Source of the DNA: Christensenella sp. UBA4263
GTDB taxonomy: Bacteria; Bacillota; Clostridia; Christensenellales; Aristaeellaceae
DNA length: 64,000 nucleotides
Reading direction: 5' to 3'
Assembly: GCA_002395225.1 (NCBI GenBank)
Contig: DGWH01000092.1
Coordinates: forward strand, 23,325-87,324
In this document: piece by piece, positions 1-64,000 of the stretch
How the letters are laid out: each line of letters opens with the position of its first letter
Position numbering within the stretch: position 1 is the stretch's first letter
Notes under the pieces: generated by a model
Told to the model about the DNA's origin: nothing
Seen by the model: only the letters and a program-made list of their open reading frames with translations
Databases searched by the model: none
Translations under genes and position numbers: made by a program

Positions 1-2778
1 AATGTTCTGGGCATTACGCCTGCCGTGGGCGATAAGGATGCCATCCTTGCTGCTTACAACGCGGCAAACGGCGGCGAGGGCGAAACGGAAGAAGTTCCTG
101 TGACCACCCATACCGCTTCCGTTAAGGGATTTGATGCTTTCGATGTCAATGTGGATGTCGATGGCAACGGAAAAATCGTCGCGGTTTCCGTTCCCGCACA
201 CAAGGAGACCGAAGGTTTCGGTGCGGATCTGATTGCTGACAAGGCCGTCTTTGATGCACTTGTCGGACAGGATATTGCCACCGCAAAGATTGATGTCAGG
301 ACCGGCGCCACGCTGACCAGCAACGCCATCAATGAGGCACTGTCCAAAGTCGCTGCCGAAGTTTCCGGCGGCGGAGCTGGAAAAACCTATGATGTGACCG
401 GTTTTGCTCCTTTCAAGGTTGCCATTGAACTGGATGACTCCGGCAAGATTGTTTCCGTAACCGTTCCGGAGCATGGGGAAACCCCCGGATTCGGCGCGGA
501 TCTGATCGCCGATACAGCCGTCTTTGACGCACTTGCCGGACAGGATATTGCCGCAGCTCAGATTGACGTGAAGAGCGGTGCCACGCTGACCAGCAATGCC
601 ATCAATGATGCACTGGCACAGGCGGCCAAGGACTTTGCCGGCGGCGGAGATGCGGCCGTCACGGTTCCCGGCGATCCTTATACCGTCAAGGGAATGAACA
701 AGTTCACCATCTATATCGAACTGGATGGGGATAAGATTTCGTCAATCTCTGTTCCTCAGCATGAGGAAACCCCCGGACTGGGTGCCGCGCTCCTGACAGA
801 GGAAGCACTTGCACCGCTGGTCGGGAAATCCATCTCCGAAGCCAAAGTCGACACGGTGTCCGGCTCCACGCTGACCAGCAATGCGCTCAACGCAGCTCTT
901 GGCATGGCTGCCGCTGCCAACGGCTTTGAACATGAGACAGAGGAAGCCCCCAAGGCTGACACATCTGTCAAAGCGTCCTTCTCTTCCGGCTCTGCCAAGA
1001 CAGAGGAAACGAAGACCGAAACCGCCGACAAGGCCGGGAAGGTGACCAGCGTTGATGTGACCGGTTTCCAGGCTTTCACCGTTGAAATCGGCCTGGATGA
1101 GGCAGGGAAGATCACCAGCGTCGTGATTCCCAAGCATGATGAAACACCCGGATTCGGCGCGGACCTGATCGCTGACACGGCTGTCTTTGAAGCGCTCATT
1201 GGCCAGGACATCGCCACGGCTCAGATTGATGTCCGGAGCGGTGCGACCCTGACCAGCAACGCCATCAACGAAGCACTGGCGAAGGCCGCGTCGGAGAATG
1301 GCTTTGCCGCCGAAAAGACCGAGGAAGCCCCTAAGGCTGAGGCATCTGTCAGCGCCTCCTTCTCCTCCGGCTCTGCCAAGACCGAGGAAACAAAACCCGA
1401 ACCCGCCGAACAGGCCGGGAATGTGACCCGTGTTGATGTGACCGGTTTTGCGGATTTCACCGTTGAAATCGGTCTGGATGAGGCAGGGAAGATCACCAGC
1501 GTAGCGATTCCCCAGCATGGGGAAACGCCGGGATTCGGCGCAGACCTGATCGCCGACACCGCCGTCTTTGAAGCGCTGGTCGGCCAGGACATCGCCACGG
1601 CTCAGATTGATGTCCGGAGCGGCGCAACCCTGACCAGCAACGCCATCAACGAAGCGCTTAAAAAGGCCGCAGCGGAGAATGGCTTTGCTGCCGAGAAGAC
1701 AGAAGAAGCCCCAAAGGCTGAGGCATCTGTCAAGGCATCCTTCTCCTCCGGCTCCACAAAAACCGAAGAAACAAAGACTGAAACCGCCGACAAAGCGGGG
1801 AAGGTGACCAGCGTTGAGGTGACCGGTTTCCAGGCATTCACCGTTGAAATCGGTCTGGATGAGGCAGGGAAGATCACCAGCGTGGTGATTCCCCAGCATG
1901 GGGAAACGCCGGGATTCGGCGCAGACCTGATCGCCGACACCGCCGTCTTTGAAGCACTGGTCGGCCAGGATATCGCCACGGCTCAGATCGATGTGAAGAG
2001 CGGTGCGACCCTGACCAGCAACGCCATCAACGAAGCCCTGGCAAAAGCTGCGGCGGAGAATGGCTTTGCTGCCGAGAAGACAGAAGAAGCCCCCAAGGCC
2101 GCGGCATCTGTCAAAGCCTCCTTCTCCTCCGGCTCCACAAAAACCGAAGAAACAAAGACTGAAACCGCCGACAAAGCGGGGAAGGTGACCAGCGTTGAAG
2201 TGACCGGTTTCCAGGCATTCACCGTTGAAATCGGTCTGGATGAGGCAGGGAAGATCACCAGCGTGGTCATTCCCAAGCATGATGAGACACCGGGATTCGG
2301 TGCGGACCTGATCGCCGACACCGCCGTCTTTGAGGCTCTGGTCGGCCAGGATATCGCCACGGCTCAGATCGATGTGAAGAGCGGTGCGACCCTGACCAGC
2401 AACGCCATCAACGAAGCGCTGGCAAAGGCCGCGGCGGAGAATGGATTTGCCGCTGCGGATGACGCTGCTGCGACTGCATCCGAGGCTCAGAATTCCGTTC
2501 CTGCCGAGAAAACCGTCCATGAAGAGGTGACCGGTTTTCAGGCATTCACCGTTGATATTACGGTAGATGGTGAGGGGAAGATCCTCCGTGTAGAGATTCC
2601 CAAACATGAGGAAACACCTGGATTCGGCGCTGACCTGATTGAGGACAAAGCCGTCTTTGAGGCACTGATCGGACAGGAACTTGCAAATGCGCAGATTGAT
2701 GTCAAGAGCGGCGCAACCCTGACCAGCAATGCCATTAACGATGCGCTGAAGCATGCTGCTGAGGAGGTTGGCAAATGA
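1..2778 (+). CDS. rnfG: RnfG-position flavoprotein with at least 8 tandem FMN_bind domains (5' end runs off the window)
   Basis: The frame is open from nt 1; the listed ORF 25..2778 is only the first in-frame start. There are eight copies of the flavinylation-type motif D-x-x-[ST]-G-[AS]-T-L-T-S-N-A-[IL]-N, each within a V-T-G-F..G-K-I..V..P.H.E-T-P-G-[FL]-G module. The stop overlaps the rnfE start (ATGA at 2775-2778). Gene order G-E-A-B matches rnfCDGEAB. Confidence 0.8.
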   Translation, partial: NVLGITPAVGDKDAILAAYNAANGGEGETEEVPVTTHTASVKGFDAFDVNVDVDGNGKIVAVSVPAHKETEGFGADLIADKAVFDALVGQDIATAKIDVRTGATLTSNAINEALSKVAAEVSGGGAGKTYDVTGFAPFKVAIELDDSGKIVSVTVPEHGETPGFGADLIADTAVFDALAGQDIAAAQIDVKSGATLTSNAINDALAQAAKDFAGGGDAAVTVPGDPYTVKGMNKFTIYIELDGDKISSISVPQHEETPGLGAALLTEEALAPLVGKSISEAKVDTVSGSTLTSNALNAALGMAAAANGFEHETEEAPKADTSVKASFSSGSAKTEETKTETADKAGKVTSVDVTGFQAFTVEIGLDEAGKITSVVIPKHDETPGFGADLIADTAVFEALIGQDIATAQIDVRSGATLTSNAINEALAKAASENGFAAEKTEEAPKAEASVSASFSSGSAKTEETKPEPAEQAGNVTRVDVTGFADFTVEIGLDEAGKITSVAIPQHGETPGFGADLIADTAVFEALVGQDIATAQIDVRSGATLTSNAINEALKKAAAENGFAAEKTEEAPKAEASVKASFSSGSTKTEETKTETADKAGKVTSVEVTGFQAFTVEIGLDEAGKITSVVIPQHGETPGFGADLIADTAVFEALVGQDIATAQIDVKSGATLTSNAINEALAKAAAENGFAAEKTEEAPKAAASVKASFSSGSTKTEETKTETADKAGKVTSVEVTGFQAFTVEIGLDEAGKITSVVIPKHDETPGFGADLIADTAVFEALVGQDIATAQIDVKSGATLTSNAINEALAKAAAENGFAAADDAAATASEAQNSVPAEKTVHEEVTGFQAFTVDITVDGEGKILRVEIPKHEETPGFGADLIEDKAVFEALIGQELANAQIDVKSGATLTSNAINDALKHAAEEVGK
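915..2450. repeat. Four near-identical 381-bp (127-codon) tandem repeats inside rnfG
   Basis: Protein units 4-7 (ENGFAAEKTEEAPKA..SGATLTSNAINEALAKAAA) differ by only a few residues. Reverse-strand shadow ORFs restart at 1221, 1602 and 1983, which gives an exact 381-nt period. Confidence 0.85.
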
Positions 2779-3371
2779 AGAAATACGTTAAAATCTTCAT
2801 GAACGGCATTGTCGATGAAAACCCGACATTCCGTATGGTTTTGGGTATGTGTCCGACGCTTGCAATTACCACACTTGCAAGCAATGGCATCGGCATGGGA
2901 CTCGCTGTTACATTTGTTCTGATATTCTCAAATCTGGTTATTTCCCTTCTTCGCAAAGCGATTCCGGATCAGATTCGTATTCCTGCTTTTATCGTGGTTA
3001 TCGCTACCTTCGTTACCATTGTTCAGCTGATCATCAAGGCATTCCTTCCTGCTCTGGATGAATCTCTGGGTGTGTTTATTCCGCTGATCGTGGTTAACTG
3101 TATCATTTTCGGACGTGCAGAGGCATTTGCATTCAAGAATCCGCCGCTGGATGCCGCCGTTGACGGCTTTGGCATGGGAATCGGTTTTACTATTGCGATC
3201 ACGCTGATTTCCTCTGTCCGTGAGATTCTGGGTGTGGGTACCTGGTTCGGCGTTCAGGTGATGCCTGAGAGCTACCTGCCGATGAACATTCTGATCCGTC
3301 CTGCCGGCGGCTTCATCGTCCTCGGTCTGCTTCTGGCTCTGATGAATAAACTGCTGCCTAAGAAGGCGTAA
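2775..3371 (+). CDS. rnfE: Rnf electron-transport complex subunit E
   Basis: 198 aa polytopic membrane protein. The N-terminus NPTFRMVLGMCPTLAIT is typical of RnfE/NqrD. It is translationally coupled to rnfG. Confidence 0.9.
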   Translation: MKKYVKIFMNGIVDENPTFRMVLGMCPTLAITTLASNGIGMGLAVTFVLIFSNLVISLLRKAIPDQIRIPAFIVVIATFVTIVQLIIKAFLPALDESLGVFIPLIVVNCIIFGRAEAFAFKNPPLDAAVDGFGMGIGFTIAITLISSVREILGVGTWFGVQVMPESYLPMNILIRPAGGFIVLGLLLALMNKLLPKKA

Positions 3372-3383
3372 GGAGGAAATGCG

Positions 3384-3959
3384 ATGAATGCTGTTCTTAC
3401 GATTCTGATCGGATCGATCTTCGTTAACAATTTCGCCATGTCGCGTTTCTATGGAATCTGTCCTTTCCTGGGCGTGTCGAAAAAGCTTGAAACGGCTTTC
3501 GGCATGGGCATGGCAGTTACCTTTGTTATGGCGCTTGCTTCTTTTGCCTCCTATCTGGTCAATACGTACCTGCTTATTCCCTTTGATCTTGAGTATCTGC
3601 AGGTCATTGCCTTCATTCTCGTGATTGCCGTTCTGGTTGGTATCGTTGAAATGGCAATCAAGAAAATGTCGCCGTCCCTGTATCAGGCACTGGGTGTCTA
3701 CCTCCCGCTGATTACCACCAACTGCGCCGTTCTGGGTGTCACGCAGCTGAACGTCACCGAGGGATACAACCTTGTGCTCTCCGTTCTGAACGGCGTCGCA
3801 TCTGCCGTCGGCTATACACTGGCAATCTGCCTGTTCGCAGGAATCCGTGAGCGCCTTGAAGTCGGAAATCTGCCCAAGTGGATGGAAGGCTTCCCGGGTG
3901 CCATGATTGCCGCCGGCCTGATGGCTGTTGCCTTCAACGGCTTCAGCGGTCTGATCTGA
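3384..3959 (+). CDS. rnfA: Rnf electron-transport complex subunit A
   Basis: 191 aa membrane protein with the GICPFLGVSKKLETA motif typical of RnfA/NqrE. RBS GGAGGA lies upstream. Confidence 0.9.
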   Translation: MNAVLTILIGSIFVNNFAMSRFYGICPFLGVSKKLETAFGMGMAVTFVMALASFASYLVNTYLLIPFDLEYLQVIAFILVIAVLVGIVEMAIKKMSPSLYQALGVYLPLITTNCAVLGVTQLNVTEGYNLVLSVLNGVASAVGYTLAICLFAGIRERLEVGNLPKWMEGFPGAMIAAGLMAVAFNGFSGLI

Positions 3960-3980
3960 TGAAAGCGAGGAGGAGATGAC

Positions 3981-5096
3981 GTGAGTATCACTGCAATTGG
4001 TATTGCCGCGCTTGTCATGAGTCTGCTGGGTCTGGCATTCGGTGCACTCCTTGGCGTAACGGATAAGGTTTTCAAGGTGGAAACAGATCCGACCTTTGAT
4101 GCACTCCGTGCCTGTCTTCCGGGTGCAAACTGCGGCGCGTGCGGATTCCCCGGCTGCGACGGTTATGCAACCGCTGTGGCCAAAGGCGAGGCAAAGGTTG
4201 GCGCCTGCGCTCCGGGCGGCATGGCGGTTGCCCAGAAAATGGGCGCCATCATGGGTGTCGAAGCCACCCTTGATGCCAAGTATGTCTCAACCGTGGCCTG
4301 CCAGGGCTATGGCGATCACTGCACATACAAGGCCAACTATGAGGGCATTCAGGACTGTATTGCCGCTCAGCTGGTAAACAACGGTTCCAAAACCTGCGCA
4401 TATTCCTGTCTCGGACTGGGAAGCTGCGTCAGCGTCTGCCCGTTTGATGCGATTCACATTGATCCTGAGAAGCACATCGCGGTGGTGGACAAGGATAAGT
4501 GTCAGAGCTGCAGGCGCTGCATCGACATCTGCCCGCAGCATGTACTGACCATGCAGCCCGAGAAGCATGTCGTTGCGCTGTACTGCCACAATCCCGAAAA
4601 GGGACAGGCACTGCGCGCCAAGTGCGACAACGCCTGTATCGGCTGCTCTGCCTGCGCGAAGGCCTGCAACTTCGGTGCCATTGAGATGGTTGGCGATCTG
4701 CCGAAAATCGACTACAGCAAGTGCATTGGCTGTATGGCCTGTGCGGATGTCTGCCCGACCGGTGCCATGACGGCTGAGTTTGATCAGCGGAAAGAGGCCT
4801 ATATCGATCCGGACAAGTGCATTGGCTGCACCATCTGCGCAAAGAACTGTAAGTTTGATGCCATTGAGGGCGAACTGAAGAAAACGCACCGCGTCCTCGG
4901 CGCCTGCACCGGCTGCGGCATCTGCGCGCAGAAGTGCCCGAAGAAAGCCATTACCATGAGGGAGCGTCGTGCCCCCAGAAATCGTCAGGATAAGGCGAAA
5001 AAGCCGGCAACTGCCCCGGTAAAACCGGCTGCACCGAAACCTGCAGCAGCTCCGGTCAAGCCCGCCCCGGCAGCCCCTGCGGCTGACAAAGCCTGA
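3981..5096 (+). CDS. rnfB: Rnf complex subunit B, polyferredoxin type with Pro/Ala/Lys-rich C-terminal tail
   Basis: GTG start after GAGGAGGAG. It has an N-terminal TM helix plus the CGACGFPGC cluster, then five canonical CxxCxxCxxxC motifs and one variant. The last ~45 aa are PATAPVKPAAPKPAAAPVKPAPAAPAADKA. Confidence 0.9.
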   Translation: MSITAIGIAALVMSLLGLAFGALLGVTDKVFKVETDPTFDALRACLPGANCGACGFPGCDGYATAVAKGEAKVGACAPGGMAVAQKMGAIMGVEATLDAKYVSTVACQGYGDHCTYKANYEGIQDCIAAQLVNNGSKTCAYSCLGLGSCVSVCPFDAIHIDPEKHIAVVDKDKCQSCRRCIDICPQHVLTMQPEKHVVALYCHNPEKGQALRAKCDNACIGCSACAKACNFGAIEMVGDLPKIDYSKCIGCMACADVCPTGAMTAEFDQRKEAYIDPDKCIGCTICAKNCKFDAIEGELKKTHRVLGACTGCGICAQKCPKKAITMRERRAPRNRQDKAKKPATAPVKPAAPKPAAAPVKPAPAAPAADKA

Positions 5097-5110
5097 TCGA
5101 GACATCACAA

Positions 5111-5149
5111 AGAAGGAAACCAGCCCGTCTGGCTTCCTTCTTTCATTTT
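5111..5149 (+). terminator. Rho-independent terminator of the rnf operon
   Basis: AGAAGGAAaCCAG-cccgt-CTGGcTTCCTTCT hairpin followed by TTCATTTT. Confidence 0.7.
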
Positions 5150-5396
5150 GTCCCGGGCCGCGAAAACAGTTCCCATTGTGGAATTTGCGGTTATGGTGTA
5201 CAATAGGCGTCGCAGGTTTTAAAAAGGCTAACAGTATGGAGCGGACCTGTCTATGGACAAACGGAAACCATTCTGGTCAGGGAGGCCCTGCCTTAAAAGC
5301 AGCCAGGCTTCTTACTCTGAACAGATATCCCATCCGCGAGGCCGCCCGGATCTGAGCAGGCGGCAAAAGGCATTGAACGAAAAGAAAGAAAACAAC

Positions 5397-6512
5397 ATGA
5401 TTTATCTGGATCACGCGGCCACCTCCCCGATGCCGCGGCGTGTTCTTGAGGCGCAGCAGGCACTTTCAGAGGAAGTCTGGGGAAATCCGGGCGGCATCTA
5501 TCAGGCAGGGCGCCGGGCCCGGCGGGCACTGGATGAGGCCCGGGAAAAGCTGGCCCGGATTCTGGGGGCACAGCCGGGGGAGATCTATTTCACATCCGGC
5601 GGCACGGAATCGGATAACTGGGCCATTATGGGGACGGCACAGGCCTTTCCCGAGCGGCGCCATATCATTACCACGCAGATTGAGCATCACGCGGTCATCA
5701 ATCCCTGCCGGTGGCTGGAGAGTCAGGGCTGGCAGGTGACCTGGCTGAAGCCGGACCGAGAGGGCATCATTTCCCCGGAGCAGGTCCGGGAGGCGATCCG
5801 GCTTGATACCTGCCTGATCAGCATTCAGATGGCAAACAATGAGATCGGAACGATTGAACCGATTGAGGCCATTGGCCAGATCGCAAGGGAAAACGCCATT
5901 CCTCTGCATACGGACGCCGTTCAGGCGGTGGGGCAGATCCCGGTAAACCTCGCAGCATTGCAGGTGGACATGCTGTCCTTCTCGGGGCACAAGTTCGGCG
6001 CGCCCAAAGGCATCGGGGCACTGTACCTGCGATCCGGCACACGGATTGAGCCCTTTGAACGGGGCGGCGGGCAGGAAAAGGGAATGCGTTCCGGCACGGA
6101 AAATGCGGTGGGCGCCTCCCTGATGGCCCTGGCGCTGGAGGAATACCGGAAAGGCGATTTTGAGGTCATGCGTCAAAGGCGCGACCGCTTTATAACCGCG
6201 CTCAGGGAGGCATTCCCGGATGTGAGCATCAACGGAAGCCTTTTGCACCGTCTCCCGGGGAACATGCACTTTTCCATTCCCGGCATTCATGCCGACAGCC
6301 TGCTGATGCAGCTGGATCTGGCAGGCATTGCCGCCTCAGCGGGAAGTGCCTGTACAGCCGGAAGCCTTGAACCCTCGCATGTCATCGCCGCCATTGGCGG
6401 AGATACGGAGGCGGCCAGCCTTCGGCTGACCCTGGGCCATGAAACCACGGAGGATGAACTCGCAGAGGTGTTTCAGTGCCTGAAACGGATTCTTGAAAAG
6501 CGGAAAGGATAA
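5397..6512 (+). CDS. Cysteine desulfurase (NifS/IscS class V aminotransferase)
   Basis: MIYLDHAATSPMP N-terminus, the SFSGHKFGAPKG PLP-lysine motif, and the SAGSACTAG active-site Cys loop. The ATG at 5397 was chosen over the upstream in-frame ATG at 5253 because homologs start at MIYLD. Confidence 0.85.
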   Translation: MIYLDHAATSPMPRRVLEAQQALSEEVWGNPGGIYQAGRRARRALDEAREKLARILGAQPGEIYFTSGGTESDNWAIMGTAQAFPERRHIITTQIEHHAVINPCRWLESQGWQVTWLKPDREGIISPEQVREAIRLDTCLISIQMANNEIGTIEPIEAIGQIARENAIPLHTDAVQAVGQIPVNLAALQVDMLSFSGHKFGAPKGIGALYLRSGTRIEPFERGGGQEKGMRSGTENAVGASLMALALEEYRKGDFEVMRQRRDRFITALREAFPDVSINGSLLHRLPGNMHFSIPGIHADSLLMQLDLAGIAASAGSACTAGSLEPSHVIAAIGGDTEAASLRLTLGHETTEDELAEVFQCLKRILEKRKG

Positions 6513-6515
6513 CAG

Positions 6516-8306
6516 ATGATCTACGGAAACACAGAAGGAATCCGGGATTCGGAACTGGCCAGACTGGAAAGTCTGTACGATTTTGAAGTTGAACCGGACT
6601 GTTTTGCGCCCCGGGAACTGCTGGAGGTGATGACTGAATTTACCGGCATGATCGGGCGGGAACTCTCGGTCTATATCGCGCGTTCCGGCGAGGTACTGGA
6701 TGTGTCGGTCGGCAATCAGAACAGCGTCGGCCTGAGAAACATCCGGCTGAGGCGCAATGCCAATCGCCTGAGCAAGGTGCGTTGTATTCACACGCACCCA
6801 AACGGAGATGCGCATCTCTCTGAGGTGGACATCAGCTCCCTTAAAAGCATGTACTTTGACAGCATGGCGGCCGTCGGCGTTCAGGAGGGGCAGATAACCG
6901 GCGTTCAGGCCTCTTTTCTGACCCTGACGGAAAGCGGCGAACTGGGCGCGGTTCTTACCAAAGTTGTGCAGGCACATGCCATTCCTCAGCGTGCCTGGAT
7001 GGAACGCATTGAGGAAACGGACCGGAGTTCGCTGCTTCCGTCCCGGAACGCCAGCACCCAGGATGAACGGGAACGGGCCGTCCTGGTGAGCATTGAGGAT
7101 GAACAGTCCATTGAGGAACTTGCCGCGCTGGCCGAAACGGCCGGTGCGCTGGTGGTGGGCAAAGTCATTCAGAAAAAATCCCGCCCGGATACGGCCACGT
7201 TCATCGGGCACGGCAAGGCGGATGAACTTTCCCTGTTTGCCCAGGCAAAAGAGGCCGATCTGGTGATCTTTGACGATGAACTCAGCGGCGTTCAGCAGCG
7301 GAATCTTGAGCAGATTCTCGCCGGCACCCGGGTTCTGGACCGGACCGCCCTGATTCTGGATATCTTTGCCCAGCGGGCCCGGTCCCTTGAGGGCAAACTG
7401 CAGGTCGAGATGGCTCAGCTTGTCTACCAGCTTCCGCGGCTGACCGGCCACGGCATTGCACTGTCCCGTCTTGGCGGCGGCATTGGCACCCGCGGCCCAG
7501 GTGAGACGCAGCTGGAGATGGACCGGCGGCGCATCCGCCGGCGCCTGACCGCCCTGCAGAACGAAATCAACCGTCTGGGGGACCAGCGGCGCTTGCGCCG
7601 CGGAAAGCGGGAACGGAATCAGATGAAGACGGTGGCCCTGGTCGGGTATACCAATGCCGGAAAGACGACCCTTCTGAACCGGCTCAGCGGCGAAAGCTCC
7701 TTTGCGGAAAACATGCTGTTTGCCACGCTTGATCCGCTGGTCAGAACCGTTCATTATCCGGATGGAAACGGCAGCTTCCTGCTGATCGACACCGTCGGCT
7801 TTATCAGCAAGCTGCCGCATGCCCTGGTGGATGCGTTCCGTTCCACCCTGGAGGAAACCGTTACGGCCGACCTTCTGCTGGTGGTATCAGACGGTTCCTC
7901 GCCGCAGATGCATGAACAGTACAAGGTCGTCATGGAGGTTCTGCATTCCCTTGAAGCAGACGAAAAGCCGATTCTGCATGTGCTCAATAAGACCGACCTT
8001 GAATCCGGTCCGGATGAAACCGCTTTCCCGGAGGCGGTGCGCGTCAGCGCGCTGACCGGGGAGGGAATGGATCATCTGTTCGCCGAAATTCGGGAAAAGC
8101 TCTGCGATACCACCAGACAGGTCAGGATCACCCTGCCGTATACACAGGCACAGGGGGAGGCCTGGGTTCACAGGAACTGTCATATTCTTGAGGAACAGTA
8201 CACGGATACCGGGTATGACCTCCTCGTGGAGGCGGATGATGTCCTGCTGGGAACGCTTTACCATCAGTTTGACAGAGACTGTATTTCCGTGATTGAAAAC
8301 AGTTAA
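6516..8306 (+). CDS. hflX: GTPase HflX with N-terminal JAB/MPN-like extension
   Basis: HflX core: GKLQVEMAQL, G1 GYTNAGKTTLLN, DTVGFISKLPHALVDAFRSTLEE and NKTD. The N-terminal ~150 aa carry H-T-H-P-N-G-D-A-H-L-S-E-V-D, matching HxHx7Sx2D. Confidence 0.85.
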   Translation: MIYGNTEGIRDSELARLESLYDFEVEPDCFAPRELLEVMTEFTGMIGRELSVYIARSGEVLDVSVGNQNSVGLRNIRLRRNANRLSKVRCIHTHPNGDAHLSEVDISSLKSMYFDSMAAVGVQEGQITGVQASFLTLTESGELGAVLTKVVQAHAIPQRAWMERIEETDRSSLLPSRNASTQDERERAVLVSIEDEQSIEELAALAETAGALVVGKVIQKKSRPDTATFIGHGKADELSLFAQAKEADLVIFDDELSGVQQRNLEQILAGTRVLDRTALILDIFAQRARSLEGKLQVEMAQLVYQLPRLTGHGIALSRLGGGIGTRGPGETQLEMDRRRIRRRLTALQNEINRLGDQRRLRRGKRERNQMKTVALVGYTNAGKTTLLNRLSGESSFAENMLFATLDPLVRTVHYPDGNGSFLLIDTVGFISKLPHALVDAFRSTLEETVTADLLLVVSDGSSPQMHEQYKVVMEVLHSLEADEKPILHVLNKTDLESGPDETAFPEAVRVSALTGEGMDHLFAEIREKLCDTTRQVRITLPYTQAQGEAWVHRNCHILEEQYTDTGYDLLVEADDVLLGTLYHQFDRDCISVIENS

Positions 8307-8366
8307 TGTCCGGCCTGTGAACAGGTCCTGAACCTGAGAAGATCTGGAAAGGGGATAGAGAGAGGG

Positions 8367-9197
8367 ATGTTTTTGGATTCGCTGGCCGGTGTCCTTCTCG
8401 GATTCACGGTGGCCTTCCAGTCCTGGGGATTCATGATGCCGCATCAGAATCCCATGGATACGCTGATTCTGGTCAATAAGCAGAACAGAGCGCCCGTTCA
8501 GCCGGTCATGCTGGTAAAACCGGATGTGCCGCCGGTGGAGGAACGTATCTCGGAAAACATCTATATGCGCCCGGATGCCGCCGCGGCACTTGAACAGATG
8601 TTTGAGGCGGCAAAACAGGACGGGATCATGCTTTATGCGCTCAGCGGTTTTCGCAGCTATGCCACCCAGAAAGCAATTTACAACCGGAAGGAACGGCCGG
8701 AATACGGGATTTCCAGCGTCGCCAAGCCGGGGTATTCGGAACACCAGACCGGCCTGGCCATGGATTTTGAGGGCGAATCGACCCTGGGAAAAGGGCTGAT
8801 AGAGGCCATTGCGGATTCGCCTGAGGGCATCTGGATGGCGCAGCACTGCTGGGAATATGGCTATATTCTCCGCTACCCGAAGGAAAAGGAATCCATCACG
8901 GGCTATATCTACGAGCCCTGGCATATCCGGTACGTGGGAACAGAGGCCGCGCTTGAAATCCGTGATCTGGGTGTCACATTTGAGGAATATATCCAAATGA
9001 TCCGAAGCGAGCGGGTCAGGAGTCTTGAACAGGAGGAGATTATTGTTGAACAGAATACGACTGGGACTGATGATGCTGGGTCTGCTGATCCTGACGGGAA
9101 CCGGGTTGGCGGAGCGTCTGGATCTGGCGACGATGGAAAACGCGGAGCAGGCACAGACGCTGATCGAGAAAACATGGGATTATCCGATTCCCTATGA
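8367..9197 (+). CDS. D-alanyl-D-alanine carboxypeptidase, VanY/peptidase M15B family (copy 1)
   Basis: SGFRSY, SEHQTGLAMD and EPWHIRYVG motifs. The low-complexity C-terminal tail overlaps the next gene by about 150 nt. Confidence 0.75.
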   Translation: MFLDSLAGVLLGFTVAFQSWGFMMPHQNPMDTLILVNKQNRAPVQPVMLVKPDVPPVEERISENIYMRPDAAAALEQMFEAAKQDGIMLYALSGFRSYATQKAIYNRKERPEYGISSVAKPGYSEHQTGLAMDFEGESTLGKGLIEAIADSPEGIWMAQHCWEYGYILRYPKEKESITGYIYEPWHIRYVGTEAALEIRDLGVTFEEYIQMIRSERVRSLEQEEIIVEQNTTGTDDAGSADPDGNRVGGASGSGDDGKRGAGTDADRENMGLSDSL

Positions 9198-9792
9198 GCT
9201 CCTTAAAACCAGTGACTATATCGTGCTGGCCAATAAGACGCATCTGCTGGATGAGAACTATATTCCGCAGGACCTGGTGAAGGTAAAGGTACGGAAAATC
9301 AGTTCAACGCCCATTGAGATGCGGGAAGCGGCGTCGGATGCGCTTACGGCGCTGTTTGAGGCCGCCAAGGCAGACGGGATTTCCCTGTATGCCCATTCCG
9401 GATACCGGAGTTACCGGACCCAGAAGACGATGTACTACAACCGCCTGAAGAAGAACAACGGGAAAGACGACGGCGTTGTGGCGGTGCCCGGTTCATCGGA
9501 CCATCAGACCGGTCTGGGAATTGATGTCATCAACAAGGCCGGCATCGGAAAGAAATTTACCAGTGCGTTCGCAAAGACGAAAGAGGGCATCTGGCTGGCC
9601 GAACACTGCTGGGACTTCGGATTCATTATCCGCTACCAGAAAGATAAGGAAGATCTGACCGAGATCATCTATGAGCCCTGGCATCTTCGCTACGTGGGTA
9701 TTCAGGTTTCCGAATACCTCCGCCAGAGCAACCTCTGTCTGGAAGAGTTTACGGAGGAATGGCAGAGGGCCGTGCAGGCGTATGAAAACTGA
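9043..9792 (+). CDS. D-alanyl-D-alanine carboxypeptidase, VanY/peptidase M15B family (copy 2, secreted)
   Basis: SGYRSY, SDHQTGLGID and EPWHLRYVG motifs. The signal peptide is LGLMMLGLLILTGTGLA. The start is probably TTG at 9043/9046 after AGGAGGAG at 9031-9038; the listed ORF starts at 9025. Confidence 0.75.
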   Translation: MLNRIRLGLMMLGLLILTGTGLAERLDLATMENAEQAQTLIEKTWDYPIPYELLKTSDYIVLANKTHLLDENYIPQDLVKVKVRKISSTPIEMREAASDALTALFEAAKADGISLYAHSGYRSYRTQKTMYYNRLKKNNGKDDGVVAVPGSSDHQTGLGIDVINKAGIGKKFTSAFAKTKEGIWLAEHCWDFGFIIRYQKDKEDLTEIIYEPWHLRYVGIQVSEYLRQSNLCLEEFTEEWQRAVQAYEN

Positions 9793-9815
9793 GCACCGGG
9801 CGAATTCGAATGAAA

Positions 9816-9844
9816 TTGACGATCATTCCTGAATAGGGTATAAT
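9816..9844 (+). promoter_or_regulatory. Sigma-70-type promoter of galE
   Basis: TTGACG, a 17-nt spacer, then TATAAT. Confidence 0.6.
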
Positions 9845-9920
9845 GCAGCTAACTGTCAGCAGCCTGTTCCCGGATTCTGTGAATCAGAACATGCGCTGAG
9901 ATTGATTGGGAGGGTGTACA

Positions 9921-10934
9921 ATGACCATTCTATGTACGGGCGGTGCCGGATATATCGGCAGCCATACCTGTGTGGAGCTTCTGAATGCCGGTCACGAGGT
10001 CGTGATCGCGGATAACCTTTATAACAGCAACGTCCATGTTCTTGAGCGGATTGAGGAAATCACCGGGAAAAAGGTCCGGTTTTATGAGGCGGATGTCACG
10101 GATGCTGCCGCTGTTGCCCCGATCTTTGAGGAAAACAAGATCGATGCCATCATCCACTTTGCCGCCTATAAGGCGGTGGGCGAGTCCGTGGCCAAGCCGG
10201 TTGAGTATTACCGGAACAATCTGGACTGCACGCTGACCATGCTGGAGGCCATGAAGAAGTATGACGTGCGCCGCTTCATCTTCAGCTCCTCCGCCACGGT
10301 CTACGGGATTCCGGATCATATGCCCCTGGATGAGACCATGCCCACCAGCGCCACCAACCCCTATGGCTGGACAAAATACATGAACGAGCGCATCCTGACG
10401 GATGCAGCCAAGGCAAACCCCGAATGGTCCATCGTGCTGCTCCGGTATTTCAATCCCATCGGAGCGCATGAGACCGGCCGGATCGGCGAAATGCCCAACG
10501 GCATCCCCAACAACCTGTTCCCGTATATCCTTCAGGTTGCCCTTGGCAAGCTCCCGTATCTGCACGTATACGGCAATGACTACAACACCAAGGACGGCAC
10601 CGGCGTGCGGGATTATATCCATGTCGTCGACCTGGCCAAGGGCCATGTTCTGGCGGCGGAGTATGCACAGACGCATACCGGCACAGAGGTCATCAATCTT
10701 GGCACGGGACACGGATACAGCGTGCTTGAGATTATCAAGACCTTTGAAAAGGTCAACGGAATTGAAATCCCGTACAAGATCGAAGCAAGAAGAGCCGGGG
10801 ATATTGCCGAGTGCTATGCAGATGCCTCAAAGGCTAAGAAACTCTTGGGCTGGACTGCCACCAGGGAAATCGACGATATGTGCAGGGATGGCTGGCGCTG
10901 GCAGAAAAACAACCCGAACGGATATGAAGGTTAA
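9921..10934 (+). CDS. galE: UDP-glucose 4-epimerase
   Basis: ILCTGGAGYIGSH Rossmann motif, YGWTKYMNE (YxxxK), and full-length GalE-like sequence. The ATG at 9921 follows GGGAGG. Confidence 0.9.
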   Translation: MTILCTGGAGYIGSHTCVELLNAGHEVVIADNLYNSNVHVLERIEEITGKKVRFYEADVTDAAAVAPIFEENKIDAIIHFAAYKAVGESVAKPVEYYRNNLDCTLTMLEAMKKYDVRRFIFSSSATVYGIPDHMPLDETMPTSATNPYGWTKYMNERILTDAAKANPEWSIVLLRYFNPIGAHETGRIGEMPNGIPNNLFPYILQVALGKLPYLHVYGNDYNTKDGTGVRDYIHVVDLAKGHVLAAEYAQTHTGTEVINLGTGHGYSVLEIIKTFEKVNGIEIPYKIEARRAGDIAECYADASKAKKLLGWTATREIDDMCRDGWRWQKNNPNGYEG

Positions 10935-10951
10935 CTGAATCAGAATACAAA

Positions 10952-11003
10952 AACAGGATTTCAGCGCCGGACATTGCCAGAGCATGAAATCCTGTTCCTT
11001 TTG
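10952..11003 (+). terminator. galE terminator (large-loop hairpin)
   Basis: AACAGGATTTCA, a 21-nt loop, then TGAAATCCTGTT followed by CCTTTTG. Confidence 0.55.
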
Positions 11004-11014
11004 AACGCAGAGAG

Positions 11015-11285
11015 TGGGCCTGCCGCCACAGCGGCAGTTTATCAAAGAATGTGCACCAGAAAAGCAGCGGTGCCATAAGACCAAACTATGGCTCATTGAG
11101 GAGTAGTGGCCCTGTCGCATAGCGACAGTTAAGTCAAATCCAGGCCTCATACAATGTTGATCCGGCAAACGACCAACATTGAGGCTCGCAAAGGAGTGGC
11201 CCTGTCACGCAGTGACAGTTAGGCAAATCCAGGCCTCATGCCATTGCTTCTTCGGCAAATGACAACTGTGAGGCCTGCAAAGGAG
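11015..11285 (+). repeat. Three tandem ~89-93-nt structured leader-repeat units (A 11015-11103, B 11104-11196, C 11197-11285) directly upstream of purB
   Basis: Each unit starts TGGCC(C)TG, contains the hairpin CTGYCRC-loop-GYGRCAG, and ends in (A/G)AGGAG. Units B and C add CAAATCCAGGCCTCA...TGAGGC(C)T. The last AAGGAG serves as the purB RBS. Confidence 0.8.
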
Positions 11286-11290
11286 AAACG

Positions 11291-12586
11291 ATGATAGATC
11301 GGTATACAAGCAAGCGCATGTCGGAGCTGTGGAGTCTTGAACACAAGTATCAGACATGGCTGGAGGTAGAGCTTCTGGCGACAGAGGCCTGGGCCGTGCT
11401 GGGCGCTGTTCCGCAGGAGGATGCGGTGAACATGCGCAGAAACGCACGTTTTACCGTTGAGCGGGTCGCTGAAATTGAGGAAAGCACCCGACATGATGTG
11501 GTGGCATTTACACGCTGCGTGGCGGAGAGCCTGGGCGGGGAGAGCAAGTACCTGCACTTCGGGCTGACCAGCACCGACGTGGTGGATACGGCGATGTCCT
11601 GCACCGCCGTACAGGCCTGCCGGTATCTGCTGGAGGATATCCGTGAAATGCGGGAGATTCTGAAAGCACAGGCGATCCGGTATAAACAGACGCCGATCAT
11701 GGGCCGGACCCACGGCGTGCATGCGGAACCCACCACACTGGGGCTGAAGTTTGCCCTGTGGTATGAGGATATGGGCCGCAATCTTGACCGGATGGAGCAT
11801 GCCCTTGAGACCATCCGGGTCGGGAAGATCTCCGGCGCGGTGGGCACCTATGCCAATGTGGATCCCTTCGTCGAGCAGTACGTCTGCGAGCATCTGGGAC
11901 TCAAGGCCGCGCCCATCAGCACGCAGGTGCTCCAGCGGGACAGGTACGCGGAGTTTTTATCCGCGGTCGCCATTACCGGTTCATGTCTTGAGAAGATCGC
12001 CCTTGAAATCCGGAGCCTGCAGCGAACGGAGATCCGTGAGGTGGAGGAACCGTTCCGCAAAGGGCAGAAAGGCTCCTCCGCCATGCCGCACAAGCGCAAC
12101 CCGATCAACTGTGAAAAAGTCTGCGGCCTCTCACGGCTCCTGCGCGGCTATGCCATGACCGCCATGGAAGATGTGGCGCTGTGGCACGAGCGGGATATCA
12201 GTCATTCATCGGTTGAACGGATCATCCTGCCGGATGCCACCTCGCTCCTTGAGCATATGTTCATCACCATGAACCGTATCCTGAAGGACCTGTTTGTGTA
12301 TCCGGAAAACATGCGCCGTTCCATGAGCATGTCCTATGATCTCCCGTACTCCCAGCAGGTCCTCCTGACCCTGATCGGCAGCGGAATGCTGCGGGAAACC
12401 GCGTATGATCTGGTTCAGAAATGTGCCATGCAGGCGTGGGAAGGTCAGGTTTCCTTTAAACAGCTGATCCTTGAGAATGAGGAGATCCGGAAGCATCTCT
12501 CGCAGGAGCAGATCAATGCGTGTTTTGAGCTCTCGCATCATCTGAGGCATGTGGATGAGATCTACCATCGGCTCGGCCTTGAATGA
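11291..12586 (+). CDS. purB: Adenylosuccinate lyase
   Basis: 431 aa. Contains MIDRYTSKRMSELWS, the fumarate-lyase signature GSSAMPHKRNP, and a full-length PurB-like sequence. Confidence 0.9.
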   Translation: MIDRYTSKRMSELWSLEHKYQTWLEVELLATEAWAVLGAVPQEDAVNMRRNARFTVERVAEIEESTRHDVVAFTRCVAESLGGESKYLHFGLTSTDVVDTAMSCTAVQACRYLLEDIREMREILKAQAIRYKQTPIMGRTHGVHAEPTTLGLKFALWYEDMGRNLDRMEHALETIRVGKISGAVGTYANVDPFVEQYVCEHLGLKAAPISTQVLQRDRYAEFLSAVAITGSCLEKIALEIRSLQRTEIREVEEPFRKGQKGSSAMPHKRNPINCEKVCGLSRLLRGYAMTAMEDVALWHERDISHSSVERIILPDATSLLEHMFITMNRILKDLFVYPENMRRSMSMSYDLPYSQQVLLTLIGSGMLRETAYDLVQKCAMQAWEGQVSFKQLILENEEIRKHLSQEQINACFELSHHLRHVDEIYHRLGLE

Positions 12587-12725
12587 GCAGACAGCCCTTT
12601 TTCATCACCCCGGGAAAACCCGAACAGCCTGGGCAGCGGCCATGCAAAAAAAATAACTGTTGTTTCTTTTGACATGGTATTATATAATGTTTTCTGGATT
12701 AGTTTTGCCTGAATCAGGAGGATGT

Positions 12726-13532
12726 ATGTACAGATTACTTCTTGTGACAGACAAGCCGGATATATGCACGCTTTACAATGAATATCCGGATTGGGAAGCC
12801 CAGGGCTTTGAAAAACCAACTGTAATGAAGAATGCCGAAGCGGGCATTCATCAGTTGACGAATGGGCATTTTGACGTGGTCTCATGGCTTCTGCCCGTCA
12901 GTGAAGGAAAGCAGATGGCTTCGTTTATTACCAAGAAGCCGGACATCATGGGAATTGAAACAATGCGGGATGCCCGGCTGCTTCGGCGGGAGCTGGGAAA
13001 TGCCCGGCGCGAGCTGGCGACAAGGGATGCCCAGCGGCAGGTTTCACAGCCGGATGATGTCATGAAAGTCATGAGTTCCCGCTTTTTCTGCGATCTTCTC
13101 CGTGGAGACGGATTTACGGAAAAGCAGGTGGATGAAAAACTGCATACGCTGGGACTGGTGGATATCGATCCGGTCAGGCCCATTGCCATTGCCTCTTTCC
13201 GTCTGCCTCAGGGAGATTTCTTTCTGGCCGAGGTCTGGCAGTATGGCCGGGACCGGCTTGAAAACGCACTTCGGAATATCTTTGAAAACACGGGAGACCG
13301 GGACATTTATTGTGTCATGCTCATGATCAACCCGCATCACATGCGCATTCTGGCCATTCCGCATAAGGATATTTCAGAAAAAGACGTGTATGCGGAGATG
13401 GTTTCGCACCTTGAGGCGTGCAGGACCAATCTTGAACAGTATTTTGAATTAACCATGAATATCAGGCGGATGCATGCCTATTCGAGTCTTTATGAGCTGG
13501 CGCTGGAGAACCTTCAGAGAACAGCCCATTAA
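12726..13532 (+). CDS. Hypothetical protein with receiver-like N-terminus
   Basis: The ATG at 12726 follows AGGAGG. The N-terminus MYRLLLVTDKPD...FDVVSWLL resembles a CheY-like fold and no DNA-binding motif was seen. The function call is weak. Confidence 0.45.
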   Translation: MYRLLLVTDKPDICTLYNEYPDWEAQGFEKPTVMKNAEAGIHQLTNGHFDVVSWLLPVSEGKQMASFITKKPDIMGIETMRDARLLRRELGNARRELATRDAQRQVSQPDDVMKVMSSRFFCDLLRGDGFTEKQVDEKLHTLGLVDIDPVRPIAIASFRLPQGDFFLAEVWQYGRDRLENALRNIFENTGDRDIYCVMLMINPHHMRILAIPHKDISEKDVYAEMVSHLEACRTNLEQYFELTMNIRRMHAYSSLYELALENLQRTAH

Positions 13533-13559
13533 AACAGCCTGATTTCATTTCAAAGGGGT

Positions 13560-14582
13560 TTGGATGTGAGCGAACAGTTGGAGAATGTGACAAGGCCGGA
13601 CCTTTTTCAGTCACTCTTCGGCAACGGAGATGAAAACATGCGCCGCCTTGAGTCACTGATGCATGTTCATATAGAACTCAGAAACGGGACCATTGTCGTT
13701 GAGGGCGGGGATGCCGGAATGGTTGACCTGACCAATGAGATTATCAACCGCCTGTACCGTCTGGTTCTGGATAAGGAACATGTGGACCCGGCAGTCGTCA
13801 GTTATGCCGTACAGCTCGCGGAGAAAGGCGAGCTGGATAAAATTGATTCACTGTATAAAGAGGTTGTGGCCAGTACGTTCCGCGGCAGGCCCATCCGCTG
13901 CAAAACACTGGGGCAGCTGGCCTATGTCGATGCGGTCAAAAATCATACCCTGACCTTTGCCGTCGGGCCTGCCGGAACCGGAAAAACCTATCTGGCCGTG
14001 GCCATGGCGGTCAGCGCCCTCAAGGGGAAACAGGTGGAGCGGATTATTCTGACGCGTCCGGCCGTTGAGGCAGGGGAAAAGCTGGGCTTTCTTCCCGGCG
14101 ACCTGAATCAGAAAGTCGATCCGTATCTGAGACCGCTGTATGATGCCATGTATGACCTTCTGGGCGCGGATACGGCCCAGCGCCTCCAGGAGCGGGGCGT
14201 CATTGAGGTGGCACCGCTGGCGTACATGCGCGGCCGCACCCTTTCGGACGCCTTTATCATCCTGGATGAGGCACAGAATACGACCCGGGAGCAGATGAAG
14301 ATGTTCCTGACACGCCTGGGATTCCGTTCAAAGGTGATCGTCACCGGCGACCCTTCGCAGAAGGATCTGGGGTACGGAAAGCAGAGCGGCCTGGATGAGG
14401 CGCTCCGGGTTCTAAGGGAGGTAAAGGAAATCGCCATTATGGAACTGACCGCACATGATGTGGTCCGTCATGAGCTGGTGCAGAAGATCGTCGAAGCGTA
14501 CAGTGCCTATGCTGCAAAGAAGGAGGCTGAACATGGAAGGAAAACCGACTTCACCTCAGCTGCTGCAGAATCTGAACCGTAG
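13560..14582 (+). CDS. phoH: PhoH-family ATPase (PhoH/YbeZ)
   Basis: Walker A GPAGTGKTYLAVAMAV, plus FIILDEAQNTT and VTGDPSQKDL. Confidence 0.85.
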   Translation: MDVSEQLENVTRPDLFQSLFGNGDENMRRLESLMHVHIELRNGTIVVEGGDAGMVDLTNEIINRLYRLVLDKEHVDPAVVSYAVQLAEKGELDKIDSLYKEVVASTFRGRPIRCKTLGQLAYVDAVKNHTLTFAVGPAGTGKTYLAVAMAVSALKGKQVERIILTRPAVEAGEKLGFLPGDLNQKVDPYLRPLYDAMYDLLGADTAQRLQERGVIEVAPLAYMRGRTLSDAFIILDEAQNTTREQMKMFLTRLGFRSKVIVTGDPSQKDLGYGKQSGLDEALRVLREVKEIAIMELTAHDVVRHELVQKIVEAYSAYAAKKEAEHGRKTDFTSAAAESEP

Positions 14583-16686
14583 AAGCAAACAGGTCATATT
14601 CACCGTTGTTCTGTATCTGATTCTGGTGTTTATCTGCCTGATTTCCGTTGTTCCCACACAGTATGACCTCAACGTCGGCGAAGTATCCCCGGTAACCATT
14701 ACCGCCAGCAAGGATGTGGTGGATGAGCTGACCACGGAGCGCCGGCGCAAGGCCGCCGCGGATGCCGTTTCACCCGTCTATTATAAGGATGATACGGTCA
14801 GCGATACGGTACTGGCAAATATCGAAAAGGTTTTCTCCGAACTGCGGTCCGTCCGGGAACTGGGACAGCAGATCCGTTCCTCCTGGACCACCCGGACCGG
14901 TACCTTTACCGATGATGACTATGCACAGGCGCAGAAGCTCCTCAGTGTCATCACGCTTTCCAATTATCAGCTGCAGACGCTGATGCGGACCGATGAATCG
15001 GATTTCGAATCCCTTTACCGCAGTCTGACCAGCGCCGCCAGAACCGCCCTGGTATCCACCATCACGGAGGGACAGCTGGGGGATGCCATCAGCAACATTC
15101 AGCAGATTGTGGCATACAATACCCGGACAGACCTGTGGTATAATGTCGCCATTCCGATCCTCCGGGGAACCCTTCAGCCGAATATGCTCATCGACCAGCA
15201 GGTCACCGAGGAGAACCGGCAGAAGGCACGGGATGCGGTGGAACCCACGGTCTATAAAAAAGATCAGAACGTGGTCGTCAAAGGGGACCGCGTCACCACG
15301 GAAAAGTACGCAGTTCTTGATGCCCTTGGTCTTCTGGCCGGAAAGAAAACCGATTATTTCCTCTATATCAGCTCATCCGTGCTGATTCTTTCCTTCCTGG
15401 CGCTGACCTATCTCTATATTTACCTGTTTATCCCCAAAATCTTCCAGGATGCCAAAAGTGCGCTGGTCATGGGCATCTCGCTCATTCTGACCCTGGTCCT
15501 GTGTATCCTGATGGGAATGTACATTGACCTTTCCACCATGCCGATGCTGCTGGCCGCCATGCTGGTGGTCAATCTGCTGGGAGCGCGTGAGGCCTATGCG
15601 GTCAATTTCCTTCTTTCGCTCATTCTGACTTTTGTCACCATGAAGCGCTCGGATTTTGAAACCTCACAGATGCTGGGGGTTCTGCTGGCCAGCACACTGG
15701 GCGGCATTCTGGTGATTTTCCTGATGCGCCGGAACAGCACGCGCATCTTCGTCATCATCGACGGTCTGATCGCCGGCTTCTTCCAGCTGATCCTGCTGGC
15801 CTGTGTCCTGACGCTCAGTTCAAGCGATACAAGCGATGTCTTTGCCCGGTCCATGTGGGTGATCATGGGCGCACTGTTTTCTGCCATTGTCTGTATCGGC
15901 CTGCAGTCCGTCTTTGAAAGCCTGTTTAACCTGACCACGCCCTCCAAGCTGATTGAGCTCTCCAGTCCCAGCCAGCCGCTTCTCAAGCGGCTCATGATTG
16001 AGACGCCGGGCACCTATCATCATTCCATGGTCGTTGCCAATCTGGCAGAGGCCGCGGCGGAAGCGGTCGGCGCCAATGCGCTTCTTTGCCGGGTAGGCGC
16101 GTATTATCATGATATCGGCAAGCTGATCCGTCCCATGTATTTCAAGGAGAATCAGATGGGGGAAAATCCCCATGATCATACGGATCCGCGGGTGTCAACC
16201 GCCATTCTGACCGAGCATACCCTTGACGGGGTTGAACTGGCGAAAAAGCATCATCTGCCGGAACCCATCATCGACATGATTCGTCAGCATCACGGGGATA
16301 CGCCGGTCATGTACTTCTATGCCAAGGCGGTCCAGCAGTACGGGGAGGAGAATGTCGATATTGCCGAATTCCGCTATGCCGGTCCGAAACCGCAGAGCGC
16401 GGAGGCCGGCATCCTCATGATGGCCGACACCGTCGAGGCGGCGGTCCGCTCCATTCCGGAGCCGACCCATGAGAAGATCTCCCAGATGATCCGCAAGCTG
16501 ATCCGCGGAAAGATGGAAGATGGCCAGCTGGATGACTGTCCGCTGACCTTCAGGGATATCGGCCGGATCACCTTTGCCTTTGAGACCGTCCTCCAGGGCG
16601 TGTTCCATGAACGTATTGAATATCCGGACCTGAACAAGATCCGCGAAAGATCGCGCAAAAAGAAACAACAGATGGTGCAGAAATGA
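14533..16686 (+). CDS. pgpH: 7TM-receptor HD-domain phosphohydrolase (YqfF/PgpH family)
   Basis: The ATG at 14533 follows AGGAGG. It has a multi-TM central region and a C-terminal HD domain (HHSMVVANLAE..YYHDIGK). It sits in the conserved phoH-yqfF-ybeY position. Confidence 0.75.
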   Translation: MEGKPTSPQLLQNLNRRSKQVIFTVVLYLILVFICLISVVPTQYDLNVGEVSPVTITASKDVVDELTTERRRKAAADAVSPVYYKDDTVSDTVLANIEKVFSELRSVRELGQQIRSSWTTRTGTFTDDDYAQAQKLLSVITLSNYQLQTLMRTDESDFESLYRSLTSAARTALVSTITEGQLGDAISNIQQIVAYNTRTDLWYNVAIPILRGTLQPNMLIDQQVTEENRQKARDAVEPTVYKKDQNVVVKGDRVTTEKYAVLDALGLLAGKKTDYFLYISSSVLILSFLALTYLYIYLFIPKIFQDAKSALVMGISLILTLVLCILMGMYIDLSTMPMLLAAMLVVNLLGAREAYAVNFLLSLILTFVTMKRSDFETSQMLGVLLASTLGGILVIFLMRRNSTRIFVIIDGLIAGFFQLILLACVLTLSSSDTSDVFARSMWVIMGALFSAIVCIGLQSVFESLFNLTTPSKLIELSSPSQPLLKRLMIETPGTYHHSMVVANLAEAAAEAVGANALLCRVGAYYHDIGKLIRPMYFKENQMGENPHDHTDPRVSTAILTEHTLDGVELAKKHHLPEPIIDMIRQHHGDTPVMYFYAKAVQQYGEENVDIAEFRYAGPKPQSAEAGILMMADTVEAAVRSIPEPTHEKISQMIRKLIRGKMEDGQLDDCPLTFRDIGRITFAFETVLQGVFHERIEYPDLNKIRERSRKKKQQMVQK

Positions 16687-17582
16687 TCATTCTTGAAATT
16701 GAGGACAGCCGGCACTTTCTCCGGGCGGAGGATGAGGAACTGATGCGGCGGTGTGCGGAGTCCGCGCTTGCCGTCGAGGGCCTGGCCCTGCCGGTAGTGG
16801 TATACTGCCGGATCACGGATGACCGGGAGATTCAGGTGATAAACCGGGAACAGCGGGAAACAGACCGTTCCACCGATGTTCTTTCCTTCCCGAGCGTTGC
16901 CTATCCCGCGGGACAGACCGCCCGGAATGCCCGGGCGCTGCTTGAGGCAGAGTATGATCCGGAGATGAACGCCTTCTTTCTGGGGGACATCATTCTTTCC
17001 CATGAACATGTGGTAGCGCAGGCACAGGAATACGGACATTCCCTCAGCCGGGAAACCGGCTATCTGCTGACCCATGCCATGTTTCATCTGATGGGATATG
17101 ACCACATGAACGACCATGACCGGATGGTCATGCGTGCCCATGAAAAGGCTGCCATGAATGCAGTCGGTCTTTTTCGAGAGGAGGAAAACAGATTGACAGA
17201 TGAGGAACTGATCACGCTGGCCTATGAAGCGCGTGAATTTGCCTATGCTCCTTATTCGGAATACAAAGTCGGGGCAGCGCTGCTGTGTGAGGATGGCCGC
17301 GTGTTCAAAGGCTGCAATATCGAGAATGCAGCCTATCCGAATACCTACTGTGCCGAGCGCACGGCACTGGTCAAGGCAGTCAGCGAGGGGGCCAGGAAGT
17401 TTACCAAGCTGGCGATTACCGGCAGCGGTTCGACGCCCTATCCCTGCGGGGCATGCCGTCAGTCCCTGTATGAATTTGCGCCGGACCTGGAAATCCTGAT
17501 TGCCTGGGATGGAAATGTCATCCATACCTCTCTGCCGGAACTGCTGCCGAACGGCTTTGGCCCCTCATCACTTGGAAAGTAA
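16683..17582 (+). CDS. ybeY: YbeY endoribonuclease fused to cytidine deaminase
   Basis: The N-terminal half carries HAMFHLMGYDH (the YbeY zinc motif). The C-terminal half carries CAERTAL and PCGACRQ (Cdd zinc motifs). It is a single uninterrupted 299-codon ORF. Confidence 0.8.
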   Translation: MIILEIEDSRHFLRAEDEELMRRCAESALAVEGLALPVVVYCRITDDREIQVINREQRETDRSTDVLSFPSVAYPAGQTARNARALLEAEYDPEMNAFFLGDIILSHEHVVAQAQEYGHSLSRETGYLLTHAMFHLMGYDHMNDHDRMVMRAHEKAAMNAVGLFREEENRLTDEELITLAYEAREFAYAPYSEYKVGAALLCEDGRVFKGCNIENAAYPNTYCAERTALVKAVSEGARKFTKLAITGSGSTPYPCGACRQSLYEFAPDLEILIAWDGNVIHTSLPELLPNGFGPSSLGK

Positions 17583-17599
17583 GAAAGGAACTGTCATAA

Positions 17600-18490
17600 A
17601 TGGATAAGGACGGGAAGTTTTATTCCGGATTTGCTGCGATTGTCGGCCGGCCGAATGTGGGCAAATCAACGCTCATGAATGCCATGGTCGGCGAAAAGGT
17701 GGCCATCGTATCCAGTAAGCCGCAGACGACCAGAAACCGGATTATGGGCGTTTCCACCGGTGAAAACTGGCAGCTCGTCTTTCTGGATACCCCCGGGATG
17801 CATGAACCCAGAACCAAACTGGGGGAATACATGGTCAAAAGCATCCACGATGCCATGGAGGGAATTGACGTTCTCATCGTCGTTCTGGCCATCAATGAGA
17901 TCGGAAAACAGGACCGGGCTATTGTCGAACAGATGTGCGCAACAAACGTGCCGAAAGTTCTGGTGCTGAACAAGACGGATACGGTCCCTGAAAATGTGAT
18001 CTTTGAGCGCCTCAAGGAATTTGCCGACGCCGGATATGACGCAGTCATCCCGGTCAGCGCCGAGGGCGGACAGGGCATGGGCGAGCTCCGGCATTCGCTG
18101 GTAAAGCTGCTGCCGGAAGGGCCCAAATACTTCCCGGAGGATATGATGACCGACCAGCCGGAGCGGCTGATCTGCGGGGAAATCATCCGTGAAAAAGCGC
18201 TTCTGCATCTTCGCGACGAAGTGCCTCACGGTATTGGCGTCGAGATGATGCGCATTGAGGCCGTCAGTGATCATCTGACGGAGATTCATGCCACCCTGTA
18301 CTGTGAGCGGAGCAGCCATAAAGGCATCATCATCGGAAAACAGGGAAGCATGCTCAAGCTCATCGGCCAGGAAGCCAGGCAGGATATCGAAAAGCTGCTG
18401 GGGACGAAAGTCAACCTGCAGCTCTGGGTAAAGGTCCGGGAGGACTGGCGCAACAAGCCCTCGGATCTGCACACCCTGGGTTACGAATAA
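17600..18490 (+). CDS. era: GTPase Era
   Basis: GRPNVGKSTLMN, DTPG and NKTD motifs, plus a C-terminal KH domain (IIIGKQGSMLKLIG). Confidence 0.9.
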   Translation: MDKDGKFYSGFAAIVGRPNVGKSTLMNAMVGEKVAIVSSKPQTTRNRIMGVSTGENWQLVFLDTPGMHEPRTKLGEYMVKSIHDAMEGIDVLIVVLAINEIGKQDRAIVEQMCATNVPKVLVLNKTDTVPENVIFERLKEFADAGYDAVIPVSAEGGQGMGELRHSLVKLLPEGPKYFPEDMMTDQPERLICGEIIREKALLHLRDEVPHGIGVEMMRIEAVSDHLTEIHATLYCERSSHKGIIIGKQGSMLKLIGQEARQDIEKLLGTKVNLQLWVKVREDWRNKPSDLHTLGYE

Positions 18491-18498
18491 ACGCAGAC

Positions 18499-18534
18499 AA
18501 AATGAACTGCCCTCAGGCGAGGGCAGTTCATTTT
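18499..18534. terminator. Bidirectional terminator between era and the convergent activase operon
   Basis: AAAATGAACTGCCCTC-aggc-GAGGGCAGTTCATTTT, a perfect 16-bp stem flanked by an A-run and a T-run. Confidence 0.8.
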
Positions 18535-19876
18535 ATGTATGCGATTTTTTCGTTCGGTTGTCCCAGGCACGCTGTGCCTCGGCCATCAGCTCATCCTGTG
18601 CAATCAGGGCGTCCTGCTGCTGCTTTTTCGCTTCCTGATCATGCGCCACGGCCAGCATCAGGCGAATCCGGTTCTCCTGATTGACCTTTGTGGCGGAGAG
18701 ATCATAGTCAATGGGCACAATGTTGATTCCGGGATGAACCTCGGTCAGGCGCCGGATCATGCCCTTGCCGTTGATGTGATTGGGGAGACAGCCAAAGGGC
18801 TGGGTACAGACGATGTTCTCATAGCCGTTTTCCGCCAGTTCCAGCATCTCCGCGGTCAGCAGCCATCCTTCGCCCATCTTGGAGCCGTATCCGATGACCC
18901 CTTTGACCAGGGACTTGATATGACTGTACCGGGTGGGCGGGACAAACCGGTCATGTCCTTTGAACGCCTCGATCAGGATGCGTTCCATCCGCTGACAGTA
19001 CCGGAGGAACAGCTTGCAGAAAATGAGCTTGAAAACGTTGCCGCCATACAGATGGATATCCTCAATCCGGTTGTCGATTTTGAAGAGGATGAATCCCATA
19101 ATGCCCGGCAGCATGTACTCACAGTCCTGTTTTCTCAGGAACTCCTCCAGGCCGTTATTGCCAAGCGAGGAGTATTTTACGTAGATTTCACCGACAATGC
19201 CCACCTTCGTCTTCGGCTCACGGCTGCGCTCAATGGCATCAAACTCGTTGACGATCTGCCGGAGATTTTCACGCATCTCCCTGTATCCGAGGCCTTTGCC
19301 CACGTTAAACTGCTCAATGAGACGCTCATTCCATGTCTCCACCAGTTTATCCGTCTGGCCTTTCTGGTATTCATACGGCCGGGTCTGATTGGAGGCACAC
19401 ATGATGCAGTCCCCGTAGATCAGCGAGGCAATGAGCTGACGCAGAAGGGGAATGGTCAGCTTAAATCCGGAGGCGTGTTCAAGGCCGGAAAGGTTGGCAG
19501 AAATGACGGGAATATAGTCAAGACCGGCTTTCCGGAGCGCCTTCCGCAAAAGGAAAATATAGTTGCTGGCACGGCAGCCGCCGCCGGTCTGGGTAATGAT
19601 CAGGGCAGTTTTGTGCAGATCATATTCGCCGGAATGCAGGGCATCCAGGAACTGCCCGATGACCAGCAGCGCCGGAACACAGGTATCATTGTGGACGTAT
19701 TTCAGTCCCTCTGCCATGACATTCGGCCCGTGGTTTTTGAGCACAACGGCATTGTACCCGTTCAGCCGCAGCACCTTTTCAATCAGGGAAAAATGGAATT
19801 CCAGCATATTGGGGACCAGAATGGTATAGCCCTGGTCCCGCATTTCCTTTGTAAATTCTACATGTTGTATGTCCAC
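18533..19876 (-). CDS. 2-hydroxyacyl-CoA dehydratase-related (DUF2229-like) partner protein of the activase
   Basis: 447 aa. Its start abuts the stop of the upstream activase gene (19876/19877). The family call is from recollection of the C-terminal part of ~1400-aa 'CoA-substrate-specific enzyme activase' proteins. Confidence 0.55.
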   Translation of the reverse strand: MDIQHVEFTKEMRDQGYTILVPNMLEFHFSLIEKVLRLNGYNAVVLKNHGPNVMAEGLKYVHNDTCVPALLVIGQFLDALHSGEYDLHKTALIITQTGGGCRASNYIFLLRKALRKAGLDYIPVISANLSGLEHASGFKLTIPLLRQLIASLIYGDCIMCASNQTRPYEYQKGQTDKLVETWNERLIEQFNVGKGLGYREMRENLRQIVNEFDAIERSREPKTKVGIVGEIYVKYSSLGNNGLEEFLRKQDCEYMLPGIMGFILFKIDNRIEDIHLYGGNVFKLIFCKLFLRYCQRMERILIEAFKGHDRFVPPTRYSHIKSLVKGVIGYGSKMGEGWLLTAEMLELAENGYENIVCTQPFGCLPNHINGKGMIRRLTEVHPGINIVPIDYDLSATKVNQENRIRLMLAVAHDQEAKKQQQDALIAQDELMAEAQRAWDNRTKKSHT

Positions 19877-22831
19877 TCACATGCCCTCCTTGCGCTTACC
19901 GGCTTCCTGCTGGTCAATCGCTGCAAACAGAGACCGGAGACGGATACGAACCGCACCAAGATTGGTGATTTCATCAATTTTGATCTGTGTATAGATTTTC
20001 CCGGCATCCTCCAGAATTTCTCGGACCTCATCGGTGGTAATCGCATCCACGCCGCAGCCGAAGGATACCAGCTGAACCAGATTGATATCCGGCTGAGAGG
20101 TAATGTACTTGGCAGCTGCGTACAGACGGGAATGATAGGTCCACTGATTCAGGACATGCACCGGTTCCTTATGCATATACGCGCTCAGCGAGTCCTCGGT
20201 GATGACCGCGGCGCCAAATCCGGCAATCAGGCGGTCAATTCCGTGATTGATTTCAGGATCCACATGGTACGGCCGGCCGATGAGGCAGATGATGCGGCGT
20301 TTCTCGGCGCGGGCCCTGTCCATCATTTCCGCACCGGTTTTCCGGATGTCCTGCATCCATTCCTCATAGGCCGCATAGGCCCGGTCACAGGCATGGTGCA
20401 CTTCCGCCCGGGTGATGTCCGGAAAGTGTTTCTTCAGGATATGATAGAACTTTCCGGGGAAATGATGCCGGTGGTCAATGCCCACATAGTCATGGATAAA
20501 CCGGATATTCCGCACCGCAGGCATATTGGCCGAGATGACCTCCGGATAATACGCCACCACCGGGCAGTTATAGTGATTATCGCCCAGCTGCTCATCCATA
20601 TTGTAGGACATGCAGGGGTAGAAGATGGTATCAAGTCCCTGATCGATCAGCCACTGAATATGGCCGTGCAGCAGTTTGGCCGGGAAACAGACCGTGTCCG
20701 AGGGGATGGTGGCCTGTCCGGAAATGTACAGCTCCCGGGTGGAATAGGGGGACACCACCGGATCAAAGCCCAGATCCGTGAACAGCGCATGCCAAAACGG
20801 GAGCAGCTCAAACAGATTGAGTCCCATGGGAATGCCGATCCGGCCTCTGCGTGGATGCTCGGGGTGCGCATTTCGAAGGGCCGTGATTTTGGCCTGCTTG
20901 TAGGCATACAGGTTGAGCCCGTCGTCCTTTTTCGCCCCGGTTACCGGGCGGTCGCAGCGGTTGCCGCTGATGTATTTCCGTTTGTCGCCAAAGTTGTGCA
21001 CCGTGAGACGGCAATGGTTTTCGCACAGGCCGCACCGGACCTCCTTGACGGAGTGCTGGAACTGGTCGATGGCCTCAAGATCCAGAATGGTGCTCTGGCC
21101 CGGATGAATCCCACGCTGGGTCCTGGCGTACAAGGCCGCGCCGTAGGCACCCATCAGCCCGGCAATGTCCGGCCGGATCACCTCGACCCCCAGTTCCTTT
21201 TCAAACGCACGGAGGACCGCATCATTGAGGAACGTGCCGCCCTGCACGACAATTCGTTTTCCCAGCTCTTCCGGACGGCCGCAGCGAATGACCTTGTAAA
21301 GGGCATTCTTGACAACGGAGATGGACAGACCGGCAGAGATGTCCGTAATATCCGCGCCGTCTTTCTGGGCCTGCTTGACCGAGGAATTCATGAATACGGT
21401 GCAGCGGCTGCCCAGATCCACCGGCCGCCTGGCAGCCAGGCCAAGCTGCGCAAAATCCGCAATGGGGTAGCCCAGGGCTCCGGCAAATGTCTGCAGGAAG
21501 GACCCGCAGCCGGAGGAACAGGCCTCATTCAGGAAGATGTTGTCAATGGCCCCGTTATGGATCTTAAAGCATTTGATGTCCTGTCCGCCGATATCGATAA
21601 TAAAATCGACATCGGGGAGAAACGAACGGGCAGCTTCGAAATGGGCCACCGTTTCAACCAGACCGAAATCCACGCCAAACGCGTTCCGGATCAGGTCCTC
21701 ACCGTAACCGGTGACCGCGCCGGCGAGAATGTTCCAGGAGGGATATTTGGTCCGCACATCCCGGATAAAATCAAGCACATGGGGAACAGGGTCGCCCTCA
21801 TTGCCCTGATAGCGGGTCAGCAGCAGCTGACCGTCCCGGGAGACGACCACGGACTTGATGGTGGTGGAACCGGAATCAATGCCCAGATACACATCGCCGG
21901 AATAGGTGTCCGGATCAAGAACCGGCACCTTTGACCGGGCATGCCGCCGGCGGAATTCAGCCAGTTCCTTTTCTGACTCAAACAGCGGGGGAAGCGCATT
22001 ATAGGATTCCGTGCTGTGAAAGGCATCGATCGCATCAATGCATTCCTTCAGCCGAACCGGCGCAGAGGGCTGCTTGGCCGCACCGAACGCCACATAATAC
22101 AGCGAATTTTCCGGGCAAACCCCTTTCAGATGAAGCACCTCATCAAAACAGGCCCGCAGCTCGCTGAGGAAGGTCAGGGGGCCGCCGAGATACAGCACGT
22201 TCCCTTCAATGGGCCGTCCCTGGGCCAGCCCGGCAATGGTCTGGTTGACCACCGCCATGAAAATGGAACGGGAGATGTCCTCATGTCTGGCGCCCTGGTT
22301 GAGGAGCGGCTGGACATCCGTCTTGGCAAAAACGCCGCAGCGGGAGGCGATGGTATAGGTCTTTTCGGCCCGTGCCGCCGCCTCGTTCATATCCGTGGGG
22401 GTCGTATTGAGAAGGGTCGCCATCTGATCAATAAACGCACCCGTGCCGCCTGCACAGGATCCGTTCATCCGGACCTCCAGCGTCCCCTGAAGAAACAAGA
22501 TTTTGGCATCCTCGCCGCCCAGCTCAATGATGCAGTCCGTCCCCGGCATCAGCGTATCTGCGGCCACCTTCGTCGCATAGACCTCCTGAACAAAGGACAG
22601 TCTGGCGCCAAGGGCAAGGCCCATGCCGGCAGAACCGGAAATGCTGATACAAACAGGCTCATCATGGATAAACTCCTGATTAAGCCGGGTGAGAAACTCC
22701 TTGGTTTTCTGTGTTATGAGTGAGTAATGACGCTCGTAACAGGAATAGAGGATGGAATCATGCTCATCGAGAACAACGCACTTGATCGTCGTAGAGCCGA
22801 TATCCAGGCCGATTCTGTACTGATTTGCCAT
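19877..22831 (-). CDS. Double BcrAD/BadFG-type ATPase ('CoA-substrate-specific enzyme activase') with dehydratase-like C-terminal domain
   Basis: It has two actin-fold ATPase modules: GLDIGSTTIKCVV...GGEDAK and GIDSGSTTIKSVV...GGQDIK. The start at MANQYRIGLDIGS (22831) was preferred over the listed 23038. Confidence 0.7.
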   Translation of the reverse strand: MANQYRIGLDIGSTTIKCVVLDEHDSILYSCYERHYSLITQKTKEFLTRLNQEFIHDEPVCISISGSAGMGLALGARLSFVQEVYATKVAADTLMPGTDCIIELGGEDAKILFLQGTLEVRMNGSCAGGTGAFIDQMATLLNTTPTDMNEAAARAEKTYTIASRCGVFAKTDVQPLLNQGARHEDISRSIFMAVVNQTIAGLAQGRPIEGNVLYLGGPLTFLSELRACFDEVLHLKGVCPENSLYYVAFGAAKQPSAPVRLKECIDAIDAFHSTESYNALPPLFESEKELAEFRRRHARSKVPVLDPDTYSGDVYLGIDSGSTTIKSVVVSRDGQLLLTRYQGNEGDPVPHVLDFIRDVRTKYPSWNILAGAVTGYGEDLIRNAFGVDFGLVETVAHFEAARSFLPDVDFIIDIGGQDIKCFKIHNGAIDNIFLNEACSSGCGSFLQTFAGALGYPIADFAQLGLAARRPVDLGSRCTVFMNSSVKQAQKDGADITDISAGLSISVVKNALYKVIRCGRPEELGKRIVVQGGTFLNDAVLRAFEKELGVEVIRPDIAGLMGAYGAALYARTQRGIHPGQSTILDLEAIDQFQHSVKEVRCGLCENHCRLTVHNFGDKRKYISGNRCDRPVTGAKKDDGLNLYAYKQAKITALRNAHPEHPRRGRIGIPMGLNLFELLPFWHALFTDLGFDPVVSPYSTRELYISGQATIPSDTVCFPAKLLHGHIQWLIDQGLDTIFYPCMSYNMDEQLGDNHYNCPVVAYYPEVISANMPAVRNIRFIHDYVGIDHRHHFPGKFYHILKKHFPDITRAEVHHACDRAYAAYEEWMQDIRKTGAEMMDRARAEKRRIICLIGRPYHVDPEINHGIDRLIAGFGAAVITEDSLSAYMHKEPVHVLNQWTYHSRLYAAAKYITSQPDINLVQLVSFGCGVDAITTDEVREILEDAGKIYTQIKIDEITNLGAVRIRLRSLFAAIDQQEAGKRKEGM

Positions 22832-22973
22832 TGATAATCCCCTTTGCGTAAATCTATGGTTCCAACTGATGCTGTCCTGTTTTGCTTTCTCAGGCGTAAC
22901 ATGGCACGCTTTTTTTCTCTGCTGGTAAGAAAAAGACATAAAAATATAAAGGGACAGACTCAATCGAAACGAT

Positions 22974-23002
22974 ATTATAAGCGATTCCGTTAGGTTTGAC
23001 AA
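22974..23002 (-). promoter_or_regulatory. Promoter of the activase operon
   Basis: On the minus strand: TTGTCA, a 17-nt spacer, then TATAAT. Confidence 0.55.
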
Positions 23003-23034
23003 GCTCGACTTTCCCCGGGTCAATCCTCCGCCGT

Positions 23035-23069
23035 GCAAAAAAGACAGCCTGCAGTTTGTGCAGACTGTC
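23035..23069 (-). terminator. recR terminator
   Basis: Minus strand: GACAGTCTGCA-caaac-TGCAGGCTGTC followed by TTTTTTG. Confidence 0.7.
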
Positions 23070-23074
23070 GATTT

Positions 23075-23674
23075 TTACATTTCGCGGCGCCCGGAAACCG
23101 CACGTGAGAGCGTGACCTCATCCGTATATTCAAGGTCTCCGCCCACGGGCAGACCATGAGCGATTCGGGTGACAAGAACGCCTTTCGGCTTGAGCAGACG
23201 AGCAATGTAACTGGCCGTTGCCTCTCCCTCAATGTCCGGATTTGTCGCCATGATCACCTCTTTGACGGATTCCTTTTCAATCCGGTCCAGCAGTTCGCGG
23301 ATGCGGATATCCTCCGGTCCGATGCCGTTCATGGGGGAAAGAATGCCGTGCAGGACATGGTAAGTGCCCCGGTATTCATGCATCCGTTCCATGGCCGCAA
23401 CATCCCGCGGATCCTTCACGACACAGATAATGCCGTTGTGGCGTTCCGGATTCTGACAGATGGGACAGGGATCACTGACCGTGAAATTCCCGCAGATGCT
23501 GCAGTACCGGATGGCCTTGCGTCCCTGCCAGATCGCTGCGGCAAGCTCCCGGACCTGATCCTCCGGCTGCGAGGCAATGTGATAGGCGAGACGAAGGGCG
23601 GTCTTGCTGCCGATTCCAGGCAGACGGGCCAGCTGCTGCTGCATGCGGGAAATCGGTTCAATCTGCTCAGCCAT
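23075..23674 (-). CDS. recR: Recombination protein RecR
   Basis: [18 protein letters not shown] helix-hairpin-helix, a C4 zinc finger (CSICGN..CPIC) and a Toprim domain. Confidence 0.9.
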
Positions 23675-23676
23675 GC

Positions 23677-24021
23677 TCAGAACAACCCGCCCATTCCGGT
23701 GGCTCCGCTCAGTTTGGACATCTGTGCCTCCCGGTTATCCTCACCCTGCTTCAGCGCATCGTTGACCGCTGCCAGAATGGTATCCTCGAGCATTTCCACA
23801 TCGTCCGGATCCACCACATCTTTATTGATTTTAAGAGAAACAAGCTGCCTGAGTCCGTTTACCGTGCAGGTGACCGCACCGCCGCCGGCAGTTCCCGTAT
23901 ATTCCATACTGTCAAGTTTCTCATTCATTTCAAGTGCCTGCTGCTGCAGTTTCTGTGCCTGACGCATCAGCTGCTGCATATTATTTCCTCCCGGAAATCC
24001 GGAAAATCCTCCACGTGCCAT
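23677..24021 (-). CDS. ybaB: YbaB/EbfC nucleoid-associated protein
   Basis: 114 aa with [14 protein letters not shown]...[11 protein letters not shown]. It lies immediately upstream of recR. Confidence 0.85.
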
Positions 24022-24215
24022 GACGTTTTACCTCCTAACTGATGATGGGCCCTATTATACATGAGATGCCGTGAAAATGGAAGTAAGAAGTTTTGATGGT
24101 CCCTGCAATGGTTTTCCCTTCGCGAGATGATTGATTTTCTCTTCGTTGTGAGATAAAATAATTAGCAAAAACGTGATACATTTAGGGTCGCACAGATGAC
24201 TTCAACGGAGGGGTT

Positions 24216-25406
24216 ATGCAAAAAATCACGAAAATGCTGAATGGGCGCTGGATCCCGTATACCGTCGCAACTTGTTCTGCCGTCGTCCTTTATGTCTTCC
24301 TTACAAATTTCCATAACATTCACTCGGCTTTCAACGCGCTGATCGGATATACCTTTCCGGTGGTGATGGCCATCATTATTGCATATATTCTCGATCCGCT
24401 TGTCCGTTTTTTTGAACGCTTTCCCTTCGGAAAGCTGAAAAACCGGCATCTTGCCAGAAACCTTTCTGTCGGACTGGCGTTTCTGTTTCTTCTTGTTTTC
24501 GTCATTATCCTGATGTCGGCCCTGATCCCGCAGCTGATTTCAAGCGTACTGAGTTTCATTGACAATATGGACGGATACATTACGCAGCTGCTGAACCTGA
24601 TCAATTCCTTCGGACTGACCGTTGAGCAGAATGTCGAGGGCATTAATCTGGACCTGTCTGCCGTGACGACGTACAGCGCCAATATTCTCGGCACGATTTC
24701 GAAATACCTGCGGGAAAACCTTTCCGTCGTTCTCAGCAGTTCCACCACCATCGGCAGCCGCATCTTTACCTGGATTATTGCCTTTATTCTTTCCATCTAC
24801 TTTCTGATCGACCTTAAATCGATTATCCGGGGTGTCAGGCGTCTGCTGAAACTGATTGTTCCGGAGGACAAGCAGATGGGTCTGCGCCTTTTCCTCTCAA
24901 AATGCAATGCCATTATCGGAAAATACGTGGTATTTGCACTGATTGATGCACTCATTGTCGGATTTTCCAATTTCATCTTTATGACCATCATGAAGATGCC
25001 TTATGCGGTCCTGATTTCCGTCGTGGTCGGGGTAACCAACCTGGCACCGACTTTCGGCCCGCTGGTCGGTGCCGTGATCGGGGCATTTATCCTGCTCCTG
25101 GCCGACCCCTGGAACGCGCTTGCGTTCATCATCTTTACCATTATTCTGCAGACCATTGACGGGTATGTCATCAAACCGAAGATGTTCGGCGGCACACTCG
25201 GGGTTTCATCGGTCGTTATTCTTGCCTTTATCATTATCGGCGGGCGCATGTTCGGCATCTGGGGGCTGCTTCTGGCGATTCCGACGGCTGCGATTGCCGA
25301 CTTTGTCTATAACGAACTGTTCCTGCCATGGCTTGAAAAGCGCAAAAAGGCCGCACAGGAACAGAAAAAGAAACAGCTGCAGGAACAGGCCGCGGCAAAG
25401 CAGTGA
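24216..25406 (+). CDS. AI-2E family transporter (UPF0118/PerM)
   Basis: 396 aa polytopic membrane protein containing VGVTNLAPTFGPLVGA and the ILQTIDGYVIKPKMFG signature. Confidence 0.75.
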   Translation: MQKITKMLNGRWIPYTVATCSAVVLYVFLTNFHNIHSAFNALIGYTFPVVMAIIIAYILDPLVRFFERFPFGKLKNRHLARNLSVGLAFLFLLVFVIILMSALIPQLISSVLSFIDNMDGYITQLLNLINSFGLTVEQNVEGINLDLSAVTTYSANILGTISKYLRENLSVVLSSSTTIGSRIFTWIIAFILSIYFLIDLKSIIRGVRRLLKLIVPEDKQMGLRLFLSKCNAIIGKYVVFALIDALIVGFSNFIFMTIMKMPYAVLISVVVGVTNLAPTFGPLVGAVIGAFILLLADPWNALAFIIFTIILQTIDGYVIKPKMFGGTLGVSSVVILAFIIIGGRMFGIWGLLLAIPTAAIADFVYNELFLPWLEKRKKAAQEQKKKQLQEQAAAKQ

Positions 25407-25460
25407 CCCGAGCAGGCAAATCAGCCCGGGCTCAGCTTCGGGCCTGAGGAGGAACGTCAG

Positions 25461-26264
25461 ATGGACTTTACGCGAATTCGGTCTGAAATCGAAAAGCTGG
25501 AGGGGAACATCGGCATCGCCATTGAGGCGGGCGATGGCACCCGGTATCAGTTTAACGGCGATATGCCGATTGAGGCCGCGTCGGTGATTAAGCTGCCGAT
25601 TATGGGCGCCGTATTTGAAGCCGCTCAGGAAGAGCGGATACAGCTGGATCAGCTGGTGGAAACACGGGCGGAGGAGATGATGCCGGGCTGCGGTGTCCTG
25701 ACCCGCCTGCATCCCGGTCTTCGTCTGACCGTGCGGGATCTGGTGGTTCTGATGATCATCGTTTCCGATAATACGGCGACAAACGGCCTGATTGATCTGG
25801 TCGGAATGGACGCCATAAACCGCTTTATTGACCGCCAGGGCCTCCGCGGAACACGGCTGCGCCGGAAACTGTTTGATGCTGCTTTGTCCGCAAAGGGCAT
25901 CCAGAATACCGTTGCGGCAAATGACATGTCCCTGCTGCTCCGGCGCATTCTGAACAGGGAGCTGGTCAGTCCGCAGGCCTCCGGTGAGATGCTTGAGATC
26001 CTTTCCGCTCAGCAGCTGAACGGGAAGATACCGTTCTATCTTTCCTCCAATTCAGAGGGAACAAAGCCGGCTTATCCGGATGTGGACTGTGCACATAAAA
26101 CAGGCGAGGATGAGGGAATTACACACGATGTCGGCATCCTTTTCACGGAGAGTCCCTCGATCCTCTGTTTTCTCAGCGAGAAGACGGAGGTGCAGCGGGC
26201 CCTTCGCGCGATTCAGAAAATCGCTGGGCTCCTTGCCTATCCGGATCGGACCAATTTTGCATAA
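25461..26264 (+). CDS. Class A beta-lactamase-like serine hydrolase, no signal peptide
   Basis: It has S-x-x-K (ASVIKL), SDN (VSDNTATN) and KTG (HKTGED) motifs. No N-terminal hydrophobic signal is present. Confidence 0.65.
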   Translation: MDFTRIRSEIEKLEGNIGIAIEAGDGTRYQFNGDMPIEAASVIKLPIMGAVFEAAQEERIQLDQLVETRAEEMMPGCGVLTRLHPGLRLTVRDLVVLMIIVSDNTATNGLIDLVGMDAINRFIDRQGLRGTRLRRKLFDAALSAKGIQNTVAANDMSLLLRRILNRELVSPQASGEMLEILSAQQLNGKIPFYLSSNSEGTKPAYPDVDCAHKTGEDEGITHDVGILFTESPSILCFLSEKTEVQRALRAIQKIAGLLAYPDRTNFA

Positions 26265-26393
26265 TGACTGACCGGACTTCAAAAGCGCCCTAAACCGTCA
26301 AAAAGAATAGGATTTGTCCTCTGTTTATGGTATACTTGACGCAAAGTAACGAAGCATTCTTTTTTGTGATCAGTTGATTCTGAGAGGATAACA

Positions 26394-27203
26394 ATGAAAA
26401 AATCACACGCAAGAAAAATAAAGGGATATCTGAGTCTGCTGCCAAAATGGGTCTATTATCTGGGCTCCCTATTTATCGCCGGTCCCGTCGGTCCGATTAT
26501 CTTTTTCATCCTGTTTACGGTTCTGGACAGGGCCGAGAATGTGCTTGATGATGACAGCGACGAAACAACCTCCACCTATTCCCAGACGTTTCATCAGTAC
26601 CGGCCCTCCGGTGCCGGGAACCGCGGAAACGTCGTCGTCGGGGATGACTATACGGTAAGGGATGAGGAACCCGCTGCTGCCGCTTCCGGATCATCCTCCC
26701 GCCAGAAATCGCAGAAGCCGTTTGAGGAGGAGGAAATCCCTTCATTTGATTCATCCGATGTCCGGGAAATCATCGCGCAGGGCGAACGGGCACTGGAAAT
26801 GATCCGGCGGGCGAACAGCCGTATTCCGGATCCGACGCTTTCAGCCACCATCGACTCCATTGAAACCAGCTGCCGGCAGATTCTTGACATCCTTGGACAG
26901 AAAGAGGAAATTCTGCCTCAGATGCGGACCTTCCTTCGTTATTATCTGCCGACAACCCTGAAACTGCTCAGTGCCCGGGCCAGGCTGGACCGAAGCGCAT
27001 ATACGGCCAAAGCCAGGGAAGTCCGCAGCCGGATTAACAAGGCTTTGGGTGAAGTGGATGCTGCGTTCAAGAAGCAGCTGGAATCCCTGGATGAATACCG
27101 CTTTGTCGATCTGGAAAGTGAGATTGACGTCCTCACGGATATGCTCAAGGCAGACGGACTGCTGGATGAGGACAATGACCGGCAGACACAGGCCGGTCAC
27201 TGA
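26394..27203 (+). CDS. XpaC-like (5-bromo-4-chloroindolyl phosphate hydrolysis family) membrane-anchored protein
   Basis: An N-terminal TM pair and a C-terminal region with FLRYYLPTTLKLL...DEYRFVDLESEIDVL. The family assignment is from memory of the YYLPT motif. Confidence 0.45.
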   Translation: MKKSHARKIKGYLSLLPKWVYYLGSLFIAGPVGPIIFFILFTVLDRAENVLDDDSDETTSTYSQTFHQYRPSGAGNRGNVVVGDDYTVRDEEPAAAASGSSSRQKSQKPFEEEEIPSFDSSDVREIIAQGERALEMIRRANSRIPDPTLSATIDSIETSCRQILDILGQKEEILPQMRTFLRYYLPTTLKLLSARARLDRSAYTAKAREVRSRINKALGEVDAAFKKQLESLDEYRFVDLESEIDVLTDMLKADGLLDEDNDRQTQAGH

Positions 27204-27328
27204 TAAAAGGAGCCGGCAGCGGTTAACGTGAATGTGGCATTTGCCGCAGCAGCACATTGCCGGATATGAACACCGGATATTTCGCGATGCCGAAAGCCCA
27301 TACTGCGGCTGAGGAAGATAGACATCTT

Positions 27329-28928
27329 ATGAAGCATTTTAATACGACAGCAGTGTGTCTTCCATCAAAGCATTACATGGTTGATCTCTCCCAGCGGGTC
27401 AAAGAAATAAAAACACTTGTCGATGAGGGAAAGTATTTCACCATCAACCGCGCGAGGCAGTATGGAAAGACAACGACTTTAACGGTTCTGAAACAAATAT
27501 TGAAAACAGAGTATCTCGTTTTGTCATTAGACTTTCAACGTGTTGATCATGATGTTTTTGAGAACGGCGCGACTTTTTCACAGGCAATGTCCCGACTTAT
27601 CATGGATGCGCATGAGTTTGAAGATGTTCCTGTACCGGAAAAAACACTCTCTGCACTCGAAGAATTGAACAACTCGGATCCTCAAAAAATAAAGATGGAC
27701 AATTTGTTCCGAATTCTGAAAAGGTGGATAAAGCATTCTGAGCAGCCAATCGTCCTTATGATCGATGAAATAGACAGCGTAACAAATAATCAGGTGTTTC
27801 TTGACTTCCTTGCTCAGCTTCGTGATGGATATATCGGACGCGATACGAATTCATCACCGGCTTTTCAGTCCGTGATTCTGGCCGGTGTAACAGATGTAAA
27901 GCATCTGAATAGCAGGATTCCTCCAGAAAATCAGCATAAGGTAAACAGTCCATGGAATATTGCTGCTGACTTTGACATTGACATGAGTCTGTCTGAGGAT
28001 GGCATCCGGGGAATGCTGGATGAATATGAAGCAGATCATCGTACTGGAATGAATACCGGAGAGATTGCAAAGTCTATCCGGGAATATACCAATGGTTATC
28101 CATACCTTGTAAGCAGAATCTGTCAGAAAATCGATACGGATCTTGTCCCCGGTGTGTTTAACTCTCCACATGATGCGTGGACACTGTATGGAGTAGATGA
28201 AGCGGTAAAAAAGATCCTTTCAGAACCCAATAACTCCCTGTTCGAGTCTCTCACAGGAAAGCTGACAAATTATCCAACGCTTCGCAGTCAGCTTCGTGCA
28301 ATTCTGATGCGCGGGGAGACATTTGCATGGCTCCCTTATAATGAAGAGCAGCAGCAGCTTTTTAATGTATGGGTTTATCCGAAATAACCACAATAGAGTA
28401 GCGCTGTCCAACAGAATCTTTGAGATGTTGTTATACGCACATTTTATTGGGGAAAGTAATCAGAATAATGCTCTGAAACAGATCGCGGCTAGGATGAAGT
28501 CGGCCTTTGTGGACGAGGAAGGCGGACTTGATATTCCGAAGATAATGGATCATTTTATCAGGGAGCATAACAGAATTCATAAAGACAAAACCGATACGTT
28601 CCTTGAAGAAGAGGGACGGGAGCGTTTCATCACCTACGTGTCAGGAATCATTAACGGAACAGGAACTTACAGCGTAGAGGAACAGCTGAGAGATTATCGG
28701 CGAACGGATCTTGTCATTCATTATTTGGGCAGAAAATATGTCATTGAACTGAAGATCTGGCACGGAGAACGATACAATTCAGAGGGCGAAAAACAATTGA
28801 CAGGATATCTTGACTACTGGAACCTGAATACGGGATATCTGCTGAGTTTCAATTTCAATAAAGAGAAAGAATCGGGAGTCAGACGGATTCAGATAGGCGA
28901 TAAAGTCCTGTACGAAGGAACGGTCTGA
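27329..28928 (+). pseudogene. Frameshifted P-loop ATPase / PD-(D/E)xK nuclease-like gene in a low-GC segment
   Basis: ORF 27257..28387 carries FNTTAVCLPSKHYMV...RQYGKTTTL and LMIDEID. ORF 28323..28928 carries RTDLVIHYLGRKYVIELKIWHGE. The two overlap in different frames around the (CAG)n/T5 tract at 28346-28363. This segment is visibly more AT-rich than its flanks. Confidence 0.7.
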
Positions 28929-29099
28929 TTGAACCAGCGATGACCACAATCGTGATCAGCGCTGACCAATGCCGCATTGGATTCAAAAAAGCAGCGGCTT
29001 CATAAGAATAAACGAGGCAAATTCAGCCTGATAAAAAGGCCGGAGTCAATAAACAAGATAGGAATCGGAGCATCCATAGCGTTGGCAACAGAACAAGTA

Positions 29100-29132
29100 G
29101 CGGCCAGTGTACACTGACCGCTGTGTTTTGTT
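29100..29132 (+). terminator. Hairpin plus U-tract just upstream of the cca-like gene
   Basis: GCGGcCAG-tgtaca-CTGaCCGC followed by TGTGTTTTGTT. Confidence 0.5.
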
Positions 29133-29147
29133 ATGACAGAGGGAAAC

Positions 29148-30530
29148 ATGGAATACAATCAGAATATTGAAATGGCACGCCGTATCGCGCAGTGTGTTGC
29201 CGGGGCAGGCGGAACAGTCTACTATGTGGGCGGAATGGTCCGGGACCGCCTGATGGGCGTCGGCCAGAAGGCACCGGATGTGGACATCGAGGTGCACGGA
29301 ATTGTCCCGGAAAAGCTGGAGGCCATTCTGGATACACTGGGCGAGCGGCAGATGTTCGGCGCCTCATTCGGGATTTACAATCTTCGTCACTATAACATCG
29401 ACATTGCCATGCCGAGGAAAGAAAAACGGACCGGGGAAAAGCATACGGATTTCCGCTGCGAGATTGATCCGTTTTGCGGAACCTACCAGGCCGCCATCCG
29501 TCGGGACTTTACCGTTAATGCCCTGATGCAGAATGTCCTGACAGGTGAAATGGTGGATCATTTCGGGGGCGTTAAGGATCTCCGGGACGGTATCATCCGG
29601 CATGTGAGCTCCGGCACCTTTGCCGAGGACGCCCTGCGCGTTCTTCGCGCAGCTCAGTTTTCGGCGCGCTTTGATTTTACCATTGCACCTGAAACCATTT
29701 CGCTGTGTTCCGGGATGAACCTGAATGCCCTGGCCGGAGAGCGTGTTCTGGCAGAAATGCGGAAGGCCCTGATGAAAGCGGACCATCCATCCGTGTTCTT
29801 CAGCCAGCTCAGGCAGATGAACCAGCTCAGCACCTGGTTTCCGGAAATCGAAGCGCTTCAGGATGTGCCGCAGTCGCCGGTCTATCATCCCGAAGGGGAT
29901 GCCTGGCGGCATACCATGCTGACCCTGGACAGTGCCGCCGCCCTTCGGAACACGGCCATGGAGCCCTGGCCGTTTATGCTCTCCGCGCTGCTTCATGACT
30001 GCGGAAAAGCCGTATCGACAATCGTAAATGAAGAAACTGGGAAAATCTCCTCCATCGGGCACGAAAACTCCGGTGTTCCTCTGGCGCTTGCCCTGATGCA
30101 TCGCCTGAAAACGGATAAAAAGACGGAGCAGTATGTGGTGTCCATGATCCGCCAGCACATGAAGCCCAATCTGCTGCCGGTACAGCATTCCCGGCCGAAG
30201 GCGTACATGCACATGTTCGATGAGGCCCTCGTCCCGGAGGATCTGATCCTCCTTTCAAAGGCGGACCGTATCGGCCAGAAGATCAGTCCTGCCGCCTTCG
30301 CTGAAACAGAAACGCTCCTGCGGGACATGCTCAGCCGTTACCGGAATGTCATTCAGAAGCAGCCAAAAGTCAGCGGAGATGATCTGATGAAAGCCGGATT
30401 CAAACCCGGGAAGGAGCTGGGACAGCTTCTTGCTTATGCGCACAAGCTCTGGCTTGCAGGAATTCCTTATGAAAATGCTCTGGATCAGACCATTCATTAC
30501 GGAAAAAAGCTGCATCGTTCTTCAGGCTGA
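29148..30530 (+). CDS. tRNA nucleotidyltransferase / poly(A) polymerase family protein with HD domain
   Basis: GGMVRDRLMG..DVDIEV nucleotidyltransferase motif, RRDFTVNAL, and an HD domain (LLHDCGK). The ATG at 29148 follows GAGGGA; an alternative ATG is at 29133. Confidence 0.8.
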   Translation: MEYNQNIEMARRIAQCVAGAGGTVYYVGGMVRDRLMGVGQKAPDVDIEVHGIVPEKLEAILDTLGERQMFGASFGIYNLRHYNIDIAMPRKEKRTGEKHTDFRCEIDPFCGTYQAAIRRDFTVNALMQNVLTGEMVDHFGGVKDLRDGIIRHVSSGTFAEDALRVLRAAQFSARFDFTIAPETISLCSGMNLNALAGERVLAEMRKALMKADHPSVFFSQLRQMNQLSTWFPEIEALQDVPQSPVYHPEGDAWRHTMLTLDSAAALRNTAMEPWPFMLSALLHDCGKAVSTIVNEETGKISSIGHENSGVPLALALMHRLKTDKKTEQYVVSMIRQHMKPNLLPVQHSRPKAYMHMFDEALVPEDLILLSKADRIGQKISPAAFAETETLLRDMLSRYRNVIQKQPKVSGDDLMKAGFKPGKELGQLLAYAHKLWLAGIPYENALDQTIHYGKKLHRSSG

Positions 30531-30552
30531 AGAATGATGCAGCTTTTCTTTT
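30508..30552. terminator. Strong bidirectional terminator between convergent genes
   Basis: A 17-bp stem, AAGCTGCATCGTTCTTCA / TGAAGAATGATGCAGCTT, flanked by an A-run and TTTTCTTTT. It overlaps the stop codon at 30528-30530. Confidence 0.8.
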
Positions 30553-30556
30553 GCAC

Positions 30557-30811
30557 TCATAAAAAGTAGTACACCGGTCTGGAGGAGAAACGTGTCCTTT
30601 GCCGGTCGAAGCGGCGCACCTGACTCACAATCCGGTCAAGTTCGAAACGGCTCAGACCCTGCTGGGGCAATTCCGTCTGCGGTCTGTCAGGCCTCGATGT
30701 CGGTTCAGAGGAAACGAACAGAGAACTGTGCGTGCATAAGAGAACGAGCAGCACAGCTGAAAAAAAGAGCAGGGGAAGCACAAGAAAGATGAAAAGAGCC
30801 GCTTTAATCAT
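30557..30811 (-). CDS. Small single-pass membrane protein (84 aa)
   Basis: MIKAALFIFLVLPLLFFSAVLLVLL TM helix followed by a charged tail. The ATG at 30811 is preceded by AAAGGAGG, which is supplied by a leader-repeat unit. Confidence 0.6.
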   Translation of the reverse strand: MIKAALFIFLVLPLLFFSAVLLVLLCTHSSLFVSSEPTSRPDRPQTELPQQGLSRFELDRIVSQVRRFDRQRTRFSSRPVYYFL

Positions 30812-30820
30812 GGAATGTTC

Positions 30821-30950
30821 CTCCTTTGCAGTCTTCAATTTGGGTCATTAGCCGGAGCAGCAATTACCTGAGGCCTGGATTTACCTAACTGTCGCTGCGC
30901 GGCAGGGCCATACCTTTGCGAGCCTCACTGTTGGTCTGTTGCCTGGATAC
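30821..30950 (-). repeat. Leader-repeat units on the minus strand (one full unit 30821-30910 plus a truncated upstream unit)
   Basis: The reverse complement reads cgcaaaggtaTGGCCCTGCCGCgcaGCGACAGTTAGGTAAATCCAGGCCTCA...ctgcAAAGGAGG. This aligns base-for-base with units B and C at 11104-11285. Confidence 0.8.
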
Positions 30951-30992
30951 CGGCCGGGCTGTCCATTGCCCGGGAACGATCTCGATGGGACA

Positions 30993-31021
30993 ATTATATT
31001 CTTCGTTTTGAAGAAAGTCAA
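30993..31021 (-). promoter_or_regulatory. Consensus promoter of the small membrane protein gene
   Basis: Minus strand: TTGACT, a 17-nt spacer, then TATAAT. Confidence 0.65.
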
Positions 31022-31048
31022 CAGGAATTTTCTTCATTTCGAAGAAAA
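30999..31048. promoter_or_regulatory. Two operator-like palindromes TTCTTC-N5-GAAGAA
   Basis: Palindrome 30999-31015 (TTCTTCgttttGAAGAA) is exactly the -35/-10 spacer. Palindrome 31028-31048 (TTTTCTTCatttcGAAGAAAA) lies just upstream of the -35. Their centres are 31 bp apart. Confidence 0.6.
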
Positions 31049-31206
31049 CGTATTGTCGTCCTTTCCCGTACGGCTCAGGCATCTTCCGGCCGAATCGGTT
31101 GGACAGCGCCTGTCGTTCATGCCGCCGGGAGCTGTCCGGAGAATTCATTCTGAAGCCTTTTTAAGCCGAAAAGGATACAAAATGAAGAAAAACTTGTCCA
31201 GGTTGA

Positions 31207-31235
31207 TTGACAGAGCGAGGGGAAATCCCTATAAT
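31207..31235 (+). promoter_or_regulatory. Consensus promoter of the XRE/S24 repressor gene
   Basis: TTGACA, a 17-nt spacer, then TATAAT. Confidence 0.65.
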
Positions 31236-31267
31236 GAAGGAGCAATTTATCAGGGACGGTGCCAGTT

Positions 31268-32023
31268 ATGTCAACCTTTTCAGAACAGCTGAAGAAAGCC
31301 CGGATCGCTGCCGGTTATACGGTCAGAGAAGCCATTGAGGCTTTTCATCAGCAGAGCATAGATATCTCGGAGAAAACCCTGTACGGATGGGAACGAGGCA
31401 TCCGGACACCGGATGCGGATGTTTTCCTGCGCCTGTGCCGGATTTATCAGATTGAATCGCTGTCCGATTTCATGGAAGGACATCAGAAACCGGTAACCAC
31501 GGAAATTGAGCGCAAATACGCCTCTCTGGATGACCATGGCCGTCGTCTGGTGAGCCTTGTGCTGGAGGAGGAATTTGAACGGGTCCATCCGGTTGTCAAG
31601 CTGAATCCCCGGGCAAAAACCGCAGACAGAAAAAACCCCGAAAAACGGAAAATGGCGGAGCTGTGGGTATCCGAACAGTCTGCCGCCGCCGGTACCGGAA
31701 CCATTCTGGACGGAGATTCCTTTGTCAAACAGTCCGTTCCGGCGGATCTGCTTGTTTCAGGGACCAGTTTTGGCGTTCCCGTGTCCGGCGACTCCATGGA
31801 ACCGCGCTATTTCGACGGCGATATTCTGCTGGTCAGCAAACAGCAGATGCCCTCCGTTGGGGAGATCGGTGTTTTCCTTCTGGATGGCAAAGGCTATGTC
31901 AAACAGCGGGGGACAAAAGAACTCATTTCGCTTAACACGAAGTATGAACCGATTCCCATGGACAATGACACCCGCTGCTTCGGCAAGGTCATCGGTGTCA
32001 TCCGGGCGGATGAACTGATGTAA
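31268..32023 (+). CDS. XRE-family HTH / peptidase S24 (LexA/CI-like) autocleavable repressor
   Basis: The N-terminal HTH is QLKKARIAAGYTVREAIE..LYGWERG. The C-terminal S24 domain has catalytic GDSMEP and a downstream Lys (YVKQRG). An alternative GTG start is at 31259. Confidence 0.8.
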   Translation: MSTFSEQLKKARIAAGYTVREAIEAFHQQSIDISEKTLYGWERGIRTPDADVFLRLCRIYQIESLSDFMEGHQKPVTTEIERKYASLDDHGRRLVSLVLEEEFERVHPVVKLNPRAKTADRKNPEKRKMAELWVSEQSAAAGTGTILDGDSFVKQSVPADLLVSGTSFGVPVSGDSMEPRYFDGDILLVSKQQMPSVGEIGVFLLDGKGYVKQRGTKELISLNTKYEPIPMDNDTRCFGKVIGVIRADELM

Positions 32024-32053
32024 GCCCCGGCAGCAAAATCCCTTCCAAAACCA

Positions 32054-32094
32054 AAAGAGACAGCGACCTCATCAGGCCGCTGTCTCTTCTTTTG
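32054..32094 (+). terminator. Terminator after the repressor gene
   Basis: AAGAGACAGCG, a 12-nt loop, then CGCTGTCTCTT followed by CTTTTG. Confidence 0.7.
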
Positions 32095-32103
32095 CAATTG
32101 TGC

Positions 32104-32132
32104 TTTACCGGTCATGGAACAAATGATATAAT
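32104..32132 (+). promoter_or_regulatory. Promoter of the amino-sugar cluster
   Basis: TTTACC, a 17-nt spacer, then TATAAT, with a TG extension (TGaTATAAT). Confidence 0.55.
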
Positions 32133-32219
32133 CGTAACGCATTTTATTGATCCGAATTTGCACAATATCCGAAATCCTGCGATTTCGTTTTTCTTCGGAT
32201 ACAGAAAGGAAAATAGAAA

Positions 32220-33455
32220 ATGGATAATATGGGCAGGCCCCTTAAAAAAAGAACCATTACCTTCAGTCCGCCGGATATCTCGGAGGCTGAAATTCAGGAA
32301 GTTGCAGAGGCTTTGCGCTCCGGCTGGATTACCACCGGTCCGCGCACAAAAGAACTTGAACGCCGGCTGGCGGACTATTGTCATACGGAGAAAATGGTCT
32401 GTCTGGCCTCTGCCACCGCTGCGGAAGAACTGAATTTCCACGTTCTGGGCCTGAAGCCCGGTGACGAAGTCATTGTCCCGGCCTACACCTATACTGCAAC
32501 TGCCTCGGCCGCCATTCATCTCGGGGCCACGGTTCGCCTGATTGACTCTCAGCCCGGCACCTTCGAAATGGATTATGCGCAGATGGCAGATGCCATTAAT
32601 GAACACACGAAAGCCGTCGTTCCGGTGGACCTGGGCGGAATCATGTGCGATTATGATCAGATTCATGCGGCGGTCGAAAGCAAAGCACATCTGTTCCATC
32701 CGGAGGGGAAAATCCAGGAAGCCCTTGGACGGGTTGCCATTGTGTCAGACTGTGCGCATGCACTGGGTGCCGTACGAAAAGGGGCAATGGCCGGTTCAGC
32801 GGAGGTCAGTGATTTTGCCAGTTACAGTTTCCATGCGGTCAAGAACTTTACGACAGCCGAGGGAGGCGCGGCCACTTTCCGGCCGCTGCCCGGTGTCGAC
32901 GCGAATGAGATCTATCATCTCTACCAGCTGCTGAGCCTGCACGGGCAGTCAAAAGACGCCTTTTCAAAGGAACACGCCGGTTCCTGGGAATATGATGTCA
33001 TCGCGCCCTGGTACAAATGCAACATGACTGATGTCATGGCCGCCATCGGTCTCCGGCAGCTGGACCGTTATCCGGGCATGATTGAGCGCCGGCATGCCCT
33101 GATCCGCCGCTACGATCAGATGTCGGAACGGCTTTCCCTGGGGCATCTGCAGCACACCGGTCCGGATTTCAGGAGCTCAGGACACCTCTATCTAACCCGG
33201 ATTCCCGGAGCAGACGCGGAGGAACGCAACCGGATTATCGCCGAAATGGCCGTGCGGGGAATTGCCTGCAACGTCCATTATAAGCCCCTCCCGATGATGA
33301 CGGCTTACCGGAATCTCGGATGGCACATTGAGAATTTCCCCAATGCCTATGACTATTACCATAACCTGATCTCTCTGCCGCTGAATACACGGCTGAGCGA
33401 TGAGGATCAGGAATACATCATCGAGAATTACACCGACATTCTTGAGCACCGCTGA
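32220..33455 (+). CDS. DegT/DnrJ/EryC1/StrS-family sugar aminotransferase
   Basis: PLP-lysine motif SFHAVKNFTTAEGG, plus the ALRSGWITTGPRTKELE N-terminal motif. Confidence 0.85.
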   Translation: MDNMGRPLKKRTITFSPPDISEAEIQEVAEALRSGWITTGPRTKELERRLADYCHTEKMVCLASATAAEELNFHVLGLKPGDEVIVPAYTYTATASAAIHLGATVRLIDSQPGTFEMDYAQMADAINEHTKAVVPVDLGGIMCDYDQIHAAVESKAHLFHPEGKIQEALGRVAIVSDCAHALGAVRKGAMAGSAEVSDFASYSFHAVKNFTTAEGGAATFRPLPGVDANEIYHLYQLLSLHGQSKDAFSKEHAGSWEYDVIAPWYKCNMTDVMAAIGLRQLDRYPGMIERRHALIRRYDQMSERLSLGHLQHTGPDFRSSGHLYLTRIPGADAEERNRIIAEMAVRGIACNVHYKPLPMMTAYRNLGWHIENFPNAYDYYHNLISLPLNTRLSDEDQEYIIENYTDILEHR

Positions 33456-33545
33456 AAGACAGACGTTTGCTGAACGGATCATGCACGGGGCTGCCCTGGG
33501 ACAGCAGATCTAACAGATGCTCACCTGAAAGAGGGAGGGAAACGA

Positions 33546-34505
33546 ATGAAAATTGTCTGGATCGGCTTTCACGAGGAAGGACTTGACGCGTTTCGTCAGG
33601 TTCTTGAGGCCGGAAAGCAGGTAGATGCCTTTATTACGCTGGATGATGAGGCGTTCGAAAAGAGAAGCGCGGGCACCAGAGGCTATCGGGCATACTGTCA
33701 ACAGTATGGCGTGGCCTATCTGCCGGTGCACACGATCAAGGGGGAGGAGGCGTATGAAATTCTTCGCCGGTATCAGCCGGACCTGCTGATTGTGCTGGGA
33801 TGGAGCGAAATTCTCCCCGAACGGCTGCTTGACATTCCGTCCATCGGAACCATCGGAACACACGCCGCCCTTCTGCCGCATAACCGGGGAAGTGCACCGG
33901 TAAACTGGGCCCTGATCCGCGGCGAGACGGAATGCGGCAACACGCTGATGTGGCTCAGCAAGGAAGTCGACGCCGGCGATATTATCAGTCAGCGGGCATT
34001 TCCGATCACCCCGTATGATTCCTGCAAGACACTTTATGACCAGGTCGCCAGAACGGATGCCGAGATGACTCTGGAACTCATCGAGGCACTTGAATCCGGG
34101 ACGATGCCGCCAAAACCCGCGCTCAGAGATGTGGGGGATGAACCGATTCTGCCGCGGCGGCGGCCCAAGGACGGGCTCCTGAACTGGGAACAGAGCGGAC
34201 AGAAAATCTACAATTTCATCCGGGCACTGACGGAGCCGTATCCGGGCGCCTTTACCTTTCTGAACGGCCATCGTTACCTCATCTGGCGTGCCGTACTGCT
34301 GCCGCTCCACAGCGGCCTGAACGGTCTTGGGCCGGGAGAGATTGGCGGCAGCTGTTACGCCTTTCATCCGGAAAACTGCGGCATTCTTGTGGGCACGGAG
34401 GATGATCTCCTGATGATTACGGAGATTGAAGACGAGAACGGCGTGCGCTATACCGGAGAAGCGCTGCACAATCTTGACCTGAAGGGAGTATTTGGCAATG
34501 AGTAA
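33546..34505 (+). CDS. Formyltransferase (Fmt/ArnA-N-terminal-like)
   Basis: HAALLPHNRGSAPVNWALI (the HxSLLPxxRG-type motif) and the downstream aspartate region EVDAGDII. The size and a C-terminal domain are like Fmt. Confidence 0.75.
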   Translation: MKIVWIGFHEEGLDAFRQVLEAGKQVDAFITLDDEAFEKRSAGTRGYRAYCQQYGVAYLPVHTIKGEEAYEILRRYQPDLLIVLGWSEILPERLLDIPSIGTIGTHAALLPHNRGSAPVNWALIRGETECGNTLMWLSKEVDAGDIISQRAFPITPYDSCKTLYDQVARTDAEMTLELIEALESGTMPPKPALRDVGDEPILPRRRPKDGLLNWEQSGQKIYNFIRALTEPYPGAFTFLNGHRYLIWRAVLLPLHSGLNGLGPGEIGGSCYAFHPENCGILVGTEDDLLMITEIEDENGVRYTGEALHNLDLKGVFGNE

Positions 34506-35157
34506 CGTTCTTGTAATTGCCGCGCATCCGGATGATGAACTGCTGGGCGTGGGCGGTACGGTTGCTTTGCACGCCAGAAAGGGAGACCGGATCAAAACCA
34601 TCATCATGTGTGAAGGGGAATCGCTGCGTTACGGTCACAGCGTGGGGCAGAGCACGGCAACCCGGGAGGCCGCCCGGATTCTCGGCGTGGAGGAGGTCAT
34701 CCAGCCGGGGTTCCCGGATCAGCGTCTGGATACCTTTACGCTGACAGACCTGATCACCCCGATTGAACAGGTTTCCGAACAGTTCCATCCGGACATCGTC
34801 TACTGCCAGTGCGGATATGATGCCAACCAGGACCATCAGCGGCTGTTCGAGGCCGCCAATATCGCGCTTCGGCCTACCAGCGAATGGATCAGGGAACTGT
34901 ACACCTTCTATACCGGCAGCAGCACGGAATGGGGATATCCGAGAAAATTTGCGCCGGATACCTGGGTGGATATTACGGACGTCCTGGAAACGAAAATTCA
35001 GGCATTTGAGCAGTACACCAGCGAGGTTAAACCCTATCCTCATCCGCGCTCCTCGGAAGCCCTGCGCCATCAGGCGGCGTTCTGGGGAAATCAGGTTTGC
35101 ATGCCGGCTGCGGAGGTCTTCATGACGATCCGGCGGATCCTGCGGAGGGACAGCTGA
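34498..35157 (+). CDS. PIG-L/LmbE-family N-deacetylase
   Basis: VIAAHPDDELLGVGG motif. It overlaps the upstream gene by 8 nt (the listed ORF starts at TTG 34492). Confidence 0.8.
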   Translation: MSNVLVIAAHPDDELLGVGGTVALHARKGDRIKTIIMCEGESLRYGHSVGQSTATREAARILGVEEVIQPGFPDQRLDTFTLTDLITPIEQVSEQFHPDIVYCQCGYDANQDHQRLFEAANIALRPTSEWIRELYTFYTGSSTEWGYPRKFAPDTWVDITDVLETKIQAFEQYTSEVKPYPHPRSSEALRHQAAFWGNQVCMPAAEVFMTIRRILRRDS

Positions 35158-35828
35158 TGCAAAGAGCCCTTAAATGCCTTCTGGACCGTCTGCTTGCCCT
35201 GCTCAGCCTGATCATCCTCTCTCCGGTTTTCCTGATTGCCGCCATCGGCATCAAGTGCTCCAGTCCCGGGCCGATCATTTACAAGGCACAGCGAATGGGG
35301 AAGAATATGCAGCCCATGGTGATCTATAAGTTCCGCTCCATGCATGTGGGGATGGAGAATCAGGGCGCCATTACAGGCCGGCGTGACCCGCGCGTTTTTG
35401 CCTTCGGATCTTTTCTGCGCAAGACAAAAATCGATGAACTTCCGCAGCTTCTGAATATTCTCTTCGGGACCATGTCCATCATCGGTCCCCGGCCGGAGGA
35501 CATTGACATTGTCCGGCGGTATTATACCGATGAGGAAAAACGAACCCTGGATGTGCTGCCAGGGCTTGCCTGTCCCGGCAGCATTTTCAACTACACGCAC
35601 GGTGATCTGTATCTGACGGACGAGGGGACCGATGAGGCCTATGTAAACCGCTTCCTTCACGTCAAGCTGGCGCTGGATCTGTATTATATTGATCACTGGT
35701 CCCTGGGGTATGATATCAGCATCATCTTCAGGACACTGGCTGCCATCCTTCACACGGCAGTGTCAAGCAAACAGATGCCCCCGCCGCTTGAATACCGTGC
35801 CGTCTTTGGTCAGCGCCCGATTCCCTGA
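35157..35828 (+). CDS. Small polyprenyl-phosphate sugar-phosphate transferase (PglC/WbaP C-terminal type)
   Basis: It has one N-terminal TM, then SPGPIIYKAQRMGKN, KFRSM, DELPQLLNIL.G.MSIIGPRP. The ATG overlaps the preceding stop (TGATG at 35155-35159). Confidence 0.85.
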   Translation: MQRALKCLLDRLLALLSLIILSPVFLIAAIGIKCSSPGPIIYKAQRMGKNMQPMVIYKFRSMHVGMENQGAITGRRDPRVFAFGSFLRKTKIDELPQLLNILFGTMSIIGPRPEDIDIVRRYYTDEEKRTLDVLPGLACPGSIFNYTHGDLYLTDEGTDEAYVNRFLHVKLALDLYYIDHWSLGYDISIIFRTLAAILHTAVSSKQMPPPLEYRAVFGQRPIP

Positions 35829-35857
35829 ATCCGCGTCATGTACACACCCGTCCGAAA

Positions 35858-35892
35858 CGGAAAAAAGAGGAGCTCAAGCTCCTCTTTTTCCG
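35858..35892. terminator. Bidirectional terminator between the sugar cluster and recX
   Basis: GGAAAAAAGAGGAGCT-ca-AGCTCCTCTTTTTCC. Confidence 0.75.
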
Positions 35893-35893
35893 T

Positions 35894-36550
35894 TCATTCA
35901 AAGTCCTCATCCATTGCACCTGCCATCTCGGTGAGGACGGCATCGATGGATTCAAAATCAAATCCTCTTCGGGCCAGCGCAGCCTTGACACGCTGACGGT
36001 CTTTGAAGCTGCTCAGATCTTTCCCGCGTGCGGCTTTCTCGGCCGCTTTTCGGATCGTTTCGTTCTGTACATTCCCACTTAATTCCTCAATGGCCGACTG
36101 AATCTCTTCCTCCGGAATGCCTTTCATCCGCAGTTCCTGCCGGATTCTGTTTTCCCCGTATCCCAGGGAACTGCGCTGACGGGCGAAGGAGGAGGCGTAG
36201 ACACTGTCATCAAGATAGCCCAGCTTGCTGAGACGATCAATGACCCTGAGCGTGCACAGTTCGCTGTACCCGGCGCGAAGCAGCGTATCCTTCATTTCTT
36301 TTTTGGAACGGTTCCTGGCGGAAAGACTGTGTCCTGCCCGCTCCAGCGCGGAGGAATATTCATGTTCCGCCACCCAGGCATGAAAGGCATCCGGGGAGAT
36401 GGCCGAGCCGGTTCGCCAGGGGCACTTGAGAAACAGGCTGTGGGGCAGAGAGAGCTCACTGCCATCCGAGAGGAAAAGGGTATTCATTCCCACACGCCGG
36501 CTGATGGAGAGAACGGTGAGCCCGGGCATGGCATGATTCTGATTATTCAT
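35894..36550 (-). CDS. recX: RecX-family regulatory protein
   Basis: Three-repeat helical architecture with SKKEMKDTLLRAGY..VIDRLSKLGYLDD..YASSFAR..IRQELRMKGI. Confidence 0.65.
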   Translation of the reverse strand: MNNQNHAMPGLTVLSISRRVGMNTLFLSDGSELSLPHSLFLKCPWRTGSAISPDAFHAWVAEHEYSSALERAGHSLSARNRSKKEMKDTLLRAGYSELCTLRVIDRLSKLGYLDDSVYASSFARQRSSLGYGENRIRQELRMKGIPEEEIQSAIEELSGNVQNETIRKAAEKAARGKDLSSFKDRQRVKAALARRGFDFESIDAVLTEMAGAMDEDFE

Positions 36551-37724
36551 TGACGGACCGCCTGCGTTTCTTTCTCGAAAGAACGGTTGAGATATTGCCC
36601 GGACAGAAATGATAGCACAGCAGATAGCCGGAAAGGATTACCTGAATCATGGAGGCAATCTGCCTGAAGGTAACAAAATAGGTATTGTCCTCATTTACCC
36701 TTCCAAAGCCAAAGGCAAACAGGGCAATGAAAAACAGGACATTCGGCAAAAGAATGCAGAAGCAGCGGAAATCAAAGTGTCTGCAGTCAAGATTCCAGAC
36801 AATCATGGTCACAATGACGAGCGCCGCAAGGACTAAAAGAAGCGCCTGGGAGATATAGAAGAGGTCCGAGTAAGCATTGCGCTCGAACTCGCCCAGCGCC
36901 ACCTCCACGATGGCAACAACGACTGTAATGACCGGGAGAAGAAAGACAAGGCTGAAACTGTCGCGCATCCGGAATGCGAAAATCAGGATAACCCCCAGCG
37001 CAAGGACGCCGGCGACGATCTGGTTAATCCGGACAAAGTCACTGATGAACGTCAGCGAATCATTCCGGAGTCCCTCAATGACCGCACGCCCGCAGCTGTA
37101 AAGCAGAATATACCAGCGGAAAACATCGCCTTTCTGCTTGCGGTTATCCTGGATCAGGAACCAGAGAATGAGAAAGACAATCAGGTTCCAGCAGAATTCA
37201 TAAAAGAAAGTGGCCATCTGCCAGTACCAGAAAGTACCGACCGGGATCTCAACGGCAAACGGGAAAAACTGCAGCGCTTCCTCTTCAACACGCAGGCCGT
37301 ACGCTTCCATGTTGATGTAGTTTCCCCAGCGGCCAATGGCCTGTCCCAGGATCAGCGAGGGGGCAACGGCATCAAGGAGATCCGCCAACCGGACATTTGC
37401 CCGGCTGCAGACAATCTTTGCAGCAATCAGCCCGCCCAAGACCCCGCCAAAGATCGCAAGGCCGCCTTCCCGGATGTTGAATATGGAAAGAAAGTCTTCC
37501 GCATAATAACTGAAACGAAAGAACACATAGTACAGTCTGGCACAGACAATCGCCAGCGGGATTCCCAGAAGGAGAAGATTGAGAATGATATCATCCGGAA
37601 GACCGTATTTGCGTGCACGGGAAGTACTGATAAAATAGCCGATGATAATCGCCGCGACGATCAGAATCGCATAATAGCTGATTCCCCAAAAAGCAGTCCG
37701 GTCAAGCATGGGTCTGCTGAGCAT
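36543..37724 (-). CDS. lgt: Prolipoprotein diacylglyceryl transferase with extra C-terminal TM region
   Basis: GISYYAILIV, GGLAIFGGVLGG and the GQAIGRWGNYINMEAYG signature. At 393 aa it has ~110 aa beyond the Lgt core, forming further TM helices. Confidence 0.85.
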   Translation of the reverse strand: MLSRPMLDRTAFWGISYYAILIVAAIIIGYFISTSRARKYGLPDDIILNLLLLGIPLAIVCARLYYVFFRFSYYAEDFLSIFNIREGGLAIFGGVLGGLIAAKIVCSRANVRLADLLDAVAPSLILGQAIGRWGNYINMEAYGLRVEEEALQFFPFAVEIPVGTFWYWQMATFFYEFCWNLIVFLILWFLIQDNRKQKGDVFRWYILLYSCGRAVIEGLRNDSLTFISDFVRINQIVAGVLALGVILIFAFRMRDSFSLVFLLPVITVVVAIVEVALGEFERNAYSDLFYISQALLLVLAALVIVTMIVWNLDCRHFDFRCFCILLPNVLFFIALFAFGFGRVNEDNTYFVTFRQIASMIQVILSGYLLCYHFCPGNISTVLSRKKRRRSVNE

Positions 37725-37841
37725 AGAAATCCTCCTCAGGTGTAAATTCGATCGGTAGTATATCGCGATTTCCGAAAACGGTCAAGAAATGAAGGGGGAG
37801 CGGGCTGGCACTGGATTCCGGGACTTTAGCAGACAGCCAGC

Positions 37842-38957
37842 TCACCTGCGCAGCTGAACCGTCCATGGCCGTATTTCGTCCTCGCCGGAATACCGCCTTG
37901 CCGCCATTTCATCCCAATGCCCGTCTTCATCCACATCCGCAAAGGTGAGTACCGTGCCGGCTCCCTCCGTGATATAGCCGGCATTCATATACAGAAATCG
38001 AAGGGGTTCCGTTCGGGTGACCAGTTCATCCTCTGCTTTTTTAACGAATTCACCCTCTTTATTTTTAAAACAGCTCTGAACTGTCAGTGTTTCACCAGGC
38101 ATTTTCAGATACACCGCCTGTTCTGCCATTTTCTGGTCCTCTTTTCGCTCAAGGGTATGATTGTGTCCCCAGAGGAAAAGAATGTCATGCTGCTCAGCTG
38201 CCCTGTTCAGAGCCTTTGTCCACGTCCATGCGCCGGTATTGTCCCCGCGTCTGGCGTGAAGGGGAACATGTGACATGATGAGTATGGGCAGATCATCCTC
38301 AAGGCTGCTGACCCAGTCAAGAAAGCGGCTGCTGGCGGTCTGTGCCGAAAGGCCATTGGGATCCGCGGCATCTTTGCCCGTGTATTTTTCACGCTTCGCC
38401 TGTTCATCCGTATCGAAAATCATCTGTGCAAAGCTGATGCCGTAGATGTAATACCCCTGTTCGGCCACCGGACCGGAAAAAAAGACGGATTCATAGGCAT
38501 CGGTGCTGTTCCGGTCATGGGAACCATAGGTAAACAGACATTGCACGGCATTCCCAAAGACATGGCGGATCTGCGCCTCGACTGATTTCATGGAAAAAAC
38601 CGGTGCGCCCATGGGATACCCTGTGACATCCAGCGATCTGTCACCGCCATCACCGACAAAATCACCGCCCAGCAGGACCACATCCGGCACGATGCCATCT
38701 GCATAGACGCGATTCAACACCTCGGTCAGACGGTTATGCCAGATAAGATTGCCCTCCGGATCGTACACGGGTCTTTTTTTCTTCGTCGGTTTCCTTTCCT
38801 CATCACTCCGGGGGATCCGGCTCTCCTCAGAGACCGTTTCGTATTTTGCATGTCGGTCCGTACCCACAAAGAGGGTCGTCTCCGCAAATGCGGAATGGAT
38901 GCACATCAAAATGACAAGCAGGGAAACGCATCGCCGGATAAAACGAAAATTCATCAT
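37842..38957 (-). CDS. Secreted calcineurin-like metallophosphoesterase
   Basis: Signal peptide MMNFRFIRRCVSLLVILMCIHSAFA, plus LLGGDFVGDGGD and LWGHNHTLE motifs. The start at 38957 was preferred over the listed 39095. Confidence 0.7.
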   Translation of the reverse strand: MMNFRFIRRCVSLLVILMCIHSAFAETTLFVGTDRHAKYETVSEESRIPRSDEERKPTKKKRPVYDPEGNLIWHNRLTEVLNRVYADGIVPDVVLLGGDFVGDGGDRSLDVTGYPMGAPVFSMKSVEAQIRHVFGNAVQCLFTYGSHDRNSTDAYESVFFSGPVAEQGYYIYGISFAQMIFDTDEQAKREKYTGKDAADPNGLSAQTASSRFLDWVSSLEDDLPILIMSHVPLHARRGDNTGAWTWTKALNRAAEQHDILFLWGHNHTLERKEDQKMAEQAVYLKMPGETLTVQSCFKNKEGEFVKKAEDELVTRTEPLRFLYMNAGYITEGAGTVLTFADVDEDGHWDEMAARRYSGEDEIRPWTVQLRR

Positions 38958-39213
38958 ATCTGCCACCTCACTGATCCCGGACTTGGATAGGTCTGTACAG
39001 GAAACGCTTTTGCGCAGCGCCTGAACTTCCGGCAAAGCCGTTTTCCCGGATAAACCGCCTGATAAGCCGACGTGCCATGGGCTGATTTTCCGCATCCGCC
39101 CGTTTCATAAACGCGCTGCCTGACAACTGTTCTGTTTATGAAACGCATTTTATCATGACCGGATGAAAAAGTCGATATTTCCGGGCAGAACCGGCCTTAA
39201 CAGGGATTAGAAC

Positions 39214-39242
39214 TTGACAATATAATGGAAATCTTCTACAAT
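39214..39242 (+). promoter_or_regulatory. Consensus promoter of the LRR/glycosidase operon
   Basis: TTGACA, a 17-nt spacer, then TACAAT. A ~195-nt leader follows. Confidence 0.65.
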
Positions 39243-39345
39243 CTGCAAACTGAGACAGAGGCGAAGTGCCTTGATGCTGTCTGCATTTCGGAGGCCTTCG
39301 GCTGAGCAGGGATGTCTGTCCCGATCCGCGCATTTCAAAGAGAGA

Positions 39346-39432
39346 TGGCCTGCCCTCTTAGCGGCAGTTTGTCAAATAGGAGCACTGGGAATGCCACGGT
39401 GCCGAAAGACCGAGCTACGGCTCATTAAGGAG
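39346..39432 (+). repeat. Leader-repeat unit (type of unit A) supplying the RBS of the LRR gene
   Basis: TGGCCTGCCctcttagcGGCAGTTTGTCAAATAGG...GGTGCCGAAAGACCGAGCTACGGCTCATTAAGGAG aligns with 11015-11103. Confidence 0.75.
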
Positions 39433-39439
39433 CAGAAAC

Positions 39440-40297
39440 ATGTTCAAACAAGTTTGCCGTTTTTTTCCCGTCTGGATTATTCTGATTCTGCTTTTTGCCT
39501 CAGCCTGTGCAGAACCCATCACCATCTGCGGGGCAGAGTTTGATACAGAGGATGAATACATCGATTTCGGAAAAGTCAAGGTAGAGAACATCCAGGAACT
39601 TGCCGAAGCGATTCCGAAAATGCCCAATCTTCGAAAAGTAGACATGTTTGCCACCAATATCAAGAAGGAAAACATGGCATATCTTTTTGATACGTTTCCT
39701 GAGGTAACCTTTGGGTGGACCATCCATATCTGGGAACATACCCTCCGTACGGACCAGACAGCCTTTTCCACGCTGCACGGTTCCAGCCCGACTCCGCCTC
39801 ACACCGAGAAAGATTTCGATGTCCTTCGCTACTGCAAGCAGCTGAAGGCGCTTGATCTGGGACACAACTGGATTGAGGATATTTCCTTCCTCGAATATGT
39901 GCCGGACCTTGAGGTTCTGATTCTCGGACGAAATCAGATCAAGGACATTTCTCCGATCGCCGACCTGCATCATCTGGTGTACCTTGAGCTGTTCAGCAAT
40001 CATATCAAGGATGTCTCACCGCTTGCCGGTCTGACCTCTCTCAGAGATCTGAACCTTTCAAACAATCCCATTGAAGATCTGACCCCGCTGATGGGGATGA
40101 AATGGCTTGACCGTCTCTGGCTTGGCTTCTTTATGAATTATCCCAAAGAACAGGAAGCGGAAATCAAGGCCGCACTTCCCGAATGTGAGTTTTTCTGGGA
40201 CTGGGGCCCGACTGCAGGAACATGGAGAGAACATCCTCATTATTTTGAGCTCTATGATTTCTTCAGGACAAACGTTTATGTGCCGTTTAAGGAGTAA
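39440..40297 (+). CDS. Secreted leucine-rich-repeat protein (copy 1)
   Basis: A signal peptide followed by about five 22-aa LRRs (LDLGHNWIEDISFL, LILGRNQIKDISPI, LELFSNHIKDVSPL, LNLSNNPIEDLTPL). Confidence 0.8.
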   Translation: MFKQVCRFFPVWIILILLFASACAEPITICGAEFDTEDEYIDFGKVKVENIQELAEAIPKMPNLRKVDMFATNIKKENMAYLFDTFPEVTFGWTIHIWEHTLRTDQTAFSTLHGSSPTPPHTEKDFDVLRYCKQLKALDLGHNWIEDISFLEYVPDLEVLILGRNQIKDISPIADLHHLVYLELFSNHIKDVSPLAGLTSLRDLNLSNNPIEDLTPLMGMKWLDRLWLGFFMNYPKEQEAEIKAALPECEFFWDWGPTAGTWREHPHYFELYDFFRTNVYVPFKE

Positions 40298-41178
40298 TGT
40301 TTTACATGATGCGAATTGGTCTGTTTTCTTTTCTGCTTTTGATTCTGCTCTGTTCCACCGGACTTTGTGCCTCGCTGCCAATCGACCTCTCAGGCGGGAT
40401 GAAACCCTCGCCGGACGCCTTCAAATCCGATTCGCACTATGAGGATGAATCCATTACGGTTGATATTGAAACCACCGAGTATCTTAAGACAACCTGTTAC
40501 GTTGCACGGGTAAAAATTCAGGATCCCTCCCAGCTGCGTACGGCACCTGCTTACTCCTTTGACAGAGACCAGACAGCGCCGGCAAATGCAATTGCCGCAC
40601 GGGTGAATTCGGTTCTGGCGATAAACGGGGATTATTTTTCCTACCAGCTGCAGAGCGGAAGCTACCTGATCCGACAGGGAACCATGTATCTGAACAAACC
40701 CATGTTCAGGCGGGATGTCCTGCTGATTGATGAAAACGGCGATTTTACCATCGTTAAGCCCTACAAATCCGGTGATCCGAAGGAATTCGATCCGAAAGGG
40801 GAGGGAATTGTCAATTCCTTCAATTTCGGCCCCGGCTTGATCATTGACGGTGAGCGGATGGACCCGGAGTATTTCGATTCCTATCACTTTTCACAGGAAA
40901 AGCATCGCCGCTGTGCGATTTGCCAGGTGGAACACGGAAAGCTTGAGTATATCTGTGTTGTGACAGATGGTCCCGAGGAAAACCGGGAGGGCGGACTCGA
41001 TCTTCAGGAATTTGCGGACTTTATTTTTACACTGGGTGTCAAGTATGCCTATAATCTGGATGGCGGGAATTCCACGGTCATGCTTTTCGGTGACCGGAAA
41101 ATCAATGCCATTGATCAGAAGTATCTGCGCCCGATCAGCGATATTATCTACTTTGCAACCATGGTTCCTGAGGAATAA
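40297..41178 (+). CDS. Secreted phosphodiester glycosidase-family (DUF2233/NAGPA-like) protein (copy 1)
   Basis: LAINGDYF, NSFNFGPGLIIDGE, RCAICQ and AYNLDGGNSTVM motifs. Alternative starts are at 40309/40312. Confidence 0.7.
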   Translation: MFYMMRIGLFSFLLLILLCSTGLCASLPIDLSGGMKPSPDAFKSDSHYEDESITVDIETTEYLKTTCYVARVKIQDPSQLRTAPAYSFDRDQTAPANAIAARVNSVLAINGDYFSYQLQSGSYLIRQGTMYLNKPMFRRDVLLIDENGDFTIVKPYKSGDPKEFDPKGEGIVNSFNFGPGLIIDGERMDPEYFDSYHFSQEKHRRCAICQVEHGKLEYICVVTDGPEENREGGLDLQEFADFIFTLGVKYAYNLDGGNSTVMLFGDRKINAIDQKYLRPISDIIYFATMVPEE

Positions 41179-41180
41179 GT

Positions 41181-42068
41181 ATGAGTGATACTGTCTATCT
41201 TGCCGGCATTTCTCTGGCGGCGTTAACCTTTTTTCTTGTCCTTATCGGGCAGATGCGCCGTCAGAAATCCTTTAACGGTCGTTTTCTCTTTTTTTGCTGC
41301 CTGTTTTCACCGGCGGCAGCTTTTGTTTTATCCAGAGGCAATGTCTATCTGTTTGGCGGATTCATGACCCGAATCCGTGGATTTTTCAGTCTGAATCCGT
41401 ACGACTATTCCGTCATGGGAACGCTCCTCGGCCTGGTTGCCGGAACCGCTGCCGCCGCGCGTCTGACCAGAACCAGCACCGGTGCAGCCCTGGACCTGAT
41501 GACGCCCGCTGCGTTTTGTGCCCTGGCAATCGCCCGTTTCGCTGAAGGCTTCTCTGATTTCGGATGGGGCGGTCTCGTATTTGATGAACGGTTCCAGTTT
41601 TTCCCGCTGTGTGTCAGGGACATGTACGAACAGTTTCATCTTGCCGTATTTCTGTTTGAGGGAATTGCCGCGGTTTTTCTCGTTGTCTTCCTGCCCAGGA
41701 CGGCGGTCGGTCACGGTGACCGCTTCACACGGACCTTCTGCCGGTTTATGCTCTCGCAGATCTTCTTTGAAAGTCTCCGGGCAGAAACCCTTCGAATTGG
41801 CTTCGTGCGCGTTCAGCAGGTGGAATGTGCCGTATTCGTCCTTGTGATGATCCTGATTATTCTGAAACGGAACAAACATTCTGCCGGCATCTGTACAGCG
41901 GTTCATCTGTGCACCGTCGGCATTGCCATCTTCTGTGAATTTGCACTGGACAAGATTACATCCATCCCGGCACCTGTGGTCTATACAATCTTAGGACTTT
42001 CCCTGATTGTCTGTGATGTTGTGCTTGAGCGTTTCTTCCACAGAGAGCTTGTCCGTTCACAGGACTGA
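41181..42068 (+). CDS. Polytopic membrane protein, divergent Lgt-like paralog
   Basis: LAIARFAEGFSDFGWGGLVFDERFQFFPLCV aligns with LGQAIGRWGNYINMEAYGLRVEEEALQFFPFAV of the lgt gene at 36543-37724. The GRWGN signature is not conserved. Confidence 0.55.
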   Translation: MSDTVYLAGISLAALTFFLVLIGQMRRQKSFNGRFLFFCCLFSPAAAFVLSRGNVYLFGGFMTRIRGFFSLNPYDYSVMGTLLGLVAGTAAAARLTRTSTGAALDLMTPAAFCALAIARFAEGFSDFGWGGLVFDERFQFFPLCVRDMYEQFHLAVFLFEGIAAVFLVVFLPRTAVGHGDRFTRTFCRFMLSQIFFESLRAETLRIGFVRVQQVECAVFVLVMILIILKRNKHSAGICTAVHLCTVGIAIFCEFALDKITSIPAPVVYTILGLSLIVCDVVLERFFHRELVRSQD

Positions 42069-42125
42069 GGAAGCCGGTCTGACATCCCGCGGTGTATCAA
42101 CTCATTAAAGAGGGAGGGCTTTGCC

Positions 42126-42392
42126 TTGTCACAGAAACTGATCCGTGAATCGGAAATTGAAAAATGTCTCTCGGAACTATCTGATTCCGGGGATGTTCTT
42201 GCAGAACTGACGGAAAAGCTGCAGCAGATAAAACCGCTGCTTCTTGTTCCGTGCGGTGAGTGTCCGTCCTATGTACGTATGGAGGGGGGAACGCATCCGG
42301 GCCGGTGCAAGCGGCTTGGTTTCTGGTTCCCGGAGGATTTTTCCTGCGGCTACTGCGAGGAAAATGAACGGCGGAGACGGGCAAAGTTCTGA
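42126..42392 (+). CDS. Small Cys-rich (CxxC...CxxC) hypothetical protein
   Basis: TTG start after GAGGGAGGG, 88 aa. It has CGEC and CGYC pairs and a basic C-terminus. No family was recognised. Confidence 0.4.
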   Translation: MSQKLIRESEIEKCLSELSDSGDVLAELTEKLQQIKPLLLVPCGECPSYVRMEGGTHPGRCKRLGFWFPEDFSCGYCEENERRRRAKF

Positions 42393-42522
42393 CCCTGTTC
42401 TGCCCGGAATGCCGCAATTTTCACAGCCGGGAATCTTTTCCCGAACTGACAGTAACCTTCACATCGCCATGATTGAGTGAATTCAGGCAGGACACGATGA
42501 TATCCGGAAAGGAGAACCGTTT

Positions 42523-43338
42523 ATGCACGGACGACTGGAACATGCTTTTTCTTTATCTGCGTCCATTGGAATGATCTGTCCCATCTGCGGTTCTCCGTAT
42601 GTGCGTCAGGAACAGTCTCTGGTCTGCCAGAAAGGTCATACGGTCAACGGAAACCGCAAAGGATACTTCAATTTTCTCAGCAGGCCTGCGCCGGACACCT
42701 ATGGAAAACCTCTGTTTGAGGCAAGACAGCGTGTTTTTCATGCCGGCCTGTACGATGGTGTCATGTCTGCTGTCTTTGATGAGATTCAGAACGGGGAATC
42801 CGTTCTGGATGTCGGATGCGGTGAGGGCACCTATCTGCATGCACTTGCCGACAGGGGACATAATGGCAAACTCGCCGGTGTAGACATCAGCCGGCAGGGC
42901 ATTGAGATCGCCAGCACCGGAGAGGCACTCTTTTGCGTGGCGGATATGCGCCATCTTCCATTTGCCGTGCACAGTTTTGATACGATTCTGAACATTCTCT
43001 CACCGGCAGATTATTCGGAGTTTCAGCGCGTTCTGAAACCATCCGGGAAGGTGATCAAGGTCATTCCGGGGCCGGATTATCTGAAGGAAGTCAGAGAGGC
43101 CCGGCACCTGAAAGGCGGGGACAGCCAGGCAGATGCCCGGCTGAAGGAGAAAATGCACATTCATAAAACCCGTCATGTCTACGAGGTGAAGGCGATTGAT
43201 GCGGGACTCTGGCCGGATATTCTGCAGATGACACCGCTGAACCAGGATCTTACACAGGAGCAGTTCCGGGACATGGCAAAGACGCCGGCCCGTACGCTGA
43301 CCATTGACCTGATGATCCTTACTGCTTTTCCCGGTTAA
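42523..43338 (+). CDS. rlmA: 23S rRNA (guanine-N1)-methyltransferase RlmA/RrmA family
   Basis: N-terminal zinc finger CPICGS...CQKGH, YFNFL, and SAM motif VLDVGCGEGTY. Confidence 0.75.
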   Translation: MHGRLEHAFSLSASIGMICPICGSPYVRQEQSLVCQKGHTVNGNRKGYFNFLSRPAPDTYGKPLFEARQRVFHAGLYDGVMSAVFDEIQNGESVLDVGCGEGTYLHALADRGHNGKLAGVDISRQGIEIASTGEALFCVADMRHLPFAVHSFDTILNILSPADYSEFQRVLKPSGKVIKVIPGPDYLKEVREARHLKGGDSQADARLKEKMHIHKTRHVYEVKAIDAGLWPDILQMTPLNQDLTQEQFRDMAKTPARTLTIDLMILTAFPG

Positions 43339-43394
43339 GCAGCGCAGGTCAGACCGTGCTGCCTTCCACCATTCAGGACCTGATTACGCTGCAG

Positions 43395-43436
43395 TGGAAT
43401 GACCGGCATTGAGGCCTGGATTTGATAAAGCGGCTC
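43395..43436 (-). repeat. Solo partial leader-repeat fragment
   Basis: The reverse complement TTTATCAAATCCAGGCCTCAATGCCGG matches the core of the repeat family. Confidence 0.55.
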
Positions 43437-43481
43437 AGGTAGATGACCAGAGCTGATCCCAGAGGAGAAGGAGATTTATAC

Positions 43482-44318
43482 ATGCTGAAGGACATCGTGC
43501 TGCGTGACTGGGATGATCTGCAGAAGGCCGTTTTTGATGAGGTGTGGGATGATCGGGTAAAACGCTATCGCGACAGCCGTATCTATCGTGGCTGCAGCGA
43601 TTCTGCCTGGCAGTTCATGCCATCCCTTAACCGGGTCTGTTATCATGATCTGTCACTTGAAAATCATATTTTGAGAAGTTTCCGGAAATATGGGTATGCT
43701 GAACTGGCCGATTGTCAGGGGACGTGGAAACTGTTGACCGTGGCACAGCATCACGGCATCCCCACCAGACTGCTGGACTGGACTTATTCACCTCTTGTCG
43801 CCGCTCATTTTGCCACCGAGGATATCTCCATGTATGACCGTGACGGCGCCATCTTCTGTCTGAACGTTCCGGATTTTAAGCCCTATCTGCCGAAAACGTT
43901 CCGGGAAGAACTGGAACAGGCAGGGGGCAATGTGTTCTCTGTCGGCATGCTTGAAAGACTCGCGCCGAAGCTGCAAAATCTTGAGCAGCAGTCAGAAAAA
44001 CCATTCGCTCTGTTCTTTGAGCCATCCTCCATGATCGACCGGATTGTCAATCAATATGCACTTTTTTCTGTTGTAAGCCATTCATCCGTGCTGCTCAGTG
44101 AGATTATCGCGCAGGAGGAAATCAAGTGCATCCGTTATGTCATTCCGAAGTCGATTAAGCTTGAGATCCGCGATAAACTCGATTACATCAACATTTCGGA
44201 GCGAATGATCTATCCGGGGCTCGATGGAATCAGCCGCTGGATTACAAGGCGCTATTCAAACCTGGGACCGATTTACAACAGGGAACATGTCGGGGATACG
44301 GGGAATGGCAGCCGGTAA
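43482..44318 (+). CDS. FRG-domain protein
   Basis: YRGCSDSAW...AQHHGIPTRLLDWTYSPLVAAHFA is the FRG-domain signature. The ATG at 43482 follows GAAGGAG. Confidence 0.75.
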   Translation: MLKDIVLRDWDDLQKAVFDEVWDDRVKRYRDSRIYRGCSDSAWQFMPSLNRVCYHDLSLENHILRSFRKYGYAELADCQGTWKLLTVAQHHGIPTRLLDWTYSPLVAAHFATEDISMYDRDGAIFCLNVPDFKPYLPKTFREELEQAGGNVFSVGMLERLAPKLQNLEQQSEKPFALFFEPSSMIDRIVNQYALFSVVSHSSVLLSEIIAQEEIKCIRYVIPKSIKLEIRDKLDYINISERMIYPGLDGISRWITRRYSNLGPIYNREHVGDTGNGSR

Positions 44319-44390
44319 GCCGGTAAATTCCAGCCTGTGGGAGGCTTTACGCCCCCCTTACGGGCTTCTGAAAAAATGAAAAAATAGGGG

Positions 44391-44419
44391 TTGACACAAC
44401 CAGAAAGTTGTGTTAGAAT
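44391..44419 (+). promoter_or_regulatory. Promoter of the tRNA pair
   Basis: TTGACA, a 17-nt spacer, then TAGAAT, about 20 nt upstream of tRNA-Tyr. Confidence 0.65.
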
Positions 44420-44439
44420 TCCCGCGTTGTCAAAAATGT

Positions 44440-44524
<85 letters not shown>

Positions 44525-44533
44525 TATTCTTCT

Positions 44534-44617
44534 GCGGAAATGGCGGAATTGGCAGACGCGCTAGATTCAGGTTCTAGTGAAAGCAATTTCATGCAGGTTC
44601 AAGTCCTGTTTTCCGCA
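44534..44617 (+). tRNA. tRNA-Leu (CAG)
   Basis: Acceptor GCGGAAA/TTTCCGC, anticodon stem-loop CTAGA-TTCAGGT-TCTAG, a long variable arm, and T-loop GGTTCAAGTCC. No CCA is encoded. Confidence 0.9.
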
Positions 44618-44621
44618 TTAG

Positions 44622-44660
44622 CCGGAAGCCTTGGATGACAAGGATTCCGGTTCTTTTTTT
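44622..44660 (+). terminator. Terminator of the tRNA transcript
   Basis: CCGGAAgCCTTG-gatga-CAAGGaTTCCGG followed by TTCTTTTTTT. Confidence 0.75.
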
Positions 44661-44810
44661 GTGTTCCGGAGATGACTTATGCCACAATTCTTTTGCTGTT
44701 GCCGATTTGATCGTGAGCGGATCTGAAAATGGGGCAAACGGCCAGTCCCGGCCTGGGCGATAAACGCCCCTTTTCTGAGGAAACAGATGTCTGCAGTCTC
44801 CGTGGAGCTC

Positions 44811-44860
44811 AAAAGGTGTTTTGCTGTACACAAAAGCATGGCAAAACACCTTTTTATTTT
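44811..44860. terminator. Orphan terminator-like hairpin
   Basis: AAAAGGTGTTTTGC, a 16-nt loop, then GCAAAACACCTTTT followed by TATTTT. No convincing CDS lies on either side. Confidence 0.5.
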
Positions 44861-44870
44861 GCTTCAACGC

Positions 44871-44899
44871 TTTACAGGCACGGACCAGATGAGTATAAT
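44871..44899 (+). promoter_or_regulatory. Promoter of the GGDEF/HD-GYP gene
   Basis: TTTACA, a 17-nt spacer, then TATAAT. A ~175-nt AT-rich leader follows. Confidence 0.55.
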
Positions 44900-45076
44900 G
44901 AACAGAACATAATGGTGATATTATGCATGATAGTGCAGAGCGTGAGTATCAGTGATGGTTCTGCACATCCGAAAATACACACAATCGTTTATCATTCGCT
45001 TTTATGCATGTTTTTTCATAAATCACATGCCGGAAAATACTCTCGACTTTGAACTGGCTGATGAGGAATTATTATC

Positions 45077-47461
45077 ATGGAAGATTGGATTATCATAGTC
45101 GACGACGATACTGAAAGTCTTAAACTGGCTGGCAGTTTTCTCAGTAAAGCTGGCAAACGTGTGACCGCACTGAACTCCGGGAAGGAACTGCTGGATTATA
45201 TTAAGACATACGGCTGTCCGGACCTGATCCTGCTGGATATTTACATGCCCGAAATGAATGGATTTGAAACATTACGGCGGTTGAAGGAACAGAAGCTGTA
45301 CGACAGAGACATTCCGGTGATTTTTCTTTCCTGGGATGAATCCAGCAGAGCGGAAATCGAAGGCCTTAAATCCGGGGCAATGGATTTTATCCGCAAGCCT
45401 TTCTCGCCGGATGTCCTTTTGAACCGCGTTCAGAGAGCACTGGATATCCAGCACCGAATTACCCAGTATGAACACGAAGCTGAAACGGACAAGATGACCG
45501 GCATCCTGAACAGATCTGCCACCGAATCGTCCATGCACAGCCTTTGTCTTAGGGAAAAGGGCTACCTGTGCCTGATGGACCTTGATTCGTTCAAGGCCGT
45601 CAACGACATCTATGGTCATGAGGTAGGCGACCAGATTCTGATCCTGTTTGCCAACCTTCTGAAACAGCACAGCCGTGAGGGGGATGTCACCGGGCGAATC
45701 GGCGGGGATGAGTTCATCTATTTCGGCAAAAACATGACCGAAAAGTCCGAGCTGGAACAGTTTGTCAATTCCATCAGTGAAGAGTTCAATGCCGGGGGAA
45801 AGAAAATTATCGGCGACCAGATGCCTATCCCGCTTGGAATATCCGTGGGCGCCGTGTCCGTTCCCGAATACGGACGGGACTATTCGGATCTGTTCCATAT
45901 GGCTGACCAGGCGCTGTACTTTGTCAAGCAGAATGGAAAACACGGATACCGGCTGTATACGGAAGAACTGGAATCGTATTCCGAAAGACAGATCAATCTT
46001 AAAACCGTTACCACGATTCTCGAGGAAAAAGACCATTCGCCCAATGCGCTGTGGATGGGCCGGGAGGTCTTCGGCAGCATCTATCGGTATATGCTGCGCT
46101 ATATGGACCGTTATCACAGCGTCGCCTATCAGGTTCTTTTCAGCATCACCTTCCTGGAAGAGGTCACCAGTGTCGAGCATACGGAAATAATGATGCAGTT
46201 CCGGAACATGTTGCAGCTCTCCCTTCGGAACAGTGATGTCATGATGGAATGCGGCGACAGTCAGCTGTTTCTTCTTTTGCCGGAAATCCGGGAATACGAT
46301 ATTGAACGGGTGGTCAGCCGGCTTGTCAGCAAATGGACCAGTCAGGAACAGACCAAAAAAACAAGAGTTTCCTACGAATACAGTGAAGTCCGGCTGAAGA
46401 GCCATGAACAGACTGAAACGCATCCGGAAACCTTCCCGAACTGGATTGTGATTGCAGACAATGATGATGTGGAGATGGCACAGGCCATTTCCACAATGCT
46501 GAAACAGCAGAAACTGCATGTCTCCGTGTTCCGGTCAGGGAATGAGCTCCTTGAGGCCATTAAGGATAATACCCCTGAACTGATTCTGCTCAATGCCGAA
46601 CTGCCGGGAATGGACGGATTTGGCGTATTAAGCCGGCTTCGCAGTGAGACTGCCTGGAAGAATCTGCCGGTGGTATTCCTGATCAATGACAACGATACAA
46701 AAACCGAGCAGCGCTGTCTTGAGCTTGGGGTCATCGACTGTTTCAGAAAATCCAGCCCCGAAATCCTTGCGCTGCGTATACGCCGTATTCTGGAGATTTT
46801 GCACCTCCAGAAAAATCTGACGGAAACCGTCGAGCGGAAAACAAGAGACAATGAACGCCAGTCGCTCAAAGTTCTGTATACCCTGGCGAAAATCATTGAC
46901 GGGAAAGACCGGTCCACAAACAATCATTCGCCGAGAGTCGCGGAATATGCAAGAGAGATTGCACGGCGTGCCGGATATAACCTCGGACAGCAGGATGATA
47001 TCTACGTGGTCGGCCTGCTGCACGACATCGGAAAAATCAATATTCCCGATGAGATCTTCAATAAGCCCGGGCCCCTGACGGCGGATGAATATGAGACCAT
47101 CAAGGCACATACCATCTATGGCGCGAACACGCTGAGTGAAATTGACGGGATGCCAAAGCTGGAACAGGGCGCCAGATGGCATCATGAACGTTATGACGGG
47201 ACTGGCTATCCGGACGGGCTGGCCGGAGAGGCGATTCCTGAGGAAGCGAGAATTATCGCCGTTGCGGATGCCTATGATGCCATGACGAGCGTTCGGAGTT
47301 ATCGCGCTCCGCTCACCCGGGAACAGGTCCGCAAAGAGCTGATTGACGGAATGGGAACGCAGTTTGATCCGCATTTCGCCAAAATCATGCTGGATATGAT
47401 GGATGAGGACACGGAATTCCAGATGCGTGAGGGCGGAGTCTGGCCGGGTTCCACCAAATAA
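45077..47461 (+). CDS. REC - GGDEF - linker - pseudo-REC - HD-GYP signalling protein (c-di-GMP synthesis and hydrolysis domains)
   Basis: REC1 has DLILLDIYMPEMNG. The GGDEF motif is intact (45701-45715) with RxxD five residues upstream. REC2 has LILLNAELPGMDG, with Asn at the phospho-acceptor position (46592-46594). The HD-GYP domain has LLHDIGK and HHERYDGTGYP. Confidence 0.85.
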   Translation: MEDWIIIVDDDTESLKLAGSFLSKAGKRVTALNSGKELLDYIKTYGCPDLILLDIYMPEMNGFETLRRLKEQKLYDRDIPVIFLSWDESSRAEIEGLKSGAMDFIRKPFSPDVLLNRVQRALDIQHRITQYEHEAETDKMTGILNRSATESSMHSLCLREKGYLCLMDLDSFKAVNDIYGHEVGDQILILFANLLKQHSREGDVTGRIGGDEFIYFGKNMTEKSELEQFVNSISEEFNAGGKKIIGDQMPIPLGISVGAVSVPEYGRDYSDLFHMADQALYFVKQNGKHGYRLYTEELESYSERQINLKTVTTILEEKDHSPNALWMGREVFGSIYRYMLRYMDRYHSVAYQVLFSITFLEEVTSVEHTEIMMQFRNMLQLSLRNSDVMMECGDSQLFLLLPEIREYDIERVVSRLVSKWTSQEQTKKTRVSYEYSEVRLKSHEQTETHPETFPNWIVIADNDDVEMAQAISTMLKQQKLHVSVFRSGNELLEAIKDNTPELILLNAELPGMDGFGVLSRLRSETAWKNLPVVFLINDNDTKTEQRCLELGVIDCFRKSSPEILALRIRRILEILHLQKNLTETVERKTRDNERQSLKVLYTLAKIIDGKDRSTNNHSPRVAEYAREIARRAGYNLGQQDDIYVVGLLHDIGKINIPDEIFNKPGPLTADEYETIKAHTIYGANTLSEIDGMPKLEQGARWHHERYDGTGYPDGLAGEAIPEEARIIAVADAYDAMTSVRSYRAPLTREQVRKELIDGMGTQFDPHFAKIMLDMMDEDTEFQMREGGVWPGSTK

Positions 47462-47515
47462 GCAACCGTTCCAATGAACCAGATCCGATTCTGAAACAGA
47501 GAGAAGAGAGCTGCC

Positions 47516-48418
47516 ATGTTTTATCAGAGGCATCTGCAGCGCCTGGGCCTGCTCGTTACCGCACTGATCCTGTTTAATATCATTGTCACCAGTCTGCTTC
47601 TGATAAGTCAGGGAACCTTTATCCGGACACTCCAGCATCCGGCTGTATTTATACGGCCGGTTATCGGAATGGTCACGGGAATGATTATCTATTTTTCAGC
47701 AAAGAATGTATGGCTGCGCAAAAAAGGGTTTGTCGTTGTCCTGATTCTGGCGATTCTTTATGCCGTGATGACTTATGTGGGACAGCATCTGCAGGTGTCG
47801 CTGGATATCAGTCTTATCCTGATGATCCTCAGTGCCGTCACATTCTTTGAAATCGACCGGAACGAAAGGGCATGGAAAAAAGTGCTCCGAAACGACGCCT
47901 TGACACTGGATATCCGTGTCGCCGCGCGCTCGGAGCTGTTTGATCCCGTTGTCATGATGCCGCATCTTGAGGTCAATGAGAAAATCATCAGCGCAATCGA
48001 CCGTCTTCTGAATACTTCAGCCGATGCGGCACCCCTGAAGCTGAATATCCACTCATCCGAAAAGGTCTCCGATTCGCTTCAAAATACCTTCACGGAATGT
48101 CTGCGGATGCATTACCGGGATGAGCGCAAGCAGATTGTCCGTTTTCTCGAGAATCGATACAACCGGATACTCGGCCTCCTGATCCTCAGCGTTCTGGCGC
48201 TGATCATCTGGACGTCTTTTTCACCGGCAGAGGATGCAGGCGATAAGGTTCTGTGGCAGATACTGGGGAATTTTGCCGCCTTCTCACTCTGGCAGATCGG
48301 TTCAACCCATTTTGAGCGCTCCGAGGCCTATCTTAATCTGATGCGTCTCACAACCGCGGAAAACCTGAGCATCACCTTCCATGAACGAAGAAATGCCAAA
48401 GCACAAAAAGACGCTTGA
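47516..48418 (+). CDS. Hypothetical membrane protein
   Basis: 300 aa with several N-terminal and one C-terminal hydrophobic segment. No family was recognised. Confidence 0.5.
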   Translation: MFYQRHLQRLGLLVTALILFNIIVTSLLLISQGTFIRTLQHPAVFIRPVIGMVTGMIIYFSAKNVWLRKKGFVVVLILAILYAVMTYVGQHLQVSLDISLILMILSAVTFFEIDRNERAWKKVLRNDALTLDIRVAARSELFDPVVMMPHLEVNEKIISAIDRLLNTSADAAPLKLNIHSSEKVSDSLQNTFTECLRMHYRDERKQIVRFLENRYNRILGLLILSVLALIIWTSFSPAEDAGDKVLWQILGNFAAFSLWQIGSTHFERSEAYLNLMRLTTAENLSITFHERRNAKAQKDA

Positions 48419-48437
48419 TTGCCCCATCAGAAACCCA

Positions 48438-48466
48438 TTGACGGTCCCGACCCATTTTCATATTAC
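48438..48466 (+). promoter_or_regulatory. Candidate glgB promoter
   Basis: TTGACG, a 17-nt spacer, then TATTAC. Confidence 0.45.
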
Positions 48467-48480
48467 GAGGAGGAAATGAC

Positions 48481-50505
48481 ATGTCAGAATCCCTGAGAAT
48501 TCTCCAGATGAATCCCGAACTGATCCCGTATTCGGGAGATCTGTATTTCCGGCTCAATCATTACTACGATCGAAGGAACGAGCTCACGGGCGGAAACGGA
48601 GCCAGTCTGTGGGACTTTGCCGCCGGTGCAGAATACTTTGGCTTCCATCGTACGCAGACAGGCTGGGTATACAGGGAATGGGCACCCGGTGCGACTGAGA
48701 TGCATCTGACCGGTGATTTTAACGGCTGGAACCGCACCAGCCATCCCATGCATCCCATTGGAAACGGAAACTGGGAGATTGAACTGGAGGGTGCCAATGC
48801 ACTGCCGCACAATTCCAACGTGAAGGTGGTTGTCACCAGCGCACGCGGCACAGAGGACCGCATTCCTCTGTATGCGAATTATGTAACAGAAGGGGAGAAC
48901 CACAACTTCTCCGCCACCATCTGGAATCCGGAAAATCCCTTTGAATGGACCGATGGATCGTTCTCAAGCCTTTCCAACAATCCGCCCATCATCTATGAGG
49001 CGCATGTGGGAATGGCGGTTGAGGAAGAACGGGTCGGAACGTACCGGGAATTCGCGGAAAACGTTCTCCCCAGAATCAAGGCAGACGGATACAATACGGT
49101 TCAGCTGATGGCGATTATGGAGCACCCGTATTACGGAAGCTTCGGCTATCAGGTATCCAATTTCTTTGCCCCCAGCTCCCGTTTCGGGACACCGGATGAT
49201 CTGCGTGAACTGATTAACACGGCACATTCCCTGGGAATCAGTGTTCTTCTGGATCTGGTCCATTCGCACGCAGTGAAAAACACCGCAGAGGGCATTAACG
49301 GATTCGACGGCAGAGATGACCAGTTCTTCAAGGATGGACCTGCCGGCTATCATCCGGCCTGGGACTCCCGGGTATTTGATTACGGAAAGAACGGCGTAGT
49401 CCATTATCTGCTCTCAAACATTCGCTACTGGATGGAGCATTTCCACTTCGACGGATTCCGTTTTGACGGCGTAACCAGCATGCTCTATTGGGATCATGGC
49501 CTTGGAACGGCCTTCATGAGTCCAGCTCAGTATTTCTCCATGAATACCGATGTGGAGGCCGTCACGTATCTGCAGCTGGCCACCAGCCTCATTCACGAGA
49601 TCAATCCTCACGCGGTCTGCATTGCGGAGGACATGAGCGCCATGCCGGGCATGTGCCTGCCGATTCAGGACGGCGGCATCGGATTCAACTACCGCCTCAG
49701 CATGGGAATCCCGGATTATTACATCAAAACCATCAAGGAAAAGCGGGACGGCGACTGGAACATCGGACAGCTGTACTGGGAACTGATTGCCCGCCGTCCG
49801 GATGAGCATGTCATCGGTTACGCCGAAAGCCATGATCAGGCACTGGTGGGCGACAAGACCATCATGTTCCGTCTGGCCGACAAGGAAATGTATTATGCCA
49901 TGGACCGGGAGCATCCTAACTTTATCATCGATCGCGCCATCGCCCTTCACAAAATGATCCGTCTGGTCACCATCGGCGCCGGCGGAGACGGCTATCTGAA
50001 TTTCATGGGCAATGAATTCGGCCATCCGGAATGGATTGATTTCCCGAGAGAGGGCAATGGCTGGTCCTATTCACATGCACGGCGTCAATGGTCGCTGGCA
50101 GATAATCCGGCGCTGAAGTTCCTGTATCTCGGCGACTTTGATAAGGCAATGATCCGTCTGACCCGTCAGTTCCGGGTTCTTGAGGGCGGAATTGCCCGCT
50201 GTCTCATGCAGCATGAGCAGGATCAGCTGCTGATCTTCGAGCGGATGGGTTGCGTCTTTGTCTTCAATTTCCATCCTGACCGGGTACAGAATCCGCTGTT
50301 TGTTCCGCTTCCGGAAAAGTGTGACTATCGGGTCATCCTTTCCACGGATTCCTCGGAATTTGGCGGCTTTGAGAATATTGACACCAGTATTATCTATCAT
50401 TCCTGGGCGCACGACGATCAGTACGGAGACGGTACGCTGATGTATCTGCCTCCAAGAACCGCTGTCGTCCTTCGTCCCTGCACACCGTATGGTGTCCTTC
50501 GGTAA
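48481..50505 (+). CDS. glgB: 1,4-alpha-glucan branching enzyme (GH13)
   Basis: 674 aa. GH13 regions are present (VLLDLVHSH, GFRFDGVTSM, IAEDMS, YAESHD), with the GlgB-type N-terminus FGFHRT..GWVYREWAP. Confidence 0.85.
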   Translation: MSESLRILQMNPELIPYSGDLYFRLNHYYDRRNELTGGNGASLWDFAAGAEYFGFHRTQTGWVYREWAPGATEMHLTGDFNGWNRTSHPMHPIGNGNWEIELEGANALPHNSNVKVVVTSARGTEDRIPLYANYVTEGENHNFSATIWNPENPFEWTDGSFSSLSNNPPIIYEAHVGMAVEEERVGTYREFAENVLPRIKADGYNTVQLMAIMEHPYYGSFGYQVSNFFAPSSRFGTPDDLRELINTAHSLGISVLLDLVHSHAVKNTAEGINGFDGRDDQFFKDGPAGYHPAWDSRVFDYGKNGVVHYLLSNIRYWMEHFHFDGFRFDGVTSMLYWDHGLGTAFMSPAQYFSMNTDVEAVTYLQLATSLIHEINPHAVCIAEDMSAMPGMCLPIQDGGIGFNYRLSMGIPDYYIKTIKEKRDGDWNIGQLYWELIARRPDEHVIGYAESHDQALVGDKTIMFRLADKEMYYAMDREHPNFIIDRAIALHKMIRLVTIGAGGDGYLNFMGNEFGHPEWIDFPREGNGWSYSHARRQWSLADNPALKFLYLGDFDKAMIRLTRQFRVLEGGIARCLMQHEQDQLLIFERMGCVFVFNFHPDRVQNPLFVPLPEKCDYRVILSTDSSEFGGFENIDTSIIYHSWAHDDQYGDGTLMYLPPRTAVVLRPCTPYGVLR

Positions 50506-50512
50506 TTTCCAG

Positions 50513-50545
50513 ACGTCATCTGTCAACGGCAGATGACGTTTTTTG
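50513..50545 (+). terminator. glgB terminator
   Basis: ACGTCATCTG-tcaacgg-CAGATGACGT followed by TTTTTT. Confidence 0.8.
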
Positions 50546-50591
50546 GATTCCACCCTCAGAAAGATTCCGGACCAGAAAGGATCATTGTCAG

Positions 50592-52697
50592 ATGAAAATC
50601 AGGTTTGAAAAGGAGCACTTTTTGCTCCGGGCTGAAAGCCGGTTTGTTTGCTGCATGGACGGACAGGTCCATGTCCTTGAAACCGGCAGCGAAAACAGCC
50701 GTATCCGTTCTCTCGCAGCCGTTTCCGGCAAGGGCAGCGAAAGACGGATCGATGTCACCATCGCCAATCTGTCCGACCGTCCAGTCGAGATTCTTTCCGT
50801 CGAGAGTCTTCGCATCAAGCGCTGGGAAGACTTTGACTGCGGTCTGCCGTGGCAGGACATTCAGGTCATGATTCAGGGGCGGCATAAAAATGACATTCCG
50901 TCCGTGGTTACCCTGGGACACCGGGACGCTGCCATGGAGGATGCGCTTAACGGGATGACCGAAAGCGGAATCAGGAATCAGGGCGGCACGGGCGAAGCCT
51001 GTCTGAAAAGCGATACACTGACACTGTTCCGCGGCAGAGACGGGTATCTGTCCGTGGAATTCCCGGAGGGATGCCGGTATTTCTGCCATACGGCGGTCAT
51101 GCTTGGCCCGGCCGTGCCGGCGATCCGGATCGGATGCGAACCGGGAATGGTCCTTGAGCCGGGCTGCACCCTTCAGGCAGAGCCGGTCGTGCTGAGAACG
51201 GGTCCGGACTGGCCGGGCCTGATGCGCGCATTTACCGGAGAGAAGGCCAGACGCCTGGGAACAAGAGCCGGTGTTCTTCCGGTTCCGACGGTCTTCTGTA
51301 CCTGGTATTACTATGGCCTGACCGTCAGCTATGCGGATGTGAGGGAGAATCTTGACTGCATTGTCCGCCAGGGACTTCCGTATACCGTCTTTCAGATTGA
51401 TGAGGGATGGGAGATAACGCTGGGTGAATGGCGGCCCAATGTGCGCTTTCCGGTCAGCATGAAAGCGCTGGCGGAGGAGATCCGGGCAGCCGGCATGATT
51501 CCCGGCATCTGGACCAGTCCGTTTATTGCCCACGAAAGTGCCTCCATATGGTGTCTGCATCCGGACTGGGTGCTCCGGGATGAGGCGGGAAAACCGGTCC
51601 TGTTTCCTATGAACGACACGGTCTATCAGGTGCTGGATATTACCCTCAAACCGGTGCGGGACTATGTGCGGGACCTGTATAAAACCCTGACGGATGAATG
51701 GGGCTATCGGTATCACAAGCTGGATTTCACCCGTGCACCGGTGATCTATCCCTGGGCCAGACGCGGAAATCCGGCGCTTGCCTGGCCGGAGGCATACCGT
51801 CTGGCGCTCCGTGCCGTACGGGAGGGGATCGGGAATGACAGTTACCTTCTGATCTGCGGCGGCCTTTATGATGCCGCTGTCGGCATAGCCGATGCCCAGC
51901 GGACCGGATCGGATGTCCTTTCCATGTGGACCTCGGCGGGCGGCGGGGGAAAGGCCGTTCCCTTTACCGTCAAGCAAAACCTGATGCGCACGTATATGGG
52001 GGCCTGGTGGGCGAATGATGCCGACTGCCTGATGCTGCGCCGCCAGATGGAAATGACGAGAGGACTGAATCTGACCCTGGGTCTGCTTAGCCGGGAAGAG
52101 GTAAAAGTGATGCTGGTCAATCAGTACATGAGCGGCGGTCTGTTCAGCCAGACCGAGCCGCTGGCGCACATTGACCGGGAACGCCTCAGGGAAATCCGGC
52201 ATCTCCTGCCGCTGCTCCCGCTTGAGGCAGAGCCGGATCTCTTTGACGGCGCGCGCATCCCCGGCCGGATCCGGGTGAAGGGAGAGGGATTTGAGGAGCT
52301 TGTCCTGATTAACTGGGATGATGCGAAGCCGCTGCCGGTCAGGGTTTCTGCCGCTGAGATTCTGCACATGGACCGGCCTGAGGAAATGTACCTTTTGTCC
52401 GCTTTCTATTCCGGCAGATGGGCCGTTGCGGACGGCTGTGAAACGGTCGACATGGGAATGCTGCTGCCACATAGTGCCGAGATTGTGCGGGTCCAGCGCT
52501 ATGAATCCGGCAAGGCATTTATCGTCGGGAGCAACGGTCATTATGCGCTGGGCGGCGAACTGGCAGAGGTCCGTGAAAGCGGGGATAGTTTGTCCCTGAT
52601 TTCTCGAAAACCGCTTCCTTTTGCGACGGATTATTGTGTACTTCGTCCAAATGGACAGTGTCAAAATGTACGGATTGAGTGGACGGCGGGGGACTGA
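50592..52697 (+). CDS. GH36-like alpha-galactosidase family glycoside hydrolase
   Basis: CTWYYYG, FQIDEGWE and YHKLDF motifs resemble the melibiase catalytic barrel. There is no signal peptide. Confidence 0.55.
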   Translation: MKIRFEKEHFLLRAESRFVCCMDGQVHVLETGSENSRIRSLAAVSGKGSERRIDVTIANLSDRPVEILSVESLRIKRWEDFDCGLPWQDIQVMIQGRHKNDIPSVVTLGHRDAAMEDALNGMTESGIRNQGGTGEACLKSDTLTLFRGRDGYLSVEFPEGCRYFCHTAVMLGPAVPAIRIGCEPGMVLEPGCTLQAEPVVLRTGPDWPGLMRAFTGEKARRLGTRAGVLPVPTVFCTWYYYGLTVSYADVRENLDCIVRQGLPYTVFQIDEGWEITLGEWRPNVRFPVSMKALAEEIRAAGMIPGIWTSPFIAHESASIWCLHPDWVLRDEAGKPVLFPMNDTVYQVLDITLKPVRDYVRDLYKTLTDEWGYRYHKLDFTRAPVIYPWARRGNPALAWPEAYRLALRAVREGIGNDSYLLICGGLYDAAVGIADAQRTGSDVLSMWTSAGGGGKAVPFTVKQNLMRTYMGAWWANDADCLMLRRQMEMTRGLNLTLGLLSREEVKVMLVNQYMSGGLFSQTEPLAHIDRERLREIRHLLPLLPLEAEPDLFDGARIPGRIRVKGEGFEELVLINWDDAKPLPVRVSAAEILHMDRPEEMYLLSAFYSGRWAVADGCETVDMGMLLPHSAEIVRVQRYESGKAFIVGSNGHYALGGELAEVRESGDSLSLISRKPLPFATDYCVLRPNGQCQNVRIEWTAGD

Positions 52698-52852
52698 GAT
52701 GGGACGGATTGTCTGTTTTCAACAGAGAAAGAGATTAAGATTGTGCCATGAATCTTGAAGATATCCTATTGTAAAGCCTCCTCTTCAAATGGATAATAAA
52801 TACAGATTTCATCCGGTGAGCGATGAAACATTTTTTGAAGGAGGGAAAATCC

Positions 52853-54487
52853 ATGAAAAAAGTATCCGTGATTCTGACGCTTCTGCTGGCTATTTCCATG
52901 ATCTCGGCTCTTTGTCTGGCAGAATCCAAACCCGACCCGTTTGGAAAGTATGACGAGCCCGTAACCGTGCATTTTGTGCGCAGCACAGATGATACGCTGG
53001 ATGCCAACTATTTCTCCCAGCATCCTGACAAGACGATGACTGACAACCTCTGGTGCGACCTTTACAGAGACAAGCTGAACGTCATTGTGGATTATGACTG
53101 GATCGTCAAGGGCGGCGATGAGTATGATCAGAAGCTGAACATCGCGCTGGGCGTCGGCGACATTCCGGAGTTCGTGAATGTCAACACCCTGCAGCTCAAG
53201 CAGCTTGCTGAGGCCGATCTGATCATGCCTCTTGAGGAAATCTATGACAGCTATGCCTCCGATTTCACCAAGAAAATCATGCTGGAGACCGGCACCTCTC
53301 CGTTTGATGCCGCTACCATCAACGGACATCTCTATGGCCTGCCCAATGTGGACAGCACCCTGATGATCGCGGACCTTCTGTGGGTTCGTACCGACTGGCT
53401 CGAAAAGCTGAATCTGCCGATTCCGACCACCATGGACGAAGTTATTGCAACGGCAGAGGCTTTTGCCAAGGCAGACTTTGACGGCAATGGCGTGGATGAC
53501 ACCATCGGCGTCGCAATCGCCAAAGACCTCTGGGGACAGCTGTTCAGCCTGCGCGGATTCTTCAACGGCTTTGACTCCTATCCGGGCATCTGGGTGGAAG
53601 ATGAGAACGGGAATCTGGTCTATGGCTCCACGCTTCCGGGAACCAAGGATGCGCTGAAGACCCTGCATGAGATGTATGAAAAAGGTCTGATTGATCCCGA
53701 ATTCGGCGTCAAGGACGGCGGCAAGGTTGCTGAGGCAACGACAGCCGGCAAGTGCGGCATGTTCTTTGGTGCACAGTGGAACTCCATTTATCCGCTTCAG
53801 TCCTGCGTCAACCTCGACAAAAATGCACAGTGGCGTGCCGTGTCCATCGTTTCCGCAACCGACAAGCCGGTAAAGGCACAGACGGACGTAGGCACCCTGA
53901 GCTGGACGGTTGTCCGCAAAGACGTTGCACATCCGGAAGCGGTTGTGAAAATGTTCAACGTGTTCATCGACAAGAACTGGGGACCTGAGAACGAGAACGG
54001 CATCTACTATGCGCCGCTGGATTCCGAGTCCATCTGGAAACTGAGCCCGGTGGTTCCGACGAACCCCAACAAGAACAACGATGCGTTCATGGCTCTTGAG
54101 CAGTACCGCAAAGACGGCGACGAGAGCAAGGTTACCGGTGAGGCTTACAGCATTCTGCAGAAACTGAAAGCCTATGAGTCCGGCTCCGAGGACGGCTTTG
54201 CTCTGTGGGGCTGGGAGCGGATTTACGGTGCAGATGGTGCGTATGGTGTTCTGATTGATTATCAGAACAAGGGCATGCTGCAGGACAACCTGTTTGTAGG
54301 CGCCCCGACCGAAACCATGACCTCCAGAATGTCCACCCTTGAGGATCTTCAGGATGAAGTGTTCACCAAGATCATTCTGGGTGAGGCAGATGTGGATGCC
54401 TTCGATAAGTTTGTCAGCGACTTCAACGCGCTGGGCGGCAAGGAAATCACTGAGGAAGTCAACGAATGGTACGCCTCCGTTAAGTAA
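52853..54487 (+). CDS. Extracellular solute-binding protein, large LplA-type
   Basis: Signal peptide MKKVSVILTLLLAISMISALC. About 545 aa, upstream of two sugar-type ABC permease genes. Confidence 0.75.
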   Translation: MKKVSVILTLLLAISMISALCLAESKPDPFGKYDEPVTVHFVRSTDDTLDANYFSQHPDKTMTDNLWCDLYRDKLNVIVDYDWIVKGGDEYDQKLNIALGVGDIPEFVNVNTLQLKQLAEADLIMPLEEIYDSYASDFTKKIMLETGTSPFDAATINGHLYGLPNVDSTLMIADLLWVRTDWLEKLNLPIPTTMDEVIATAEAFAKADFDGNGVDDTIGVAIAKDLWGQLFSLRGFFNGFDSYPGIWVEDENGNLVYGSTLPGTKDALKTLHEMYEKGLIDPEFGVKDGGKVAEATTAGKCGMFFGAQWNSIYPLQSCVNLDKNAQWRAVSIVSATDKPVKAQTDVGTLSWTVVRKDVAHPEAVVKMFNVFIDKNWGPENENGIYYAPLDSESIWKLSPVVPTNPNKNNDAFMALEQYRKDGDESKVTGEAYSILQKLKAYESGSEDGFALWGWERIYGADGAYGVLIDYQNKGMLQDNLFVGAPTETMTSRMSTLEDLQDEVFTKIILGEADVDAFDKFVSDFNALGGKEITEEVNEWYASVK

Positions 54488-54504
54488 CAGAGAATGAACG
54501 ATCC

Positions 54505-54538
54505 GGGGACTGGTGGCGATCCATCAGTCCCTTCTTTT
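54505..54538 (+). terminator. Weak terminator or attenuator after the binding-protein gene
   Basis: GGGACTG, a 12-nt loop, then CAGTCCC followed by TTCTTTTC. Confidence 0.4.
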
Positions 54539-54660
54539 CATCACAGAAAAACACCGTCATGTCCGGAGAAGCGGCCCTACCGCACTGCGGCCGGCTGTCC
54601 GATCCGGGCCGGAACAGAGCTGCTCCGGCCAAAGACCAGCGTTGAAGAGGAGGCTGTCTC

Positions 54661-55587
54661 ATGCAGAGAACACACCTGAGACCGGCCAGACTGAAAGCAT
54701 TCAGGAAGGAACTTCCGTTTCATCTCATGCTTCTGCCGGCGGTCATTCTTGTCTTTATCTATATGTACGTCCCGCTGGGCGGACTCATCATTGCCTTTCA
54801 GAAATTCATCCCTGCCAAAGGACTGTTTGGCGAACAGAAGTGGGTAGGTCTTGACAATTTTATCTATCTGTACCGTCTCCCCGGCGCCATTTCCGCGCTG
54901 CGCAATACCGTTATCATCGCCTTTTATAAGATTATTCTGCATCTGATCATCCCCATCACCGTCTCCATTCTCCTCAGTGAGATTAAATCCGATCCGTTCA
55001 GACGCACCGCACAGACCCTGATTTATCTGCCTCACTTTCTGAGCTGGATCATCATGGGCGGCATTCTGATCGATATTCTTTCCCCGACAGACGGCATCGT
55101 CAACCGGTTCCTGGGGCTGTTTGGCGTCGGCCCGTATTTCTTCCTGGGCAGCAATGACACCTTCCGGTTTACCATCATCTTTACCGATGTCTGGAAAGAA
55201 TTCGGCTTTAATACCATCGTGTATCTGGCGGCAATCACCAATATTGATCCCAATCAGTACGAGGCGGCAACCATCGACGGCGCCAATCGCTTTCAGCGGA
55301 TGATTTACGTAACGCTGCCCAATATGCGGATGATAATCGTCCTGATGATGGTCCTCTCCCTTGGCAATGTCCTTAACGCAGGATTTGATCAGGTATTCAA
55401 CCTCTACAGCAAACAGGTATATGAAACCGGAGATATTCTGGATACCTTCATTTACCGGATCGGTCTGATTGATGCACAGTTCGGTGTGGCAACGGCCATG
55501 GGAATGTTCAAGTCCGTCGTTTCCACGCTGTTCATCTCCATCAGCTATTACTGTGCATACCGTTTCGCGGACTACCGTATTTTCTAA
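54661..55587 (+). CDS. ABC transporter permease (LplB/sugar type)
   Basis: 308 aa with ~6 TM segments and the EAA-loop region YEAATIDGANRFQRMIYVTLP. Confidence 0.8.
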   Translation: MQRTHLRPARLKAFRKELPFHLMLLPAVILVFIYMYVPLGGLIIAFQKFIPAKGLFGEQKWVGLDNFIYLYRLPGAISALRNTVIIAFYKIILHLIIPITVSILLSEIKSDPFRRTAQTLIYLPHFLSWIIMGGILIDILSPTDGIVNRFLGLFGVGPYFFLGSNDTFRFTIIFTDVWKEFGFNTIVYLAAITNIDPNQYEAATIDGANRFQRMIYVTLPNMRMIIVLMMVLSLGNVLNAGFDQVFNLYSKQVYETGDILDTFIYRIGLIDAQFGVATAMGMFKSVVSTLFISISYYCAYRFADYRIF

Positions 55588-55599
55588 GGAGGCAGAGCA

Positions 55600-56484
55600 A
55601 TGGTTGAGTCAAAACACTGGTCAAGCAGACTGTTTGTGATTGTCAATTACGCGGTCATGACATTTCTTTCCTTAAGCTGTCTGATTCCGCTGATCCATAT
55701 TTTCGCCATTTCGCTTTCCAGTTCCGCGGCCGCAACCGGCGGACTGGTTATTCTGTGGCCCGTGAATTTCACCCTCGAAAGCTACGCCTATGTCGCCAGA
55801 CGCGCCGCCTTCTGGCAGGCCATGTTCATCTCGGTGCTCAGAGTCTTTGTGGGCGTCGGCCTGAACATGCTGTTCTGCATCGTCTGTGCCTATCCGCTCA
55901 GCAAGGAAAAATCACAGTTTCGCATGCGGACATTCTATTCCTGGTATTTCTTCCTGACCATGCTCGTCTCCGGCGGCCTGATCCCGCTGTACATGGTTAT
56001 CCGGCAGACCGGCCTGATGGGCACCTTCTGGGCACTGGTCATTCCGGGTGCCGTGCCCGTTTATAACATCATTCTTCTTCTGAACTTCTTCCGCCAGACA
56101 CCAAAGGAACTGGAGGAGGCGGCCATCATCGACGGCGCCAGCCAGTGGCGGATCATGTGGCAGATTTATGTGCCGACCTCTACCGCGGCACTTGCCACCG
56201 TCGCCCTGTTGTCCACCGTCTATCACTGGAACGAATGGTTCAACGGTATTCTCTACATGAAAACCCCCGACCAGTATCCGCTCCAAAGCTACCTGAGAAC
56301 CATCGTGATTGACATGAAGCTGACCAATATGGGCGCCAACGACTGGCAGGCACTGGCCCTGGTATCAGACAAGACCGTTAAGTGTGCCCAGATCTTCCTC
56401 GCATCCCTGCCCATTCTGGTGGCCTATCCGTTCCTGCAGCGGTACTTTGTCAAGGGAATGGTCCTCGGCTCGGTGAAAGGCTGA
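55600..56484 (+). CDS. ABC transporter permease (LplC/sugar type)
   Basis: 294 aa with the EAA loop EEAAIIDGASQWRIMWQIYVP. Confidence 0.8.
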   Translation: MVESKHWSSRLFVIVNYAVMTFLSLSCLIPLIHIFAISLSSSAAATGGLVILWPVNFTLESYAYVARRAAFWQAMFISVLRVFVGVGLNMLFCIVCAYPLSKEKSQFRMRTFYSWYFFLTMLVSGGLIPLYMVIRQTGLMGTFWALVIPGAVPVYNIILLLNFFRQTPKELEEAAIIDGASQWRIMWQIYVPTSTAALATVALLSTVYHWNEWFNGILYMKTPDQYPLQSYLRTIVIDMKLTNMGANDWQALALVSDKTVKCAQIFLASLPILVAYPFLQRYFVKGMVLGSVKG

Positions 56485-56681
56485 CGGTTTTCTGCTTTAA
56501 AAACCGCTTTCATTCCGCTATACTGTACGCAGACTGACAAATCCCCGGCTAATGCCCGGCGCATCGCGGCCCGCTCAGCACGGACAGACCCGGCCGGGTC
56601 CCGGCTCCTGTCAGAGTGCTTAGATCGTTTGTCAGGAAATTCCGAAATCAACCTTTGACCCGTTGAAGCAAGGAGGCATCC

Positions 56682-58403
56682 GTGGACAGCAGGAATCGGA
56701 AACTCAGCCTGAAAAAGTCGGCATTTGTCCGTCTCATTATCATTACCTTTTTGGCGGTGCTGATCTTTTATATCATCGGACTGTCCATTAACAAAGCCGG
56801 CATGCAGAACATGAAAAAGGATCTGCAGGAACAGCTGGCGATGCGTACAGACTATGTTGCCAGCCAGATTGAACAGGAATTTACCCGGCTGAATTTCTTT
56901 ATGCTGGAACTGATGTCAAACAAGGATCTCCTGCGCTATACGATTTCCCACTCGTTTCTGGCCGACTATGAACGCCTGGTCTATATCCGGACGCTCTCCG
57001 ATCAGGAATACATGATCAAGCGTTCCTCGGATCTGGCAGACTCCGTTCAGATCATGTTTCCGGATCAGAAGAAGACCATTATCACGGACCAGGCGCTCTA
57101 TGCGGATCTGGATGAGCGGCTCTGGGGCGAACTGCTGGCGCGGGCAGAAAAGAACCGGGTCAGTTATACCATCTGGGAAGGGAGACTCTGGATGCTTTTG
57201 CCCCGATATGAGGGAGAACGGCCGATGTTCATGATCGCCATTTCCGTTTCTCAGGACAGTCTCACAAAAAAGCTGGACCAGCTCTGCGGCGGACAGACCG
57301 ACAGTCTTTTGCTCATGACCCCTGACAGGCAGGTACTTGCCCTAAGCGGAAATGACCAGCTGTTCGAGACGACGGAGGGCGACATCCTTTCAGAGCACTG
57401 GAAGGATACCCGCACGTTTCATGCCAGTACCCAGATTAATCTGCCGGATCTGATGCTTTTCAGTGCCTATCAGACCGATGACATGATGGCCCCGTTTGTC
57501 ACGTACCGGAACAACCTGTGGATCCTGACGGCTTTTGCATTCGGACTGTTATTGCTGTACATCGGTTATTACTGGTGGGCCATTATGCGGCCGATCAACG
57601 ATCTCCTGGACTCGATGCGCAAGGCCGGGGAGAACGGCAGTTTCCACATCGAAACAGACCGGAAGTCCGAATATGATGACATTTACCTCCAGTATAATGA
57701 AATGGTCCGACATGTCCATAAACTGGCCGAACAGGTCTATGAGGAACGGTACCGTGCACAGAAAGCCGAGCTCAAGCAGCTTCAGGTTCAGATTGATCCT
57801 CATTTTCTGTACAACACGCTCTACCTGATTTACCGCATTGCCAGATCGGAAGGAAATGCCGCTATTGCCAGTCTCAGCCTGAACCTCAGCAACTACTACC
57901 GGTATATCACCAAAATGCCGGAGCAGATTGTCGCGCTCAGGGATGAAATCCGTCATGTGATGAATTATCTGGAAATTCAGAAGATCCGGTTTGCGCCCCG
58001 GATCAGCATTGAAGCTCAGGAACTTCCGGACGAAATTGCCGATGAACGCATTCCATCCCTGATCATTCAGCCGATTGTCGAAAACGCCTTTCAGCACGGC
58101 GTCAAAGACTGCGTCAAAGACGGACTGGTAACCCTGCGCTATGAGGTCGATTCGTCCTGGTTCAGTGTGATTGTCTCTGACAACAGTGGAAAAATGACCG
58201 ATGAAAAGGTCGCCGCTCTGTGGGCAGCCATTCAGCAGGGAGAAGTGCAGGAATCCAATGCCCTGCGAAACCTTTACAGACGCATGCAGCTCTATGAATC
58301 CAGCGGGCATGAGCTTGTGCTGAAATGTGTCAACGGCGGCCTTACGGCTGTACTGACTTTCCGGAGGCGGGAAAAAAATGCCAGTATTACTGATCGTAGA
58401 TGA
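56682..58403 (+). CDS. Sensor histidine kinase, YesM/LytS-type
   Basis: GTG start after AAGGAGG. It has two TM segments flanking a sensor domain, the H-box QIDPHFLYNTL and an HATPase region. Confidence 0.8.
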   Translation: MDSRNRKLSLKKSAFVRLIIITFLAVLIFYIIGLSINKAGMQNMKKDLQEQLAMRTDYVASQIEQEFTRLNFFMLELMSNKDLLRYTISHSFLADYERLVYIRTLSDQEYMIKRSSDLADSVQIMFPDQKKTIITDQALYADLDERLWGELLARAEKNRVSYTIWEGRLWMLLPRYEGERPMFMIAISVSQDSLTKKLDQLCGGQTDSLLLMTPDRQVLALSGNDQLFETTEGDILSEHWKDTRTFHASTQINLPDLMLFSAYQTDDMMAPFVTYRNNLWILTAFAFGLLLLYIGYYWWAIMRPINDLLDSMRKAGENGSFHIETDRKSEYDDIYLQYNEMVRHVHKLAEQVYEERYRAQKAELKQLQVQIDPHFLYNTLYLIYRIARSEGNAAIASLSLNLSNYYRYITKMPEQIVALRDEIRHVMNYLEIQKIRFAPRISIEAQELPDEIADERIPSLIIQPIVENAFQHGVKDCVKDGLVTLRYEVDSSWFSVIVSDNSGKMTDEKVAALWAAIQQGEVQESNALRNLYRRMQLYESSGHELVLKCVNGGLTAVLTFRRREKNASITDRR

Positions 58404-59136
58404 TGAAATGATTATTGCAGACGGACTGCACGAAATGCTTGAACAGGCGTTTGCCGGCCGTCTTCAGGTGCTCTGCTGCTACTCCGCCGCAGAAGCGCTT
58501 GAAATTGCCCGTCAGTTCTGTATCGATCTGCTCCTGACCGACATCAATATGCCGGATACCAGCGGACTTGAGCTGCACAACAAAATTCTTGAACCATGGC
58601 CGCAGTGCCGCGTTATTTATCTGACGGGGTATTCGGATTTTGAGTATGCACGGACCGCGCTGGATCAGCATGCCTTTGCCTATGTCCTCAAAGGGGAAGG
58701 GGATGACTGCCTGATCAGCACCATTGAACGGGCAATGGCGGAGCTCCCGGAAAAAAAGCAGGACAATGCCACCGCAGCTGCCCCGGATGCCGGCGAAAAC
58801 ATGCCCGAATGGATTCAGGATCTGCATACCTATATTCACGAACATCTGAACAGCGATCTCTCGCTGAACACACTGGCCAATTTCTGCCATTTTCATCCGG
58901 TCTATCTGTCGCACATTTATAAGGAAACAACAGGGATCAACCTCAGCGATACCATCAACCAGGCACGCATTCAGGCGGCAGAGACCCTCCTCAAAAACGG
59001 CCACATGACCGTCCTTGAGATCTCAAGGACAATGGGCTTTGCAACAGACAATTATTTCTGCCGCTGGTTCCGCAAGCAGACCGGAATGTCGCCGCATTCC
59101 TATCGGAAACAGCAGATCCGAAAAGGACAGGAGTAA
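58378..59136 (+). CDS. Response regulator, REC + AraC-type HTH (YesN-like)
   Basis: VLLIVDDE...DLLLTDINMPDTSG receiver and a C-terminal AraC HTH. It overlaps the kinase gene by 26 nt. Confidence 0.85.
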   Translation: MPVLLIVDDEMIIADGLHEMLEQAFAGRLQVLCCYSAAEALEIARQFCIDLLLTDINMPDTSGLELHNKILEPWPQCRVIYLTGYSDFEYARTALDQHAFAYVLKGEGDDCLISTIERAMAELPEKKQDNATAAAPDAGENMPEWIQDLHTYIHEHLNSDLSLNTLANFCHFHPVYLSHIYKETTGINLSDTINQARIQAAETLLKNGHMTVLEISRTMGFATDNYFCRWFRKQTGMSPHSYRKQQIRKGQE

Positions 59137-59144
59137 ACGTGTTT

Positions 59145-59177
59145 AAAACGGAAGCAGATGCTTCCGTTTTTTGTTTT
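59145..59177 (+). terminator. Terminator of the two-component operon
   Basis: AAAACGGAAGC-agat-GCTTCCGTTTT followed by TTGTTTT. Confidence 0.8.
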
Positions 59178-59451
59178 GCCTGAGGGCACCGTCAAAAACG
59201 AGTCAGGCACCGGGAAAAGACAATGGGGGGAATATCCCGCAGAAGATCCATGTTTGTCCCGGCCGCATTCCAACATTTTTACCGAAATCATCCGTGTTTG
59301 ATTGCGCTTTCAGGAAAAATAAGGTAGAATATCCCATTGTTTGATGATTCTGACCCGGTTGAGCAGGTTCTTTTCCCGGACAAACCGGCGCTGAATTCAT
59401 CGGCCGGTTCTCTCAGTTCCGGTGAAAATGATCTACGAGGAGGCCGCTTCT

Positions 59452-60408
59452 TTGAAACGTAGTCGGTTTTTTCTGCTTCTTTTACTCTGTCTTTTGCCTG
59501 TCCTGTGTCTGGCGGAATATGCACCGCTTCCTTTTGACAGCAGTCCCGGACTCCCGGGCATTCCGGATGCCTTTTTGCCGGACTATGCCGGATATGAGGA
59601 TGAGACCCTGAGCATCCGCATCGAGACAACCAGGGCTTACGATACCACCATTCAGCTGGTCTATGTGAAGATTTCAGATCCTTCCCAGATGCGGACGGCC
59701 ATGGCTGACCGGTACGGGACGACAAGACTTGCCTATCCCGAAGTGCTGGCCGAGCGTAACAATGCCGTTCTGGCGGTCAACGGGGACTTCTTCAATATCA
59801 ACAATCGCGGCTATCTGGTTCGCCAGGGGGAAACTTACCGGACCAAGGCCGATCCCCAGCTGGATATCCTGATCATTGATGATAAGGGAGACTTTCATAT
59901 TCTTCGTGACCCGACCAATGAAATGGTTGAGGCATTCGACGGAAAGATCATCAACAGCTTCAACTTCGGCCCGGCCCTGATCATGGACGGGGAGGAGATA
60001 CTGCCCCCGAAACGGGTTGATGCCGGAACCTTCCGAAAAGCACAGCGCATGGTTGCCTGCCAGCTGGGGCCCCTTTCCTATCTGTTTGTGGCAACAGAAG
60101 GTCCGGAAAACAAAGGGTCCGAGGGACTTACCCTTGAGGAGATGATCCATTTTCTGCACGAGCTTGAGGTTCCTCTTGCCTATAACCTGGACGGCGGTTC
60201 CTCCTCCAGTGTGGTCCTTGGCGGGACAAAAATTAACGGCATGTCCAATAAAAAGAAACGGACGCTGTGTGATATTCTCTATTTTTCCACATTGATTCCT
60301 GAATCCGAATGGGACGACGCCAAACCGGTCTGGAAAGACCAGCTGCCGGAACTCGGGAAAAAGGAGAATTCCGGGGAAAGTGAACGCGCTGAGATTCCGC
60401 TGAAATAA
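59452..60408 (+). CDS. Secreted phosphodiester glycosidase-family protein (copy 2)
   Basis: LAVNGDFF, NSFNFGPALIMDGE, RMVACQ and AYNLDGGSSS motifs. The TTG at 59452 lies 8 nt after GAGGAGG and gives the signal peptide KRSRFFLLLLLCLLPVLCLA. The listed ORF starts at GTG 59422. Confidence 0.7.
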   Translation: MKRSRFFLLLLLCLLPVLCLAEYAPLPFDSSPGLPGIPDAFLPDYAGYEDETLSIRIETTRAYDTTIQLVYVKISDPSQMRTAMADRYGTTRLAYPEVLAERNNAVLAVNGDFFNINNRGYLVRQGETYRTKADPQLDILIIDDKGDFHILRDPTNEMVEAFDGKIINSFNFGPALIMDGEEILPPKRVDAGTFRKAQRMVACQLGPLSYLFVATEGPENKGSEGLTLEEMIHFLHELEVPLAYNLDGGSSSSVVLGGTKINGMSNKKKRTLCDILYFSTLIPESEWDDAKPVWKDQLPELGKKENSGESERAEIPLK

Positions 60409-60419
60409 GAGGTAAAACG

Positions 60420-61292
60420 ATGAGAAGATTAATTCCGGTTCTGTTCCTGCTGCTGTTTCTGTTTAGTACCGGTTCAGCAGAATCATTTACCGCGTTTGGC
60501 ATGGATATTGACAGGAATCAGACGGTTCTTGACTTTGGCAAGCAGAATATCACGGATTTTGATGAACTGATCCGTGTTCTGTCCGGGATGCCCAATCTGA
60601 CCGAGGTGTCCATGTACGGAACGAAAATGGAAGAAGACAGGATGGAGCAGCTGACGCAGATGTTCCCATCCATCCATTTCGGCTGGACCATGCGTGTGGC
60701 CAAATATCGGGTGAGAACAGACGTAACCGCCTTTTCCACCCTTCGCCAGCCGGATGAAAAACCGCGGTACAATGCCGCCAAATATGCACCGCTTCGTTTC
60801 TGCTGGCAGATCAAGGGACTGGACCTCGGACACAACAGCATTGAGGACCTTTCCTTTCTCACCACCATGACGGGCCTTCATTATCTGATCCTGGCGGACA
60901 ATAAAATCACCGATCTAACGCCGCTTGAGCCGCTTCAGGAACTCGAATATGTGGAACTGTTCATGAACGACATCACGGATATTACGCCGCTGACCAAACT
61001 TCCCAGACTGATTGACCTGAACCTCAGCCGCACCCGGATAGAGGACCTGACCCCGCTGTATGAAATGAAGCAGCTGAAGCGGCTGTGGATTTCCCGGGTT
61101 GGAAAGGGCATTTCGGAGGAAGAGAAAGCCGCTCTTCAGGCTGCGCTTCCGAATACCGAAATTCACTTTACCGCCAATTGTACGGCAGAAGGCTGGCGGA
61201 AACATGAACGGTTTCAGAAAGTCAAGAATTCTTTCCGTCTGAATCTTGGACAGGTTTTTATTCCCTGGACAGATGAGGACCGTGCACTTTAA
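60420..61292 (+). CDS. Secreted leucine-rich-repeat protein (copy 2)
   Basis: It is a full-length paralog of 39440..40297. Shared strings are MPNL, FGWT, TAFSTL, LDLGHNSIEDLSFL and IEDLTPL. Confidence 0.8.
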   Translation: MRRLIPVLFLLLFLFSTGSAESFTAFGMDIDRNQTVLDFGKQNITDFDELIRVLSGMPNLTEVSMYGTKMEEDRMEQLTQMFPSIHFGWTMRVAKYRVRTDVTAFSTLRQPDEKPRYNAAKYAPLRFCWQIKGLDLGHNSIEDLSFLTTMTGLHYLILADNKITDLTPLEPLQELEYVELFMNDITDITPLTKLPRLIDLNLSRTRIEDLTPLYEMKQLKRLWISRVGKGISEEEKAALQAALPNTEIHFTANCTAEGWRKHERFQKVKNSFRLNLGQVFIPWTDEDRAL

Positions 61293-61316
61293 AAACGGAT
61301 AGGAAGGGACAATGAT

Positions 61317-61769
61317 ATGATCTCTACCAAGGGCAGATATGCCCTGGTCATGATGGTCGATCTTGCCGAGCAGGAAGGCGAGCTGCCGGTCAGTATTCGT
61401 GAGATTTCTGAACGGCAGGGTATTTCACTCAAATATCTGGAGCAGATCGTCAGCATACTGACCAGGGCAGGACTGGTAACCAGCACGCGCGGTGCGAATG
61501 GCGGTTATCGGATTGCCATGCCTGCAGACCAGATTACCGTCGGAATGATTCTGCGCGCAACAGAAGGGGATATGGTGCCGGCTGAGTGCGTTTACTCGGA
61601 AACCGGCTGTGAGCGAAACGGTGCCTGTCCATCTCAGCTTCTGTTCCGGCGTGTCTATTCCGCAATCAATGAGGTCATCGACCACGTGACGCTTAAGAGC
61701 CTGGTCGATGAAGAGCAAAACGGATCTTGTCGCAAACTCCGGGAAAATGCTTCCCGGTCAGTCACTTGA
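61317..61769 (+). CDS. Rrf2-family transcriptional regulator
   Basis: MISTKGRYALVMMVDLA...ISLKYLEQIVSILTRAGLV winged helix. Cys residues (ECVYSETGCERNGAC) are compatible with an Fe-S-binding type. Confidence 0.85.
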   Translation: MISTKGRYALVMMVDLAEQEGELPVSIREISERQGISLKYLEQIVSILTRAGLVTSTRGANGGYRIAMPADQITVGMILRATEGDMVPAECVYSETGCERNGACPSQLLFRRVYSAINEVIDHVTLKSLVDEEQNGSCRKLRENASRSVT

Positions 61770-61800
61770 ACTTTTTACAGGAGAAGAGGAGGATTCGCAT

Positions 61801-62778
61801 ATGGAAAATGTCCGTCCTGAGAGCATGGCGCGCATTACGACGCCGGAACTGGCCAATGCCTTTATTGAGCAGGCAATTAAGGAACTGCGGGACCAGATAG
61901 GGGACCAGAAAGTTCTGCTGGCTCTCTCCGGTGGTGTTGACTCATCTGTTGTGGCCAAACTGCTCATCCGAGCGGTCGGCCAGCAGCTTGTCTGCATCCA
62001 TGTTAATCATGGCCTGATGCGCAAAGGGGAAAGCGAGCAGGTTGTTGAGGTATTCCGTGAAAATCTGGGCTCCAATCTGATCTTCATCGATGCCACAGAG
62101 CGTTTTCTCACCAAACTGGAAGGTGTATCCGATCCCGAAAAGAAGCGGAAAATCATCGGCGGTGAATTCATCGAGGTATTTGCCGAGGAAGCTGCCAAGC
62201 TTAAGGGAATTGCCTATCTGGCTCAGGGAACCATTTATCCCGATATCACCGAGAGCAAGGGCATCAAGTCGCATCACAATGTAGGCGGTCTCCCGGATTC
62301 CTTCCATTTTGAGCTGGTCGAGCCGATCCGTCTTCTTTACAAGGATGAGGTCCGTATGGTTGGCCGGGCACTGGGACTGCCGGAGGAAATGGTCAGCCGT
62401 CAGCCGTTCCCGGGTCCGGGACTGGGCGTCCGTTGCGTCGGTGCCATTACCCGTGATCGTCTTGAAGCGGTTCGGGAATCCGATGCCATCCTGCGCGAAG
62501 AATTTGCCAAAGCCGGTCTTGCCGGAAAAGTATGGCAGTATTTTACGATTGTCCCCGATTTCCGTTCTACGGGTATCAAGGACGGGAAGCGTTCCTTTGA
62601 ATGGCCGGTCATTATCCGTGCGGTCAATACCCAGGATGCCGTCACCGCAACCATCGAGGAACTCGACTGGAAGATCCTTGCACACATTACAGAGCGCATT
62701 ACCCATGAGGTGGCCGGTGTCAATCGTGTCCTGTATGATCTGACGCCGAAGCCTACCGGCACGATCGAGTGGGAATAA
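61801..62778 (+). CDS. guaA: GMP synthase ATP-pyrophosphatase + dimerisation domains only (no glutamine amidotransferase domain)
   Basis: PP-loop LALSGGVDSSV, plus GTIYPDITES, KSHHNVGGLP, FPGPGLGVR and a C-terminal PTGTIEWE. The ATG at 61801 follows GAGGAGG. Only 325 aa. Confidence 0.85.
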   Translation: MENVRPESMARITTPELANAFIEQAIKELRDQIGDQKVLLALSGGVDSSVVAKLLIRAVGQQLVCIHVNHGLMRKGESEQVVEVFRENLGSNLIFIDATERFLTKLEGVSDPEKKRKIIGGEFIEVFAEEAAKLKGIAYLAQGTIYPDITESKGIKSHHNVGGLPDSFHFELVEPIRLLYKDEVRMVGRALGLPEEMVSRQPFPGPGLGVRCVGAITRDRLEAVRESDAILREEFAKAGLAGKVWQYFTIVPDFRSTGIKDGKRSFEWPVIIRAVNTQDAVTATIEELDWKILAHITERITHEVAGVNRVLYDLTPKPTGTIEWE

Positions 62779-62870
62779 AGGCTGAAATCCTGAAACTCGC
62801 GTAAAATAAGGGCTTCCGGGCGGTCAAAGTCCCGCGTGGCAACAATTTGGCAACAAAAGTCCATCGTTTC

Positions 62871-62919
62871 TAGGAATAGGGCTAACTGATTTTATGAAAG
62901 TCAGTTAGCCCTATTCCTA
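62871..62919. repeat. Perfect 19-bp inverted repeat with 11-nt loop
   Basis: TAGGAATAGGGCTAACTGA-ttttatgaaag-TCAGTTAGCCCTATTCCTA, followed by an AT-rich spacer. Confidence 0.8.
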
Positions 62920-63010
62920 TGCTTTTCGGAAGGATTAGACAAAAGAATATATATATGATATGATTCTGAAGTCAGTTTTCATAGTGAATGAAAAGAGGAG
63001 GTGGAAACTG

Positions 63011-63082
63011 ATGCTTCTCGCCATTGTGCCGGCTCCATGCAGGGTCTGAGGAATCTGTATGGAGGAATAACGAATTCCTCAG
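63011..63082 (+). promoter_or_regulatory. Candidate 12-codon leader ORF plus hairpin upstream of the MFS gene
   Basis: GAGGAGG, 9 nt, then an ATG at 63011 encoding MLLAIVPAPCRV with its stop at 63047-63049. The hairpin CTGAGGAAT/ATTCCTCAG (63046-63082) starts at the stop codon. Confidence 0.35.
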
Positions 63083-63123
63083 GCTTTGCTCACTCATCAA
63101 TATAACGATAAGGAGCAAAGACA

Positions 63124-64000
63124 ATGAAAAACAAACCAAACCCGTTGAGGGATTTCTATATCCTTTGGAGCACGCAAAGCTTGTCCCATCTGGGAAGTTC
63201 AATCACCAGCTTTGCGCTGACACTTTGGCTGTATGAGAAAACCGGATCAGCCCTTGGCACCGCGGCGCTGACGATCTGCACCTATGCGCCCTATGTGATC
63301 ATGAGTATTTTTGCCGGAGCGATCACGGACCGCTTCGACAAAAAGAAGACCATGCTGGTGTGTGACGCCTTGGCGGCGCTTACCACGGTGCTGGTATTTG
63401 TGCTGTATCGGACAAACGCGCTTTCCGGATGGCATCTGTACGGAATAAATGCATTTTCAGGGCTGATGAATACAGTTCAGCAGCCAGCTTCTGAGGTAAC
63501 CTACACGCTGGTTATCCCAAGAAAGTATGACCAGAAAACGAGCGGCTTACAATCGTTGTCCCGATCCCTGATATCAATCGGTAATCCGCTGATCGCCTCC
63601 GCGCTTTACGGCTTCGGCGGGCTGAATGCGGTCATCGCCATCGATTTGATCACCTTCGCTATTGCCTCTCTGTCGCTGCTGTGCATGATTCAGCTTCCAA
63701 AGACCCAATCGGACACGACGGCTGAGAAAAATGTGCTCCGTCTGGCAAAGGAGGGCCTGCAGTTTTTAAGAAAGAATCCCCTAATACTGTATGTCATTCT
63801 GTTTATGTCAGGCGTCAATTTGATCGCGTCTGCATTTGATGCCGTGCTCCCCGCATTGGTCATACCCCGGAGCGGAAACGGCACGCTGGGAATCGTGACG
63901 TCTTGCTCAGGGGTCGCTATGGTTCTTGGAAGCGTGATCGTGTCCACAATGCCCAAACCCAAAAACAGGGTCCGGGTGATTTATCTGACAATGTTGTTTT
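63124..64000 (+). CDS. MFS transporter (3' end beyond the window)
   Basis: It is not in the ORF track because no stop is reached. Hand translation from the ATG at 63124 (after AAGGAG) gives an uninterrupted MKNKPNPLRDFYILWSTQSLSHLGSSITSFALTLWLY...AGAITDRFDKKK with repeated TM segments. Confidence 0.75.
   Translation, partial: MKNKPNPLRDFYILWSTQSLSHLGSSITSFALTLWLYEKTGSALGTAALTICTYAPYVIMSIFAGAITDRFDKKKTMLVCDALAALTTVLVFVLYRTNALSGWHLYGINAFSGLMNTVQQPASEVTYTLVIPRKYDQKTSGLQSLSRSLISIGNPLIASALYGFGGLNAVIAIDLITFAIASLSLLCMIQLPKTQSDTTAEKNVLRLAKEGLQFLRKNPLILYVILFMSGVNLIASAFDAVLPALVIPRSGNGTLGIVTSCSGVAMVLGSVIVSTMPKPKNRVRVIYLTMLF

Follow-up and report, generated by a model that had tools for sequence, protein, structure and literature searches.

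The gene that opens the 64,000-nucleotide stretch of DNA analysed here (the window), which comes from an uncultured gut Clostridia bacterium, is the rnfG of an rnfCDGEAB operon, which encodes the ferredoxin:NAD+ oxidoreductase ion pump. Its product is a canonical RnfG module followed by eight extension modules, and from their motifs we predict nine ApbE flavinylation sites in this one protein. We consider it probable, at roughly 60%, that this flavin-tailed RnfG passes Rnf electrons through a tethered relay to acceptors outside the membrane.

Frame 1 of window positions 1-2778 is open at nt 1 and closes with a TGA stop at 2776-2778, and the first-pass annotation had allowed that the protein might be longer than its visible part. 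Indeed, when the gene was completed from public contigs, 528 nt were found upstream of the window, encoding a further 176 residues with a membrane helix and the canonical RnfG module, and giving a full-length product of 1101 aa. The rnfG stop and the rnfE ATG (2775-2777) share ATGA, as had been noted. At the sister locus L001 the order is rnfC, rnfD, multi-domain rnfG, rnfE, rnfA and rnfB, with ATGA start/stop overlaps on either side of rnfG; the rnfD stop overlaps the rnfG start. The placement of the gene in the rnfG slot of rnfCDGEAB was borne out by rnfC (466 bits) and rnfD (284 bits), both directly upstream, and by rnfE, rnfA and rnfB downstream. RnfD retains its own SGAT site. The upstream extension that the annotation had called for thus turned up the N-terminal transmembrane anchor, rnfC and rnfD. 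It revealed no second, separate canonical rnfG in the operon, since the canonical module forms the N-terminus of the multi-domain ORF. None of the three findings that the annotation had named as refutations was encountered. The features of the locus, with predicted FMN acceptors, are as follows.

1..2778, + strand: 3' 2778 nt of rnfG, encoding residues 177-1101 of the 1101-aa protein (P0122/P0001) with the eight extension FMN_bind modules
109..357, + strand: extension module 1, residues 213-295 (hmmsearch envelope), predicted FMN acceptor Thr280 in DVRTGAT, pLDDT 81-90
382..630, + strand: extension module 2, residues 304-386, predicted acceptor Thr371, with a 7-aa Gly-rich linker before the module
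673..915, + strand: extension module 3, residues 401-481, predicted acceptor Thr466 in DTVSGST, divergent type
1045..1290, + strand: extension module 4, residues 525-606, predicted acceptor Thr592
1426..1674, + strand: extension module 5, residues 652-734, predicted acceptor Thr719
1807..2055, + strand: extension module 6, residues 779-861, predicted acceptor Thr846
2188..2436, + strand: extension module 7, residues 906-988, predicted acceptor Thr973
2515..2763, + strand: extension module 8 (C-terminal), residues 1015-1097, predicted acceptor Thr1082
935..2453, + strand: tandem array of four 381-bp units holding modules 4-7 (Tandem Repeats Finder, 89% matches)
2775..3371, + strand: rnfE (Pfam Rnf-Nqr, E = 2.9e-67; TIGR01948, 242 bits against a cut-off of 213)
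3384..3959, + strand: rnfA (TIGR01943, 257 bits against a cut-off of 229)
3981..5096, + strand: rnfB, 371 aa, with an N-terminal FeS domain and six Fer4 stretches (TIGR01944, 179.5 bits against a cut-off of 68.7)

A promoter and terminator scan of positions 1-6600 gave counts not above those in shuffled sequence, and Rfam and tRNA scans returned just two tRNAs, both far from the rnf locus. Antisense ORFs over the repeats (742-2754, 670 aa, and a 125-aa series) had no Pfam match and were taken as repeat by-products.

The N-terminal part of the protein is recognizably RnfG. An alignment with C. tetanomorphum RnfG (7zc6_G) runs end to end over residues 6-174, with ISGASISS at the flavin site where that protein has ITGATITS, and residues 4-174 can be aligned with RnfG in solved structures (chains 9eri_G, 7zc6_G and 8ahx_G), starting at the membrane helix. 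The motif DTISGAS, whose Ser158 is aligned to the Thr of 7zc6_G, marks this part as the ninth, canonical FMN domain. In the AlphaFold model a helix at residues 2-49 precedes an alpha/beta domain, and Foldseek gave the N-terminal part a TM-score of 0.64 to 7zc6_G. With the RnfG model TIGR01947 (curated cut-off 102), the isolated N-terminal 201 residues covered positions 2-186 of 187 and scored 101.3 bits, 0.7 under the cut-off; the window part alone scored 158.5 bits. Like the canonical RnfGs of 7ZC6, 9ERI and 8AHX (chain G), the protein has a membrane helix, a linker helix, an FMN_bind domain and a position between rnfD and rnfE. However, canonical RnfG is a protein of 187-237 aa with one FMN, whereas the one described here is ∼925 residues longer and has eight more FMN_bind modules. 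In solved Rnf complexes the C-terminal domain of RnfG lies outside the membrane (PMC12174285). The helix at the N-terminus of the present protein can be aligned with the anchor of RnfG in these complexes, from which we infer that the tail is extracytosolic; Lys7 and Arg11 stand ahead of the hydrophobic stretch in the predicted anchor.

To count the extension modules, we ran the Pfam FMN_bind model (PF04205) on the translation, as the annotation had proposed. Eight separate stretches were matched in the window part (whole-protein E = 3.2e-107) and nine in the full protein (E = 1.1e-123). Eight modules of about 95 aa had been described from the window; the number held, while the folded module proved to be ∼82-85 aa and the total rises to nine with the upstream canonical domain. 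Every one of the nine carries the D-x-x-[ST]-G-[AS]-[ST] motif, and the eight in the window are present just as they had been listed: IDVRTGATLT, IDVKSGATLT, VDTVSGSTLT, IDVRSGATLT twice and IDVKSGATLT three times. Extension modules are only 24-29% identical to the canonical first domain of their own protein, and they match domain 1 of CbFMN4 (8p2b) both by sequence (E = 3e-5) and by fold (TM 0.67-0.74). Weak Pfam co-matches to SurA_N, SBDS_domain_II and Inhibitor_I78 were dismissed, as no stretch passes alone and all overlap FMN_bind modules. The whole protein has two Cys residues only. No sortase motif follows module 8, and neither a sortase signal nor a wall-binding domain was found in or beside the gene.

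The modules and their linkers fall into distinct zones. Modules 1-3 repeat with a period of 91-95 aa, with short Gly-rich stretches of 7 and 13 aa between them, while modules 4-7 repeat every 127 aa (381 bp), each unit consisting of a 42-43 aa linker and an 85-aa module. The linkers of modules 4-7 are rich in E, K, T, A and S, and it is to these that the annotation's E/K/T/A-rich linkers correspond. Overall, the longer low-complexity linkers span 25-43 aa. The middle modules are 89-100% identical to each other. Module 3 shares just 45-50% identity with the other extension modules, and all six relatives that we compared contain a module most like it (57-82%, the best match each time). Similarly, the best match of module 8 in the closest relative, P0003, is the last module of that protein (79%), and the C-terminal end shows invariant columns across 120 homologues.

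AlphaFold assigned a pLDDT of 80-93 to the modules and 24-30 to the long linkers, with a pTM of 0.29. On this confidence pattern we dropped a rigid wire of packed cofactors in favor of tethered beads: the modelled modules form separate beads strung on linkers, with no confident placement relative to one another. The annotation's picture of flavins in series, as in a multihaem wire, is not what the model depicts. Any relay would fit the model better as collisions between tethered domains than as a fixed cofactor chain. Neither a CxxCH motif nor close packing of cofactors, the marks of a multihaem conduit, is present, and multihaem cytochromes are an analogue in concept only.

The repeated part of the gene is under purifying selection. 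Between the four 381-bp units, 18-31% of synonymous sites differ in the module part compared with 1-7% of non-synonymous sites, with a pN/pS of ∼0.16 among the four middle repeats and 0.18 in the linkers. Because the differences are mostly synonymous, the repeats are not a product of chance. The domain copy number itself rests on short-read assemblies, in which 381-bp repeats could have been mis-joined or mis-counted, so that the true number would lie below or above nine. Several observations point that way: a contig end falls in or beside the gene in 28 of 46 related loci, contig NODE_858 begins within the gene at window nt 2372, all 12 differences between the window and sister contig L001 sit inside the array, and the complete proteins from near-identical assemblies measure 727, 850, 854 and 1101 aa, with 6, 7, 7 and 9 domains. 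Against this, the longest exact repeat in the array is only 80 bp and the copies hold many private synonymous differences (pS 0.18-0.31). Module 7 has variants found in no other copy of the window, which are missing from the L001 assembly, and the length of 1101 aa agrees in two assemblies. Differences outside the array as well mark the shorter variants as other strains, and the multi-domain build recurs in more than 100 independent assemblies, one of them a 2.05-Mb contig. We therefore judge an artefact of this kind to be quite improbable. Repeat collapse is the usual error of short-read assembly, so nine domains are more likely a minimum.

Multi-domain RnfG is a trait of the whole lineage. 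Among the 120 closest homologues, 93 have seven domains, 22 have eight, three have nine, one has ten and one, which is cut at its N-terminus, has six. The acceptor position is Ser or Thr in 867 of their 870 modules, and there is hardly any variation across the motif region as a whole, most relatives having SGVT rather than SGAT. The 46 related loci, drawn from 42 species genomes of uncultured gut Clostridia, are always flanked by rnf genes and show the same gene order wherever the contig extends far enough. The whole operon from rnfD through rnfA is present in 18 of them, 16 of which also reach rnfB; the remainder are cut by a contig end, and rnf genes are found on whichever side remains. All of these loci come from gut MAGs (ruminants, humans, chickens and rabbit). 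In relatives, a 3.3-kb insertion separates mutS2 from rnfC; we considered it as a possible flavin-related gene and rejected it, as it encodes an HtrA-like protease and SpoIVA. The presence of spoIVA beside the operon in a relative suggests an endospore-forming Firmicute, which does not in itself prove a thick wall.

In the mechanism that we favor, ApbE would attach FMN to the Ser or Thr of each motif outside the membrane. The canonical RnfG flavin, which normally shuttles between the iron-sulfur cluster of RnfA/E and the flavin of RnfD, would also feed the first tethered module. Electrons would then pass from module to module as the flexibly tethered domains collide, in the manner of a bucket brigade, and would arrive at acceptors in or beyond the cell wall, or run in reverse. 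Rnf would so gain a side-branch with no need of quinones. In the description of a 2025 review (PMC12174285), RnfG is the mobile flavin domain at the outer face, and a branch would logically start there. Weighing against such a relay, electrons drawn off at RnfG would be lost to the NAD+ branch, and the flavins of the related SaFMN3 have a single midpoint potential of -184 mV, from which its authors conclude that there is no inherent direction of electron flow (PMC10339131).

The genes that such a route might use were sought around the operon. Also against the relay, Pfam tables of called genes and scans of the remaining ORFs showed no ApbE (PF02424) across the 64-kb window and 10 kb upstream of it. 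The ApbE motifs GGIAKG and ATSG, patterns unvalidated on a known ApbE and hence weak evidence, were absent from ∼558 kb of window and related loci. Even without the extension modules, the canonical sites of RnfD and RnfG depend on ApbE. Two unannotated ORFs, of 325 aa upstream and of 290 aa at 12660-13532, had no Pfam match. Likewise against the relay, there is no extracellular reductase in or beside the gene, and the window and upstream 10 kb encode neither a dedicated acceptor protein nor Listeria-type EET genes (PplA, Ndh2, EetA/B, DmkA/B, FmnA/B).

Several other functions for the tail have to be weighed. The modules might meet traces of O2 at the surface once reduced by Rnf, acting as an O2 scavenger or peroxide generator that protects a strict gut anaerobe. 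Reduced SaFMN3 is indeed readily re-oxidised by O2, and a possible role in scavenging O2 or producing H2O2 has been suggested by its authors (PMC10339131); the exclusively gut origin of the related loci and the lack of a nearby acceptor gene would fit as well. Reactivity with O2 is, however, common to reduced flavins in general, and one or two exposed flavins would be enough, leaving the layout of 7-10 modules and the conserved module 3 and last module without explanation, and we think this role unlikely. A redox buffer, in which up to 16 further electrons per RnfG would smooth swings in ferredoxin and NADH with no external delivery, draws on the same absence of a partner gene and on the single potential shared by the three flavins of SaFMN3, which lends no directionality (PMC10339131). 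The near identity of the middle modules likewise suggests similar potentials. But this capacity would be tiny against the metabolic electron flux, and electrons stored on the outer side would lie open to oxidants. The conservation of the long linkers (pN/pS 0.18), together with the variable module number, points to reach rather than capacity, and we consider a buffer rather improbable.

The tail could also be devoid of redox activity, its modules unflavinylated in vivo and serving as a spacer, an adhesin or a repeat-variable surface antigen. Repeat number varies among strains, as is common in surface proteins, and most relatives have the SGVT form of the motif; in a Klebsiella fumarate reductase, an Ala-to-Val change halved flavinylation (review PMC12052999). 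The nearly invariant motif region and the conservation of the acceptor in all but three of 870 modules argue against this, as do the canonical SGAT, TGAT or SGST motifs of all eight extension modules here and the experimental flavinylation of the homologous CbFMN4 and SaFMN3 modules (PMC10339131). We regard a tail of this type as very improbable. A more ambitious form of the relay is that Rnf doubles as a quinone-independent extracellular respiratory complex, with a flavin chain across the wall, a reach tuned by strain and specific roles for the linkers and module 3; we put this forward only tentatively. Electrons from ferredoxin would exit via the mobile flavin of RnfG and move by hops down a chain of adjustable length while ions were still pumped. 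The number of 127-aa units (giving 6, 7 or 9 domains by strain) would tune the reach to envelope thickness or niche, and the selected linkers and the positionally conserved, divergent module 3 may contact the wall or dock a partner.

A multi-flavinylated RnfG as the source of a side-branch is not a new idea. Méheust et al. 2021 (eLife 10:e66878; PMC8238504) explicitly describe multi-flavinylated RnfGs encoded within RNF clusters, predicted to be extracytosolic and modified by ApbE, and suggest that they open to Rnf a second electron route to extracytosolic acceptors, so the hypothesis offered in the first-pass annotation was already in print; our protein fits that description on every point open to testing. 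They also highlight a Christensenellales subset with an added multihaem cytochrome domain, while CxxCH occurs neither in the present RnfG nor in any of its 120 homologues. The paper does not detail the anatomy of such RnfGs; its accessible text mentions neither a count of nine domains, nor a scaffold that is conserved around a variable middle repeat, nor strain-level repeat differences, and the accessible supplement text has no match to the lineage studied here. Thus, class and hypothesis have been known since 2021, and what is new is a well-resolved example with anatomical detail, not the concept. The annotation's statement that no characterised Rnf complex has such a subunit is consistent with the literature that we searched.

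Among known proteins, CbFMN4, to which ApbE attaches FMN covalently (Tong et al. 2023, BBA Adv; PMC10339131), and SaFMN3 (PDB 8P2B and 8P2A) have the same small fold (TM 0.65-0.74), D-x-x-S-G-A-T motif and flexible inter-domain loops. Those proteins, however, have three or four domains, are free-standing and outside Rnf, and are encoded beside flavin transferase genes; they have no assigned donor, whereas here the donor is implied by the RnfG fusion. MmcA of the Methanosarcina acetivorans Rnf, thought to carry electrons to methanophenazine or extracellular acceptors (PMC12174285; also cited by Méheust et al. 2021), is the nearest functional analogue, both being multi-cofactor redox proteins on the outer face of Rnf. 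In contrast to the flavins on tethered domains predicted here, the haems of MmcA are packed in one fold, and MmcA is a separate, archaeal gene product with no sequence relation. The Listeria surface protein PplA also has FMN_bind domains that are flavinylated by an ApbE-like enzyme and delivers electrons to extracellular acceptors. PplA is a two-domain lipoprotein fed by Ndh2, demethylmenaquinone and EetA/B, whereas the protein described here is anchored by the RnfG helix rather than a lipobox and would be fed by Rnf.

The electron donor of multi-flavinylated proteins is generally not known, and the RnfG fusion would supply one here. With its donor named in this way, the protein offers a well-defined test case for the proposed flavin counterpart of multihaem cytochromes. 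In many anaerobes that have neither quinones nor cytochromes, Rnf is the main complex by which energy is conserved at the membrane. If the tail does export electrons, ferredoxin in such bacteria would be linked directly to extracellular acceptors, and their modelled fermentation balance, energy yield and gut interactions would change.

The window opens inside rnfG. Reading frame 1 is open from nt 1 to a TGA stop at 2776-2778, and the ORF gives eight separate matches to the Pfam family FMN_bind (PF04205; whole-protein E = 3.2e-107), the number that the first-pass annotation had counted in this ORF. Every motif quoted there is found in the translation. Additionally, the ORF scores 158.5 bits against the NCBIfam rnfG model TIGR01947 (cut-off 102). 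The features considered here are as follows.

1-2778, plus strand: 3' part of the multi-domain rnfG
935-2453: array of four 381-bp tandem units holding modules 4-7
742-2754, minus strand: antisense ORF of 670 aa
1221-2360, minus strand: three antisense ORFs of 125 aa

The rnfG stop overlaps the rnfE start in an ATGA, and rnfA and an rnfB of 371 aa follow, which bears out the placement of this gene in the rnfG slot. Upstream extension, also proposed in the first-pass annotation, led to contig locus L001, in which window nt 1 corresponds to nt 10529. There, rnfC (TIGR01945, 466 bits) and rnfD (TIGR01946, 284 bits) precede rnfG, with the rnfD stop and rnfG start again overlapping as ATGA. A second canonical rnfG, which would have spoken against this assignment, is absent: no separate single-domain rnfG is present at the rnf operon. 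RnfD carries an SGAT site of its own.

A protein search recovered a full-length version of 1101 aa (P0001, from L001) that is essentially identical to the window protein; the window and L001 differ at 12 of 12,778 bases, all 12 within the repeat array. A second 1101-aa sequence, P0122, from an 87.8-kb contig of an NCBI genome, matches the window in its variant of module 7, and we therefore take it as the window's full-length protein. The 176 residues absent from the window comprise a hydrophobic N-terminal helix and a canonical RnfG module (module 0). Residues 6-174 align with the solved RnfG of C. tetanomorphum (7zc6_G), and the alignment takes in the site of flavin attachment (ISGASISS versus ITGATITS). 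Over its full length the protein has nine Pfam FMN_bind stretches, so the total of eight is corrected to nine. The multi-domain RnfG is confirmed as a real and correctly identified feature; the size of the modules and the description of the linkers need minor correction.

These corrections concern an initial picture of modules of about 95 aa separated by E/K/T/A-rich linkers. Repeated modules are indeed present, and E/K/T/A/S-rich linkers of 42-43 aa precede the middle modules 4-7, which recur with a period of 127 aa. However, the folded module is only ~82-85 aa, and modules 1-3 have a period of 91-95 aa with linkers of just 7 and 13 aa. The linker before module 8 is 25 aa. The canonical domain shares only 24-29% identity with the eight extension modules, which are 45-100% identical among themselves. 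Modules 4-7 are 89-100% identical to one another, modules 1, 2 and 8 show 62-74% identity to other extension modules, module 3 excepted, and module 3 shows 45-50% to the remainder. Tandem Repeats Finder reports 89% matches across the four units of the array. The antisense ORFs across it look like by-products of repeated coding sequence and were rejected as genes; the 670-aa ORF has no Pfam match.

Module by module, the protein was set beside P0003, a 67%-identical relative. For modules 0-3 and 8, the best match is the module at the same position in P0003 (74-88%). The middle modules, by contrast, are 86-100% identical within each protein and only 73-79% identical between the two. Greater similarity within than between proteins indicates that the middle repeat has either expanded separately in each lineage or evolved in concert. 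Each copy is under purifying selection: in their module part, the four middle units show differences at 18-31% of synonymous sites but at just 1-7% of non-synonymous ones (pooled pN/pS 0.16). Purifying selection also acts on the array linkers of 42-43 aa (pN/pS 0.18), which are thus likewise conserved at the protein level.

Multi-domain RnfG is spread through a lineage of gut bacteria. In an alignment of the 120 best homologues, the anchor and canonical module stand at the start of every protein except the N-terminally cut P0055 (614 aa). Domain counts are six (n = 1, P0055), seven (93), eight (22), nine (3) and ten (1; P0004, 1246 aa). Of 870 modules, 867 have Ser or Thr as the acceptor residue. 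The first, canonical module of the homologues usually reads AGAT and lacks Ser/Thr at motif position 4, and 577 of 748 extension modules of the relatives have SGVT instead of SGAT; the window protein is unusual among them in having canonical SGAT-type motifs throughout. An Ala-to-Val change in Klebsiella fumarate reductase is reported to give about 50% flavinylation (review, PMC12052999).

When a single genome was scanned for each species, 46 loci turned up in 42 genomes, all of them MAGs of uncultured Clostridia from the gut of ruminants, humans, chickens and rabbit, with names that include Christensenellales, Candidatus Ventricola and Candidatus Onthenecus. The whole rnfD-rnfA stretch is present in 18 loci, 16 of which also reach rnfB; the other 28 run into a contig end but keep rnfC/rnfD on the upstream side or rnfE/rnfA/rnfB on the downstream side, whichever remains. 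The nearest genome is RGIG8456, a water-deer abomasum MAG at 99% identity, whose partial protein is labelled only 'FMN-binding protein' at NCBI. A distant, uncultured Oscillospiraceae MAG (locus L047, 5986-7440) encodes an RnfG of 484 aa with three full-size RnfG-type modules in an otherwise normal rnfCDGEAB operon. Each of these modules has GYGG/GYHG and ETPG/ETAG motifs, and the middle one reads ISNATVSS, without the motif Gly. Thus, multiplication of RnfG domains arose in more than one way.

One rival reading is that the repeat number was miscounted in assembly, and there are signs that this gene is difficult for assemblers. The contig edges of the 28 truncated loci fall within or beside rnfG, and the public contig NODE_858 begins inside rnfG, at window nt 2372. 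Among near-identical proteins, drawn from the 90% cluster and P0002 (95% identity), the complete versions P0002, P0123, P0125 and P0001/P0122 have 727, 850, 854 and 1101 aa, or 6, 7, 7 and 9 FMN_bind domains, and their length differences are whole 127-aa repeat units. On the other side, the longest exact repeat within rnfG is 80 bp, and every array copy has many private synonymous differences. Module 7 of the window has a patch absent from all other copies; in L001, the same patch equals the preceding copy. The shorter versions differ outside the array too, indicating an origin in other strains. That the protein has multiple domains is certain; nine domains are well supported for the window strain and are if anything a minimum, and the repeat number probably varies between strains. 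Such variation resembles a variable-number tandem repeat, here within a gene for a respiratory complex.

AlphaFold2, run with the 120-sequence alignment, gives the modules a pLDDT of 80-93 and the long linkers 24-30 (pTM 0.29); the tail is best described, in this model, as folded beads without a confident mutual arrangement. The Foldseek matches are RnfG chains, at TM 0.53-0.64 with respect to the target, and two crystallized domains, CbFMN4 domain 1 and SaFMN3 domain 2, at TM 0.65-0.74. CbFMN4 domain 1 was also found by sequence search (E = 3e-5). The full-length protein has no CxxCH or LPXTG motif, no wall-binding domain, and only two cysteines.

We infer that ApbE would attach flavin to each of the nine sites, on the outer face. 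The canonical RnfG flavin, the only Rnf cofactor both mobile and exposed to the outside, is the likely branch point to the tail. Electrons would pass from it to the tethered modules, then from module to module by collision, and could reach acceptors beyond the membrane or run in reverse. The first-pass annotation had pictured the flavins as a serial wire. Tethered beads forming a diffusive relay, with no built-in potential gradient, fit better than a rigid wire, since the model leaves the linkers unplaced and the middle modules hardly differ from one another. By rough arithmetic, eight ~3-nm domains together with 254 residues of linker could reach across some tens of nm, on the scale of a Gram-positive wall. 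The sole hint on envelope type is spoIVA beside the rnf operon of one relative, which suggests an endospore former. Since a functional Rnf requires ApbE for RnfD and RnfG, an ApbE gene is expected elsewhere in the genome; none lies in the 64-kb window or 10 kb upstream, and a motif scan of the related loci, a weak test with unvalidated patterns, found none. Nor does any gene near rnfG encode a candidate acceptor or partner protein.

In rival readings, the tail would scavenge O2, serve as a redox buffer or be a surface protein with no redox role. Covalent flavinylation has been shown for SaFMN3 (three domains) and CbFMN4 (four domains) (Tong et al. 2023, PMC10339131). SaFMN3 has a single midpoint potential of -184 mV, and the reduced protein reacts with O2, directional transfer not being evident (Tong et al. 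2023, PMC10339131).

Other observations in the window concern neighboring genes.

5253-6512: NifS/IscS-type cysteine desulfurase, directly after rnfB; most related loci extending that far also have a NifS-like gene downstream of rnfB, some with a serine hydroxymethyltransferase gene in between
6516-8306: HflX GTPase, 596 aa, conserved HflX domains from residue 196; the ~195-aa N-terminal extension has no significant Pfam match (faint Prok-JAB, E = 0.0099)
8367-9792: two adjacent VanY-type D-alanyl-D-alanine carboxypeptidases, 276 aa and about 189-255 aa
18539-23038: minus-strand gene of 984 aa (BcrAD_BadFG ATPase and DUF2229), the only one called in the public annotation, overlapped by a plus-strand open frame of 1131 aa
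39440-41178 and 59422-61292: two pairs of a leucine-rich-repeat protein and NAGPA (PF09992, phosphodiester glycosidase-like), in opposite gene order

The interpretation of the first-pass annotation matches a published hypothesis, and we claim no new concept. In a survey of 31,910 genomes, Méheust et al. (2021, eLife, PMC8238504) describe multi-flavinylated RnfG in RNF gene clusters, suggest that it opens a further route for electrons to extracytosolic acceptors, and liken this to the multihaem cytochrome of methanogen Rnf; Huang et al. (2024, PMC11334425) call AlphaFold models of multi-FMN proteins 'beads-on-a-string-like'. A 2025 Rnf/Nqr review (PMC12174285) never uses the word 'flavinylated'; its accessible part presents RnfG with a single covalent FMN only, as a mobile flavin domain swinging between RnfA/E and RnfD. 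The literature searched contains no experimental work on any multi-domain RnfG, in agreement with the earlier statement that no Rnf complex with a multi-FMN_bind subunit has been characterized. The window RnfG is a well-resolved example of a class that is known but experimentally uncharacterized.

Follow-up and report, generated by a model that had tools for sequence, protein, structure and literature searches.

Probable targeting and regeneration of Shine-Dalgarno sequences by a family of small hairpin repeats in a rumen Clostridia genome

A repeat family at ribosome-binding sites

Our analysis of the repeats upstream of purB in the 64-kb window (the whole stretch of DNA that was analysed) indicates that they are very probably copies of a small, non-coding and non-autonomous mobile DNA element that targets the Shine-Dalgarno (SD) sequence and regenerates it. 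The element has defined boundaries and no terminal inverted repeats (TIRs), lies at SDs in one specific orientation, has dispersed recently, and has been gained or lost between close relatives. The 4.76-Mb genome, a rumen Clostridia MAG, contains ~520 units of ~88 bases in 389 arrays (520 units on 119 of the 171 contigs, counted with an iterated nhmmer profile at E≤1e-3), so the tandem units at purB are real and repeated beyond chance, in numbers far above those seen in the first-pass annotation, which had described a modular repeat family in 5' leaders. Many units lie at contig ends.

The placement of the arrays is far from random. Nearly all (364 of 389, 94%) are intergenic, and 283 of 326 (87%) are co-oriented with the downstream gene; 166 of these 283 end <20 nt from the downstream start, and the distance from array end to start codon is 5–15 nt for most. 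A test that is independent of gene callers agrees with this strong bias: in 99 of 154 arrays an ORF of at least 60 amino acids begins 4–13 nt past the terminal AGGAG, compared with 92 of 542 AGGAG sites taken at random from the genome and, in an antisense control, 17 of 148 cases. A co-oriented upstream gene precedes 196 of the 283 co-oriented arrays, which therefore look intercistronic. The proximity to start codons that had been proposed thus stands, but the 5' leader is not what determines placement; the SD itself is. By sequence, ~6–8% of the host genes now appear to be served at translation start by a repeat-borne site.

The family is narrowly distributed. BLAST with the consensus against 40 relatives gave no match outside G000 and was too insensitive; a covariance model then found six more carrier species, so that the carriers are seven of the 50 species of one genus. 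None of ~400 genomes elsewhere in the order has the family, and no viral contigs with the family pattern were found.

The purB array and other units in the window

The three head-to-tail units before purB (adenylosuccinate lyase, 11291..12586, plus strand, with Pfam Lyase_1 and ADSL_C matches) were found much as originally placed, all on the plus strand. Unit 1 (11016..11103, 65 bits) is of type B and ends in GAGGAG, unit 2 (11108..11196, 84 bits) is of type A and ends in AAAGGAG, and unit 3 (11198..11285, 77 bits), also of type A, carries at 11279–11285 (plus strand) the AAAGGAG that is the presumed ribosome-binding site (RBS) for the purB ATG at 11291. Unit 3 is only ~79% identical to its neighbour, and so is not a duplicate of it. 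Units 1 and 2 are also present in the close relative RGIG8456, whose array has two units against the three here; unit 3 is missing there, and unit 2 is joined straight to AAACGATG. In four more distant species (G056, G046, G048 and G005) the galE-purB spacer is empty and has only the native GGAG. The array here is flanked on its 5' side by AGAGAG (11009..11014, plus strand), a relic of the native purB SD that is homologous to the TTTTGAAAAATGGAGAG that precedes purB at the empty sites in G056 and G046. The idea that the repeats donate the SD is supported at this locus, where the GGAG of the outgroups has decayed to AGAGAG 5' of the array and purB now stands behind a unit-borne AAAGGAG; we infer that ribosomes use the SD carried by the unit. 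A pattern search found no promoter-like site upstream of purB.

Five other loci in the window carry units. One and a half units had been described on the minus strand upstream of an ORF for a small membrane protein (ATG at 30811), and they are there: a type A unit at 30822..30909 (minus strand, 76 bits), whose AAAGGAG precedes the ATG, and, 5' of it, the 3' half of a further unit at 30912..30960 (minus strand, end approximate; 14.7 bits over 30912–30992). The single unit reported before the gene for an LRR protein (ATG at 39440) is likewise present, as a type B unit ending in TAAGGAG at 39346..39432 (plus strand, 59 bits). Promoters had been proposed at these two loci, and sigma-70-like pattern matches do lie ~175–190 nt upstream, TTGACT-17-TATAAT at 31021–30993 (minus strand; 30993..31021) and TTGACA-17-TACAAT at 39214..39242 (plus strand); both are pattern matches only. 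What had been taken for a solo fragment at 43395–43436 is in fact a degenerate whole unit (43376..43469, plus strand, 26 bits) that ends in GAGGAGAAGGAG and abuts the ATG (43482) of an FRG-domain gene. Two units had been overlooked: one at 54573..54650 (plus strand, end approximate, 43 bits), ending in AGAGGAGG before an ABC-permease gene (ATG at 54661), and a degenerate type B unit at 27237..27319 (plus strand, 24 bits) before an AAA-ATPase-like gene (ATG at 27329).

Unit anatomy

The unit start GGCCCTG, the terminal (A/G)AGGAG, and the hairpin CTGYCRC-loop-GYGRCAG with its compensatory T-A/C-G changes all hold in the larger alignment, as do the two variants of the second module, which define type A (395 units) and type B (123 units). 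Both hairpins are conserved over the additional copies with compensatory changes (RNAalifold on the mixed subfamilies recovered hairpin 1 only, and hairpin 2 comes from a hand-supplied structure), and hairpins 1 and 2 of one unit differ in sequence. Hairpin 1 varies among species, being CTGTCGC/GCGACAG here, CTGTTTGC/GCAAACAG in G005 and CCAGCAC/GTGCTGG in G048, and across these species the start codon next to the unit persists, as do the flanking GGAG...AGGAG. The units have no conserved ORF or start codon (an ATG occurs at consensus positions 61–63 in a minority of copies), and no promoter-like site was found inside them; the start codon lies beyond the unit by 5–15 nt, within native sequence also conserved at empty sites.

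The two ends of the unit are not equivalent. Arrays end in GCAAAGGAG, and the 3' end of units reads CCTGCAAAGGAG; the GCAA directly 5' of the 3' AAGGAG is conserved and belongs to the element. The 5' flank has the consensus (A)AGGAG or AAAGGAG, followed by N, and is random farther upstream, including the positions that correspond to the conserved GCAA. These ends bear on whether the units could be a classical MITE mobilised by a DDE transposase that duplicates a preferred 5–6-bp AGGAG or AAGGAG target, in which case both flanking SDs would be target-derived. Direct AGGAG repeats do flank the units, with a single copy at empty sites, and AGGAG is present on both flanks in 55 of 88 young copies, where a strict 5-bp AGGAG target-site duplication (TSD) would look alike; the overall correlation between 5' and 3' ends is weak (z=2.4), though in the direction such a MITE would give. 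The informative cases among the 88 young copies are the non-consensus flanking pentamers, which match in three and differ in ~29, and this argues against a duplication that varies with the target. In addition, the consensus has no visible TIRs (its ends GGCCCTGTCG... and ...GAGGCCTGCAAAGGAG have just the tetramer GGCC in common), a conserved GCAA before only the 3' AAGGAG is at odds with two target-derived flanks, and the fixed orientation relative to the target is left unexplained by a symmetric DDE reaction. A DDE-mobilised MITE is thus an unlikely explanation for the family.

Evidence on RNA-level function

The first-pass annotation had called the repeat an RNA-level cis element. In its strongest form this would be a functional cis-acting RNA module under selection at a regulon, such as an RBS insulator, a leader bound by a protein, or an element acting on translation or mRNA stability. 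The units do lie within predicted transcripts, downstream of the promoter-like sites at the two loci above; they are predicted to form two stable hairpins with the SD free, and their single-stranded motifs CAGTTTGTCAAA and GCCRAAAGACCA persist across subfamilies and species. However, G:T and A:C mismatches occur at similar frequency in the stems (55 and 42, respectively, in hairpin 1, and 205 and 171 in hairpin 2), so there is no sign of purifying selection specific to the RNA strand, and the predicted accessibility of the SD (0.49) is like that of shuffled controls (0.45, p=0.19). The RNA-level nature of the element therefore finds no support here. Moreover, the downstream genes are functionally unrelated, presence and copy number vary between genomes that are ~96% identical, and orthologues in sister species do without units. 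Rfam contains no matching family, in agreement with the earlier failure to recognise a named motif: the only matches in the window at gathering thresholds are two tRNAs, and at E≤10 the sole match to 10900–11350 is a 13-nt chance match. We consider it very improbable that the units are primarily a regulatory RNA kept by selection, although such a role would be compatible with mobility if the element were exapted.

Gain, loss and array growth

Direct evidence for mobility comes from orthologous sites. In the MAG RGIG8456, which is 95–98% (about 96%) identical to the genome analysed here, 14 of the 36 arrays that could be mapped differ. For example, RGIG8456 has two units at a locus (L031/C165) that is an empty site here, GAGAAGGAG|GAAAAGAGATG, and it has one unit at L052/C57 and three at L011/C33, where we find none. 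Of 336 units, 72 have a counterpart at a different locus with an identity of at least 95%, and 100%-identical units occur at unlinked loci with unrelated flanks. The empty and filled orthologous sites and these identical dispersed copies bear out the first-pass reading of the family as a mobile element, not a riboswitch. The conditions named there as refuting it (an Rfam match, copies unbiased in orientation and position, and hairpins without covariation) all turned out the other way.

Within arrays the younger unit is the 3'-most one in 58 cases and not in 25 (p=8e-5), so additions tend to be made on the side of the start codon. Adjacent units have a median identity of 86%, against 73% for units of one type paired at random, and thus part of the growth of arrays is local duplication or conversion and not transposition. 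Neighbouring units are mostly of one type (AA 42, BB 15, AB+BA 15), and no order of types was found within arrays (AB 9, BA 6). A GC-skew proxy computed on contigs shows no clean replication-strand bias (IS200/IS605-type transposition would favour the lagging-strand template): the sense strand is G-rich for 59% of co-oriented arrays and 73% of genes.

The similarity of neighbours and the single-type arrays would also be expected if the family had spread without any dedicated transposition, by replication slippage, unequal crossing-over, microhomology-mediated template switching or gene conversion between leaders flanked by AAGGAG. The imprecise deletions that leave 3' remnants at two loci (L004/C96 and L050) fit such recombination, as does the fact that no transposase has been found. 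On the other hand, complete, precisely bounded units have been gained at naive sites with a match of only 5–7 nt, many unlinked loci have 100%-identical units, and purB unit 3 is no copy of its neighbour. The retention of the hairpins across subfamilies and species also suggests that they are recognised by some machinery. Recombination by itself is, in our opinion, quite an unlikely source of the whole family.

A model for insertion and the search for a mobilising enzyme

We favour a mobile element that would always integrate the same way round, directly 3' of an (A)AGGAG SD motif, and that itself ends in the GCAAAGGAG already noted. The old SD would stay behind as the 5' flank of the element, the native spacer and start codon would be unaltered, and the gene would then use the SD carried by the element, so that the insertion would be tolerated. 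Since each unit recreates the target, arrays could grow head to tail; the preferred site of addition would be the SD closest to the start codon, with local duplication contributing as well. Insertions at intragenic AGGAG sequences would presumably be purged by selection.

The anatomy fits an HUH-type single-strand transposition, in the style of either IS200/IS605 or IS91, with the enzyme acting in trans; we regard this insertion chemistry as a reasonable possibility with somewhat less than an even chance of being correct. Elements of the IS200/IS605 type have no TIR or TSD, have subterminal hairpins, insert in strict orientation 3' of a 4–5-nt target, and show seamless presence or absence. The family here is like them in its oriented insertion 3' of a short target, in having subterminal hairpins and in that no TIR or TSD is seen, but unlike the ends of IS608 its left and right hairpins differ in sequence. 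PATEs (IS200/IS605-derived) and the REP/RAYT systems are moved by HUH Y1 single-strand transposition (see also PMC2817692). The genome has two PF01797 (Y1) loci, and the only intact gene (C60:73357-73716) carries end hairpins of the CCCCACATGATGTGGGG type that are unrelated to those of the units; Y1 genes are found in 23 of the 50 genomes irrespective of the element, and the carriers G046, G056 and G050 have none or only fragments of them. We therefore reject, for now, an IS200-type Y1 transposase as the mobiliser. IS110 was also discarded as a candidate, its genes not tracking the element across the genus.

IS91 and ISCR elements (HUH Y2, rolling-circle) also have no TIR or TSD, and they insert in one orientation beside a specific tetranucleotide, with the far end in a similar short motif. 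The family shares with them oriented insertion at a specific motif and a similar motif at the far end. Their known targets, however, are tetranucleotides of the GAAC/CAAG type and the target here is AGGAG; we know of no 88-nt non-autonomous derivatives of IS91 or ISCR. Strong matches to PF04986 (the IS91-type Y2 HUH transposase) are present only in the four genomes richest in the element (G000, G050, G005 and G048); PF04986 is absent in three of the seven carriers (G047, G046 and G056), two non-carriers have weak partial matches, and the co-occurrence is confounded by shared ancestry and by the incompleteness of MAGs. Ends like those of the units are missing from the IS91-like copies that we inspected: the covariance model matched nothing in these loci except ordinary units at neighbouring SDs in G048, and the G000 copy is flanked by CCCCTCAATCTTGAGGGG hairpins. 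An IS91-type Y2 HUH transposase is a possible enzyme, as a lead only.

Searches for a parent element in this MAG, which has no multi-copy IS families, gave no pair of 5'-only and 3'-only profile matches 0.1–6 kb apart, and no inverted unit pairs around single genes. The hairpin-1 motif is present outside units at only ~17 sites, none of which led to a full-length parent. Protein clustering also gave no multi-copy transposase family, a result that is uninformative since MAGs usually lose multi-copy IS elements.

It is also possible, though less likely than not, that the family represents an undescribed transposition strategy, in which the near-universal SD would serve a very small hairpin element as a genome-wide "safe harbour" that is always rebuilt, with polar accretion at start codons. 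The SD would then be recognised directly, for example by guide-like pairing or by a dedicated HUH or other single-strand enzyme.

Comparison with other small repeats

The REP2 repeats of Neisseria meningitidis and the IR repeats of Borrelia plasmids are dispersed and non-coding, have two internal stem-loops and supply an RBS upstream of ORFs (Delihas 2011, PMC3184786). The present family resembles them in all of these features, and in having no TIRs. REP2 also carries a promoter and an ATG, and is present in a few tens of copies (Delihas 2011, PMC3184786); the units here have neither promoter nor start codon, number ~520, and have proven empty and filled sites. Tandem head-to-tail arrays, SDs on both flanks and demonstrated SD-specific insertion are not reported for REP2 or IR in that review (PMC3184786). 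The pneumococcal repeats BOX, RUP and SPRITE, to which the first-pass annotation had likened the family in part, are modular, structured, transcribed, intergenic and lineage-restricted, RUP being a MITE with TIRs and TSDs and BOX a boxA-(boxB)n-boxC mosaic (Croucher et al. 2011, PMC3049150). Our Firmicute family is likewise modular, structured, intergenic and lineage-restricted, with a variable module composition, but BOX, RUP and SPRITE are neither tied to the SD nor regenerate it.

The tandem arrangement here, direct, intergenic and co-oriented with genes, is like that of MIRUs. These, reportedly described by Supply and colleagues in 1997, are said to be 40–100-bp direct tandem repeats in the intergenic spacers of operons, co-oriented with genes and variable in copy number among strains; they are also said to contain short ORFs overlapping the stop and start codons on either side, a feature that our units, with no conserved ORF, do not share. 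To our knowledge MIRUs are not SD-bounded or hairpin-structured in the manner of this family. REPs mostly form inverted pairs at gene 3' ends, unlike the direct arrays on SDs seen here.

Significance

Small dispersed repeats are common; what is novel here is a repeat that targets and regenerates the ribosome-binding site, which is apparently undescribed (we found no description of SD-targeting repeats in the literature). Regeneration of the SD would account for the rise of a parasite to ~500 copies in so compact a genome while costing it little. The mechanistic question that this poses is that of an enzyme recognising AGGAG and the unit hairpins. On the practical side, the arrays break MAG assemblies and could mislead RBS-based gene callers, and the family is a natural, portable "hairpin + RBS" cassette. 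For the host, the same structured 88-nt module would stand in the 5' UTR or at the operon junction of ~6–8% of genes, and because element content shifts within ~4% sequence divergence, the family may rapidly generate variation in how translation starts, how mRNA is processed and how operons are coupled.

The repeat in the window

The three-unit array that the first-pass annotation described upstream of the adenylosuccinate lyase gene purB (11015-11285) matches its description. Sequence inspection and a covariance model place its plus-strand units at 11016-11103, 11108-11196 and 11198-11285; each begins (T)GG(G/C)CCTG, contains the CTGYCRC-NNN-GYGRCAG hairpin and ends in (A/G)AGGAG, and the final AAAGGAG lies 5 nt upstream of the purB ATG at 11291. 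The other copies named there are also real on inspection, and the covariance model finds nine in the window (five good units, one half unit at 30912-30960 on the minus strand, and three that had been missed or under-read). A unit at 54573-~54650 had been overlooked, a copy at 27237-27319 overlooked or under-read, and the supposed solo fragment at 43395-43436 is indeed a copy, not as a mere fragment but as a decayed whole unit (43376-43469, plus strand). All nine abut and face a start codon. The genes downstream are unrelated (adenylosuccinate lyase, a small membrane protein, an LRR protein, an FRG-domain protein, an ABC permease and an AAA-ATPase-like protein), and the Rfam scan that had been proposed returned no match for the repeat, whether gathering thresholds or E<=10 were applied.

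Promoter matches upstream of units are sequence-pattern matches only (putative promoters). A terminator-like hairpin lies downstream of galE at 10953-10996 (AACAGGATTTCA...TGAAATCCTGTT followed by CCTTTT), and a search of the interval from there to purB (11004-11290) gave no sigma-70-like promoter. Elsewhere in the window, a long coding region contains, at 935-2453, four tandem repeats of 381 bp that are nearly identical (89% matches), with weaker copies over 127-2785, and two adjacent paralogous genes contain 80-88% identical stretches 760 bp apart (8823-8938 and 9583-9698), indicating a tandem gene duplication upstream of galE.

Genome-wide abundance and relation to genes

The host assembly (4.76 Mb, 171 contigs, 52.8% G+C; the window is C70:23325-87324) was searched, with a cut-off of E<=1e-3, using an nhmmer profile that was seeded with the window copies and taken through one iteration. 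This gave 520 units (40.6 kb in total) on 119 contigs, in 389 arrays (290 solo, 72 double, 23 triple, 3 quadruple and 1 quintuple) with a period of 85-90 nt. Two sub-families have a common 5' half and different second modules, type A with 395 units (consensus GGCCCTGTCGCGCAGCGACAGTTTGTCAAATCCAGGCCTCAGACAAAGCTGCTCCGGCAAATGACCAACATTGAGGCCTGCAAAGGA(G)) and type B with 123. Many contigs of this genome start or end within a unit or array (e.g., C70:53-140, C81:52-139, C98:32-209, C128:1-86 and C80:2-148), so assembly of these metagenome-assembled genomes (MAGs) often breaks at the repeat.

With genes called by a simple codon-usage caller made for this analysis, 364 of the 389 arrays are intergenic, and the bias in orientation and toward start codons seen in the window holds genome-wide: among the 326 arrays with both neighbours called, 283 are co-oriented with the downstream gene, 166 of them stopping <20 nt short of its start. 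A caller-independent test agrees; an ORF of >=60 codons opens 4-13 nt past the terminal AGGAG in 99/154 arrays, versus 92/542 random genomic AGGAG sites and 17/148 antisense controls. The upstream neighbour is also co-oriented in 196 of the 283, so units are as often at operon junctions as in promoter-proximal leaders; of the placement originally given, in 5' leaders, what stands is that units follow the Shine-Dalgarno (SD) sequence, while the leader is not the determinant. Roughly 6-8% of all genes have a unit on their presumed ribosome-binding site.

Mobility of the units

We think it very probable that the units are a non-autonomous mobile element that targets SD sequences and regenerates them. 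When each species was represented by a single genome in a pattern scan, dozens of matches came from 'Clostridia bacterium RGIG8456' (a water-deer abomasum MAG), whose flanking DNA is 95-98% identical to the UBA4263 genome. At contig C165 the empty UBA4263 site reads GAGAAGGAG|GAAAAGAGATG, and in RGIG8456 the bar is the exact position of two units, B then A (locus L031); RGIG8456 has one unit versus none at L052/C57 and three versus none at L011/C33. Such orthologous sites, differing by whole units, are direct evidence of unit mobility. Among the 36 RGIG8456 arrays with both flanks mapped to UBA4263, unit number is the same in 22 and different in 14, and in some cases the difference is an imprecise deletion from which the 3' end with its SD survives (L004/C96). 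Inside the UBA4263 genome, copies of >=95% identity exist at other loci for 72 of the 336 full units, and 100%-identical units have entirely unrelated flanks.

The purB array of RGIG8456 consists of units 1 and 2 only, with GCAAAGGAG of unit 2 joined directly to AAACGATG. Unit 3 of UBA4263 is only ~79% identical to unit 2 (Tandem Repeats Finder gives the pair an 89-nt period with 79% matches), and is therefore not a slippage duplicate. We also compared purB and its upstream spacer with five other species of the genus. Genomes G056 and G046 retain the galE hairpin, followed by ...TTTTGAAAAATGGAGAGAAGTTATG and ...CCTTGAAATGGAGAACATCAATG, respectively, and G048 and G005 have GGGGAG and AAAGGAG, respectively, before the purB start; in all four, purB is without a unit, though the family occurs elsewhere in each genome. 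The homologous ...TTTTGAACGCAGAGAG of UBA4263 forms the 5' flank of its array, so the native purB SD has stayed behind and decayed, and purB now lies behind a unit-borne AAAGGAG. This history is the clearest support for the original proposal that the repeat donates the SD.

Ends of the element and growth of arrays

When the sequence outside the first unit was aligned for 261 arrays, GGCCCTG proved to be preceded by conserved A (66%), G (70%), G (65%), A (88%) and G (63%) plus one variable base, with random sequence farther upstream. The 3' end is C-C-T-G-C-A-A-A-G-G-A-G, its AAGGAG conserved at 84-97%. Each unit is thus bracketed by two SD motifs, one common to neighbouring units; the units contain no terminal inverted repeats. 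The brackets might be taken for a target-site duplication, and AGGAG is present on both sides in 55 of 88 young units. The two flanking motifs are only weakly correlated, however (z=2.4, 154 arrays), and young units of this set with a deviating flank are mismatched between sides in ~29 cases and matched in 3, which argues against such a duplication. These comparisons argue that the two motifs are not copies of each other, that insertion would adjoin the target, and that the 3' AAGGAG would be part of the element.

The closeness of a unit to its best-matching copy at another locus served as a proxy for age. By this proxy, the younger of the two end units is the 3' one in 58 arrays and the 5' one in 25 (p=8e-5). 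Of the units that share >=97% identity with a distant copy, 19 stand at the 3' end of their array, 8 at the 5' end and 5 inside it, and six separate arrays have the same young variant at their 3' end. Addition of new units thus favours, but is not restricted to, the SD adjoining the start codon. Adjacent same-type units have a median identity of 86% versus 73% for random pairs, so local duplication or conversion also contributes.

Structure

The type A consensus is predicted to fold into a 7-bp hairpin 1 and a stem 2 of ~10 bp, which encloses a large loop and stops 4 nt short of the free AAAGGAG. In 62 diverse units, 83% of cells in both helices are standard pairs, versus 28-51% in slid controls, and the covariation first noticed in a few copies persists, with both-sided changes in 9 of 13 pairs. 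Stem 2 is kept across types with different sequences (GGCC/GGCC in A, GAGCA/TGCTC in B). Between species the sequence of hairpin 1 changes wholly and the hairpin is retained (CTGTCGC/GCGACAG in UBA4263, CTGTTTGC/GCAAACAG in G005, CCAGCAC/GTGCTGG in G048); the GGAG...AGGAG brackets, CAGTTTGTCA and GCCRAAAGACCA are kept in all three.

This conservation might suit the RNA-level cis element envisaged in the first-pass annotation, but the tests lend that part of the interpretation no support. G:T and A:C mismatches in the stems are about equal (55 versus 42 in hairpin 1, 205 versus 171 in hairpin 2), so individual copies decay without the G:U tolerance expected of a selected RNA, and predicted SD accessibility does not differ from that of shuffled-unit controls (0.49 versus 0.45, p=0.19). 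Structure seems to matter more for propagating copies, that is, for mobilisation, than for resident ones.

Distribution

All genomes compared are MAGs. By the covariance model, the genus has 7 carriers among its 50 species genomes: UBA4263 itself (G000), G050 (evidently RGIG8456), G005, G048, G047, G046 and G056. These are among the largest of the genus (3.4-5.0 Mb versus 1.7-3.3 Mb for most non-carriers; one non-carrier, G063, has 3.8 Mb). The same model found no member in ~400 genomes spanning 174 genera of the order, bar one marginal match; viral contigs gave none and metagenome contigs a handful. Five contigs of an unrelated Chthoniobacterales MAG, Co_metawrap_1254 (Verrucomicrobiota; loci L012, L022, L027, L041 and L055), match the hairpin-1 pattern GGCCCTGYCRCNNNGYGRCAGTT, one of them also by the nhmmer profile; they may represent an independent family with a similar hairpin.

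Candidate mobilising enzymes

The element lacks terminal inverted repeats and any clear target-site duplication, has a fixed orientation beside a 5-nt target, carries a similar motif at its far end, and has subterminal hairpins and seamless empty sites. Such anatomy is typical of HUH single-strand transposons (IS200/IS605, IS91), which the units therefore resemble, and HUH-type chemistry is a tentative suggestion by analogy; for an element of 88 nt, movement in the form of single-stranded DNA would be easier to picture than movement in that of a double-stranded circle. A GC-skew proxy puts 59% of co-oriented arrays versus 73% of genes on the G-rich sense strand, with arrays relatively enriched on genes opposing the local majority orientation; this result, a proxy only, differs from the clean bias expected of a strictly lagging-strand mechanism.

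Comparison of Y1, IS110 and Y2 transposases across the genus genomes did not single out a mobilising enzyme. Y1 is scattered over 23 of the 50 genomes regardless of the element, as IS110 is scattered among them, and the intact IS200-type Y1 copy of UBA4263 (within C60:72539-73716) has its own unrelated end hairpins (CCCCACATGATGTGGGG / CCCCTCACTTGAAGTGGGG); its position ~330 nt from a three-unit type-B array looks like coincidence. Strong matches to Y2 (IS91; Y2_Tnp and Zn_Tnp_IS91 domains) are confined to the four most element-rich genomes, G000 (C141:7220-8674, locus L136 2721-4175), G050, G005 and G048, and in G048 (C64) a unit lies on the SD of an IS91-type gene. Y2 is a candidate but a weak lead, because shared ancestry confounds the association, three carrier genomes lack it, and no unit-like ends were found at IS91-like loci. 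The UBA4263 MAG contains no multi-copy IS families at all, so absence of an enzyme from it means little.

Relationship to known repeats

Among the nearest published analogues are the mycobacterial MIRUs, co-oriented tandem units that lie between cistrons and contain overlapping mini-ORFs. So are the Neisseria REP2 and Borrelia IR repeats, which likewise supply a ribosome-binding site, together with promoter and ATG, in tens of copies (PMC3184786). Unlike the present units, neither these nor MIRUs are known to be SD-bracketed or shown to insert at SDs; the likeness to BOX and RUP is limited to the general idea of modular structured repeats (PMC3049150). We found no SD-targeting repeat in the literature. 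Small dispersed non-autonomous repeats are thus familiar, and what is unusual here is the well-documented SD target.
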